From positions 81,964,001 to 82,028,000 of the forward strand of contig OZ360230.1 of NCBI GenBank assembly GCA_977017645.1: DNA of 64,000 nucleotides, written 5' to 3'. The notes beneath the pieces are model-generated. The model did no database searches. It saw only the letters and a list, made by a program, of their open reading frames with translations, and had not been told where the DNA came from. Positions 1 through 64,000 of the stretch are shown piece by piece. This DNA comes from Torpedo marmorata. Lineage: Eukaryota. Made by a program: the position numbers and the translations under genes. The first letter of the stretch is position 1, and every line of letters starts with the position of its first letter.

Positions 1-3000
1 TTTAACATGTATGACCTTTGCTGATTAGTTCTACCAAAATGTAGCACCTCACATTTATCAGTATTAAACTCCCATCTGCCATGTATCAGCCCACTCTTCT
101 AACTGTCCTATATCCCTCTGCAAGCTTTGATAACCCTCTTCACTGTCCACAACACCACCAATCTTCGTATCATCTGCAAACTTACTAATCCAATTTACCA
201 ACCTATCATCTAGATCATTAATATATATGAAAAACAACAATGGACCCAGTACCGATCCCTGAGGCACTCCACTAGTCACCGGCCTCTAATTTGACAAACA
301 ATTTTCCACCACTACTCTAGCATCTCCTATCCAACCATTGTTGAATCCATTTCACTACTTCATCGTTAATACCAATGCTTGAACCTTCCTAACGAGCCAC
401 TTATGCGGAACCTTGTCAACTGCCTTACTAAAGTCCATATAGACAACATCCACAGCCTTCCCCTCGTCAACCTTCTTAGTAACCTCATCGAAAAACTCAG
501 ATTTGTTAAACATGATCTACCACGAACAAAACCGTGTTGACTACTCCTAATCAATGCTTGTCTTTCCAAATAACTGTATACACCATCTAAGAATACTCTC
601 CATTAATTTACCCACCACCGATGTCAGACTCACAGGCCTATAATTTCCAGGTTTACTTTTTGAGCCCTTTTTAAACAGCGGGACAACATGAGCTACCCTC
701 CAATCCTCCGGCACCTCCCCCGTGGCCAGTGACAATTTAAATATTTCTGTCAGAGCCCCCACTATTTGTACACTGACCTCCCTCAGGGTCCTCGGGAATA
801 TCCTGTCAGGACCTGGAGATTTATCCACCTTTATACTCTTTAAAATAGCCAATACTACCTCCTCATTAATCTTTATATTATCCATGACCTCACTACCAGA
901 TTTATTTACTTCACCTGGCTCAATATTCCTTTCCTTTGTAAATACTGAAGAAAAAAATTCATTTAAAATTTCCCCCATCTCCTCTGACTTCTCACATAGC
1001 CTACCCGTCTGATCCTCAATGGGCCCAATTTTATCCCTCACTATTCTTTTACTTTTAATGTACCTGTAGAAACCCTTTGGATTTATTTTTTACCTTGCCT
1101 GCCAAAGCAGCCTCATATCTCCTTTTAGTCTTTCTAATTTCTTTAAGATTTTTTTTTGATTTTTTTTTACACTCCTTATATTCCTCAAGGACCTCATCTA
1201 TTCTCTGCTGTCTATACCTGTTGTACACATCCCTCTTCCTCCGAACCAAATTCCCAATATCCTTTGAAAACCAAGGCTCCCTATATTTTCTAACTCTTCC
1301 TTTAATCCTCACAGGGACGAACCGACTCTGTACTCTCAAAATGTCTCCTTTGAATATCCTCCATTTATCTGTTACATCCTTCCCTGAAAATAAATGATCC
1401 CAGTCCACACCCTCTAAATCCTTTCTCATCTCCTTGAAATTTGCCTTATTCCAATCAAGAATCTCAACCTTAGGCCCAGCCCTATCCTTCTCCATTATCA
1501 ACCTAAAACTAATAGTATTATGATCACTAGACCCAAAGTGTTCCCCAACACAAACCTCTGTCACCTGACCTTTCTCGTTCCCAAATAGGAGATCCAATAC
1601 TGCCCCCTCTCTAGTCGGTTCTTCTATGTATTGATTTAGAAAACTTTCCTGAACACATTTGACAAACTCCAACCCATCCAGCCCTTTTACAGTATGGGCT
1701 TCCCAGTCAATGTGTGGAAAGTTAAAATCACCTATAATCACCACCTTATGTTTATTACACATATATGTTATCTCCTCTAATTCCCTCTGCCCATTCGGTG
1801 GTCTATAATACACTCCCATTAGTGTTTTCATGCCTTTCCCATTCCTCAATTCCACCCAAATAGCCTCACTGGACGAGCCCTCCAATCTATCCTTCCATAG
1901 CACCGCTGTAATGCTTTCTCTAACAAGCAATGCAACTCCTCCACCTTTTATCCCCCCTGTTTTATCACGCCTAAAACAGAATCCTGGAATATTTAGCTGC
2001 CAATTATGCCCCTCCTTGCAACCAAGTTTCACTGATGGCTACAATATCATATTTCCATGTATCAATCCATACTCTAAGCTCATCCACCTTTCTTCCAATG
2101 CTCCTTGCATTGAAATATATACACTTGAGAGAATGTCCCCCACATACACTCTTTTGATTACCCTCTCCTTCATTAACTTTAACATTCTGGTTCCTCTCAT
2201 CCTTCAAATCTAGGTGTTCTTCTACCCTAATCTCTGCATTCTCATTCTGATTCCCACCCCCCTGCCAAACTAGTTTAAACCCTCCCCAACAGCTCTAGCA
2301 AACCTGCCTGCCAGGATATTGGTCCCCCTCCAGTTCAAGTGCAGCCCGTCCCTTTTGTACAGGTCAGACCTACCCCAGAAGAGATCATAATGATCCACAT
2401 ATGTGAACCCCTGCCCCCAACACCAACTCTTTCGCCACGCATTCATCCTCCACATCTTCCTATTCCTACCCTCTCTAGCGCGTGGCACAGAAAGCAATCC
2501 TGAGATTACCACCATCGAGGTCCTGCTTTTTAACTTCCTTCCTAACTCCTTATATTCTTTCTTCAGGACGTCATCCCCACTTCTTTCTATGTCATTGTCC
2601 CCACGTGGACCACAACATCAGGCTGCTCGCCCTCCCCCTCCAGAATGCTGTGTACTCGATCAGAGACATCCCTGACCCTGGCACCTAGAAGTCAACATAC
2701 CAACCGGGAGCTCCGATCTCGTCCAGCAAACCTGTTCCTCTCACCAGCGAGTTCCCAATTACAAGAGCTCTCCTCTTTTCCCCCTTTCCCTTCTGAGCCG
2801 AGGGACCAGCCCCCGTGCCAGAGACCTGACCCCCGCGACTTGTCCTTGGTAGGTCGCCCCCCCAACATTTTCTAAAGCAGTGTACTTATTATTGAGTGGA
2901 ACGGCCACAGGGGTTCTCTGCACTGTCTGTCTCCACCTCCTCTCCCTTCCCTCACAGTCACCCAGTTAGCTGACTCCTGTCTATTTGGGGTGACTATCTC

Positions 3001-3620
3001 CCTGAAACTCCTTTCTATGACTACCTCTGCCTCTCTCATGATCCGAAGTTCATCCAGCTGTAACTCCAGGTCCTTAACTTGGTCTCTCAGGAGTTGCATC
3101 TGGATGCACCTTTTGCAGGTGTGGTCATCAGGAACATTTGTGCTGTCCCTGACCTCCCACATCCTGCATTCGGAACACATGACTGCCCCAACTGCCTCCA
3201 TAACCCCCTCTTAACTTCAATTAGATTAAGTAGGAATAAATTTACCTAACCGGTAGCACTTCCTCAGCCCGCCGAAGCCTCTCGAGCCAAAGCCTCAGAG
3301 CTCCACTCCTTCCCTTGGCCACTCACTCACTGGGCTGCTCCCTCAACTTCCCTTCCTGTTATAGGTCACTGCTAATTTACTCAAATACCCAATTTCTTAC
3401 TACTACTGATCACCACTTAACCTAACCCTTTGCCCTCCACGCCCTTTTTAAATTAAATTAACAATTACAATTACTCACCAAGCGCCAGTCACCAGTCGCT
3501 CCTCCCACTCCAACGCAACTGAACAGACCGAGGCCCAAAAACGCACCCTTTTTAAATTAAGTTAACAATTACAATTACTCACCAAGCTCCAGTCACCAGT
3601 CGCTCCTCCCACTCCAACGC
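1..3620 (-). mobile_element. CR1-like LINE, near-complete 5' portion with frameshifts: 5'UTR, ORF1 (Zn finger/leucine zipper + SGNH esterase), ORF2 (APE endonuclease + RT); runs off the window edge
   Basis: Minus-strand ORFs: 2872-3201 (CSECRMW...CKRC + Leu heptads), 2270-2515 (DGLHLN esterase), 2004-2207/1055-2032 (YFNARS, ISETW, GVYYRPP, GDFNFP, SDHN), 547-1041 (KSPGPD, NYRPVSLTS), 64-279 ([14 protein letters not shown]). Confidence 0.93.
3441..3620. repeat. Two direct copies (~76 bp) at the 5' end of the CR1 element
   Basis: ccctttttaaattaa(a/g)ttaacaattacaattactcaccaagc(g/t)ccagtcaccagtcgctcctcccactccaacgc at ~3442-3516 and ~3546-3620. Confidence 0.85.
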
Positions 3621-4059
3621 TGAAACAATATTAGATCGAAACTGAACTGGCGCCTTCAGTGTGGCTGTTTGCTTCCAAAGCCATTGATAACTCAAATCGC
3701 GACTGACAGGTTGTAAAGTTCAATCAGCTGCGCTTGCGCAGGAAGCCAGTTATGAATGGGCTGCCTGTTGACAGGTCGTTGACTCTACCGGCAAAGCCAG
3801 TTAGCGCGACTGTGTTAAAAGGCATTATGCATTTCGTAAGCTTGTACGTGTGCTGTCCACCCAGGAAATGGTCGGTAATTAATTCAGATGGCTTTGGAGG
3901 ATGAGATGATTAGTTTTAATTGTTTGTCTGGGATGTGCCTTTGCCTAGTAAACATGTGGCTCTGTCTGACCCCAGCTCTGAAGCTAGTGACTAGTGTGCT
4001 TAATAACGACAAATCTGTGGTTCTTCTCTCATAACTGTCATTTCTGGATAGCATAGAAA

Positions 4060-5040
4060 TACAGACTTTAACACTGCATTCTCGCTGGTATCAACTGCTA
4101 AAGCAAATGGCTTCTCACAATCAGGTGACTTAAGCACAGGTTTAGGACATAACGTCTTTCAGTTTGTCAAATGCTTCCTGACAAATGGTTGTCCACATAA
4201 ACTTTTCACTCTTCTTCAAAATATTAGTATGGGGAAGAGCAATGTCAGCAAAGTTTTTACAGAATTTCCTATAATATCCAACCATTCCTAAAAATCTCCT
4301 AACTGCTTTCTCCCCCATGGGTATAGGAAATTCAGAAATTGTCCAAACTTTAACCTGAACAGGCTCCAGTTTTCCTTGGCCAACCACAAAACCAAGATAA
4401 ATCACCTGAGCATGACAAAATTCACTTTTAGCTAAATTAACAGTAAGATTGGCTTTCAAAAGTTTATCAAACAATTTTCCTAATGCAGAGATGTGTTCTG
4501 CCCATGTGTCATTCCCTGTACCACGTCATCAATAAGCATCTGTATATTTTAAATCTTGAGTTACAGAATTCATCATCCTCTGAAATGTTCCTGGAGCATT
4601 CTTCATTCCAAATTGTAAAACATTGGATTCATATAAACCTGATGGGGTTCCAAAGGCTGAAATTTCCCTTACTGCCAATAAAAGTACATGAACACCTTCG
4701 TCCCAGTCTTTCTCATTTTCACAACAATAAGTCGTCATCATAGTTTTTAAAATCGAATAGAACCTCTCCAAAGCTCCCTGAGATTCTGGATGATATGCAG
4801 ATGAAGTAATTTGTTTGGCTCCCAATTTATGAACTATTGAAATACACCTGACATAACGTTACTCCCCTGATCTGACTGTATTTCTTTAGGCAAACCAAAC
4901 GAAGTGAAAAATTTTACTTGAGCCCCAGACACAGATTTTGCTTCAGGAAACCTGGAAACGGCACACATAATAGTCAACAGATATTCATTTCCAGCTTTTA
5001 TTTTGGGGATGGACCAACACAATCCACAATAACTTTAGAA
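4060..5040 (-). mobile_element. Gmr1-type Gypsy LTR retrotransposon, 3' fragment: integrase core, deleted RT, start of RNase H (degenerate)
   Basis: KEIQSDQGSN and SAYHPESQGALER (integrase), FGMKNAPGTFQRMMN and VNLAKSEF/YLGFVVG/RRFLGMVGYYRKF (RT), PFALAVD (RNase H). Confidence 0.88.
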
Positions 5041-6748
5041 GCGAGAGACAGAGACAGATACACGCCAGCTATGGCAGGGAGTGCAGGCCATTACAGCCTA
5101 CAAAGCGAGGGCGAACACTGTAGACGGCTGTGATGCTTCACTACCCGATGAGCTGAACATCTTTTATGCCCGCTTTGAGAAGAAGAACAAAACAGCGCCT
5201 ACTAGAATCCCTGAAAAGGCTGAGGACCCTGTGATATCTGTCTCTGAGGGCGACGTCAGAACATCATTCAAGAGGGTGAACCCTTGCAAGGCGTCAGGCC
5301 CTGACGGCGTACCTGGCAGGGTACTGAAAATCTGCGCCAACCAACGAGCCGGAGTGTTCACGGACATTTTCAACCTCTCATTGCGGCAGTCAGAGGTTCC
5401 CACCTGCTTCAAAAGGGCATCAATCATCCCGGTACCCAAGAAGAGTAGTGTGGGCTGCCTCAACGACTACCGCCCAGTAGCACTAACTTCTACTGTGATG
5501 AAATGCTTTGAGAGGCTAGTCATGGCCAGAATTAACACATACCTAAGCAAAGATCTGGACCCACTGCAATTCACCTATCGTCACAATCGCTCCACAGCAG
5601 ATGCAATATCGCTGGCTCTCCACTCAGCTCTGGATCACCTCGAAAACAGCAATTCATACATACGGCTGCTCTTCATCGACTACAGCTCGGCCTTCAATAC
5701 CATTATTCCCTCAGTGCTGGTCAAGAAGCTACAAACTCTAGGCCTCTGTACCCGCCTCTGCAACTGGATCCTTGACTTTCTCATCGGAAGACCACAGTCA
5801 GTACGAATTGGAAACAATGTCTCCTCCTCACTGATTATCAACACAGGCGCACCCCAAGGATGCGTGCTTAGTCCACTGCTCTACTCGTTATACAACCATG
5901 ACTGTGTGGCCAGGCACAATTCCAATGCCATCTACAAGTTTGCCGATGACACCACAGTTGTCGGCAGAATCACAATCGGCAATGAGGAAGCGTACAGGAG
6001 GGAGATAGATCAACTCATTGAATGGTGTAATGGCAACAATCTTGAGCTCAACGTCAGCAAAACCAAGGAGATGATTGTGGACTTCAGGAGGAAGTCAGGG
6101 GAACATGACCCAGTCCTCATCGAGGGCTCAGTAGTGGAGAGGGTCAAGAACTTCAAATTCCTGGGTGTCAACATCTCCGAGGATCTGTCCTGGAGCATCC
6201 ACATTGATGCAATCACAAAGAAGGCTCGTCAGCGGCTATACTTTGTGAGGTGTCTGCGGAGATTCGGTATGTCACCAAAGACTCTCGTAAACTTCTACAG
6301 GTGTACCGTGGAGAGCATTCTGGCTGGTTGCATCACTGCCTGGTATGGAGGCGCCAACTCCCAGGACAAGAGTAAACTCCAGAGGGTTGTTAACTCGGCC
6401 TGTGACATCACAGGCACCAAACTTCACTCCATTGAGGACATCTACATGAGGCGGTGTCTTAAAAAAGCAGCCTCTATCCTCAAAGACCCCCACCACCCAG
6501 GCCATGCCCTCTTCACTCTGCTTCCATCGGGAAAAAGGTACAGGAGCCTAAAGACGAGCACTCAACGGCACAAGGACAGCTTCTTCCCCGCTGCCATCAG
6601 ATTCCTGAATAATCAATGAACCAAAGACACTGCCTTACTTTTCGTGCACTATTGTTTATAATTTTTTATAGTAATGTTGTAAGATGGTTAATATGAATGT
6701 TAATTGCACTATGATGCTGCTGCAAAATACCGAATTTCATGACTTGTT
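5041..6748 (+). mobile_element. Rex1/Babar LINE, 5'-truncated, open RT ORF 5081-6619; its last ~40 nt lie at 8553-8591 beyond an L1 insertion
   Basis: [54 protein letters not shown]; 3' tail tcatgacttgttcatgacaataaattctgattctga. Confidence 0.95.
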
Positions 6749-8552
6749 TTTTTTTTTTGTTTGTTTTTTTTAATATTTTATTTAAATTTTTAAATCACAG
6801 ATTACATAAAATAATTTTGCATATAATTCTTAAAAAATACATGTGATTACATTTTCTCCCCCCCTCATCCCACCCTCCCCTCCCTAACCCCTATACCCCC
6901 CTAATCTAAAATTTATATAAAATAATAATAGTAAAGATAAAAGAAAAAGTAAAGATAGAAAGATAGAGCGAGGAGTCAATAAGCTTAAAAAAAAAACCAA
7001 AAAACACTAATATATCTTAGAGGTTGTTTCGCCGGTAGGTCTAATATCCAGAGAATTCACAATGTTAAACCCATAATCCTCGTATATGGGCCCCAAATTT
7101 TTAAAAAAGAATGATATTTATTTCGTAAATTGTAGGTAATTTTTTCCAATGGTATACATGACCGTAACTCTGCATGCCATCGTTCTAAATTTAAATCAAC
7201 ATCCGATTTCCAAGTAATAGCTATACATTTTTTTGAAATTGCTAATATTATACGTAAAAATTCTACTTGATACATATTCAATTTATGTCTAATACTAAAT
7301 TTTTTAATGTCTCCAAATAAAAATAACATAGGATCCATTGCAATTTCAACATTAAAAACTCTTTCTAAAAAATTCTTAACTTTCAACCAAAATTCTTGAA
7401 TCTTTGAACATGACCATGTACAATGTACAAAAGATCCTATTTCAGTTTTACATCTGAAACACGTATCTGATAACGCTGGGTTAAATTTCTTCAATTTTCT
7501 AGGTGTCAAATACAATTGATGAAAAAAATTATATTGTACTAATCTATATCTCACATTGATAACTTTTGTCATACTTAGTTTACATAAATCTTTCCAATGT
7601 TTTTCATCTATATTAACATTCAAATCAAACTCCCATTTCAGTCTAGACTTATGCTCTCCTACCTTAGACATCTTTCTTTGAAACAACTTATACATTTGTG
7701 ATATAAATTTATTAACATTAACTTTGGTAATTAATAACTCCAATTCACTTTGTCTTAATACTGTTAATTCATTCCCTAGTCTTTCAATCAAAAAAGCTCT
7801 GACTTGAAAATAAACTAACATTGTATTATCTAATATATTAAATTTTTCCTTTAACCTCTGAAAAGTAACAAATTTACCTGCTTCAAAACAATCTTTTAAT
7901 GTCTTAACTCCCTTTAAAAACCATAACTTGAGTAATTGATTATCCATAGAAAATGGTAAAAGTGGATTCTGATATATTGGTGTATTTAAAGAAATTAATC
8001 CTTTTTGACCTATCTCCTTATCTACTTGCGACCAAATTTCCAACAAATGTTTAATAATTGGTGTTTTTTTCTTTTTAAGTAATATTAATTTCGGATTCCA
8101 TTTATAAATAATATCTTCTTTATGTATTTCTCCCATATTATTCAATTCTATATTAATCCAAGCAGACGTTTTATCCAAATCAAAAAATTCATTAATAAAT
8201 TTTAACTGAGCTACTTTATAATAATGTTGAAAATTAGGAAGTTGTAATCCTCCCATTTCATACTTCCATGTTAATTTATCTATACTTACTCTTGCTAACT
8301 TTCCTTTCCATAGAAATTTCCTAACAATAAATTTTAAATCTTTAAAAAATTTATTTGGAATACCATAAGGAATCGATTGAAAAAGATATTGAATTCTTGG
8401 AAAAACATTCATTTTAATACAATTTACTCTTCCCATCAACGTTATAGGTAAGTCTTTCCAAAGCTCTAAATCTTTTTTTATTTTAATAAATAAAGGTGTA
8501 TAATTTAATTTATACAAATTTTCCAAATTTGTATCTACTTTAACTCCCAAAT
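6749..8552 (-). mobile_element. L1-clade LINE, 5'-truncated (C-terminal ORF2 + 3'UTR + polyA)
   Basis: ORF 7057-8559 with KYLGV, GRVNCIKM, GGLQLP and CFRC...HCTWSC; T-tract at ~6747; 15-bp TSD atttcatgacttgtt at 6734-6748 and 8553-8567. Confidence 0.95.
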
Positions 8553-8591
8553 ATTTCATGACTTGTTCATGACAATAAATTCTGATTCTGA

Positions 8592-10707
8592 AAAAGGTTC
8601 TCTAAAAACAGGAATAGGTTTTAAAGGAGCAACTGGTAGACCCTGATTAGGTTTCCACACAACTTGACAAGTGTGACAGGTCTTACAAAATGTCTTAACA
8701 TCTTTCCTTAAATTAGGCCAATAAAATTGTTTCATAATTTTTTTGGTAGTTTTCTTTACCCCAAGGTGCCCACCTAAGGGTGTTCTATGGGCCATGTTTA
8801 AAATCTCATCTCTATAGGCTTCAGGAACTACAACCTGGTGAACAACTGCCCACTCTTCTTTAGCAGGAATCTCAAGTGACCTCCATTTTCTCATCAATGT
8901 ACCTTCTTTGAAATAATAACCAACTGGCACTTTTTAATTTCCTCATCAGAGAATGCTTCATCCCTAACTTCAGCAAGATCAATATTTTCATTTTGTTTTT
9001 CGATTAATTTTGCTCTGGATAGTGACAAATCCTTTTCCAGCTGCTGTTCACTGTCACAGACTTCCAACCCTTTTAAATCATTTTGTACATCACTGTTTTC
9101 ACTGGCAAGCTTTCTCGCCATCGCCCTTGTCACTGCACACGCTGGGTATATATCTAAATCTGACTCTGTTTCACCAATGACTGGTTTATCTGTTAATTTC
9201 ACTGCAGGGATAACTTTACCCTCTGCCAAATCATTCCCTAATAACAAGGAAATACCATCCACTGGTAAACTTGATCTGATGCCTATTTTAACAGGTCCAT
9301 TAACTAATTCTGATTTCAACATTATCTTGTGCAAAGGTATCGCCTCCGCATCACTTCCATAACCTTTAATCAAATTTATTTCGCCTGTGGCAGTCTTATC
9401 ACTAAACTCCAAAACATTGGCTAAAACAAGTGACTGAGCTGCCCCAGTATCTGAGTATTTTTACTGTTACCTGTGGTGATCCTTCCTCTAATGAAACTTT
9501 ACCCTCTGAAACAAAATATTTAAAATTCCTTCCTAATTTTACCAGCAAACCCTTTATTACTTCCCTGTGTTTCACCTCTTTGAATACAAGCATCTGGTAC
9601 GGTTTCCTGTTCCCTTTTCCTCTTCAAGAAAAAACAATTCGCTACCACATGACCAGTTTTCTTACAATAATTACAAAATTGACCAGAAAATATTTCCTTT
9701 TCTGGCTTCTGTATAAACTCCTCTTGAGACCACAACAAGTCATTACTTTCGGGTTTAAAATCAGATTTCTGATCTAACAAATAAACATTCAAGTCATCAT
9801 AGCCTGTTTGTTTTTGCATTTGACAGCCTGTTTGTTTTATCTGACAGCCTGCTTGTTTCTGTGCCGGTTGCTTTAAATCAATCTGTCCAGTTCTTTTTCC
9901 ACTGGCAAAGCTTTTAGACACAGCTTTTAAATCAGGTTGTACTGCACTTTCGCTGGCAATAATTCCCCATTTAGTTCCAAACTTATTTGGGTACAGTATT
10001 TCAAATCACCTTTTTGAATAGATTTGTTGGGCACAAATTTCACATTGTGATTCTTATCTGCAAATGTAAGAATTTTGACCCTTTTGAAGAGTTTCACGGC
10101 TTTAATTTAAGATCTGGATTTAAAACATAACCATCTGAAAACTTAACAGAATTTTTCCAATCTTCCCTTTTTCTCTCAACCTCCCTTTCTATCTCTTGTC
10201 TCCTTTGTCTAAGCTTCCCTAATTCTAGCTCAAACTGCCTCTGTTCTCTTTTTTCCTCTAATGTAAATTTTTCTATCTCTAGCTCATGCTGTCTATCAAT
10301 TTTATATTTTTCTAACTCCATCTCTCTCAGCTGTAACTGCTGCTCAAGAGATTTACTCTCAGGAAGTTGTTTTAACACCTCCTCATCAAAAATCCTCTCT
10401 TTTACATAGTAGTCACTCAAAATTCTTTGGATCTCAATTTTCCTCATCCACGCTTTTATCCCTGTAAATTTCAACTCTTTAGCGATAAGCAACAACTCCT
10501 CCTTTTTCGCCCCCTTCAAATCTGCAAAGCTTGGCGATGCCAAAACGTTTTCAATTTCCATTTCTGTTGTTTATCCACACACACTATAAGCCTTTTAATT
10601 GACTTTCAAAAAGAGTTTTAACCAAACAAATTGAATATTAATTGATCAAATAAACTCTCATTAAGCTCAGATTTTTGGTTCTATCCCAGACACAAGCCCC
10701 CAATTTA
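8592..10707 (-). mobile_element. Gmr1-type Gypsy internal region: gag (CCHC knuckle), protease, integrase HHCC domain
   Basis: CNYCKKTGHVVANC (9520-9921); frameshifted KIL-RDTGAAQ protease motif near 9440-9460; LLLGNDLA; HRTPLGGHLGVKKT...CKTCHTC (8592-8930). Confidence 0.9.
10683..10702 (-). promoter_or_regulatory. Primer-binding site, degenerate tRNA-Pro type
   Basis: Minus strand TGGGGGCTTGTGTCTGGGAT vs canonical tRNA-Pro PBS TGGGGGCTCGTCCGGGAT, 5 nt after the LTR end TAACA. Confidence 0.8.
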
Positions 10708-11732
10708 TGTTACGAACTAACAAGCCCTTGCTAGCACTAACACAGGAACAGCAATGGAAGAGGCAGTCAGTGGGAAATTGAAAATAATAGTTTTTATTAA
10801 ACTACTAATCACATAACATTTCTTACTTAACTCTAAACTTACTTAACTCTAAGCTTAACCCCACTATGCACAAATGTAATTGTGTAAGTGTATATGTGGT
10901 CAGATTTCAAACCATTACAGTTTAAAACTCAATTCTGGAAAGTCAATTTTAAAGTCCAGTATTTTAATGTCTTGTTGAACTTGAAGGACTGATAAATTGT
11001 AGTTCAGAAGTGATTACGAAGCAAATGCGAAGCATCAAGTTCTTTTGAATTGTTGCTTAAAAGCAGTAATGAAGTATTTGTTAACATTGATTCAGTCCTT
11101 AGACTTTTCAAATCACAAATCTTGTTGAGCTGTTTTCCAGGAAGAGATTTCTTCTTAAACTCTCACACTGGTGATCTTCAACTCCTCTTATCTTAAGAGT
11201 TATGGAGTTTCTTTCCACGATGAGACTGCACCCTTTATTTTCAAAAGAGCAGTCGGGAAGTGGTCTTCCTTTCGAAATCCACTTATTTCTGTATTCCCCT
11301 TTTATTAGGAGTAACACATAACAGCACCTGTTCCGGTTACTGTAATTCCACTCTGTCTTTTACAAGGGTCCAACTCCTGTGTTGTCCCACAGGGTCTCGA
11401 CTTCTGAACTGACTCAAAATGTCTGAATTTGACAATATATTCCTCAAAATCATGTGACATTACATCATCAATGAGATCAGTCTCAATTCCTGGAAACCAT
11501 GTGACCACTTACTGGAATCTTTACAGTTGCCAGCTCCAGTTTCTTGGAAACCATGTGACCTTCATAACTGTTTTGCAGACATCACAATTCCGAAAGATGA
11601 CCCCACTTCTGCATGTATTGTATGGGTGTGTGTGTAACCCTGTTCCAAACCCATTACATTAACTAAAGCATATTTATAGGAAATATAGCTTAACATTAAC
11701 CTAAATATTAATATTAAAACAGATCCATTACA
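10708..11732 (-). mobile_element. 5' LTR of the Gmr1-type element
   Basis: Minus strand TGTAA...TAACA termini, AATAAA near the 3' end (tttatt ~10793), adjacent PBS; the outer boundary is inferred. Confidence 0.7.
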
Positions 11733-12029
11733 ACAGTCATTCAAAGTTTTGGTCTGATCATTCTCAGCCAAATGGTAGCGTGACCAAATTCCTTGAATTA
11801 ATGCAATGATATTCTGAAAATGTGCTTCTCATCACTTTTTCCTACTTGGTTGAACCTGCAAAGCACTACAAATCTTCTGGAATTCAAAATTTAAATTTCC
11901 ACTGATCTAGAATAAATACATTGAAAAATAAAGAAATTTATTGTCATTGAAGATGTACCGCATTCAGTCAAATTAAATTCATTTAATTGCAGAAAGCTTA
12001 AGTATTTGTCAGCTCGTTGAGTGGTGTCA

Positions 12030-12743
12030 CGCCTTGCGCTCATCGTTAGCAAAACCAAGGAGATGATTGTGGACTTCAGGAGGAAGTCAGGGGAACACGA
12101 CCCAGTCCTCATCGAGGGCTCAGTGGTGGAGAGGGTCAAGAACTTCAAATTCCTGGGGGTCAACATCTCCGAGGATCTGTCCTGGAGCCTCCATGTCGAT
12201 GCAATCACGAAGAAGGCTCGCCAGCGGCTATACTTGGTGAGGTGTTTGAGGAGATTCGGTGTGTCACCAAAGACTCTCGAAAACTTCTACGGGTGTACCG
12301 TGGAGAACATTCTGGCTGGTTGCATCACTGTCTGGTATGGAGGCGCCAACTCTCAGGACAAGAAAAAACTCCAGAGGGTTGTTAACTCGGCCTGCGAATT
12401 CACAGGCAGCAGACTTCACTCCATCGATGACATCTACAAGAGGCGGTGTCTTAAAAAAACAGCCTCTCTCCTCAAAGATCCCCACCACCCAGGTCATGCC
12501 CTCTTCACTCTGCTACCATTGGGGAAAAAGGTACAGGAGCCTAAAGACGAGCACTCAGCAGCACAAGGACAGCTTCTTTCCCACTGCCATCAGATCCTGA
12601 ATAATCAATGAACCAAAGACACTGCCTTACTTTTCGTGCACTTTTTAAAAAAATTATTGTCAGGTGGTTTATATGAATGTTTGCACTATGATGCTGCTGC
12701 AAAACACCGAATTTCGTGACTTGTTCATGACAATAAATTCTGA
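12030..12743 (+). mobile_element. Rex1/Babar LINE 3' fragment
   Basis: [28 protein letters not shown]; ends gacaataaattctga; near-identical to 6040-6748. Confidence 0.93.
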
Positions 12744-13110
12744 ATATTTTGTGTAATAATAATAATGCAACAATGTGCAGGAAGACTGTAATCACGTATT
12801 CATCAAGGATTTTGACATATCAGGAGCGGATGATTAGAATATAAATTGAAAGAAAAGCAAGTAGTATAGTGTGATACATGACTCAATGGGTCAAGCAGCA
12901 TCTATGGAGGCAAAGGGATGATTCACCTTTCAGGTTGGCTTGACCTGCTCAGTTCTTCCAGAAGCTTATATTTTGCTTCAGATTCCAGCATCTGCTGTCT
13001 CTTGTTTCCTGGTGATAAATGATTACTTTCTCTATGGATGAATACCTTCACTTAACTTTGGTACGGCTGAATGGTAAGTCTCAACCAGTATCTGGGGTCT
13101 CCATAAGACT

Positions 13111-13764
13111 TGTGTTTGGAAAGTATCAGGTTCGGTGGGTTCACAGAGAGACGAGTCTGGACACAAGTGTTACTATCAAATGTAACTTTACTGAACACAC
13201 AGGAAACGAACAAGGGAAGACGTCAAACGATACTTACTCTACTACTAAATAACTATATAGACATTCACATCAGACCCAGGTTGGACTCCAATACCAGTGG
13301 CTGCCTATCTTCTACACGCTCCCGTACGTGTACCCACTTCACAGACAGGGACTTTCAAACACACTCCCGATTCCCTGTACCAATGGGAGTGCGGCTCACT
13401 GCAAGCACTGATCTATTGCAGTACTACGGCTCAACTTAAGTGTAGTGCACACCTTACCCACGACTCCTCCAGTGATGTCCACAGTAGCGACCTGGCATGG
13501 AGTGATGTTGGGGACCTGGACCAAGAGGCAGAGAGAAACATGTGGTGTGCATTGATGTTTTATACTGTTCTGAGCTGGGCGTCTGGCCAATGATGACACT
13601 GAGTCATTTAAATGAGCCAACAGTAAGGTGTGCACTAATGGGTGGCTGGAGTTCAACCTTGATTGGCAGGTGATGCTACTTCCGAATAAGTTTCATACAG
13701 GGAGATCACGTGACCATCCACAATGCTCCAGACAGGGAGGCCATGTGTTCCTCCACAATCTACA
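13111..13764 (-). mobile_element. Solo-LTR-like sequence related to the LTR at 59680-61262
   Basis: Shared blocks gttcggtgggttca, gagtctggacaca, cgactcctccagtg-tgtccacagt, aaccttgattggcaggtgatg, ctccacaatc; TG...CA ends; no TSD found. Confidence 0.7.
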
Positions 13765-13907
13765 TATAACGACACAATGTAATTTCTTGCCAATTTCCAC
13801 TGAATGCAAAATAAATGACCAATTGATGTAAAAAGACATTGGAAAAGATCTCTTGCCAGTTGGAAGTCGCAAACTGCCTATACTGGGTTCCTGGGTTCAA
13901 TCATTTG

Positions 13908-14045
13908 CTCAAGATCAAGATCTCAAGATTCAATTTATTGTCATGTAATATTGCACTGTTTTTAATTACATGAAATTCGCTTTAGTCTGCCTCTTACGGT
14001 CAGAGAAAGAGAAGCAAAAGAGAGTCCCCTCAGAGTCACTGAGTG
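13908..14045 (-). mobile_element. Non-autonomous retroelement 3' fragment with a Rex1-like tail
   Basis: Minus strand ends TGACAATAAA + (TCTTGA)n; similar to 30880-31030. Confidence 0.6.
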
Positions 14046-14159
14046 GAAAGTTGGTTCCTTGAACATTAGCCCTTTTTATGGTGCAACCCCACATTGAAGC
14101 TGGCTCAAGAAAAAAAAATAAAAAGGTGAACTTACTTTTTATGGTGACAACCTATATGA

Positions 14160-14590
14160 CGTTTCCAGCGTTGTCTTTATGCTGAGCTGCGTCAGGAGCC
14201 AGCTTCCCGATCTGAGGGAGGCGGGGCGAGCGGTGCAGTAGCGCCGCCCGCCACCGTGACGTCAGACATATGCGCCAAGGAGGGAAAGCGGCTTATACCT
14301 GATAATGGCAACCGAAGAGCAAGTAAGAGCGCTGGTGGAGATCTGTGCAGGCAGTCTTAGGACTCAGACAGATCTCCTGCGCAGCGTAATTAGCTCTACA
14401 TTTTATTTTAAAATCGCGCTCCTGGGTCGCGGGCTGACGGCGTCATCGCGACGTCATCAGCCCTCCCTTTTCCAGCCGCTTTCAGTGGCTTTCGTTTTCT
14501 GGAGGAGGTGGAGAGATTCTCTCCACCTCCTAGGTGTATTGGAGTATGCCTTGCCAATCCGCCATCGGACTTTTTATGTAGGTAAGTGAG
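14160..14590 (+). promoter_or_regulatory. CpG-rich promoter-like island (GC box, CRE sites) inside the GIGYF2 locus
   Basis: GAGGCGGGGC at 14218-14227; perfect CRE TGACGTCA at 14257-14264; CRE half-sites at 14435-14456; retained CpGs in AT-rich surroundings; no TE hallmarks recognised. Confidence 0.6.
14305..14322 (+). CDS. Putative alternative first coding exon (MATEEQ) of a short GIGYF2 isoform
   Basis: Strong Kozak ataATGG, donor CAA|gtaaga in phase 0; second consensus donor TAG|gtaagt after 14581. Confidence 0.4.
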
Positions 14591-16286
14591 GCGACTTAAA
14601 GACAGAAATGTTCTGTCTTTACAGTCGCTTTCTTTGCACTATAAAAGGGGCTATTAACATGGTCCAGCCCATTTTACTGAAGCATAGGGCTTCTCTCAGC
14701 AAAAGTGCCTGGCTGCAATTGCTGAAAAGTTTTGAGAGCTAATATGGCTTTGCCCTGTTTTCCACAAGCTCTCAAATCTGTTACTAAAGTTGAAGGTAAC
14801 TGAATGCCCCTTTGACATTGAAAAATCATTAAAACATAGTTTTTAAAAAGTTTTGTTTTAAAACAATACAAAAAAATTTCACAAAGCAACAAATTAAATT
14901 AAAATAAAATAAAAATGCTTTCTGACATTTGCCAGGAATTCTTTTATTGTCAAGGATTTCAGCGAGGCCTCTATATTTGTGTTAGATTTTACCTGGCCAA
15001 GGCTCAGCAGGCAGTTTTCGCAGCTTGAGGGTTGCAATGTGTATTTAAACTCCATTGGGTGTCCACTTATGCAGTGTAATGGCAGCCTGCGAGTAAGCAA
15101 CATGCCGAAGATGCTATTTCTGACTTGATGCTCTATCTAAAGTAGACCTGAGGCTTCCAAGGAGATAAAGTTGTAATTTTTGGCAAAAATACTGGTTCTT
15201 GGTAAAAATTCATCCCAATGTCACTCACTTGAGAACATGAATTGCCGACATTTTTAAGGTGTGTGACACTGCAAATGAATTTTTTTTGCCAAGTTCTTTG
15301 CATGTTCAAAAAAATAACTTACTGACAAGTATTACTTATAAAATTTGGTAGATTTAGATCAAAAGTGTTTCTTCTTGATTAATCTAATGAAATGTGAGAA
15401 GCTTTACCTTTATAAGAATACAGTATTTGCTATTGTTTCCAATCTAACCCTTCTGACAGTTGAAATAATTCTGACCATGCCATTATGTGGAAGAAAATAT
15501 GATTTATCATGATCAGTCATTCTTAACTGTCCACATTTGCTGATTTGCCCCACTGCTTGGCTCACTTTGCTCCCTCCCTAGTCATCAAGATGTTTGTTCT
15601 TGGACTCACCTGCAATTGGGCAGCTTAAAATGGTTACCAAGCCTCCAGAAGCTCTCCTCAGAGCTGCTGTTTTCTTGACAGCTCATTCTATCAAAGACCT
15701 GTTTCAGTGTTCTTAATGTTTTCCACAGTTGGAATTGATTTAAACAAATTTAAAGTCAAAATATTTTAATTAAAACATGGCAATTTATTTTAAAGGATTT
15801 CTAATGTTAATTAATTAAAATACAAACCATATATGCAGCTAAAATAAAAAAAAGTCAACTAAAGTTCATAAATCTCAGCAATTCCAATCTAATAAGTAGG
15901 ACCACTCTATATGCACCAGCTATTGCTGGCATAAACTGAGAGGCCAGATCCAAAGTGCATCCTTTCCTTCACCTTAAGATTTTAAGGAATGGCCTACACT
16001 TAATGGTGAGTCCTGGAGGGTTCTGAGAGCTCAGGTGTGCCCACATTTGATCATCTTGTACAATTTGTATTTCTGTTGCGCTATACACAGATTGAGAAGT
16101 CTGAATTTTATTACTGACTGGCTTGGTTTCCATTGAAGTTAAAAGATATGACATAAAAATTATATTGTTTTTACTCTGCTTGTCTGAGTCAATCTGAATA
16201 ATGACATATGAGCTTATTTGCTTAAATGTATTTATTTCTTTTATGAATCTTTCACATATTTCCTCCACCCTCTCTAATTAAAATAG

Positions 16287-16397
16287 TCAGCAGCAATGAA
16301 ACTTAACGTATCTGGCAGCCATGAGGAATCATCACACAAAAACACCACATCAATTAAAAGAGAAGAATCATCAAATAAGAGATCAGAGAGGAATCAG
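16287..16397 (+). CDS. Putative 111-bp phase 0-0 exon (SAAMKLNVSGSHEESSHKNTTSIKREESSNKRSERNQ), in frame with the GIGYF2 exon at 22504
   Basis: Acceptor ...tctctaattaaaatag, perfect donor CAG|gtaagt, no stop, length divisible by 3. Confidence 0.5.
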
Positions 16398-16469
16398 GTA
16401 AGTTTGGTGAGAAGAATGGTTTGGTTGAACAAATGTCCAGCAGATAGACCTACTTCCCTGACATGTAAA

Positions 16470-16720
16470 AACACAATGGTGGAGAAACTCAGCAGGTCAA
16501 ACAGTGTACTTTATTTAGAAAAGATAAAGATACATCACCAATGTTTCAGGCTTGAGCCTTTCATCAAGGTATGAGCAAAATGTAGGCAGTCGCCCGAACA
16601 AAATGATTGGGGGGAGGGGTAGGGAGAGAAGCAAAGTCTCACAGGCAGGAGGTAATAGGGAGGGATGCTTTTTTTTTACTTCAATCATGGTGTCTGCAGA
16701 CTTTTGTGTTTTTCCATGAC
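16470..16720 (-). mobile_element. Penelope-like element terminal-repeat fragment
   Basis: Minus strand CTTGATGAAAGGCTCAAGCCTGAAAC...GACCTGCTGAGTTTCTCCA; similar to 24860-25060. Confidence 0.6.
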
Positions 16721-17623
16721 ATGTAGCCCCTTCCACAGAAGAACAGAGTGCAAATTGAGAAGCACATGTAGAAAGAGATTTTTGTTTTGCGTTGACCTTT
16801 CATAAGAACTCTTCAGAAAAGGCTTGGTCTTATTTAAAATTTCCAGCATCTGTATTGTTTTAATCTTTATGGTGTGTAGTCTGGATCAATAAACACCAAT
16901 CTTTTTCTCCCTTGGATTGTTCTGGAATGAGTTAATTAAAAAAATCTTAGTACCATTCTATTGCAATATCAACATTGAGGATTTAAAATTTTATTCCAGT
17001 GTTGTCCATTCTGTTGTTTGTAAACTTAACTAGATTAAGCAAGTGAATATTTAATTATTTCGAATCCCCTCCAGAAACTCAGGCTTGTGGATATATTAAA
17101 AACTGTTTGTATGTTTCCATTTCCTGCCCAGTAACGTTATTCTTCATTTGTCTAATCGCGAAATAACTGCTTAATGCCTTCTATTTGTTTTGTCTCTGCC
17201 TCCACCCTCCTCAGCAGTTCTTCACTCCCTTTCTATCATGAAGCTTAGTAGCACGTTATTTTTATTTAGATCCAGCTCCTCCTCTCGTATTGTGTTGCTA
17301 GGATAGTCTATGGAATGTTACCGTATATTTCGGCGTATAAGTCGAGTCTTGAAACCCTCAAAAATCTCTCAAAAAACGGGGGTCGATTTATACGCCAGAT
17401 ATACTTTTGAGACCTTAAAATCAGCTCAAAAACTACTCCACGCCGATTCGGCGTATAAGTCGACCCTTGAAAACCCGATTTGGCGTATAAGTCGACCCAT
17501 GAAAAACCGATTCGGCGTATAGGTCGACGCTGGAAGCACCTCCCCACCGCCGGCGCCGCCGCTCCCCGACACCTCCCCACCGCCGGGTGCCGCCATAAAC
17601 CACCCAGACATTCTACAATTGTA

Positions 17624-18169
17624 GAGCCCGAGGTCCCCGCTCCTACCCGGGAGCCCGAGGTCCCCGCTCCTACCCGGGAGCCTGAGGTCGCCGCTCCTGC
17701 CCGGGAGCACGAGGTCACCGCTCCTGCCCGGGAGAACGAGGTCGCCGCTCCTGCTCAGGAGAAAGACGTCGCCGCTCCTGCCCGGGAGCCTGAGGTCGCC
17801 GCTCCTGCCCGGGAGCCTGAGGTCGCCGCTCCTGCCCGGGAGCCTGAGGTCGCCGCTCCTGCCCGGGAGCCTGAGGTCACCGCTCCTGCCCGGGAGAACG
17901 AGGTCGCCGCTCCAGCCCGGGAGAACGAGGTCGCCGCTCCTGCTCAGGCGAAAGACGTCGCCGCTCCTGCTCGGGAGAACGAGCTCCCCGCACCTGCTCA
18001 GGCGAAAGACGTCGCCGCTCCTGCTCGGGAGAACGAGGTCCCCGCACCTACTCAGGAGAAAGACATCGCCGCTCCTGCTCAGGAGAACGAGGTCCCCGCA
18101 CCTGCTCAGGAGAAAGACGTCACCGCTCCTGCTCGGGAGAACGAGGTCCCAGCACCTGCTCGGGAGCCG
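17624..18169. repeat. GC-rich 27-bp minisatellite, ~20 units
   Basis: Unit gagcctgaggtcgccgctcctgcccgg and variants; reads EPEVAAPAR-type x20 on the + strand. Confidence 0.95.
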
Positions 18170-18323
18170 ACACGTAGCCGTGGTTCCTGCACCAAGCACA
18201 CTTGGGCAGCGAGGCGACTTCTTCAATGAGGACAGCACCGCACCCGATGTGGAGAATGGAGTTGCCGTCGCCGACTCTGGCTGCAGCCGAAGCTGAAGAC
18301 TTGGACCCAGCTCTGTTTGGCAT
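18168..18323 (-). pseudogene. DMRT1: Captured DMRT1-like exon-1 fragment (start codon to the first half of the DM domain)
   Basis: Minus strand AAGATGCCAAAC (MPN), then AAG AAG TCG CCT CG- CTG CCC AAG TGT GCT TGG TGC AGG AAC CAC GGC TAC GTG TCG = KKSPR/LPKCAWCRNHGYVS, vs DMRT1 KKSPRLPKCARCRNHGY(A/V)S. Confidence 0.8.
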
Positions 18324-18822
18324 CTTCCCGGCCAGAAGCAAAGGTTTTTTTACTTACTTGCTTAATTTACAGCTTTGTTACTTGCCGATTGGGGTGTTGT
18401 AACAAATTTTGGGTTGTTACTGGGAGGCCCGGACAGCCTGAAAATTGGGGGTCGACTTATACGCCGGATATACAATAAAACCATTAAAATTAGGCTGAAA
18501 AAGGGGGGTCGACTTATCTGCCGGTCGACTTATACGCCGAAATATACGGTAGTTATAATAGATCTAACACTTTCCCCAAATAACCAATGTTTTTGAGGCT
18601 CCTCAACACTGAACAGTCATTTTATTCTCTCTCCCTGTGTTATCTTTCCACTTGTTCCAAGGCTTCTGATCCCTCCCATGAGTTATTTTGAGAGTTAAAG
18701 TGCTTGTTATGAAAAGTTGAACTACTTATGGCATTAACATTGACTTTTCCGGTTTCCTTTAAACCCCCACCCCCCTGTCGCCTTTCTCTCTCTCTCTCTG
18801 TCTCTGTCTCTCTCTGTCTCTC

Positions 18823-19748
18823 GCCTCTTTCACATTGGCTAACCAGTAAATTGGCTGTTCAGTGTCCCGGTTAAAGAAGCCGTTTTTGCCGTTCACAATG
18901 GGTCAATGTTAACCGGGACACTGCGTCCTTTCACGCTCATCACAAGGCATCCCCGGGGATAGGGGAGTTTATCCTCCACCGGTGACGTCTGAGTGACACA
19001 TCGAGCGATGGTGGACCTGCCCTAAATCCTGATCATGTATAGCACAGTATGAGCCCTTCAGCACCTGTTGTTGTGCCGACCTATATAAACCTTTATAAAT
19101 TTATAAAGGACTGTGGGAAAGTTGTAGCTGCAATAGCAGACAATTTATAAAGACCGTGGGAACAATAGCGCACAATTTATAAAGACCGTGGGAAAGAGTG
19201 ATGGCGGACCTGCCCTCCCAGAATTCCTTGAGACAGAGAAAGAGCTGTATGCACGGAGCACTCATGGAGGGGTTTCTCTGCCATACGGAATTCTGGGAGG
19301 GCAGGTCCGCCATCGCTTTCTCTCTCTCTCTCTCTCCCGCTGCGACTTTCCCACGGTTCTTTAGATATTTATTAATGTTTATGTAGGTTGGCAAAGTTTA
19401 TACCTTTTTAATCTTTTGTTTCCTTCACGTTCCTGCACTTACGCAAAAACGTTAAAGGTAAAGGTTCCATTATTGTCACGTAATACTACATTTAGAATGT
19501 AATATACATGAAATTCTTTAATTTTTGTCTACTGTAAGGCAGATCAGAGCGTCACTACTTTGACCCTGGATAGTAAGTGTCCCTTTCACACTGGGCTAAT
19601 CGGCACACAGGCGTCAGTTGACGCCGGGAATGAGAGTAGGGGCTAGGCCGTCCATCCCCGGCGTGCCGATTAAATTGCTTTCACACTGGACCCTTAACTG
19701 GTAAATTGGCCGTCAATTACAAGGACAAGATGCCAGTATGAAAGGGGC
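18823..19748. mobile_element. MITE with GCCCCTTTCACACTGGC-type TIRs (possibly PIF/Harbinger), inserted in a Penelope-like fragment
   Basis: gcctctttcacattggc ... gccagtatgaaaggggc; internal tttcacactgg repeats; central inverted repeat at 19197-19317. Confidence 0.6.
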
Positions 19749-20025
19749 TTCTCTTTCTCCCCTCCCTCCCCCCCCCCCCCTTTCCCTCTCTCTCCTTTCA
19801 CAGAGCCAAAACCTATTCTCACCTTTCCTGTTATCATATCCAATTAACACCTTTTGTTGGTCTGGACTCCTCCCCCTCCCATTCTTCAGTCTTTATTCTG
19901 GCACCTTCCTATTCTTTACTTATACCTTGAAGAAGGGTTCAGGCCTGAAACATCAGTAATATATCTTTGCCTCTTATGGACGCTGCGAGACGGCTGAGTT
20001 CCTCCAGCATTTCTGTGTGTTTTTA
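19749..20025 (+). mobile_element. Penelope-like element terminal-repeat fragment (continuation of ~18735-18822)
   Basis: cttgaagaagggttcaggcctgaaac ... gctgagttcctccagca; left part cattaacattgacttttcc matches the INIDFS end of the GIY-YIG ORF. Confidence 0.6.
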
Positions 20026-21161
20026 CTTGTGTTAACTAGCATGTTGGTGGGGGAAGGCATGGAACGATGTGTTGGTGGTCATTTTTTGGTGAAAACAGGG
20101 AGCCCTTGAGGGTTTGGATGAAGACTCAGCATAACGAGAGTAAGAGGCTGTAGTTGCATTAATTATCCCAATAATGCAGATCCTTTTAGCCTGAGACTAC
20201 ATAAATCCATAGTTCATTCTGAAAAAGCTGATTAACTAAGACACAGAATAAACTAAAGACACCAATGACTGCAATTGTTAGGAATAGAGGCAAAAAAGAA
20301 CCTGCTGGAGGAAAGGAAATTTCACAATGTCTCGGGACAAACCCTTTCATTAAGTCGTGATGAAGGGCTGTGACCCAAAACATTGACATTGTTATAAATG
20401 TGTGATTCAGTATTGTCCAGAATGGCTCATCTTGTAGTAAAATGGCACAGATGCTAGAAATTTGAAATAGAAACGTAATGTTGCCAATATTAGTAAGTCA
20501 GGTAGCAGCTGCAGAGAAATAAGTAACACCCTGGGCCATTTTTTAAAAACAAAATACTATTTTGGTATTAAAAATATCTTGATTGAAACCAATTCTGGCA
20601 GCATTGTATTATGTGAAATCCAAACATAAAATAACTATATCTTGTTCTCTTTCTCTCTACCTGCTATTTTCTGTTTCAATAAATCAAATAAATAATTTAA
20701 ACTACAATGCTGTTTTCATTGTTCCTCTCCAAGTTTTCATTCTGCTAACATTTATCTTTAATGGAGAAAAAAAACAGTAGATTTGAATGTTTTGAAAAGT
20801 ATTATAATTATCCACACGGTAATATGTTAAATTTTAGTTCAGCAATTTTGTTCAAGTTAGCTTGAAGTTAAATTATTTTCGGTATGTGTCACTTCAAATC
20901 TCATTAGGTGGAAATGACTTTTTTCTTTATTTTTTTAAAGTATTAATTTGTAGCTTTTGTGAAAAAATAAAAACTCATTAAAATTGAAAAATTTAACTGG
21001 TATTCTCTGGGTTGAACTGTAGGGCGCCACTAAATCATTTTACAAATTACATTGTTCTTGCCAAAAATACTTTGATTTGTCCTCAGTATTACTTTTAAAT
21101 TTGTGCATGTATATGTGTGAGAAAAAAATGATAATCCATTTTAAGTATCTTAAGTATTTCT

Positions 21162-21416
21162 CAGCAGAAGCGACCCCTGCGTGATGGCCAATTCGCCCAA
21201 ACAGAATTCATCAATCATCCAAAAATTTGAGATATGGAATAAAATGTACTCTCATGGGATTTTTGTGCAAAATAAAGTAAACAAATAAATAAAATTCCCT
21301 TTTCAACTTTCATTTGTTGGCTCATGTGCAGATGCCAGCACCTCTTGACGGAAACTCTTGATGTGTACCATTTTCCAGAAACGCAAGCCCCCATATACAC
21401 TGGGGTCGCTTGACTG
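21162..21416. mobile_element. Small MITE-like element
   Basis: Imperfect terminal inverted repeats cagcagaagcgacccc / ggggtcgcttgactg. Confidence 0.4.
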
Positions 21417-22503
21417 GCTTTCTACCAATTTAAAAACTTTCTTTTTAAAATATTTTTATTGAGTTTCAACAATAAACATGTATACAGAGTAACAAAATTA
21501 AGAAAAACATTTTAAAAATCAGCTGGTATTCATACATGTATATATAAAAAAAAACGAAGTAAATTGTCGTAACTAAATTCTTAATATAGGTTAAAACTAG
21601 TTCCTTATAATTATCTTAAAATAAATTTTTTTTAAAACTTTAATTGCCTTAAATGTACAAAATGTCTCATGTTTTTTGTGAAATCCTTTTTTTAAACAAT
21701 GTGACTTTTCTGTAAATCTTGTTCCTCAAAGATGGTGCCCATTTACTCATTCACCAGTAAAACTTGTTTATTGTGAACTGTCCAGTGAGCCATTTCAGTA
21801 CCTGAATTGAAGAACAAAACATGATGCACAAATGAGAAAGGGATGAATCTCTATATTTTTTGATCCGACATTGCTTGTGAGGAATGATTGCAAATAATAT
21901 CTGCTAGATTTTAGAACTACCAGATTATAAGGCAGATCTTGTTTGAAAAAGAAACTTTGTATTCTGCTTGATAGATAAAGCAACAAGGTGGTAGTTATAT
22001 CATTATGACATCTCATGACACTTATCAATGTCAACTTATTTTGCGTGCATAGTGTTGAGATTTCATGAACCATCCTTTTAGCTTAAACAGAACACTCTTG
22101 GGAAAATGTAGCCTGTTTTAATTTTACACATTAATGTAACATGGGAATTTTAATGAGATGAAAAAACAACATTGCATCAGTTAGTGTAGTATTGTACAAC
22201 TTAACTTTTTAACAGTATTTCATACTTTACAAAGTGAATTCACTATAGGATGTCTTAAACAGACTGCTGGGAGTACTCAGCAAATCAGGCAGCATCAGAG
22301 GGAGAGAAACTAAGTTGCCATTTAATTTCACAGACCCTGCGTCAGAATTGTTCTGGTGGAAGACCATTGACTTGACATGTTAACTCATTTTCTCTCCCCA
22401 TAACTGCTGCCTGACTAGCTTTTCAGTTCCAACAGTTTGTATTGCAAATATTCAGCATCTACAGTTGCTTTTCAGTAAGATGTCTTTTGCTTATTTTATC
22501 TAG

Positions 22504-22712
22504 CTTTCCAGTTTACCAGTTAGCACTACTTCTGTATGGGGCTCAGTGAACACCAGTCCTACCAACCAGTGGGGAACAGACATAAACAGTGTCTGGGGTG
22601 CTCCAGATAACAAGAACACAAATGTGGGCTTCTGGGATGAGGCTGTGAAAGAAGTGGGGCCAACTGCAAAAAAACAGACTTCCAAAAGTAACAAGAATAA
22701 TCCTAACCCTGG
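22504..22712 (+). CDS. GIGYF2: GIGYF2 internal coding exon
   Basis: tag|...|gtaaga; LSSLPVSTTSVWGSVNTSPTNQWG...NVGFWDEAVKEVGP matches GIGYF2 SVWGSINTGPPNQW...MGFWDDAVKEVGP. Confidence 0.93.
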
Positions 22713-23765
22713 GTAAGAGAACTGACATCTTAACCAATATCCTATTAAAATTCATCATAAACTGTAATGTGTTGATTTTAAAATGATACAATATCTACAG
22801 TCCAATGCATAATATCATCGAGCAAGGTTTTGGATAGGGAAACAGCTGTCTTTGCTGCTTTATTGAAGACGTTGCCTTTGGGACATTTTTCTCAAGTTTG
22901 CTTAATACTGGAAGTCTTTCAGCAACTGTAACAGTACTGCAGATATCCTAGTTTATCTAAATATAAAAATGTTTCTGCAGAACCCTGTTGCGGATTATGG
23001 AAAACTATGATTTCCTTTCTTGTACCATTATTATTCCTTGCTTTCTGACACTTGTGCCAAAAAATGAAGCATGGGCTTGAGATGTTGATAACAGGGTTAA
23101 AATGGATGTTGTTCACTTTGGGTTGTTCACCAACTATTATTTTGGGTTCTTTTGAGTGATATCTAAAGAATAGTATTTGTGTTGTGATTATGATCAATAT
23201 TAGTTATTGTGGAAGAATGCTGTAATAATTCAATTAGCTTGATCATCTCTAAACCCATTGATTTGAACATCATTGAAGTTGTAGATAAGTTGAGGAAAGG
23301 GGACTAACTTCCTGTGAGTCACATTGAAATTTATTTTGTATTCTTTTCAAAATGAGGAGTTAAACTTTTCTACAAGGCCATACTGTTATCTATAAGAGGT
23401 TAAAATGATTGATTTGGAAAGATATCTGAAGTTCCAAAAATGACTTGCAGTTTCTACCCTCTACCCCATCTCTTCCATGCATCCCAACTACGCCTGAAGT
23501 TCCCTGCCCTAATAAAGTTAGATTTCTCAAATCATCCCCTCTCTACTGTTGCTATTTAACTTGGGACGAGTAACTGTTCAGAAACTTCAAATCTGCTGCG
23601 TGAATGTTTTTAACCTTTCCTTCAGGCTCTTGTCTCTTTGTACCCACTCTCTCCCACTTGTGCATCCATTAATAATCAATTTGTGTCCAGTCTGAGATAT
23701 TTTGATCTCTTAATAAACAAAGTTTTACATTTGAACACAATTTAATACAAAACTTGATCTTTCAG

Positions 23766-23920
23766 AAAATCTCATGGAGTTCAGAACAAACCAAATAAAA
23801 AAGCTGAAGAAGAAGAAAAACTAATGAAGTTGTTTCATGGTGTGAACAAGGCACAAGATGGATTTACCTTATGGTGTGAGCAAATGTTGCAAGTTCTAAA
23901 CACAGCTAATAACTTGGATG
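23766..23920 (+). CDS. GIGYF2: GIGYF2 internal coding exon
   Basis: ttcag|...|gtaaga; NKKAEEEEKLMKLFHGVNKAQDGFTLWCEQMLQVLNTANNLD; phases fit neighbouring exons. Confidence 0.96.
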
Positions 23921-24234
23921 GTAAGAAGTAATTTATGCAATTTTTGCACTGATTTCAGAAAATATTGGCTTTAATATCCCCAACCAAAAAATTAAAGCCC
24001 AGCGGGTGCATTAACTTTTATTATTTAAGACTTCATATTCATAAGATTTAAACAAATTATACTGCTAAATATATTTTGAGAATATCAATGAAAAATTTGC
24101 ATTAAATGATATGGCTCTTCCTTCTAAAATAAGGATCAGTTTATATTCACAAATGACATAGATAACATTGCAGTCCCTGTAGAGAAAAAAATCAGATGTA
24201 GGTATCTTCTGAGGTATATTTTTTTTCTCTCCAG

Positions 24235-24401
24235 TTCCTACATTTGTATCCTTTTTGAAAGAAGTTGATTCTCAATATGAAGTTCATGATTACATCCGAG
24301 CTTACCTTGGTGATACCCCAGAAACAAAGGAATTTGCAAAACAATTTCTAGGAAGACGAGCCAAACAGAAAGCCAACCAACAGCAACAGTTGCAGCAGCA
24401 G
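24235..24401 (+). CDS. GIGYF2: GIGYF2 internal coding exon
   Basis: ctccag|...|gttggt; VPTFVSFLKEVDSQYEVHDYIRAYLGDTPETKEFAKQFLGRRAKQKANQQQQLQQQ. Confidence 0.96.
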
Positions 24402-24859
24402 GTTGGTGCACTGAGTATTGGAATTAAAATGTATAAGCTGTGGTGTCTAATGTACTCAGCATTCATTACGATTAATCAGGTATCTATTAACATAGCTGAT
24501 GCAAGTACCTGTTGAAGACCAGTTGATATTGTATGATGGCATTGTCTAATTTTTAAATATCTGTGCAGTTTACAAGTTTAATAGTTCAATTTAGGAGAGC
24601 TTCGTCCGGTCTCTCCAGTTCAGATTTGTGCTCACATCAAAGATTACCAGGCTTCAGAATCCTCTGTCAAAACAAACTCAGCTCCAGAACTTTCTGGGAG
24701 CACAATAGTATCACCTTTTCTCATCCACTTTCTTTGAGTATGTGGTTAACATTGTTGTCAAAATTTAGAACATCAGTGTATTTGCCTCAGGTGTGATTTT
24801 CTTTCCTTCTCTTGGCCCTTTGTCTTGCTTACTTTCACTCAGCCCCTATGTATACTTCA

Positions 24860-25630
24860 AATCGCAAAAGTGCTGGAGAAGCAGATCATGCATCATCTAT
24901 AGGAAGTAAAGGGTGACCAACATTTCGGCCATGAGTCCTTTGTCAAGGTATGAGAAAAAAAACAGGCAGACGCCTGAGTAAAAAAAGTGGGGTGGGGGGG
25001 GGAAGAGGAGAGGAGGAAGAAAGGGGCAGGGGGAGGGGCACAGGCTAACAGGTAAGAGGTCATAGCTGGGAGGCGAGAAAAAAGCTGAGAAGTGATGGGA
25101 GGCGGTAGCTTTCTGAATGGAAAGGGAAGGGTAGTGGGTGGGGAGCTGGAGGAAAGGAGACAGGGATAGGGAAAGAGAGAGACTCAGGGGAGGGGTTTAA
25201 TGAACCTGGAGAAATCAATGTTAATGCAATCTGGTTGGAGAGTGCCCAGAAGGAATATAAGGTGCTTTTCCTCCCATTTGCAGGTAGCCTCGGTTTGGCA
25301 GTGCATGAGGCCATGGATAGGCATGTCAGTGTGGGAATGGTGTGTGGAATTAAAATGGTTGGCCACTGGGAGGACTCTGTTATTGCAGTGGACAGAGCGA
25401 AGGTGCTCAACGAATAGATCTCCCATACTGCGTCCAGTCTCTGCGATGTGGAGGAGGCCACAATGGGAGCACTGGATGCAGTAGATGATCTATGAAGATT
25501 CAGAAGTGAAGTGTTTCTTCACTTGGAAGGACTGTTTGGGGCCCTAAATGGTGGTGAGAGAGGAGGTGTGGGCGCAGGTGTAGCATTTCTTGCGCTCACG
25601 GGTAGGTACTGAGGGGGTGATTAGTGGGAA
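24860..25630 (-). mobile_element. Penelope-like element 3' fragment (GIY-YIG endonuclease + terminal repeat)
   Basis: IYCIQCSHCGLLHIAETG, EHLRSV, PVANHFN, EKHLIFLLGTLQP..INIDFS. Confidence 0.88.
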
Positions 25631-26299
25631 GGTGCATCTTCCCCTCCCCCTTTCCACAGGGGCCGCTCCCTCTTGGACTCCCTCGTCCACTCATCCCTTC
25701 TCACCTTGATGTTTGTTACGTTCTGTACTTTGCCATTCGGACAGTTCATGACATGGCTGACCACAGCATGCTAAATTAAAGGAACTCCACTGTTATTCAG
25801 GCAGATAAAGCTGCACTCAGCTCATTCCATTCTTATCTGCCTAATTGTAACCAGAGAATCATCAGTGATAGCTCTTCATCCCACATTCTCAATTATCCTG
25901 CCCTTTACCATCATCATCTGCAAACACAATTTGAATTTCCCTTTACAGTGATGATTCCCAGCTTTACCTCAACAACCCCATTTTGTAAACTGACAGATTA
26001 TTTGTTCTTCATTCAGCCACTTTTCAGTATTTGGATATAGACTGACAAATGTTGAGTAATATTCCTGCTATGCAATGGCCATCTCTCAAAGATAGGGGTC
26101 AGAAAACATTTGTGGAGAAAGAAACGGGGAACATTTCAGGCAATAACCTATCTAGGAGAAGTTGGAAAATAAGCATGTTTTAAGTTGCAAAGGAGTTGGG
26201 AGGACAAAAGGTATATGTCCAATAGGAGGGACCAGATCTCTGAAGACAAAAATGAGAAATTTCTTCACTCAGAGGGTGGTGAATTTTTCAAAATCTTTA

Positions 26300-26500
26300 C
26301 TCCAACATAATGAAAACTCCATGGACTCCATCTACATATCCTGCTGTCTGGGAAAGCAGCCAAAATATTGAAAGAACCATCACACCCTGGACAAACTATC
26401 TTTTCCATCCTGCTATCAGGGAGAAGGCTGTGGAGTGCGAAAACATGCACCAACGGGCTTGAGCACAATTTCTTCCTTGCAGCCACTAGGCTTCTGAATG
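26300..26500 (+). mobile_element. Old Rex1/Babar 3' fragment
   Basis: aaagcagccaaaatattgaaagaaccatcacaccctgga...ctgctatcagggagaagg (degenerate KAA.ILK.P.HPG...SGRR). Confidence 0.6.
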
Positions 26501-26870
26501 AGCCCCAAAACAGTTCTATCGTGCTGCCTGCCCTTGCTTAGTGCTAATTGTCATCCTGTACTCTGTAAATTGTGCTCTATGCCCAGCTGTATGCAATATA
26601 TGCAATCTTCAGTTTTTTTACTTTGTACATAATAATGCCTTGTATTTACATCTATTACAACTTTTCAGCTAACTTACCAATAAACACTCATTGATTTGCT
26701 TCCCATCATCCATTGTCCATCTGTTTTAATTTTTGCAATTCCTTACATTAATATCATTGTCTTTGCTCTTTGGCTTCCAATCTCATCAGGGTGATTATGT
26801 TGCTGTTTCAGAGACTTTGGTGCCTTGCTTACTACATGCCAACAATGAGCACTCTTAAAATGTATTTAAT

Positions 26871-28410
26871 TGTGCCTGCTTTGAGAAGAAGAACCAAACA
26901 GTGCCTACTAGAATCCCTGAAAAGGTTGAGGACCCTGTGATATCTGTCTCTGAGGGCGACGTCAGAACATTATTCAAGAGGGTGAACCCTCGCAAGGCGT
27001 CAGGCCCTGGCGGCGTACCTGGCAGGGTACTGAAAATCTGCACCAACCAACTAGCCGGAGTGTTCACGGACATTTTCAACCTCTCATTGTGGCAGTCAGA
27101 GGTTCGCACCTGCTTCAAAAGGGCATCAATCATCCCGGTACCCAAGAAGAGAAGTGTGAGCTGCCTCAACGACTACCGCCCAGTAGCACTAACTTCTACT
27201 GTGATGAAATGCTTTGAGAGGCTGGACATGGCCAGAATTAACACGTACCTAAGCAAAGATCTGGACCCACTACAATTCGCCTATCGTCACAATCGCTTCA
27301 CAGCAGCTGCAATATCGCTGGCTCTCCACTCAGCTCTGGATCACCTCGAAAAAAGCAATTCATATATACGGCTGCTCTTCATCGACTACAGCTCGGCCTT
27401 CAATACCATTATTCCCTCAGTGCTGGTCAAGAAGCTACAAACTCTAGGCCTCTGTACACCCCTCTGCAACTGGATCCTTGACTTTCTCATCGGAAGACCA
27501 AAGTCAGTACGAATTGGAAACAATGTCTCCTCCTCACTGATTATCAACACAGGCGCACCCCAAGGATGCGTGCTTAGCCCACTGCTCTACTCGTTATGTA
27601 CCCATGACTGTGTGGCCAGGCACAATTCCAATGCCCTCTACAAGTTTGCCGATGACACCACAGTTGTCGGCGGAATCACAAACGGCAATGAGGAAGCGTA
27701 CAGGAGGGAGATAGATCAGCTCGTTGAATGGTGTAACGACAACAACCTTGCACTCAACGTCAGCAAAACCAAGGAGATGATTGTGGACTTCAGGAGGAAG
27801 TCAGGGGAACACAACCCAGTCCTCAAATTCCTGGGTGTCAACATTTCCAAGGATCTGTCCTGGAGCCTCCACGTTGATGGCTATACTTTGTGAGATGTCT
27901 GAGGAGATTCGGTATGTCACCGAAGACTCGTAAACTTCTACAGGTGTACCGTGGAGAGCATTTTGGCTGGTTGCATCACTGCCTGGTATGGAGGCGCCAA
28001 CTCCCAGGACAAGAGTAAACTCCAGAGGGTTGTTAACTCGGCCGGTGACATCACAGGCACCAAACTTCACTCCATCGAGGACATCTACATGAGGCGGTGT
28101 CTTAAAAAAAGCAGCCTCTATCCTCAAAGACCCCCACCACCCAGGCCATGCCCTCTTCACTCTGCTTCCATTGGGAAAAAGGTACAGGAGCCTAAAGACG
28201 AGCACTCAACGGCACAAGGACAGCTTCTTCCCCGCTGCCATCAGATTCCTGAATAATCAATGAACCAAAGACACTGCCTTACTTTTCGTGCACTATTGTT
28301 TATAATTTTTTATAGTAATGTCGTAAGATGGTTTATATGAATGTTTGCACTATGATGCTGATGCAAAACACCAAATTTCATGACTTGTTCATGACAATAA
28401 ATTCTGATTC
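26871..28410 (+). mobile_element. Rex1/Babar LINE, 5'-truncated, with small internal deletions (GIGYF2 intron)
   Basis: ORF 26901-27893 RT motifs; near-identical to 5167-6748; tail gacaataaattctgattc. Confidence 0.95.
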
Positions 28411-28963
28411 AGGATGTATTGAGATCACAAATAATAACCATTCATAATAATGTATTTTATATCTTTTAATTGAGATCACTTAATGTTAATGCGTTTTATA
28501 TTTTTAATTGTAGCAGTGTGTCTCGGACTTTTTTAAGCAATACAAAGCTAAAATTAAGACAGACATGCTCTGCACACATAATGTCATGAGCTTAAATAGT
28601 TTTGGTCAGAAATGTCTCCTTCCCACTATTCACAACAGTCAGCATAATCTTGATTTATTTTGGTAATTGCTGATTTATATTAAAATAAGTGTTTTACAAT
28701 ACCACTAGTTCTGTAATTTTCCATGTGCTGATTTTTGAAGAACGGAGAGAAACTACAGTTTCAGAAGCCAAGGAAAGTTAAAATATTTAATGTATAATTT
28801 GAAGTAAGGAAGTATTTTTTAAAAAATCAGAGTCGGCAAATTTCAAAAGGGACAAATTTTGTTCATGTAGGCAAATAAATTTAGTTTTAAAAGAAAAGTA
28901 ATTTTTACTGTATATTTTAGACATAGCATATATAACTTGATTTTGATGTCCTTTATGCTTTAG

Positions 28964-29114
28964 GATTCAGGAATCTCTGAAATTCAAATGACAGGTCTTC
29001 AGTCCATATATCCATCAAATCACAGCAGAAATCAGCAGCCAAATTTTGAATGTGTACAGGCTGGAAAGAGAAAGAAAAAACAGAAGATGATACGTGCTGA
29101 TCCCAGCATCTTAG
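28964..29114 (+). CDS. GIGYF2: GIGYF2 penultimate coding exon
   Basis: tttag|...|gttagt; DSG...NQQPNFECVQAGKRKKKQKMIRADPSILG. Confidence 0.95.
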
Positions 29115-30879
29115 GTTAGTACTTAACTTTCACAGCCATACTGTTATTGTGCATTTAACTTGTAAAACTTGCAATATCTTGGATCTGGTCACAGTTCTGT
29201 AGCAAATTATTTTGCAGACCATTGGTGGTCAGTTGCTGTTTCCTTCACCAGCTGCAGTTCTGCTGAAGCATACTGCTTTGCACCTTTTGCAAATGTGATG
29301 AGAGAACGACAGACAAGAAAAGGTCATAATTATCTTCAATGAACTGTGCAGATTTGATTTCATTCTGACAAAACAAGCACAATATTTTGAATTTATAGGC
29401 ATGTATTAGTTCAGGTCTAATGCTGTTTTAAGTATTGTGGCTTGAGACTTGTAACTGCAGTTAAGATATGAGCTTTGCAAAGCCAAATTGAATAAGACTA
29501 CCTCATAACATGCACAAAGTGGAAGAATGCTGTTGTGTTTGCAGTAGAAAAGAAATCAAATGGTATTATCTGGAATACAAATGCTACTTGCGTTGTCTTA
29601 ATAAAAAGCATTAACCAAGAAAGGAAAAAATTGATAGAAGATAGAAGAAGGACCATTAACACTTTTCAAAGAATTTTATATCCACATGTGTCAAAAGTCA
29701 AGTTTCAAACTTTCATGTTGTTTACTGCAATCAGTTGTATTTAGTTTTGCAAATGTGCATCTGTTTATTATTCGTACTAACTTCAGCCTTCGCGCAATTT
29801 TTCACCGTTTTTCAGTTCATTTCTCGGATATTGGCATTGTTGGCAAGATCAGCAATTCTTGCCTGAATTTCCCTTTGAAAGAGACTAGCAAGCCATTTAT
29901 TTCAAAGGGCAGTTAAGAATCAACTATCTTGCTTGTGTTTATGGTAATGTAGCCCAGACTAGGTAAAGGCAACAATTTCTTTTCCTGATTGATAGCAAAG
30001 CAAGAGGAATGCAGCTAGTAGTTTTGTTGACCTTTTGACTGAAATCTACTTTTTAATTAGCTATTTATTTATCTGCATGAAGCTAAATATCCTAGCTGCC
30101 ATGGTGGGGTTCAACCCCTTTAGAAAATAATTAACTCAATAAGGTTTGAGCATCTAAATTTAGTGTACCATGTTTGGTATTTTCCTCTACATTGGAGAAA
30201 CCCAAACATGGATATTGGGTGATTGCTTTGTGAAGCATCTGCACTCAGGAAAGAACATGACAAATGTAGTTTAATGTGGGGAAAAAATGTGATGTGCTCC
30301 ACTTTGGTGCACAAAAATAGAAAAGCAGTGTTTCGTTATATTGCAGAAGGCTGGTACTGCATAAGGAAGTGTATGAGAAAACTAAGATGCACCATCTATT
30401 GAGTTCTTCTGACTGAACATATTTGCAGATGAGTCAGCCTTTAGCTCTCACATGCTGGACCCTGCCACAGTTGATGTGGATGTACATGTAGATGCTGCCT
30501 CCTACAAGCTATTTAGTTATCCAGTGCAAATTGAGACTCCATGGTGAGATCTCAGTGGTCCTGATCCATTGGTTTTGGTCATTTGGTCTGTCTGTTGAAT
30601 GCTGTTCTAATTGCTGAGCTTGCAAGTAGGTCTGAATTGCAACCCCTCGAGACTCCAATTAGTTTTATGTATACCTGATGATGGTATGTCCTTTATTAAT
30701 GAACCAATGTTGATCCCCAGGCTTGATAATAATGGTGGAGTGAGGGATGTGCAGACCATGGAGTTTACAGATTGTATTGATGTATATTTATACTGCTGAT
30801 GAAGATGCACAGAGCCTTGTGTTAAACTGCCAGATTTGTTCAGAGTCCATCCCATTAAATTCATTTTAGGTACTATTCT

Positions 30880-31620
30880 GTTTTATTGTCATGTAATAAA
30901 ACAGAAATGTAATATAACACAAAATTGCCTTTAGCCTGCCAGAAAGCAGACAAAGATTCACCATTAGCATTGCCCAGCGTCCTTTACAGTCAGAAAGAAA
31001 AGCAAAAGAGAGTCCCCTCAGAGTCGCTGCGTGTCCATGGATTCACCTCCAGCCGCACAAGACTCCAGTTCAGTTCAAACCATCAGAAACCCGACCGCAG
31101 ATCCAAACCTCTGACAAGATGAGGAAGCCTTCAGCCGCCCAGGGCCATACGCGAGCCTTTCTTGCCCTCGGCACCCTCTCGAATCCCTGATTCTCATGAC
31201 CCAGTCTTCAGCAGCCAGTAGCCTGGTGTGAGTCCTTTGACCTCAAGTTTCCCGCAGCCTGTGTGGGTTCCTCGCCCGCAAGTTGCCAACAGCTTGCCGC
31301 CTATGTGTGTCCTTCAGGCGCAGAACCCCTCGCTGGTCCATCACCGTGGTTACTGTCCTTGGGGTCGTCTCCTCTGCTGCTTCTTCTCAACAGTGGGTAT
31401 TCTCCCCATTACAAGTGCCCTGCATCAGTCTGCTGCTCCCCCGGAATCACGGCTCTTTCAACATTAGCCATTGAAAGCTTGTACGGAGCCATCGGCAGTA
31501 GGACTTGGCGGTAGAACCCTCCAGGGGAGCACTGTGTGTCTGCTCCTCGCCCACCCGAGTCCGTACCAGCGGAAGCGCTGCCATTACAGCAGCTTCAGCC
31601 TCCTTGCTATTTTTTTGTGT
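30880..31620 (-). mobile_element. Non-autonomous retroelement (SINE-like) with a Rex1-like 3' tail
   Basis: Minus strand ends CATGACAATAAAA; homologous to 13930-14045; GC-rich non-coding body. Confidence 0.55.
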
Positions 31621-31987
31621 TGTGGCAAACAACACACTGTGAAAAAATGACTTTTTCCAAATAAAGGCTTTGACCAATCATGTTGTAAACAGATTCATCT
31701 GCCATGGGCAGCTTGGTGAAGGATGCGATCAAGTTGCGTTGGTTCACTCATTATCTGTCACAGAACTGATCTGATTGCAATGCTCTTTGTGATGCAACCA
31801 AATGGATGTTGAAGATCACTGCCATGTGTACTTGATAGTTTCTTTTATGCACTGTTCCACATATATAAACACTAATTTACTGCTCAAGTGAATCAATGGT
31901 GGGAATTGTTTTGATGAAATTATCAGTGACTTTGTGATTGCAGAGAAGATGTTCACTTTTTTTTTTAAAAAGGCTATATCCAATAGA

Positions 31988-33723
31988 CTGAGCTTCTCTC
32001 AGTCAAAGCTTCTCTCCCAGAGGAATTCAACGCCTTCTACACCCGATTTGACGACAGTAACAGCGAAGAACCACCCCTCCGCACCACCACATCCCCTGAC
32101 GATCCCATCCTGTCTGTATCTGAGGATGACGTGCGTGCTGCCTTGAGGAGAGTGAATCAGAGGAAAGCATCCGGCCCGAATGGAGTACCTGGCCGAGTAT
32201 TAAAGATCTGTGCTGACCAACTTACCAAGGTATTCACGGATATCTTCAATATCTCGCTCCAGCAGGGCGTGGTACCCACCTGTTTCAAACAGGCATCAAT
32301 CAGGTGCCCAAGAAGAGTGCAGTAACCTGCCTTAATGACTATCGACCAGTAGCACTTACATCAACAGTGATGAAGTGTTTTGAAAGGCTGGTGATGAAGC
32401 ATATCAGCTCCTGTCTGAGCAGTGACACGGATCCATTGCAGTTCGCCTATTGTAGAAACAGGTCTATGGCGGATGCCATCTCACTGGTTCTACACAAAGC
32501 CCTAGAACACCTGGACAGCAAAGATGCATACATCAGGATGCTCTTTATCGACTACAGTTTGGCATTTAACACCATCATCCCCTGAAAACTGATCAGCAAA
32601 CTCCAAGACCTGGGAGTTAACACCCCACTGTGTAATTCGATCATGGATTTCCTCACCTCCCAACCACAATCAGTGAGGATTGGTAAGAACTTCTCCTCCA
32701 CAATCTTCATCAGTACCGGAGCACCACAGGGCAGTGTTCTTAGCCCCCTGCTCTACTCACTTTACACCTACGACTGTGTAGCTCGGTACGATAATAACAC
32801 CATCTACAAATTTGCTGACAATACCACGGTAGTGGGTTGTATAAAGGATGGGGATGAGTCAGCATACAGGATGGAGATTGAAAACTTGGCTGAATGGTGC
32901 ACCAAAAACAACCTTGCACTCAATTGTCACCAAAACTGATTGTTGACTTCAGGAAAGGAAAGCCAGAGGTATACAATCCAGTGATCATTGGGGGATCAGA
33001 GGTGGAGAGGGTGAGCAAATTTAGATTCTTGGGAGTCACTAACTCGGAAGATCTTTCCTGGACCTAACACCAACGGCATCGTGAAGAAAGCACGTCAGTG
33101 CCTCTACTTCCTCAGGAGTTTGCGGAGGTTTGGTATGTCACCAGAAACCCTGGCAAATTTCTACAGAGGTGTGGTGGAAAGTGTGCTGACCGGCTGCATC
33201 ACGGTCTGGTATGGGAACACCAATACCCCTGAGCGTAAAGCCCTCCAAAAGGTAGTGGACACAGCCCAGGACATCACAGGCAAAACTCTCCCCACTATTG
33301 AGTACATCTACGGGGAACGCTGCCGTCAGAGGGCAGCAGCAATCATCAAAGACCCACACCACCCAGCACACGCTCTGTTCTCGCTGCTGCCATCAGGAAA
33401 GAGGTATAGGTGCCACAAGACTCGCACCACCAGGTTCAGGAACAGCTGCTACCCCCCACCATCAGACTCCTCAACGACAAACTCAATCAGAGACTCATTT
33501 AAAGACTCTTACTTGTGCACTTTATTGATATTCTTTTGTTCTCTCTCTATTGCACAGTCAGTTTGTTTACATTCGTTATCTGTTTACAGTTCTTTTATTT
33601 GTTTACATGTTTACACTGTGTACAGGTTATTTTTTGCATTACCAATTATTGGAAATTCTGCTGCGCCTGCAGGATAAAAGAATCTCGGTTGTATGTACTC
33701 TGACAATAAATCTGAAAATCTGA
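31988..33723 (+). mobile_element. Rex1/Babar LINE, second subfamily, 5'-truncated and frameshifted
   Basis: [49 protein letters not shown]; tail tgacaataaatctgaaaatctga. Confidence 0.93.
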
Positions 33724-33812
33724 TTTGTTTAAAAGATGCAAGTGCCAGAAGTACGTATGCCAGTTATAGCCAAAGTAAATAAATGTTTCCCTTTTTTTCC
33801 TTTCCTTTGCAG

Positions 33813-33880
33813 GTTTTTCTGTAAATGCTTCATCAGAGCGCCTGAACATGGGAGAAATTGAGACACTTGATGACTACTGA
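33813..33880 (+). CDS. GIGYF2: GIGYF2 terminal coding exon
   Basis: Polypyrimidine tract + cag|; GFSVNASSERLNMGEIETLDDY-TGA, matching the human GIGYF2 C-terminus as I recall it. Confidence 0.97.
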
Positions 33881-35154
33881 ACATAAGCAAACTCTTGATT
33901 TATTTAAAAAGTTGTTGATCATGAATTCTGAATGCATCAATCAATATCAATTAATTAAAAATAATCTGTCACCTTGAGTTCATGTCTGTCTTTGGTACTT
34001 CAACACACTGATTTGTTGTGGCCCCTTCATTCATAATGCAATCATGTTTCAAGTACAAAGCAGCCACTTCAAAGGGCTCTGCACCAACCTGCAATTTTCT
34101 GAGTCTAGAATCACTGTTTTTATAATGTAACATTAGTGGTGCACTTGTTTCCTTATCCGTTTATTGTTGGATTTTATTCAGAATACATGATTAACGTGTC
34201 TATTCAATGTTGGTCATGTTAACATCCATTGTTTGGTTGACATTACAAAGCAATCCTGTCAGTAATGTATTTATAAGATCATTCTTTAACACACATGTTG
34301 AAGTGCTTGCTTTCGTACTGAGATGTAAAAAAGATGGTTTGGATATTGTAAGGATATCCATTTAGTTTTTGTGAGGAGTACCTAATCTTTCCTTGCCCCC
34401 TTTAGGAAGTATTTAACCATTTTTTGGCCGTGTACAGTTTTTTTGAAATTAATATATTTACAATATTCAATACAGTAATGCCGTCTTGAAATATGCAGCT
34501 ATGATCAATAATAAGTTGGTTGAATTATTTCTGGGAATCCAGAAATCGAGGTTTTCATCGTTCTACAGTTGCTGCATGAAGGTGGCAATGTGTAACTAGA
34601 CATGGAAGAAATTTCACTTTCCGTCACTGTTAGAGCATGCATGTGCAGGCCAGTGCCCAATAAGGAGTTTTCTCTCTTACAGGGGCTTTATCCACTTCTT
34701 GTACAGGTTGTATTTTAAAATTGTTCAATAGTAAATCTTTTACAGCATCTTGGCCTAATTAAAATCTGTTTATACAACATGAGGATGACTATGGAAAAAT
34801 GCTGCAGCTACTGTATGCCACCAGTTATATCCAACATTGAATTTGCAGCTTACTGTATTTAGGTGTACAGAAGATTCCCTTTGAAAGGGAACTTGGGTAA
34901 TTGACCCTTTGGTGACTGAAGGACTTTTAGTTTCTGAGAAACATGTTTTGAATTACTTTTTAAAAAAAATAAGATTCTGTACAAACATAATGCTAAATGT
35001 TGAACTGAGTTATATACACAGAACATGTCTCTGGAGTGCATTCTGAATTAAAGAAAATGCAGTGAACGTGTTTTGCTGTCACTGCTTACTTCATGTCACT
35101 TTTCTAAAGCTAGTGTTTTTAATATTTTTCTTCAAATTCAATTCAAATTAATTA

Positions 35155-35974
35155 CAGGTAGTCCTCGACTTACAACCATAATTTGGACCGAAGGATTGGT
35201 CGTAACTTGGATTGGTTGTAACTCGGATTCGCTCTACCGCGTATATCTTAACGAGGTCTTAAAGCAATTTTTCAAAAACATTTTCAACAAATGAACCTTT
35301 AATGAAGAATCTCAACATATGTACTGTACAATACCTTTAATAAAGATACATTGAAACCCTGATTTTACGCGCCCCAATTTAACGCGAATTCGGATATAAT
35401 GCGATGAGTCATTGGACTCGGGCGTCGGGCAGGAGCGGCGGCTCAATGGCCGTCTTCGTTACCCATAATCCTCCACGCAGCTGGAACCGCTCTGCGTTTC
35501 CCTGGCACTGGCAGAGCGGTTCCAGCTGCGTGGGGGATTATGGGTAACGAAGACGGCCATTGAGCCTCCGCTCCTGCCCGTCGCCCGAGTCCAATGACTA
35601 CTTCTAGACGTGTTTAAACATGCTGCTGAGTCGTTAAGCTGTGAGCATTCAGCATCGTCGCACACTTTATTTGTTTCCTGCTGGCGAAATTGCCATTTCT
35701 GGTTTACTAAAAATTAATTTGTGTTTTAATTTCAACTGTAACAACGATTTATTGAAACCCCGATTTAGCGCGACCCCGCTTTTTTCGCGATGCGATTTTT
35801 TGGACCCAAACTATCGCGTTATAACGGGGTTCCACTGTACTCAACATATGAACTTCACGTAAATACTGTAATAAAGAATCTCAACATATATACAGTACTT
35901 TTAATACAAAAAAAATTTTGGTCATATGTGCGGGTGGACATAACTCGCGTAGGTCGTAAGTTGAGGACTACCTG
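35155..35974. mobile_element. Tigger/pogo-like MITE
   Basis: TIRs CAGGTAGTCCTCGACTTAC / GTAAGTTGAGGACTACCTG; TA on both flanks. Confidence 0.85.
35349..35837. mobile_element. Second Tigger-like MITE nested in the first, with an internal 89-bp inverted repeat
   Basis: ta|CATTGAAACCCTGATTTTACGCG ... CGCGTTATAACGGGGTTCCACTG|ta; arms at 35407-35495 and 35511-35599. Confidence 0.8.
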
Positions 35975-38399
35975 TAATTAATTTGGGTTTTTTTTTTAAA
36001 GTAGGCACAACTCATCCTCTTTCCCAATCGCCCTACAGTGGCAAGGGTTAATTTGGCAGCTGAGTGGTGGTCAGGGAAAGATGGATTATAGGTGTAAACT
36101 TGGTCTCATCACAATGGCACTACAATTTACAACTCATCATATGCCACTTATTGTTATCCTTTCAATGCTTTATGCACCTGTACACTTTATGGACATTTGT
36201 TCCAGTAAAATACAAATCGTCAGGAAAGGCAGCAAATCAAAATCCATAAAAAAACAACACAGCCTTAATTTTATTAAGGTGCTTTTCTACTTTTGTTAAT
36301 TGCAGGTATTTTGTCTGCTAATAAAGTGACAATACAGTAGTAAGAACCTATTGTGCTGAGTCAATGCTTAAAATATCCTGCTGGAATAAAGGACCTCCAA
36401 TGTTTAGTCACATTGGAGTTTTCATGAAGGATTCCATCTCCTTAAAGGCATAATTTATTTAAAAATTGAACATTGAAAACATATTCTGCATAATAAAATT
36501 TGTATACAGGTTTTGAACTGTTTCTCTTGTGATATCTACATTACTGACATCCATCTGCACATCCCAGCTACTGTTTTTTCTGAAAACAATTACCGGTATT
36601 TTGTTTTTACAGTGCATTGATCAATGATACTGAAATTCTTAAAGGATTTTTCGTTAACAGTTGAACACTTTGTCCTCATCCCCCATGTTTTAATATTCAG
36701 AACACATATTCATATATGTATCTTCAGTTTTAGGATATTGTTCTGTGTTCCATTGAGTTATACAATAATCAGTATGTTGAAGAATTAATAGTTATAATAT
36801 TCACACAACCCAGGAAGAACTAACAAAACTCCAAAAGTTGCTCATACAAAGAAATCATGTGCCCTAGGCTGAGAAGTATACTCATTTGTCTAAAGGATAG
36901 TCCATTTAAAAATGAATTATTCCAATACTTTTCATATCTTTAAAGCAAAATCACTGAAATGCAACTTTATATTCCATTTATAAGCTATTTTAATGTTTGG
37001 CTCAAAACACGTGCACTATGGATTTTGAGGTAACTAAAGCAATCCTTTTTGTTTAATTTGCAGTTCATAGTTCATCCTTCAAATTAGGTCAGAGTTCAAT
37101 TTGCTCATGTTATTTCCAACATATTACTGCTTCTACCAAGTATGTTAAAAAAGATTGTGCTTCAGAATCCAGATATTTTAGAATATTGTAGTACCATCCC
37201 CTTCAGATATCAAGTTTCTCCAAGGAGATAAATATTTGTTTCTGTTGCATAGAATTTCACATTGAAAAGTATTACCACATTAAAATTTCTTTTTTGTATA
37301 TGTAATTGAATTTTCCCCAAAATAAATTTATGTTCAGAGCTTTATAATATTTCAATGTGCAAGACAAGGTACTATTCCAATACAAGTACTGTACATTTAA
37401 AGAAATTAACACAGCCAAAATGTTGCCACGTTGAAGCGTATCTTGCAAAGCTAACTGGTTTCCTGTTTTTTTTTCCCAATTAAATTCCTAAATTGGTTAT
37501 TCTGATTAAGGTGATCAAAGTATTTTTTCTGCACAGGAATCAGTTTTACTTTTAAGGTTAGGATTTAGTTGTGTGTCAAAACAGCAAATCAATTTGCTTG
37601 AAAATCATCCTTAAAAACAATAATTCTTCATAAATTTTGATTTTTTTTTATATGCCAGGCATTAAGCCAAAATTATACTGTCTCAAAGACCTCAGATTAT
37701 TCAGATATATACATGAAATGTGCATATTTATTTTCCCTTTGATCCAGGAATACTGTTTGGAATTGTTTCTTGTACAACTGGGAAAGAAGGGACCACTGAG
37801 AAAAGAATATTCAGCTATTTAACAATCTCACTTGTGTGTAAACTTTCATTATCTGTGTTGTATCAGAGATGATTATTCATTTCTTCATGCCAAACTATTT
37901 GGAGGAGCTGGAAGACTAGATGTTTTTTTCCTTGTTCTTGGCGTCTTTTGTGAATGCTTATTCACAAATGGTGAATTTACAATCGTAGATTGGTATTTTC
38001 ATTAAGGTGCAAAAATATGTAAATAAGAAAAAAAATAAATGAATTCTAAGATTAAAATGCTTGATCTTTAATTTGACATTTACTGACTTGAAATATGTGT
38101 TAAATGTTCATCTAAAATAATGCAGCTTTCCAGTTACAGAATAAAGGATGGCGAGGACAGGATAAAAAGGAAATTATAATGTGAAAATCAAGAGAAATGA
38201 AAAGGGGAGTGAGGACAAGTAAAGAAGTAAAGGTGTCTGGAAGAAATGTAAATTGGAGAAACAGTCATTTGAAATTACCAAAGGAAATAGTTCAGTTCCT
38301 CAAAATCTGAAAGCCATAAAAGTGCTAAAAATGAACATTAATTCAAGCCATTGAACTAAATATTATGATGTACTTAGTTGGAAGAAGTATTGTTCTTTA

Positions 38400-40198
38400 C
38401 CAACAATGGAAACAACGAAGGATACCCGACAGCTGTGGCAGGACCTAAATGAGATAACCTGCTACAAAACCTAATCCAGTGCAGTAGGAGACAGCAAGGC
38501 TTCACTCCCAGGTGAACTCGATGCCTCTTCGCCAAATTTGACTACCAGAATAAGAAAGAATCACTGCACACCCCAATGTCCCTTGATGATCCTCTACTGT
38601 CTGAAGGTGATGTGTGGGATGCCTTCAGGAGAGTGAATTCAAGGAAAGCATCCAGTCCGGACGAAGTACCCGACTGAGTACTGCAAACCTGTGCTGTCCA
38701 ACAGGCCAATGTATTCACGGATATCTTAAACATCTCACTCCAATGGCGTGGTACCCACCTGTTTCAAACAGGCCTCAATCATACTGGTGCCCAAGAAGAG
38801 AGTGGTATCCTGCCTAAATGACTACCGACCAGTGGCACATCCACAGTGATGAAGAGTTTTGAGAGGCCGGTGTGGAAGCATACGAGCTCCTGTCTGAGTG
38901 GTGACATTCATCTGTTTCATTTGCCTACTACAGCAAATGCCTTCTCACTGGCTCTGCACAAAACCCTGGAACACCTAGACAGCAAAGACGCATACATCAA
39001 GATGCTCTTTATCGACTACAATTCAGCATTCAACACTATCAATACCTCAAAACTGAATAGCAAGCTCCCAAGACCTGGGCATCTGAACCCCACTGATTAA
39101 TTAGATTCTGAATTTCCTCACCTCCAGATCCCAATCAGTGAGGATTGGCAAGAATATCTCCACAATCTCCATCAGCACCGAAGCACCACAGGGCTGCGTA
39201 CTTAGCCCCCTGCTCAACTCACTTTATACCTTTGACTGTGTGGCTAGGTACAACAATAACAACATTTACAAATTTGCTAACGATACTACAGGAGTGGGCT
39301 GTTTAAAAAGGGGTGATGAGTCAGCATACAGGAGGGAGATTGAAAACTTGGCTGAATGATGTACTAACAACAACCTCACACTCAATGTCACCAAAACCAA
39401 GGAGATTGTGGACTTCAGGAAGGGAGAACAGAGGTGTACGATCCAGTGATAATTGGGGTATCATAGGAGAGGGTGAGCAAATTTAAATTCCTGGGAGTTG
39501 CTATCTTGGAGGACCTTTCCTGAACCCAGCATATTATTTGTAATTGTGAAGAAAGCGCGTCAGTGCCTCTACTTCCTCAGGAGTTTGCAGAGATTTGGTA
39601 TGATATCGTAAACATTGGCAAACTTCCACAGATGCGTAGTGATACATGTGCTGATCAGCTGCATCACGGCTGGTATGACGGCACCAATACCTCTGAGCAG
39701 AAAGCCCTGCAAAAGGTAGTGGACACAACCAAGTACATCACTGGCAAAACTCTCCCTACCATCAAGAACATCTCCATGGAACACTGCTGTTGGAGAGCAG
39801 CAGCAATTATCAAGGATCCACACCACCCAGTACATGCTCCTTTCTCACTGCTGCCATCAGGAAAGAGGTATAGGCACCACAAGACTCATACCACCAGGTT
39901 CAGGGACAGTTGTTACTCTTCCACCATCAGACTTCTAAACAGCAAACTCAATCAGAGACTCATTTAAGGACTCTCGCTTTACACATTATTTATTACTGAA
40001 TATCTTTTCTGCATTGCACAGTTTGTTTACATTTCTTTCTATGTTTAAAATTCTCTCTTATGTATACGTATCTTTTTCTTAAGTACAGTTTACACTACTG
40101 ATCAGTAAAAATTCTTCCTGGACCACAGGAAAAATTAGCTCAGGGTTCTATGTGATGTCCTGGACATAATCTGACAATATATCTGAACTTTGAACTTT
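38400..40198 (+). mobile_element. Rex1/Babar LINE, older degraded copy (second subfamily)
   Basis: [35 protein letters not shown]; tail tgacaatatatctgaactttgaacttt. Confidence 0.9.
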
Positions 40199-40469
40199 AA
40201 TTTCAATAATGTAGGTTGTGGTTAAAGTAAGGTAGAGAAAGCTCACATTGACATTTGAAGTCAACAGAGGTGCAATCATCCATTTGTATTTGGTCTCCCT
40301 TTCTGTGAAAGCAACTGTGTTGTGACCAGTAAATGAAAATACTCATTCATTTCTGCTTCAGCTGGAATGAATGAGGCCCCAGCAGCCTGGAGGTGAATAA
40401 GTAAAGGGCATGGATTGCATTTGTGTGGGATAGTACTATCGGAAGATGAGTGGTGGTGGAGATGGCCAA

Positions 40470-43110
40470 GCCAGACTTCAACATCAGGGAGTGCTGTGTG
40501 ATGTGCTTTACAGAAACATGGCTAAATGCGGACATTCCGGACACGGCGCTGCAGCCCAAGGGCTACACCCTCCATCGCGCCTTGAAAAACCAGGGGAGGC
40601 AGCGTTTGTGTCATCATCAATTCATCGTGGTGCACAGACGTGACGGTCATGTCCCAGTCCTGCTCCCCCGACCTGGAACATCTGGCGATCAAGTGTCGCC
40701 CATTCTACCTGTCGAGGGAGTTCACCGCCATCATCCTGGTCGCAGTGTACATTCCGCCCCAGGCTAACATCAGGCTGACACTGGAGGAACTGAGCACTGA
40801 TACACAGCCATGAGACAGCACATCCTGATGCCTTCCTGATCATCGTGGGAGACTTCAATCAGGACAACCTGAAGAAGTCTCTGACAAACTACCACCAACA
40901 CGTCACATGCGAGACCAGGGGAACCAACACACTCGACCATTGCTACGCCACCATGAAGAACGCATATCGAGCCATACCATGACCGCACTTCGGCAAGTCT
41001 GATCACCTGGCTGTACTTCTACTCCCGGCGTACAAGCAGAGACTGAAGACCACAGCACCAGTGGTGAGAACGGCGAAAGTATGGTCGAGGGAGGCGGAGG
41101 AGCATATGCAGGACTGCTTTTAATCGGTGGACTGGAACATATTCAAGAACTCATCCATAAACCTGAATGAATATGCAACAGGTGTCACCGACTTCATCAA
41201 GACCTGTGTGGATGAGTGTGTGCCCACGCGCAAATACCGGGTGCTCCCCAACCAGAAGCCCTGGATGAATCAGAATTTGCAACCTGCTGAGGGCAAGAAC
41301 AAGGGCGTTTAAGGCCAGGGATCGGGATCTTTACGAGAAGTCCAGGCACGACCTGCGGAAGGCCATCTCTGAAGCAAAGTGGCAATTCCGGAGGAAGACA
41401 GAGACAGATACACGCCAGCTATGGCAGGGAGTGCAGGCCATTACAGCCGACAAAGCGAGGACGAACACTATAGACGGCTGTGATGCTTCACTACCCGATG
41501 AGCTGAACACCTTCGATGCCCGTTTTGAGAAGAAGAACCAAACAGTGCCTACTTGAATCCCTGAAAAGGCTGAGGACACTGTGATATCTGTCTCTGAGGG
41601 CGACGTCAGAACATCATTCGAGAGGGTGAACCCTCGCAAGGCGTCAGGCCCTAATGCCGTACCTGGCAGGGTACTGAAAATCTGCGCCAACCAACTAGCC
41701 GGAGTGTTCACGGACATTTTCAACCTCTCATTGTGGCAGTCAGAGGTTCCCACCTGCTTCAAAAGGGCATCAATCATCCCAGTACACAAGAAGAGTACTA
41801 TGAGCTGCCTCAACGACTACCACCCAGTAGCACTATCTTCTACTGTGATGAAATGCTTTGAGAGGCTGGACATGGCCAGAATTAACATGTAGCTAAGCAA
41901 AGATCTGGACCCACTGCAATTCTCCTATCGTCACAATCGCTCCACAGCAGATGCAATATTGCTGGCTCTCCACTCAGCTCTGGATCATCTCGAAAACAGC
42001 AATTCATACATACGGCTGCTCTTCATCGACTACAGCTCGGCCTTCAATACCATTATTCCGTCAGTGCTGGTCAAGAAGCTACAACCTCTAGGCCTCTGTA
42101 TCCCCCTCTGCAACTGGATCCTTGACTTTCTCATCTGTAGACCACAGTCAGTACGAATTAGAAACAACGTCTCCTCACTGATTATCAACACAGGTGCACC
42201 CCAAGGATGCGTGCTTAGCCCACTGCTCTACCCGTTATACACCCATGACTGTGGCCAGGCACAATTCCAATGCCATCTGCAAGTTTGCCGATGACACCAC
42301 AGTTGTCGGCAGAATCACAAACGGCAATGAGGAAGAGTACAGGAGGGAGATAATCAGCTCGTTGAAGGGTGTAACGGCAACAACCTTGCGCTCAACGTCA
42401 GCAAAACCCAGGAAATGATTGTGGACTTCAGGAGGAAGTCAGGGGAACATGACCCAGTCCTCATCGAGGGCTCAGTAGTGGAGAGGGTCAAGAACTTCAA
42501 GTTCCTGGGTGTCAACATCTCCAAGGATCTGTCCTGGAGCCTCCACGTTGATGCAATCACAAAGAAGGCTCGCCAGCGGCTATACTTTGTGAGTTGTCTG
42601 AGGAGATTCGGTATGTCACCGAAGACTCTCGTAAACTTCTACAGGTGTACCGTGGAGAGCATTCTGGCTGGTTGCATCACTGCCTGGTATGGAGGCACCA
42701 ACTCTCAGGCCAAGAATAAACTCCAGAGGGTTGTTAACTCGGCCTGTGACATCACAGGCACCAGACTTCACTCCATCGAGAACATCTACATGAGGCGGTG
42801 TCTTAAAAAAGCAGCCTCTATCCTCAAAGACCCCCACCACCCAGGCCATGCCCTCTTCACTCTGCTACCATCGGGAAAAAGGTACAGGAGGCTAAAGACG
42901 AGCACTCAACGGCATAAAGACAAGCTTCTTCCCCGCTGCCATCAGATTCCTGAATAATCAATGAACCAAAGACACTGCCTTACTTTTCGTGCACTATTAT
43001 TTATATTTTTTTATAGTAATGTCGTAAGATGGTTATAATGTGAATGTTTGCACTATGATGCTGCCGCAAAACACCGAATTTCATGACTTGTTCATGACAA
43101 TAAATTCTGA
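40470..43110 (+). mobile_element. Rex1/Babar LINE including most of the APE endonuclease and the RT, frameshifted
   Basis: CCVMCFTETWL, IVGDFNQ, GKSDHL, NQKPW, RT motifs; tail gacaataaattctga. Confidence 0.93.
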
Positions 43111-43939
43111 AAGTCAATATGTGGAAGTTATGATCTCAGAACTATTAACTGGGAGTGGTGGGTATTCCTGGTCTCAGATGTTGTGGGGTGATATTCACTG
43201 AACATGGACGCTGACGGTCTAAAAGGAAAATATAGGGAAAATCCTTGTTCTGGAAGGGTGGAGTAGAGGTGAGAAAGGGTGGGGAATGGAATAGAAATGA
43301 TTTTGGGGTCAGCTATGATAGAGGAATAAACTTGCTGGAGCTAATGGGCAAAGGAACTGTGAGAATGGAGAAGGAAGGAGGTGTTGTCAAGGTAGTTATG
43401 GGAGTTGGTGGGTATATAGGAGGTACAATATGAACATGAGATCAACCTATGCCCACAACGTATTGTAACAGGCAAGGGTCGTGCACCCAAAATTGGAGGC
43501 GACTGAGTCATGTTTGTTGGCTTTATAGCTGGGAGATAACAAAGAAAAGAATAAAAAGCATTTTCTCTGATGTATGAGATACTATGATCTTGAGACTTCA
43601 GCTGGAACTTCAGCTTTTCACCACATATATATTAAAGGAGAGAAGTGTGGCTGAAAGTTTGCTGACATGGGCAGTACTTTTTGTGGATGAAGCTGGAAGC
43701 TTATGAAGGGATATATGAAGATTGAATCCATTGTGATGTGTGCACCATTGCTTTCGGTGTGAGAGACAAATCTGGATACTTTCTCATGCTGAGAAACTAT
43801 GAGTTATAGTGGGAAGCCAAGTGACTAAAATGTCCAATGTAAATCATTAAACGCTAGTATGTTTGCATAAAAGTTATTAGTTAAGAAATGTTGTAGTAGA
43901 TGTCCCAGTACAGATCCCTCATAATCGCAAGATTACCTC

Positions 43940-44370
43940 TTACAAATGACATTGGTGAGACCACACTTGGAATATTGAGCACCGTTTCAGTTGGCCCACT
44001 ATTGGAAAGATATCATTAAGCTGGAAATGGTGCAGGAAAAGAATCCATGAGCATGTTACTGGGACTGGTAAACTTGAATTATAAGGAGATGTTGTACATG
44101 CTGTGATTTTTATCCCTGGAGCATGGGATAAAGGAGATACCTTAAAGAGGTTTGTAACATGATGGGGGACATAGATAAGGTAAATAATAGTTTATTTCCC
44201 AAGTTAGGGGAGTTTAAAACTAGAGGGAATAGATTTAGACTTCCCTACCTTGGTGAGAGGGAAATGACTTGAAAGGATCTGAAGGAAATTACTTCATGCA
44301 GAGAATGGTGGATATATGGGATGAGCTTTGGCGGACCTGGAAAAGATTAGATAGGAACGTTTTAGAGGGA
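43940..44370 (+). mobile_element. Old CR1 3' fragment (resumes at ~45690-45745)
   Basis: ttggtgagaccacacttggaatattg (LVRPHLEY), aaaactagaggg. Confidence 0.7.
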
Positions 44371-44374
44371 TATG

Positions 44375-45690
44375 TGGATAGCCAGGGACTGATTAGGGAT
44401 AGTCAATATGACTTTGTGCGTGGTCGGTCGTGTTTAACTAATCATCGAGTTTTTCGAGGAGGTTACCAGGAAAGTTGATGAAAGAAAGGCTGTGGTGGAT
44501 GTTGTCTACATGGAATTTAGTAAGGCTTTTGACAAGATCCCACATGGGAGGTTAGTCAGGAAGGTTCAGATGCTCGGTATTCTTGGTGAGGTAATAAACT
44601 GGATTTGACATTGGCTACACGGGAGAAGCCGGAAGTGTATGATTGCTTCTCAGACTGCAGGCCTTTGACTAGTGGTGTGCCTCAGGGATCAGTGCTGGGA
44701 CCATTGTTGTTTGTCATCTATATCAATGATCTGGATGATAATGTGGTAAATTGAATCAGTAAGTTTACAGATGACACAAAGATTGGAGGCATTGTGGACA
44801 GTGTCGAAGGCTTTGAAAGCTTGCAGAGGGATTTGGCCCAGCTGGAAAAATGGGCTGAAAAATGGCAGATGGAATTTAATGCAGCCAAATATGAGGTGTT
44901 GCATTTTGGAAGGCAAACAAAGGTAGGACATACACAGTAAATGGTCGGGCACTGGGGAGAGTGGAGAGGGATCTGGGAATACAGATACATCATTCCCTGA
45001 AAGTGGTGTCACAGATAGATAGGGTTGTAAAGAGAGCTTTTGGCATATTGGCCTTCATAAATCAAAGTACTGAGTATAGAATTTGGCATATTGGCCTTCA
45101 TAAATCAAAGTACTGAGTATAGAATTTGGGATGTTATGGTAAAGTTGTATTTGATATTGGTGAGGCCAAATTTGGAGTATTGTATGCAGCTTTGGTCACC
45201 TACCGGTAACTACAGGAAAGATATCAATGAGATTGAAAGAGTGCAGAGAAGATTTACAAGGATGTTGCTGGGACTTGAGGAACTGAGTTACAGGAAAAGG
45301 TTAAACAAGTTAGGGCTTTATTCCCTGAAGCGTAGAAGAATGAGGAGAGATTTGATAGAGGTATATAAAATTATATGGGGTATAGGCTGTGTAAATGCAA
45401 GTAGGCTTTTTCCACTGAGGGTGGGTGAGATACAAACCAGAGGACATGGGTTAAGGGTGAAAGGGGAAAAGTTTAGGGGAACATTAGGGGGAACTTCATA
45501 CAGAGTAGTGGGAGTGTGGAACGAGCTTCCAGCAGAAGTGAATGCGGTTTTAATTTTCACATTTAAGAAAAATTAGAACAGGGATATGGAGGGCTATGGA
45601 CTGGGTGCAGGTCAGTGGGACTAGGCAGATTAATAGTTTGGCACAGATTAGAAGGGCTGAAGGGCCTGTTCTGTGCTGTAATATTCTATA
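44375..45690 (+). mobile_element. CR1 LINE 3' part (RT), degenerate, with a 43-bp tandem duplication at 45039-45124
   Basis: [36 protein letters not shown]; apparently inserted into the older CR1 at atatg. Confidence 0.88.
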
Positions 45691-46369
45691 TGGGCCATAA
45701 GCAGTTAACATGGGCATGTTGGGCTGAAGGGCCTGTTTTCATGCAAAATAACCCTCTGATCCTATTAATGGAATTCTGGTTTTTATGTTAGATCCAGGAA
45801 TTCAAATTCAAAGTGAGAAAATTATGTCTCAGTTGTGAGGGGTATTGGTCAGTTTTGATTGGGGTGCATTTCATTTTGGTTCACACACTAAAACACGAAT
45901 GTTTAAAGATTAGAGTGGATGCAGTGAAGATTCACTGAAATGATACTGGATTTATAGGGTTAAATTCATCAGAGTGCATTCCATTTAGAAAATCAGTGGG
46001 TAAAGAAGTTATTTGAGAAGGTAGGTGGGGAAATCCAAAACAGACTTGCACAATATAAGACCTTGACCATTTAGAAGTGAAATCAGAAACTTTTCACATG
46101 AGAATTAGGGAAATCTTGAATTTGTTTCTGCATAAGACTTTCAAAAGTGATATTGTTAAATAGGTACATTATAACCAGCCATTGAATGCCAGAACAGTTC
46201 AAGTGCTGAATAGCATAAATATACTTAGCCTTTCCTTGTCTTGCTCAATGGAGAGCAGAAATTGTACTGCTCAAATACCAGCTTTAATGCTTTGCTTTTG
46301 ACAATACTGTATCAAGTTTCTCATTCCATGCCCAATGCACTTCCATGATCCTACTGACATTTATAATAG

Positions 46370-47350
46370 TTCCCATTCACTGTTTGTTGACTACAGCTCA
46401 GCGTTCAACACCATCATACCAGCAAAACCTATGACCAAAGTAAAGAATCTGGAATCCTGTTCATCCCTCTGCAACTGGATCCTTAAATTCCTCAACAACA
46501 GACCCAAATCACCTCCTCCTCACTGACCATCAACATGGACACCTCAAGGCTGCATGTTCAGTCCCTGCTTTATTCCCAATAAATTCATGACTGCGTAGCC
46601 ATTTTTGGCTCCAACACAATCTATAAATTTGCTGATGGCACCACCATTGTTTGCCTAATAATGGGAAATTATGAATCAGTATACAGGATGGAGATTGAGA
46701 ATCTAGTTGGGTGGTGCCAGAACAGCAATCTTGCTCTCAGAGTCAACAAGACCAAGAAGTATATTGCGGATATTAGAAAGGGGAGGCCAAGGGACCATGC
46801 ACCTGTCCTCATTGACAGGTGGAGAGGATTAATACCTTCAGGTTTCTGTGAATCCACATATCAGAGGACCTCTCCTGGAGCCAGTACTTCAAGGCAACAG
46901 TGAAGAAGGTACACCAACCCTTGCACTTTCCAAGAAATCTGAGGAGATTTGGCATGTTGTCAAATACTCCATCAAACTTCAATGGAGAGTATACTGAATG
47001 GTTGCATCACAGCCCAGTTTGGTAATTCAAGTATCCAGGAATGCAGAAGGCTGCATAAAGTAGCAAACATAGCCAGGGTCGTCGCTGGCTCTGACTCCTT
47101 TTTGAAAACGTCAAAATGAGGTGCTGCCTTTGAAGGCAGTCGACATTATTAAGGACCCCTCATAACCCTGGTCACGACATCTCTTGTTGCAACCTTTGGA
47201 AAAAGGTAAAATCTGAAGCCCAACACCTCAAGAACAGTTTATTTTACCAAAAGGTGTCCGGCTCTTGAACCTCCCCTTAGCACCTTAATCATAAACTATT
47301 CCAGGACCACAAAAAGGCCTGTCAACATTATTGCACTATTTTTCTTGCAC
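46370..47350 (+). mobile_element. Highly degraded Rex1/Babar LINE
   Basis: [30 protein letters not shown]. Confidence 0.8.
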
Positions 47351-48951
47351 TAAAAGTGTAACTGAATATTTATTATCTATCTTTTATATTTATTATTTCT
47401 TTTTGTACTGAGTAATTTAATGTATGCTATTGGAATTGTATTTTTTAACAAAAGTACCTGTTTGGTTGCATATGTGCGTCGTACTTATGTGTATGACTGT
47501 AATGTTATCATCATCATACGGATCACAAAGTAAAACAGTCTCCAGTTCAGTCATTCTCGGAGTCTGACTGTGAAGTTCTGTGTCTTTTCCTTTTACACCA
47601 GGAAAAATATTTACTCTTTCACATTTTTCTTGCATCCATAGATGTGCCTATTCATGCATCTCATGCCAAGATGTGTTCTTATTTGCTTAATAGTCACGCC
47701 AAAGTTCACAGGGCTATTGACCACATACTGTCTACTGGTGACTTTCCAGTGGCTAATTCCCAATTAATCATCAAATTTAGATAAGCATGGCCAGAGCTGC
47801 TCTTCTCATTATACCACATTATTTCCCTGTCATCTCCCAGTAATTTTCCTTCTTCACCTAAGTTCATTAGGCTGTGAGATTTGTGGTCTTACCAGCCTGT
47901 ACACCAATTAATAAGGTGCTTTCATGTTTAAGAGTCTGTTTAGTGAACATAATGAATTAGTAGTAAAAACCTGAGCTCTGTTAATGTGCACTGACAAACA
48001 ACACTTCAGGAGGGTCACTGTTCTCACTATGGCTCACGGCTTTTTAAGAAATTGGCTTATATTTATGTTTTAAATGTCTGAACTTCGCATTTTGGTGTCA
48101 AACAAACTAAATGAACATTGCAGCTTTACTTAAAGGAGGATACAAAGTAGAATTCCGTATTAGAATGCCAGGTTTTACCAATCTGGTTTTCAATTTTCTC
48201 CCATGTTCGCATGAACTAAATCTTGACATTCAACTTGAGCAGAGGAAGTGGAAAGGACTTAATTCCTCATTCTTTAATTACAAATAAATTTAATAAAAAG
48301 GGTATGGTCAGTTCAAAGCTACTTTAAACATTTTGGCCAGGTTACAACCCTATCTGTGTCATATCTATGTCAAATTTTTACAGAAAAGTTTTAAAACATT
48401 CCACTGTACTGTTACATCTGTCATTGTGTTTACCAGTTAAATGCAAACATTATCAGCACTTTGGCAATATACGCATTAAATAGTAGCTTAACCATTGAGA
48501 GGAGAAATTTCAGCAATGGTCCAACAGAAAGCCTTTCAGTTTAGTGTGGAACCACAATGATTATATCACAATTCAACAACAAAGTTGTTGGAAAATAAAT
48601 ATGGTTTGAAGACTAAAGTTTGATCCCTCATCACAACTATGTGAACGTACAAAATATTCCAATGTAGATGGATAGTTTTCACAGCCTGTAAACTAGTTCA
48701 AGAAAGACCTTTCTTTAATAAGGAATGGTGTTAAAATTGTAAATATTGTTATAACTTCCTTCCTTCCTTAATTGTACTTCCAACTGGCCCTTTCTTTGGC
48801 CAGCTTCTCTACAACAGTGGCCATTCATCCAGGTGTTCCCCCCTCGTCTGGAGGCACGCATCCCAGATGGCCGCATTCTCGTGGGAAGTCTGGGGTCGGC
48901 CCGGCAGGCGCGCATCCAGAGCGTACCGGTATTCACATAGGAGCACCCCAT

Positions 48952-51948
48952 AGAACGAAACAAAGATATTATGAATTAGGAGAAAGAGCTCATAAAGTTT
49001 TAGCATGGCAATTAAAAAAAGAACAAGTTTCTAAAACTATAAATGCTATAAAAAAAAGTACTGGTGAAATAACTTATAAACCTCAGGAAATAAATGAATC
49101 CTTTAGAGAATATTATCAAAATTTATATACCTCTCAGATTGATCATGATGATACAAAAATTAATAGATTTTTACCTAAAATTACATTACCTAGATTAAAT
49201 AATTTTAATAGAGATATATTGGATCTACCTATTACAATGAGAGAAGTAGCTGAAGCTTTATCGACATTGAAAAGTGGTAAATCCCCTGGTGATGATGGAT
49301 TTCTGATAGAGTTTTATAAAGAATTTAAAGATTTATTGATACCTATATATATGGAAGTATTGAGTCAAATTAAGGAAACCCATTTATTACCGAAAACTTT
49401 TTTGAATGCTATCATTGCAGTTATACCAAAGAAAGATAGAGATGTATTAAAAACTGAGTCGTATAGACCTATATCATTGTTGAATGTAGATTATAAAATA
49501 ATGGCAAAAATTTTGACAAACAGATTAGCTAAGTATCTACCGATTTTAATACATTCAGATCAAGCAGGATTTATTAAAAATAGATATTCGAAAGATAATA
49601 TAGGAAGATTAATAAGTTTAATCAATTTGCAAAAAAGGAAACAAGATTTGCCATTGGTGATATCATTAGACGCGGAAAAGGCATTTGATAGACTGGAATG
49701 GAATTTTTTATTTAAGGTTTTAGAGAAATTTGGATTTGGGGATACTTTTATAAATTGGATTAAAACTATATATAAAGATCCTACAGCTAGAGTAATTACA
49801 AATGGTCAGATATCATCTAAATTTCCCTTGACGCGGTCAACAAGACAAGGATGTCCTTTATCACCTGCTCTATTTGTATTGGCAATAGAACCGTTGGCTG
49901 AAATGATTAGGAAAGATATTAATATAAATGGGATTAAAGTAGGTACAGAAGAGCATAAAATTAGTTTATTTGCAGATGATGTATTAATATATATGACGAA
50001 ATCAATTGTATCACTTCAACAATTAGCTAAAATACTGATGGAGTATGGTGAGATATCTGGATATAAAATAAACTCGGATAAAAGTGAGATAATGGCTTTA
50101 TCTCAAGGAGATTATACTAAATGTAAAGAAGTTACAAGATTTAAATGGGCTAAAGAAGGAATTAAATATTTGGGAGTTAAAGTAGATACAAAATTGGAAA
50201 ATTTATATAAATTAAATTATATACCTTTATTTCAGAAAATAAAGAAAGATTTGGAGAATTGGAAAGATTTACCTATAACTTTAATGGGAAGAGTGAATTG
50301 CATTAAAATGAATATTTTTCCAAGAATTCAATATCTTTTTCAATCTATTCCTTTTGGAATTCCTCAAAATTTTAAAAAAGATTTAAAAATTATTATTAGG
50401 AAATTTTTATGGAAGGGAAAGTTAGCGAGAGTAAGTATGGATAAATTAACTTGGAATTATGAGATGGGTGGATTACAACTCCCCAATTTTCAATATTATT
50501 ATAAGGCAGCTCAATTAAAGTTTATTAATGAATTTTTTGATTTAACTAAATCTACTGCTTGGATTAATATAGAATTGAATAATATAGGGGAGAGATATAA
50601 AGAAGATATTATTTATAAGTGGAATTCTAAATTATTATTAGTTAAAAAGAAAAATTCACCGATTATTAAACATTTGCTGGAAATTTGGACACAATTAGAT
50701 AATGAGATAGGACGAAAAGGGTCATTATCTCCAAATATGCCACTGTATCAAAATCTATTTTTACCATTTTCTATTGACAATCAATTTTTAAAAATATGGT
50801 TTCAAAAAGGAATTAAGAAGATTAAAGATTGCTTTGAGGCTGGAAGATTTGTTACATTTTCTAGATTGAAAGAAAAATTTGGAATATTAGATAATACAAT
50901 TTTAGCTTATTATCAGGTTAAAGGATTTTTAGTTGAGAAATTGGGAAATCAATTAATAGCTCCAAGACAGGATGGATTAGAATTATTAATTACTAATGGA
51001 AATGTTAATAAATTTATATCACAAATGTATAAATTACTTCAGAGAAAAATGCCTAAAGTAGGATTCCATAAATCAAGATTAAAATGGGAATCAGATTTAA
51101 ATATTAATATAGATGAAAAACACTGGAAAGATTTATGTAAATTGAGTATGACTAAAATTATTAATGTTAGGTATAGATTAGTACAATATAATTTTTTTCA
51201 TCAACTATATTTAACACCTAAAAAATTAAAGAAATTCAATCCGGCATTATCAGATATGTGTTTTAGATGCAAGGATGAAATTGGTTCTTTTGTTCATTCA
51301 ACATGGTTATGTCCTAAAATTAAGGACTTTTGGTCTAAAGTTAAAAAAAATTTAGATAGAATTTTTAATATTATATTTCCAATGGATCCTATGTTATTTT
51401 TATTTGGAGATATTAAAAAATTTAGTATTAGAAATAGATTAAATATGTATCAAATTGAATTTTTACGAATTGTTTTAGCGGTTTCAAAAAAATGTATTGC
51501 TATTACTTGGAAATCAGATTTAGATTTGAATTTAGATAGATTGCATGCAGAATTACGTTCATGTATACCATTAGAAAAGATTACATACAATTTACATAAT
51601 AAATATCATTTCTTTTTGAAAACTTGGAGCCCATATATGAGAGCTATGGGTATGAATTAATTCTCTGGAAGTCGGCTCTGCTGGCGAAATCAACCTCCAA
51701 TATATAAATAGAATTAGTTTGTAGTTTGTTTTCTCCTCACTTTAATTCTTTATTATTCAACTTTTTTCTTTTTATTTTTATTTTTTTTTCTTTTGTTTTT
51801 ATATATTTTTTTTCTTTAGAATAGTGGGAGGGGGGTTGGGGAGGGGAGGGAGGGAGGGAGGAAATATATCACATGTATTTGGAATGATATATTATTTTTG
51901 ATCTATGTATTTTGTGATTTTAAAATTTAAATAAAATAAAAAACAAAA
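48952..51948 (+). mobile_element. L1-clade LINE, 5'-truncated, uninterrupted ORF2 (RT + C-terminal CCHC) to 51660
   Basis: KSPGDDG, YRPISLLNVD, SLDAEKAFD, TRQGCPLSP, LFADD; A-rich tail; 17-bp TSD acataggagcaccccat at 48935-48951 and 51949-51965. Confidence 0.96.
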
Positions 51949-51965
51949 ACATAGGAGCACCCCAT

Positions 51966-52986
51966 TGCTGGGCTGTGGACTGTTGGCAGTCTCGTGCCAG
52001 GATGTAGTTCCTGCTCGCATTCCCACTGATTGTTTGGACCGGTGCTGACCGAGCTAGGTGTGTCTCATTGCCAAGGCGTGCTCCCTTTGTGGACTCACTG
52101 GGAGAGTCAGGACTGTTTTTGTGCCAAATTGTAGGGAGGGGAAAAATAAACCAGTTCCCAAAGCACCCACCCCAGCAAAGATTATTGGAAGCAAGGTGGT
52201 TAAGTGGTGGGGGGAGTGGAAGAATGGCGTCATCACTGAAATATTTTGATTAAAGAATCCATACAAGCAGCTCCTGTAGCTGTCGTCGAGCGGTGTCGGT
52301 GGAGGTGGAAGTCCCTCAGCTGCATGTGCCGGAGCAGTGATGCAGGTGCCGCAGTCTGGTGTGGTGGTGCTGTGTGCGTATTCGTAGGCTCCCACAGCGC
52401 CGATCAGCGTAGGCTAGAAGAGGAGCAGCTTGAAGGGTAGTCTTTTTCTGTTGGTTGGTGGGGGGGAAAGAAGGGGGGGTGGTGTGTTTGGGAGAACTCG
52501 CTCACATCTGGTGGGTTGGTTGGTGTGGTAACATGACAGATTAATTAGGGGCCACTTCTGGTGGGGGAGGAGCAAAGGGGAGGCTGGTCTGGGTTGGAGA
52601 GGGCGGTGCATTGGAAGCTCTACCCTTACGGGGCTTCCCTCTGCAATGCTCTTTCCAGAGAGCATGCATGTCTCTGTGAGTCACTGGAAGGGTGGCGTCA
52701 CTGAACTTTGTTTCAACCCTGCAAACTTGAGCGAGTGCTCCCTGCACCATGTACTCCGATCCCGCTAACCTACTAAACCCCGCACTATCATGAGTCCACC
52801 CGGGAATTCTACTCTCGTGCCCTAAGGCTCCATTACTAGTTGTGGGGCCCTTCCTGCCAGTCCTGTTTGCGAGGAAGTATGCCATCATACACACACACAC
52901 TCATGCACACACACCACACATGCACGACAGGAGACCCACACACATGCTTGTTAATATAAGTTCAAACATCGTGACTTCACGTGTGT
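51966..52986 (-). mobile_element. Internal region of an LTR element or ERV remnant (continues at ~48780-48934 and 59657-59677)
   Basis: Removing the L1s by their TSDs joins this GC-rich block to the PBS and LTR at 59660-61262; degenerate minus-strand ORFs at 52541-52969 and 52054-52395. Confidence 0.6.
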
Positions 52987-53001
52987 CCAACCGTGACTCC
53001 T

Positions 53002-56000
53002 ATTTTTAAAAATTTTTATTTTTTTATTTTTTCACAAAAAGGTCAGAAGTGTAAACATAGTCATACAATTTCCAATTGTATACAACATCATTATTAAATT
53101 TCCCCTCCCTCCCTCCCAACTAAAAAAGGAAAAGGACAAACCTAAAAAAACCATAACATACAAATAAAGAGAAAAGAAAACTAAACGTACTGTCAGTGCT
53201 TACATTGCTTTTCCCACCTTTTAGGAGACATCACACCATTGATTTTAATACATTACATTTTACTGTACCTTGGGGTTTAGATTATAACTGGGCCCCAATA
53301 TACTCCAGGTTTGGTTGCCACACCTTAACAAATGTGTCATATTTGTTCCTGATATTATATGTAATTTTCTCCATAGGAATACAGCTGCGCATCTCTGCTG
53401 ACCATCGAGTGATAAGAAGGGGGGAGTCGGACTTCCAAGTTATTGCTATACATTTCTTTGCCACGGACAAAGCAATGTTTTTTTAAAAATATTTTATTTA
53501 AATTTTTAAATCACAAGATACATAAAATAGAATATAAAATTATCAAAATACATGTGATACATTTTCACCCCCCCTCCCTCCCTCCCCTCCCTAACCCTCC
53601 ATCCCCACTAAACTAATAAAAATAAAAGTAAAAATAAAAGAAAGAAAGAAAAAGATAGAATAAGGGGAATGCCATCTATAAACTAATTCTATTATGGAGG
53701 TCAAAAATGCCAGTAGATCCGATATCCAGAGATCATCAAATCCTTAAACCCACAGCCTTCATATATGGGCTCCAAATTTTTAAGAAAAAATTATATTTAT
53801 TACGTAAATTATAAGTAATTTTTTCATGTGGTATACACGAACAAAGTTCTGCATGCCATCTTTCTAATCCTAAATCTAAATCCGATTTCCAAGTAATAGC
53901 GATGCATTTTTTTGAAACAGCTAAAGCAATTCGCAAAAATTCTACTTGATACATATTTAATTTCTTCTTAATACTAAATTTTTTAATATCTCCAAACAAG
54001 AATATTATAGGATCCATTGGAAATGTAATCTTAAATAATTTATCTAAAAATTTTTTAACTTTCAACCAAAAATCATAAACTTTTGGACAAAACCATGTAC
54101 AATGTACAAAAGACCCTTCTTCTTTATTACATCTAAAACATAAACCTGATAGTGTCGGATTAAATTTCTTTAATTTTTTAGGTGTTAAATATAATTGATG
54201 AAAAAAATTATATTGAACTAATCTATATCTACCATTGGTAATCTTCGTCATACTTAATTTACATAATTCTTTCCAGTGATTTTCATCTATATTTACATTC
54301 AAATCTAATTCCCATTTTAATCTTGATTTATGCAATCCTACTTTAGGCATTTTCCTCTGAAACAATTTATACATTTGAGAATTAAATTTATTAACATCTC
54401 CATTAGTAACTAATAATTCTAATTCATTTTGTCTTGGTAAAGTCAAAGCATAACCTAATTTCTCAGTCAAAAAAGCTTTAATTTGATAATAAGCCAGAAA
54501 TGTATTATCTAATACATTAAATTTATCTTTCATTCTTTGAAACGTAATAAATTTCCCAGCTTCAAAACAATCACTAATCTTCTTAACTCCTTTTTGAAAC
54601 CAAATTTTAAATAATTGATTATTAATAGTAAATGGAATAAGTTCATTTTGATATAAAGGCATCTTTGAAGAAATTAATCCTTTTGCTCCTATTTCCTTAT
54701 CCGTCTTATTCCATATTTCTAACAAATGTTTAAAAATGGGCGAATTCTTCTTTTTTATTGATATTAGTTTAGAATCCCATTTATAAATAATTTCTTCTTT
54801 GAAATCTTCTCCTATATTATTTAATTCTATCTTAATCCAAGCAGAAGATTTAGTTGAATCAAAAAATTCATTAACAAATTTTAATTGAGCTGCTTTATAA
54901 TAATTTTGAAAATTAGGAAGTTGTAAACCACCCATTTCATAATTCCAAGTTAATTTTTCCATACCTACTCTTGCTAACTTTCCTTTCCATAAAAATTTCC
55001 TAATAATTAAATTTAAATCTTTAAAAAATGTTTGAGGAATTCCATAAGGAATTGATTGAAAAAGATACTGAATTCTTGGAAACATATTCATTTTAATACA
55101 ATTTACCCTTCCCATTAAAGTTATAGGTAAATCTTTCCAATTTTCTAAATCTTTCTTTATTTTCGCAAATAATGGTAAATAATTTAGTTTATATAAATTA
55201 TCCAATTTTATATCAACCTTTACTCCCAAATATTTAATTCCCTCTTTTGCCCATTTAAATTGTGTAATTTCTTTACATCTACTATAATCGCCTTGAGATA
55301 ATGCCATTATTTCACTTTTATCAGAATTAATTTTATATCCAGATATTTCCCCATAATCTCTCAATATAATAGATAATTGTTGAAGTGATGTAATAGATTT
55401 TGTCATATATATCAGTACATCATCCGCAAACAAGCTAATTTTATGTTCTTCCGTACCAACTTTAATACCAACTATTTTAGGATCTTTTCTAACTAATTCA
55501 GCCAAAGGTTCTATCGCCAAAATAAATAATGCTGGTGACAGAGGACATCCCTGTCTAGTAGAACGAGTCAAAGGAAATTTTGAGGAAATTTGTCCATTTG
55601 TAACTACTTCAGCAGATGGTTCTTTATATATAGTTTTAATCCAATTAATAAATGTATTTCCAAAGCCAAATTTCTCCAATACCTTAAATAAAAAATTCCA
55701 TTCTAATCGATCAAAAGCCTTTTCAGCGTCTAATGTTAAAACTAATGGTAAATCTTGTTTCTTTTTATGCAAATTAATTAAACTAATCAATCTAGCTATA
55801 TTGTCTTTTGAATATCTATTTTTAATAAAACCTGCTTGATCTACATGAATCAAATCTGGCAAATAATTAGCCATTCTATTTGCTAAAATTTTTGCCATTA
55901 TTTTATAGTCTACATTTAATAATGAAATAGGCCTATAAGATTCAGATTTTAATACATCCCTATCCTTCTTTGGTATAACTGTAATTATTGCATTTTAAAA

Positions 56001-59000
56001 AGTTTTCGGTAATGAATGAGTTTCTGTAATCTGATGCAATACTTCCATATATGGAGGTATTAATAAATCCTTAAACTCTTTATAAAATTCTGATGGAAAC
56101 CCATCTTCACCCGGAGACTTACCACTCTTTAATGAAGAAAGAACTTCACTAACTTCCCTCATTGTAAAAGGTAAATCTAAAGAATCTCTACTCTGAATAT
56201 TCAGTTTAGGTAATGTAATCTTGGATAGGAATCTAGTAATTTTAGAGTCATCTTGATCAATCTGAGATTTATATAAATTCAAATAGTAATCTTTAAAAGA
56301 TTCATTTATTTCTTGAGGTTTATAAGTTATTTCTCCAGAATTTTTCTTCCTTATAGCACTTATAGATCTAGAAACTTGATCTTTTTTTAATTGCCATGCC
56401 AAAACTTTATGAGCTCTTTCCCCTAATTCATAATATCTTTGTTTAGTTTTCTCAATTAATTTTTCCATTTTATATGTTTGTAATAAATTATAATGTAGTT
56501 TCTTCCCTATTAAATGATTTCTTTTTTGAATTGATCTGTTTTTTTGTAAATCTTTTTCCAAACATTCACTCTCCTTCTCTAGTTTTTCTGCTGGACAAAG
56601 CAATGTTTACAAATTGAATTTGAAATTTAGATCATTTATAGCTTATGTCCATTAAATTTCCTAAAAGATACAACTCCGGGTCCAGCGGAAAGTTTACCTT
56701 CGTAATTCTGGTTAATGTGTTAGATATATCATGCCAAAAGGGGTGTACCTTTACGCAGGACCAAGTGGAGTATAGAAAGGTTCCAATTTCCGCACCACAT
56801 CTGAAACACATTTCTGATATTTCAGATTTTGATTTATGTAGCTTTTGTGGTGTAAGATAATTGGTGTAAGAAATTATACTGGATCAGTCTGTATCTAGTG
56901 TTAATGACTGCTGTCATACTATGCCTACACCAGTCTGACCAGCAACGTTTGTGAATTGTTGTACCCAGGTCCAACTCCCACCTCTCCCTCGATCTTTGTA
57001 TGCCTGGTTTAGGGCTTTCACTCTGTAGGACAAAGTACATTCTGGATGTGAATTTCCCAGTCGAAGTATCTGCTCCACCTCGTTGCTTATAGGTGGGGTC
57101 ATCGCAGGGCCCCACCTTTCTCACAATAAGGATCTTAATTGGAGAAAACAATAGAAGGTTTTGTTACACAAATCATATTTGACTCTAAGTTGTTCGAAGG
57201 ACATAAGTTGTTCATTTTCATAACAGTCCTCAATATACCGAATCCCTTTTTGGTGCCAATCTTTCCATATTTTATTGCCCAAATTCATGGGCACAAGTTC
57301 GTTTTGAAATAAAGGTGCTTTGGGGGATATTCCCACCTTTTTCTCCAATACAATCATTTAAGTTCTTGCCAAATTTTAATCATGTGTTTCAAAATGTGAT
57401 TATTGTTCTTTTTGATATTAACTTAGTATTCCATTTATAAACAAAATCCTTAGCTTCCATCTCCCCTATAGTGTTTAGTCCAATTTGGACCCATGGAGGG
57501 ATATCACCCTCTTTGAAAAAGGATAGAAGAAACCTCGACTGGGATGCTAAATAATAATTTTTTAAATCCTGTAACCGAAGGCCACCCAGTTTATAATCCC
57601 ACGTCAGTTTTTCCATGGAGATTCTGGAAACTTTGCCATTCCAGATAAACTGTAAAGGTTTGTGGCAAGGATATAGGTAGAGATTGAAAAAGGTATTGGA
57701 GTTTTGGCATCACCACCATTTTGATAGAATTTACCCTGGCTTCTCCATCTAAGTAAATCGTCCTCAATCTTTACAAGCATCGGGAGGTAGTTAAGTTTGT
57801 ACAAATTCTGTAAATTATTGTCAATCATTATCCCCAGATATGTTATGCCTTCTAGTTGCCATTTAAAGCCATTCCCCTGTTAATATTTTCTATGGTCAAA
57901 TTTCGTAAGTGGCATAATTTCACTTTTGTCTATATTTATTTTATATCCTGAAATCATGCCATAATCCTCCAGTGTAGTCTGTAATTTGGTCAAGGACTCA
58001 GCCGGGTCTGTGAGATATAACAATATGTCATCTGAAAACAGATTAATCTTCTGATCCACCTGATCCACCTTAAATCCCTTTATTTCTGGATCCCTCCTGA
58101 TGGCTTCTGCCAAAGGTTCGATTGCTAACACAAAAAGCCCTGGAGACAGTGGACAACCCTGCCTACTAGATCTACTCAATGAAAATGTCGATGACATTTG
58201 CCCATTTGTTATAATTTTGGCCCGAGGTTTATGGTAAAGTGTTTTTTACCCATTGGACAAATGTTTGTCCAAGTCCAAACTTTTCAAGTACCTTAAATAA
58301 AAAAGGCCATTCCAACCTGTCAAAAGCCTTTTCCACGTCTAAAGACACAGCTATGCTTGGGTCTATTTTGGATTGTGCCAAATGTATTATGCTAAGTAAT
58401 CTACCCAAGTTGTTGGCAGAGAGTCTCCTCCTCACAAACCCAACTTGATCTGAGTTTATTAATTTTGGTAAATATTGACCTAATCTGTTAGCCAATGCTT
58501 TGGCTATTATAATCAACATTTAACAATGAAATAGGTCTATATGAGGGCGGCTTTAGTGGGTCTCTATTTTTCAGGTATAACCGTAATAATAGCTGTTGAA
58601 AAGGATTCAGGGAGAGTCTGTGTCTCCGCTGCCCGCTCTACCACATCCATAATAAGAGGCATCAACAGATCTTTGAATCTTTGTAGAATTCGGGCGGGAA
58701 ACCATCCTCCCCCGGCATATTTATTAGTTTGTAATGTACTCAAGGCTTTTTCAATCTCCTCTCTGGAGAAAGGGGAATTTAATTTTGCCTGATCATTCTG
58801 ATCCAATCTGGGCAGATCAACCTTGTAGAAAAACTCATCTATCCTGGTCAAGTCTTGAGGTGACTCTGATTTTTATAATTTTGTATTGAACTGTTTAAAT
58901 GTGTCGTTTATCTCCCTCGGATTATATGTTATCTTATCTGGGCCTGATTCAATTGAGTTAATTATCCTCGGTTTCCTCTGCCTTCAATTGCCAAGCCAGG

Positions 59001-59641
59001 ACCTATGGGCTCTTTCGCCCAGTTCATAATATTTTTGCTTGGATCTCAAAATAGTTTTTTTCCACTTGGTATGTCTGCAAAGTATTGTATTTGTTTTTTA
59101 TTTACCAGAGTTTGGTATTTTTCCTTTGAGCCGAATTGTTGATATTTCTTTTCCAGTTCCAGAATTTCTCATTCTAGTTCGTTTACTTCCGCCAAATATT
59201 TTCTTTTAACATTTTTGGTGTACGAAATTATTTGCCCCCTCAAATAAGTCTTCAAAGTATCCCATATTAAAAAAACTATTATTAGTAGAGGGGCAATTTG
59301 TTTCACAAAACAAATTTATCTGACCCCTTATGAAGTTACAAAAGTCTGTCCTTTTCAACAGCGTAGGGTTGAGACGCCATCTATATACACTTGCCTGTTT
59401 TTATGGCATTACTATGGATAAAATCAGAGGTGCATGATCTGACAATAATCTAGCTAAGTATTCCGATTCGACCACTCTGCCTTCCAAATGTGCCGACATT
59501 AAAAAGTTATCAATTCTGGTATAGGAGTCATGAGGCTTGGAATAAAAGGAGTAATCTCTGGCTTGTGGGTGTAACCATCTCCATGCATCTATTAAATTTA
59601 AGTCTTTCATGTAGGCCAGCGTGGTTTTAGCCGCCCTGGCC
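53002..59641 (-). mobile_element. Older L1-clade LINE (partial endonuclease + RT), split by a younger L1
   Basis: YTRIDNFL..LSDHAP, SLDVEKAFD, SRQGCPLSP, LFSDD, CIPMEKITY; 15-bp TSD ccaaccgtgactcct at 52987-53001 and 59642-59656. Confidence 0.92.
53481..56592 (-). mobile_element. Younger AT-rich L1, 5'-truncated, nested in the older L1
   Basis: ORFs 53736-55898 and 55995-56603 (one frameshift); 16-bp TSD ggacaaagcaatgttt at 53465-53480 and 56593-56608. Confidence 0.95.
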
Positions 59642-59659
59642 CCAACCGTGACTCCTTGA

Positions 59660-59677
59660 CCCCTCATCGCAGTGCCA
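59660..59677 (-). promoter_or_regulatory. Putative primer-binding site (tRNA-Ser-like, degenerate)
   Basis: Minus strand ...CAACA-AT-TGGCACTGCGATGAGGGG directly after the LTR end; resembles TGGCGCAGCGAGCAGGGT. Confidence 0.5.
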
Positions 59678-59679
59678 AT

Positions 59680-61262
59680 TGTTGTGTGGAAGGGAAAAGT
59701 TCGGTGGGTTCAAAGAGCAATGAGTCTGGACACAGGCTGAACACAGGAAGGAACTTTATTAAAACACACGTAATGGGATCGCAACAGGGATAACACACAC
59801 TAATACTCTCAATCACAAAACACAGTATAATCAGTCACATCGGACTTAACACTTGTTATGGACCATGACTGACCATTTGGACTGCGGACGGTCAGCAGGA
59901 AGGATGAAGTCTTTTGGAGTATACACTGGGACCAGGTACTGAAAGAGTTAACTTCCCCAGGACTTGGTGTACCCAGACAGAGAGAGAGATATTGTTGCAC
60001 TTTTGGTGTACCCAGACAGAGAGAGAGAGAGACAGGCTGTGGACAAGATACATTTGTTTCACTTTTGCAAAAAGCAGGTGCAGATTTCTGCAGGAAAAGC
60101 AGACAGTTGTAAGTTGCAAAGGCTGGAGAACACAGCCAAATCCAGGCGTGTGAATAGTCAGAGAAAAGACTGGCAGGATAGCACATGGCCTCCTGTCTCA
60201 GAGAAATTCTGAGTTAAAAGCAACTTCTGTGGAGAACAGGCGTGAGATCAGCGAGACTAGCTGTGAGATTCAAGCACACGCCTAAATCAGTGGTATACTG
60301 ATCTGAAACTCGCAATCCTTATGAACATACAAGAAGGGGACGTCATCAGAGAAGAAAACAAGTATTTGTAAGCATAAACAGTCATTGTCTCTCTCCAACG
60401 TTCATTCAGAAGTACTTCTACCAGACACAGAGCTGAAGTTGAAGCCTGAACTTAGAGAGTGAATTTTGTAGACTGTATTATCCTTTTTTTGACTGACTTG
60501 TTTTTTATGACTGACCTGGGGTTTTGGGGAAAGTTTTTCCATTTTTACATAAGGGTTGGGCACAGACTGTAATGGTCTGCACTTTACACACACACACACA
60601 CACCCCTTTTAGATAAGAATAGTGTTTATAGACGTTTATAGTGGGGTTAATTGTTGTGAAATTATATGTTTAATTGTCTTTAATAAATAGTAATTTCAAT
60701 TTTACCCCTTTTGCATTGCGTCTTCTGTCGTTGCTGGTTTGGTTTTGTAACACACTACAGATACCAGAAACTGCTTACACTCATACAAACACAGTACAGC
60801 CCAGTACCATCGGGCTCAATACTACTGATACTAGCAACTGTGTACAGACTTATAACAACCAAGGATTACAATATGCTATTCGCTGTTCCTTTTCTAACGT
60901 GGGCACGGTTCCAATGCTATCTAACAGCCCCGATCCCTGTGTAGTGCACATCTTACGAACGACTCCTCCAGTGTTGTCCACAGTTTGCGACCTGGTAGAC
61001 ATTATAGTACAGTAAGCTGGAGGGTCTGGCCCAGGTAATCACTAGGTGATTAAAGGGGCCAATGGTCAGGTGTGCACCAATGGGTGGGCAGAGTCCAACC
61101 TTGATTGGCAGGTGATGAGACTTCCGACTAGGTTCCAGACTGAGAGGTCATATGACCCTCCACAATCCACATTTCCACCAAGTTCCAGGCAGAGAGGCCA
61201 CATGACCCTCCACACTCCCACCAGGTTCCAGATGGAGGTCACATGACCCTCCACAATCCACA
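59680..61262 (-). mobile_element. 5' LTR of the LTR/ERV-like element, interrupted by a solo LTR
   Basis: TG...CA ends, minus-strand AATAAA at 59755-59760, three short direct repeats (gttccag...atgaccctccaca) at 61130-61260, homology to 13111-13764. Confidence 0.7.
59854..60752 (+). mobile_element. Solo LTR (Gypsy-type)
   Basis: TGTTA...TAACA termini, 4-bp TSD CACT at 59850-59853 and 60753-60756, AATAAA at ~60682. Confidence 0.88.
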
Positions 61263-62196
61263 CTGCAGAAGCATTTCATTTTTTTTAAGACAACACATTT
61301 TAAGATCATGCCAAATCTCACTGTATTACCAGCTAATGATTTATTAAAATGAAGTTGAATGTAACTGCAGCAGAGACTGAGCAAATTATTTGCGACTTGG
61401 GCACATTATTAACAATTTTAAAACTCTATTTTCATTCGTGAACTGTGGATTTATGTCTCTGTAATAGTTCCATTTTAGATAAAAATTAGATTAAAATAGA
61501 ATAAAATAGAAGCAGCATTTATGCATTAATATCACTGTTTAGCTGATTAAAATGAGCATTATATTAAAATGATTTTTTCAGTAACTGGAGTATATTTAAA
61601 GGCAAAATAGAAGTTAATATTTAAAAGTCAGGATCAGTTGCCAAGATTACAATTTGATCTGAGACCTAAACAGATACTGGAAATTAAAACAAACCTAAGT
61701 TTAAAGGGGCATTTATTTCTTCCTTTCCTTTGGTCTCCTGGTTTATGTGAAAAGAATCAGGGGATTTTAGCATATACTTTGAACAATGATCATCAAAATA
61801 GGAAGATGAAAATGTAGAAAGTAAAATAGAAATATTCAATTATATTTTCTACTTGAGATATAATCATCTCCAAACATTTAAGAAGAAGTAAAGCCAAGAC
61901 AAGGAACTAAGGGGAAAAATTATTTTTGTGTTATCCAGTGCTAAGAACATATGGAAGTTGCACTCAGCTCCATACTTTAAGTTCTGTTGATTTCAGTGGA
62001 TCCAAATGTACAGAAGATGGGTAAAACTGAGTGCCAATTATCTTGTATGTAGTTAGAGCCAGATTGAAATGGTAGGTTACTCTCCCTAAATTTCTTCCAG
62101 CACTGATTATCATTAAAATGCCAGTTCTAGGAATGAGGCTAAAATAATTTCTATCACTAAAGTAATACTGATAAAACAACTTATACATAATTATAT

Positions 62197-62934
62197 ATAT
62201 ATTTTTTAAAAAAAATATTTTATTTAAATTTTAAAATCACAAAATACATAGATCAAAAAAATATATCATTCCAAATACATGTGATATATTTCCTCCCACC
62301 CTCCCCTCCCCAACCCCCCTACCACTACTCTAAAGAAAAAAAAAAAAAATTAAAAACAAAAAGAAAAAAAAGAATAAAAGGAAAAAAAATTGAAGAATAA
62401 AGAATTAAAGTGAGGAGAAAACAAACTACAAACTAATTCTATTTATATATTGGAGGTTAATTTCGCCAGCGGAGCCGACTTCCAGAGAATTAATTCATAC
62501 CCATAATTCTCATATATGGGCTCCAAATTTTCAAAAAGAAATGATATTTATTACGTAGATTATACGTAATCTTTTCTAATGGTATACATGAACGTAATTC
62601 TGCATGCAATCTATCTAAATTCAAATCTAAATCTGATTTCCAAGTAATAGCAATACATTTTTTTGAAACCGCTAAAACAATTCGTAAAAATTCTATTTGA
62701 TACATATTTAATCTATTTCTAATACTAAATTTTTTAATATCTCCAAATAAAAATAACATAGGATCCATTGGAAACATAATATTAAAAATTCTATCTAAAA
62801 ATTGTTTAACTTTAGACCAAAAATCCTTAGTTTTAGGACATAACCATTTTGAATGAACAAAAGAACCAATTTCATCCTTGCATCTAAAACACATATCTGA
62901 TAATGCCGGATTGAATTTCTTTAATTTTTTAGGT
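62197..62934 (-). mobile_element. L1 3' fragment, same subfamily as 48952-51948
   Basis: ORF 62490-62894 near-identical to the C-terminus of 48772-51660; 13-bp TSD tacataattatat at 62184-62196 and 62935-62947. Confidence 0.94.
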
Positions 62935-63623
62935 TACATAATTATATTTGTCAGCAAGGATTTTTACGAACACAAATATATTCAATTAATAGAACTTCTT
63001 CACAAAAAAAAAAGTTTAGATAATTTGCCTGTTCAACTTACTTTTTGGAAAAGGCTTTTAATCTTCAATTGTAGGTGATGTAATTGCAATACATGTAAAA
63101 AGAGACTCAAAATAACGTGCTCAATTCTAAGAGAATGGACGAAATAGAAATAACATTTTAACTGTGATGTACTTCTGACAATACAGTACCTCAGACAGTA
63201 TGGCTTCACAGGCATTTCAACCAACTAATGAATGAGCAATGGCATTATTGGCACACTATAAATTTTGTGTTTTGTGTTAAAAGATTTAGTAAAAGAAACA
63301 ATTCTACACTTTGTAATTCAGTGCTGTTCTGTATAAAATCTCATCAATAACATTTCAGAGGGTATGCTACTGTGTCTGTAGGAAGTTCGCCAAATAGCAT
63401 GCCATAGTTTCCCTTCACTTCTTATATCAACATACTTGTCTGGTATGTGGGAGGTAGGTGTTGGCTCCTGCTAGGGCAACAGGGTTAGATACTTGCTGCT
63501 CTTTTAGGTGCAGTAGAGAAAGACTCCCTTGTGTGTGTGCAGAAGTAAGCATCTCCCAGGACATTTTTTTCTCCATCGACAGTTACACAAGTATAACCAG
63601 ACCGTTTCAGACTCAGAAGTAAA

Positions 63624-63696
63624 ATGGCCCACTGCAGACACTGGAAACTGCTGCCATGGACAGTTTTAGGAACTACCATTATTATGGCATTTACAG
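63624..63696 (+). CDS. SNORC: Probable first coding exon of SNORC (C2orf82), signal peptide MAHCRHWKLLPWTVLGTTIIMAFT
   Basis: Kozak aaaATGG, 24 codons + G then donor CAG|gtaaaa (phase 1), upstream acceptor cttttag at 63507; hydrophobic signal-like peptide comparable to human [24 protein letters not shown]; same strand and downstream of GIGYF2, as in human. Confidence 0.6.
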
Positions 63697-64000
63697 GTAA
63701 AACTACTGTTCACTTACAGATATATTGAAGCATTATGCTTCATTTTTTCTTTATATGTGATTAGATCAATGACTAATATTTGCTCTGATATGTGTGTGTG
63801 TATGTGCGTGCTATGTATTCAAATATATTTAATGGAGAAAATTATACAATTATAAATAAAAGATGTTTTTTCCACTTAACAGAAATTATATTACAGCATA
63901 ATAATCTGAAATTCAGGGGTAAATGCTGGTTATTGGAACGGGTTTACATAGAAGGTTTGAGTGTGGAAGCATTTAGCTGATCCTAAAAACTTATATTTAT

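Follow-up and report, generated by a model that had tools for sequence, protein, structure and literature searches.

In the survey closest to the case described here, Tan et al. (2021) report 370 Pack-TIRs, transposons whose terminal inverted repeats (TIRs) and target-site duplications (TSDs) enclose host sequence, across 100 animal genomes, with multicopy status in four cases (PMC8277862); the main text of that paper, in what it sets out, mentions no shark, no skate, no cartilaginous fish and no dmrt gene. Bat Helitrons carrying sequence from 54 genes and 16 non-genic regions are described as totalling 12,382 copies (PMC4224331), and Passer transposons of the pogo group as combining a DD35D motif, BrkDBD and HTH_Tnp_Tc5 domains, TIRs shorter than 30 bp and a TA TSD (PMC7386202, PMC9976928). 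Here we analyse a 64,000-nucleotide stretch of the Torpedo marmorata genome (the window, numbered from its first base), in which a first-pass annotation had proposed a Pack-type transposon carrying a fragment of DMRT1. We put a probability of roughly 85% on the reading that this element is one of more than 8,000 non-coding Passer copies carrying the 5' end of dmrt1, likely moved by intact Passer transposases and most likely without any gene function.

The transposon occupies 17321-18549 (1,229 bp) and is flanked by TA duplications at 17319..17320 and 18550..18551. Its 25-bp TIRs are 100% complementary: the one at 17321..17345, the element's 3' end by transposase orientation, is identical to the TIRs of two transposase-encoding elements described below (L185 and L186), and the one at 18525..18549, recognised by inverted-repeat complementarity, forms the 5' end. 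Read along the minus strand, the element opens with 105 nt of Passer 5' end containing subterminal repeats (18445..18549; 101/105 identical to L185 and likewise to L186), followed by sequence from upstream of the dmrt1 ATG, either 5'UTR or proximal promoter, with small deletions (18324..18435), and by a coding fragment of dmrt1 exon 1 running from the ATG to about DM residue 16 (18164..18323), both placed by alignment to dmrt1. A 27-bp minisatellite of 19.9 copies comes next (17629..18166), its copy number differing from element to element, and then a family-wide GC-rich linker (17536..17628, minus strand) that starts where the minisatellite meets the Passer 3' side; similar sequence, seen by eye in L069 and in copies with an older TIR variant, traces its origin in part. 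The Passer 3' end (17321..17535, minus strand) closes the element, with 32-bp subterminal repeats at 17443-17535 and a terminal 130 nt that matches L185 at 119 and L186 at 120 positions. The perfect TIRs, TA duplication and subterminal repeats first reported are therefore all present, and translation reproduces the 67-aa ORF with its ATG and the peptide SSLKKSPR in the adjacent frame. The ORF begins at the minus-strand ATG at 18323, reads MPNRAGSK...LPKCAWCRNHGYVSA... and spans 18120..18323 with its stop; it is a minority frame state among copies and holds 3/8 DM zinc ligands.

The surrounding host is a GYF-domain gene on the plus strand, with its GYF match 77 kb before the window, upstream exons about 9.6-10.4 kb before it and three downstream exons at 22504..24400 (plus strand, approximate bounds, by sequence match). 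Exons of the same strand on both sides make the element intronic and its dmrt1 cargo antisense, in agreement with the original proposal; we take the gene to be GIGYF2 rather than GIGYF1, and PDB and Atlas searches gave no name for the host exon. To the right of the transposon lies a separate, nested inverted-repeat element (18860-19393; arms 19074-19128/19339-19393 and 19183-19241/19273-19331), of which a short hairpin at 18860-18923 is part. Elsewhere in the window are two long open frames of LINE type, apparently young, at 48772-51657 (plus strand, 962 codons) and 53739-56606 (minus strand, 752 codons).

The interior of the element has a parental locus in the same genome. Window positions 18164-18435, corresponding to a stretch from about 130 nt 5' of the ATG into the DM domain, agree with the genome's own dmrt1 at 241 of 259 aligned bases, with an alignment score of 355 against at most 31.5 in 200 shuffles. 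This comparison bears out that a TIR element captured dmrt1 exon 1; chance similarity is ruled out by the shuffle control together with the source locus, and origin from another DMRT gene by the eight other DM loci tested, whose matches to the cargo extend over at most 45 bp. The source gene (L043, C2:246.427 Mb) is followed on the same strand by loci that, from their sequence, are presumably dmrt3-like and dmrt2-like; the nearest named relatives of its protein are ray and shark DMRT1, the protein aligns with the human DMRT1 structure 4yj0, and the frame of its exon 1 is intact. A second cluster of three DM genes stands at C22:158.07-158.18 Mb (L031, L038, L055), and a degenerate DM locus (L057) at C2:256.448 Mb, 30 kb from dmrta2. 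In the sharks and rays treated in one study, Dmrt1 orthologues are described as absent from the X, undetected in gonadal primordia and male-biased in juvenile gonads, the juvenile bias being reported for shark (PMC12318234), so the label 'sex-determination gene', under which the fragment was first described, overstates the role of dmrt1 here.

Two parts of the cargo had been overlooked: about 110 nt of dmrt1 5'UTR (18324-18435) and the minisatellite at 17629-18166, which comes from dmrt1 intron 1. The exon 1 fragment terminates at the hexamer CGGCTC, a microhomology shared with the intron 1 minisatellite, and the match to dmrt1 restarts at the same hexamer in intron 1, at a related GC-rich minisatellite about 60 nt into the intron. 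Since intron 1 sequence lies within the cargo, capture was from genomic DNA, and mRNA as the template is ruled out. The two frameshifts suspected in the fragment are real, a 44-nt deletion at about 18248/18247 and a 1-nt deletion at about 18210/18209, the latter common to all 29 aligned copies as listed (the variable site being an extra G upstream); the proposed R>W change is indeed CGG>TGG, with CGG kept in most aligned copies. A Gly-Val pair and a Ser that occur in most other ray and shark DMRT1 proteins are kept in the elements and have been lost from the host gene, so that capture predates those changes and the N terminus of host dmrt1 survives in an earlier form in the older copies. The transposon copies share the Gly-Val pair with five other rays and sharks among those listed; the Narcine protein, like host DMRT1, is without it.

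The element is one of a very large number. A search with the cargo returned 1,888 candidates, and all 40 that were scored were 97-100% identical; both TIRs were found in 28 of the 30 best matches fetched, with TA at 57 of 58 ends. Exact words gave 8,099 matches in the genome for a 25-mer of the 5'UTR part, 1,772 for a 24-mer taken from the DM half of the window's subtype and 24,702 for TA plus TIR, the reversed control yielding 0 each time. Capture-recapture estimates, which rest on small samples from one contig, are about 15,200 dmrt1-derived copies (exact word in 16/30) and about 4,900 copies with the coding part (4/11). Copies lie at separate loci with distinct flanks, and the multicopy status that had been raised as a possibility was an understatement. 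Comparison of ends with and without cargo, proposed at the outset as a check, gives 16 dmrt1-derived and 14 transposase-type elements among the first 30 TIR ends on C1. L207 and L208, like L182 and L183, are identical to each other or equal in length and lie about 67 kb from one another on C1, which probably reflects segmental duplication or duplication in the assembly. Across four sequencing runs from other organisms, two contain the family in bulk (3,466 and 3,492 contigs, mostly less than 95% alike), some contigs bridging cargo and transposon end, and the two others hold 90 and 166 family contigs; the 166-contig run (X7, guessed to be RNA) includes subtype-specific junctions.

An autonomous pogo-type partner had been predicted, and two candidates are present, L185:173-2275 and L186:153-2507, each with perfect TIRs, TA flanks, an intact 445-aa ORF and the end matches to the window's element given above. 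Both predicted transposases contain BrkDBD, HTH_Tnp_Tc5 and DDE_1 domains, all above the Pfam cut-off, and a DD35D arrangement of D177, D284 and D320 with a spacing of 35, the residues being assigned by motif. With TIRs below 30 bp, TA TSDs, proteins within 400-500 aa and lengths within 1.6-4.0 kb, L185 and L186 carry the features stated for Passer, as far as motifs and profiles identify them. The particular subfamily is absent among the 120 protein matches listed, as the closest database protein is only 75% identical. Outside CpG sites, divergence from the column majority is 1.6% across twelve transposase copies, and the family may still be active; the dmrt1-carrying copies were likely moved in trans by its intact transposases. 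Transposase-type copies of the family number in the thousands. The 'recent mobility' originally suggested agrees with the state of the family, given the low divergence and the intact ORFs; the copy in the window is 2.1% diverged, and the capture is old.

A search with the true dmrt1 exon 1 recovered rare longer copies (40 scored of 197 candidates). In L066-L068, which have an older TIR variant, the cargo starts 186 nt upstream of the ATG, reaches DM position 38 of 47, skips the splice donor and continues into unique intron 1 sequence that runs into the minisatellite. Sequence of the older element lies beside the cargo at both junctions, the 5' one of which shows a short, imperfect match. The older TIR has 645 matches, of which 30 sampled comprised 8 dmrt1 carriers, 18 transposase remnants, 3 interrupted elements and 1 carrier of MAP4K4 exon 1, the last including 5'UTR and splice donor (L260:1501-2163). 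Extra internal deletions mark L069 and the eight older-TIR copies, most of which, as far as listed, show the 44-nt deletion. Further changes in the window's subtype are its new ends, the CGGCTC deletion and the 1-nt deletion. The commonest form has the ATG fused straight to the minisatellite (19/30); the DM half is kept in 9/30 and 2/30 are of other kinds. Read in this way, nested deletions link the rare long-cargo copies to the commonest, non-coding form. The order of the series follows from nesting rather than from a tree, and against it stands the divergence of the oldest class (3.6%, n=3), which is no greater than that of the window's class (3.9%, n=25) and does not separate the two. Within the window's subtype, divergence at CpG sites runs about 2.2 times faster than elsewhere.

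Passer is not the only gene-carrying family in this genome. A genome search with the DM profile PF00751 yielded 3,769 candidates, and the 150 that were scored gave 87 matches. About nine of these are genes or gene-like loci; most belong to a second element, which its short TIRs (15-16 bp) and 8-bp TSDs mark as apparently hAT-like. No hAT transposase was recognised among the 30 sampled ends. The element's cargo derives from dmrta2 (L034, C2:256.478 Mb, minus strand) and includes exon 1 with the whole DM domain, the splice donor and a part of intron 1 that reaches about 650 nt at most, at 63 places including the gene itself (the carriers being most of L035, L036, L039-L042, L044-L054, L056, L058-L060 and L187-L204). 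In the frames inspected a stop precedes the DM domain, with a pyrimidine run ending in CAG just upstream, so that the domain could constitute a putative ready-made DM exon. The family has at least 1,352 left ends, and dmrta2 was in 1/30 of those sampled; other members carry varied, often chimeric cargos (L205-L234, L271-L279). These include an exon of a procollagen galactosyltransferase-like (COLGALT-like) gene (source L273) in 8 copies, 8/8 with exact 8-bp TSDs; a CRAL-TRIO N exon in L222, the sole Pfam family from 118 of 260 open stretches in 16 elements; and, in L207, L208 and L228, a ZNHIT3-like first exon whose match is not significant (E 1.3). Several stretches among the hAT-like cargos resemble CpG islands. 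Three of the 30 (L221, L224 and L233) share their minisatellite and 3' junction with the dmrt1 Passer element, which suggests that cargo has passed between superfamilies.

The presence of dmrt1 in Passer and of dmrta2 in a hAT-like family amounts to two independent captures from DM-domain genes, as if transposons here targeted such genes specifically. We regard this as very improbable: the dmrta2 case came out of a DM-domain search and recurs once in the 30 hAT ends sampled free of that bias, and the COLGALT-like, CRAL-TRIO N and MAP4K4 cargos come from elsewhere; gene capture here is not DM-specific. Nor do we give much more than nominal credence to the idea that a truncated DM protein, or a sex-determining gene like dm-W, could arise from the element. 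The ATG and its context are kept, rare older copies extend to DM residue 38, and the separate hAT-like family has the complete DMRTA2 DM domain. Among the first 30 copies with the DM-half word, the ATG is in frame with CxxCxNHG in 4; the frame is lost in 26 and stops after 33 residues in 15. The window's ORF scores 15 bits against the Pfam DM cut-off of 27, aligns with profile positions 3-15 of 47, has the three of eight zinc ligands already mentioned and lacks the recognition helix; a protein search with it found DMRT1s only, which is weak evidence, as is the finding of no annotated chimeric protein among proteins of 119-2000 aa. Passer copies with a complete DM domain were seen neither in the 40 scored of 197 nor in 30 + 18 of the 87 PF00751 matches, the oldest copies ending at position 38. 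The DMRTA2 copies are neutral (nonsynonymous/synonymous ratio 1.12-1.35; 8 stops in 36 copies). For the dmrt1 codons, taken over 30 copies, the ratio is below one (0.40-0.71), which speaks against our preferred reading; the counts are tiny (5 versus 4; 16 versus 9 outside CpG) and take in shared subfamily changes repeatedly, so that slight constraint is conceivable. Dmrt1 orthologues lie off the X in the sharks and rays so described (PMC12318234), which also speaks against a sex-determining derivative. The significance attached in the first-pass annotation to the 67-aa ORF is not upheld, given these counts and the loss of all coding sequence in 19/30 copies, and its analogy with Xenopus dm-W is weak because the Passer copies found have no full DM domain.

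Two further readings concern what the cargo might do rather than encode. Germline piRNAs or siRNAs against the element could also match dmrt1 mRNA at the start codon and CpG-rich 5' end and so dampen dmrt1; we think this unlikely, and it can hold alongside selfish amplification, our preferred explanation. Exact matches of 22-48 nt to the dmrt1 5'UTR or exon 1 occur in 30/30 copies of the window's subtype, spanning 48 nt across the ATG in 10; in the 5'UTR sample they range over 15-48 nt, and most copies of the commonest form have none longer than 20 nt. Such lengths would make cross-talk possible, and thousands of copies exist, that in the window lying antisense within an intron. The male bias of shark Dmrt1 in juvenile gonads (PMC12318234) and a maize precedent for capture-linked epigenetic conflict (bioRxiv 10.1101/777037), each as described there, would fit, as would the 166 element contigs with subtype-specific junctions in run X7; that run comes from another organism, its RNA nature is only a guess, and the source gene's exon 1 frame is intact. 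The fuller proposition, that a group of rays has plant-like cut-and-paste gene capture in which about 15,000 dmrt1 5' copies, as its largest product, feed germline small RNAs matching dmrt1 mRNA across its start codon, strikes us as a shade more doubtful still; if true, the level of the main gene for testis maintenance would be set or limited by transposon silencing, in what would be the first vertebrate capture-driven epigenetic conflict on a sex gene. We are similarly sceptical that the dmrt1 5' sequence or the CpG-rich minisatellite aids germline transposition, through open chromatin or milder silencing, and in that way explains the copy number. About half of the family's ends are dmrt1-derived (16/30), a high share that counts against purely selfish amplification and may stem from an advantage; copies that have lost the coding part still keep the 5'UTR and minisatellite, and the same minisatellite and 3' junction recur in 3/30 hAT elements. 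Against this, CpG decay shows that copies were methylated, and it is common for short non-autonomous elements to be more numerous than their parents even when they carry no cargo. The comparative record cuts both ways: bat Helitrons with gene 5' ends are reported to attain higher copy numbers (PMC4224331), and capture in maize is described as giving no copy-number rise (bioRxiv 10.1101/777037).

On the preferred reading, that of a selfish element with no gene function, a history in four steps can be proposed. An older Passer subfamily would have exchanged its transposase for about 600 bp of dmrt1, perhaps by template switching during DNA repair or replication. Deletions between short repeats would then have removed the splice donor, next the 44 nt, next the second half of the DM domain and finally all coding sequence. 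The cargo would have gained the ends of a younger Passer subfamily, and amplification in trans would have carried it to the estimated 15,000 copies. The copy in the window would have entered the GIGYF intron by chance.

No published report of the dmrt1-carrying element was found in the literature searched, and it may stand unnamed in Repbase or Dfam. A single genome here holds a Pack-TIR, its intact helper transposase, a stepwise history and a second family shuffling the exons of many genes, and gene capture, hand-over of cargo between subfamilies and silencing cross-talk become directly testable in a vertebrate. In practical terms, element copies will confound work on dmrt1 and dmrta2 in such fishes, be it with probes or primers, in read mapping or in gene counts.

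Compared with the systems from which we began, the helper elements agree with Passer as described in DD35D motif, domains, TIRs below 30 bp, TA TSD, a 445-aa protein and a length of 2.1-2.4 kb, and differ in that Passer is presented as autonomous elements (PMC7386202, PMC9976928), whereas here it has gene-capturing derivatives. Dm-W of Xenopus likewise joins dmrt1-derived sequence to DNA-transposon sequence; it is, however, a functional sex-determining gene whose last exon comes from hAT-10 (PMC9250109), whereas here dmrt1 is cargo inside a transposon, the DM domain is incomplete and the copies are dispersed. Plant Pack-MULEs, as treated in work on maize, share the multicopy state and the chimeric cargos, matched here by a hAT-like family that joins pieces of several genes, and maize capture shares the potential for small-RNA cross-talk onto donor genes; other superfamilies are involved there, and the cross-talk is shown in maize, whereas here it is a possibility suggested by sequence matches (bioRxiv 10.1101/777037). 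Bat Helitrons are vertebrate DNA transposons through which promoters, 5'UTRs, first exons and introns have likewise come to number in the thousands; amplification there is by rolling-circle transposition and from many genes (PMC4224331), whereas a cut-and-paste element has here reached a similar number from one gene. Animal Pack-TIRs are the nearest relatives, with TIRs and TSDs around host sequence, microhomology at breakpoints and TcMariner and hAT as main carriers, and the multicopy case illustrated for them lies on three chromosomes (PMC8277862), compared with one capture in more than 8,000 copies in T. marmorata, where an intact helper and a deletion series are also visible. Multicopy animal Pack-TIRs are reported in that survey as very rare and low-copy (4/370; PMC8277862); with about ten thousand copies, the Torpedo element is most likely a selfish, massively amplified Pack-TIR on a scale far beyond the animal cases described.
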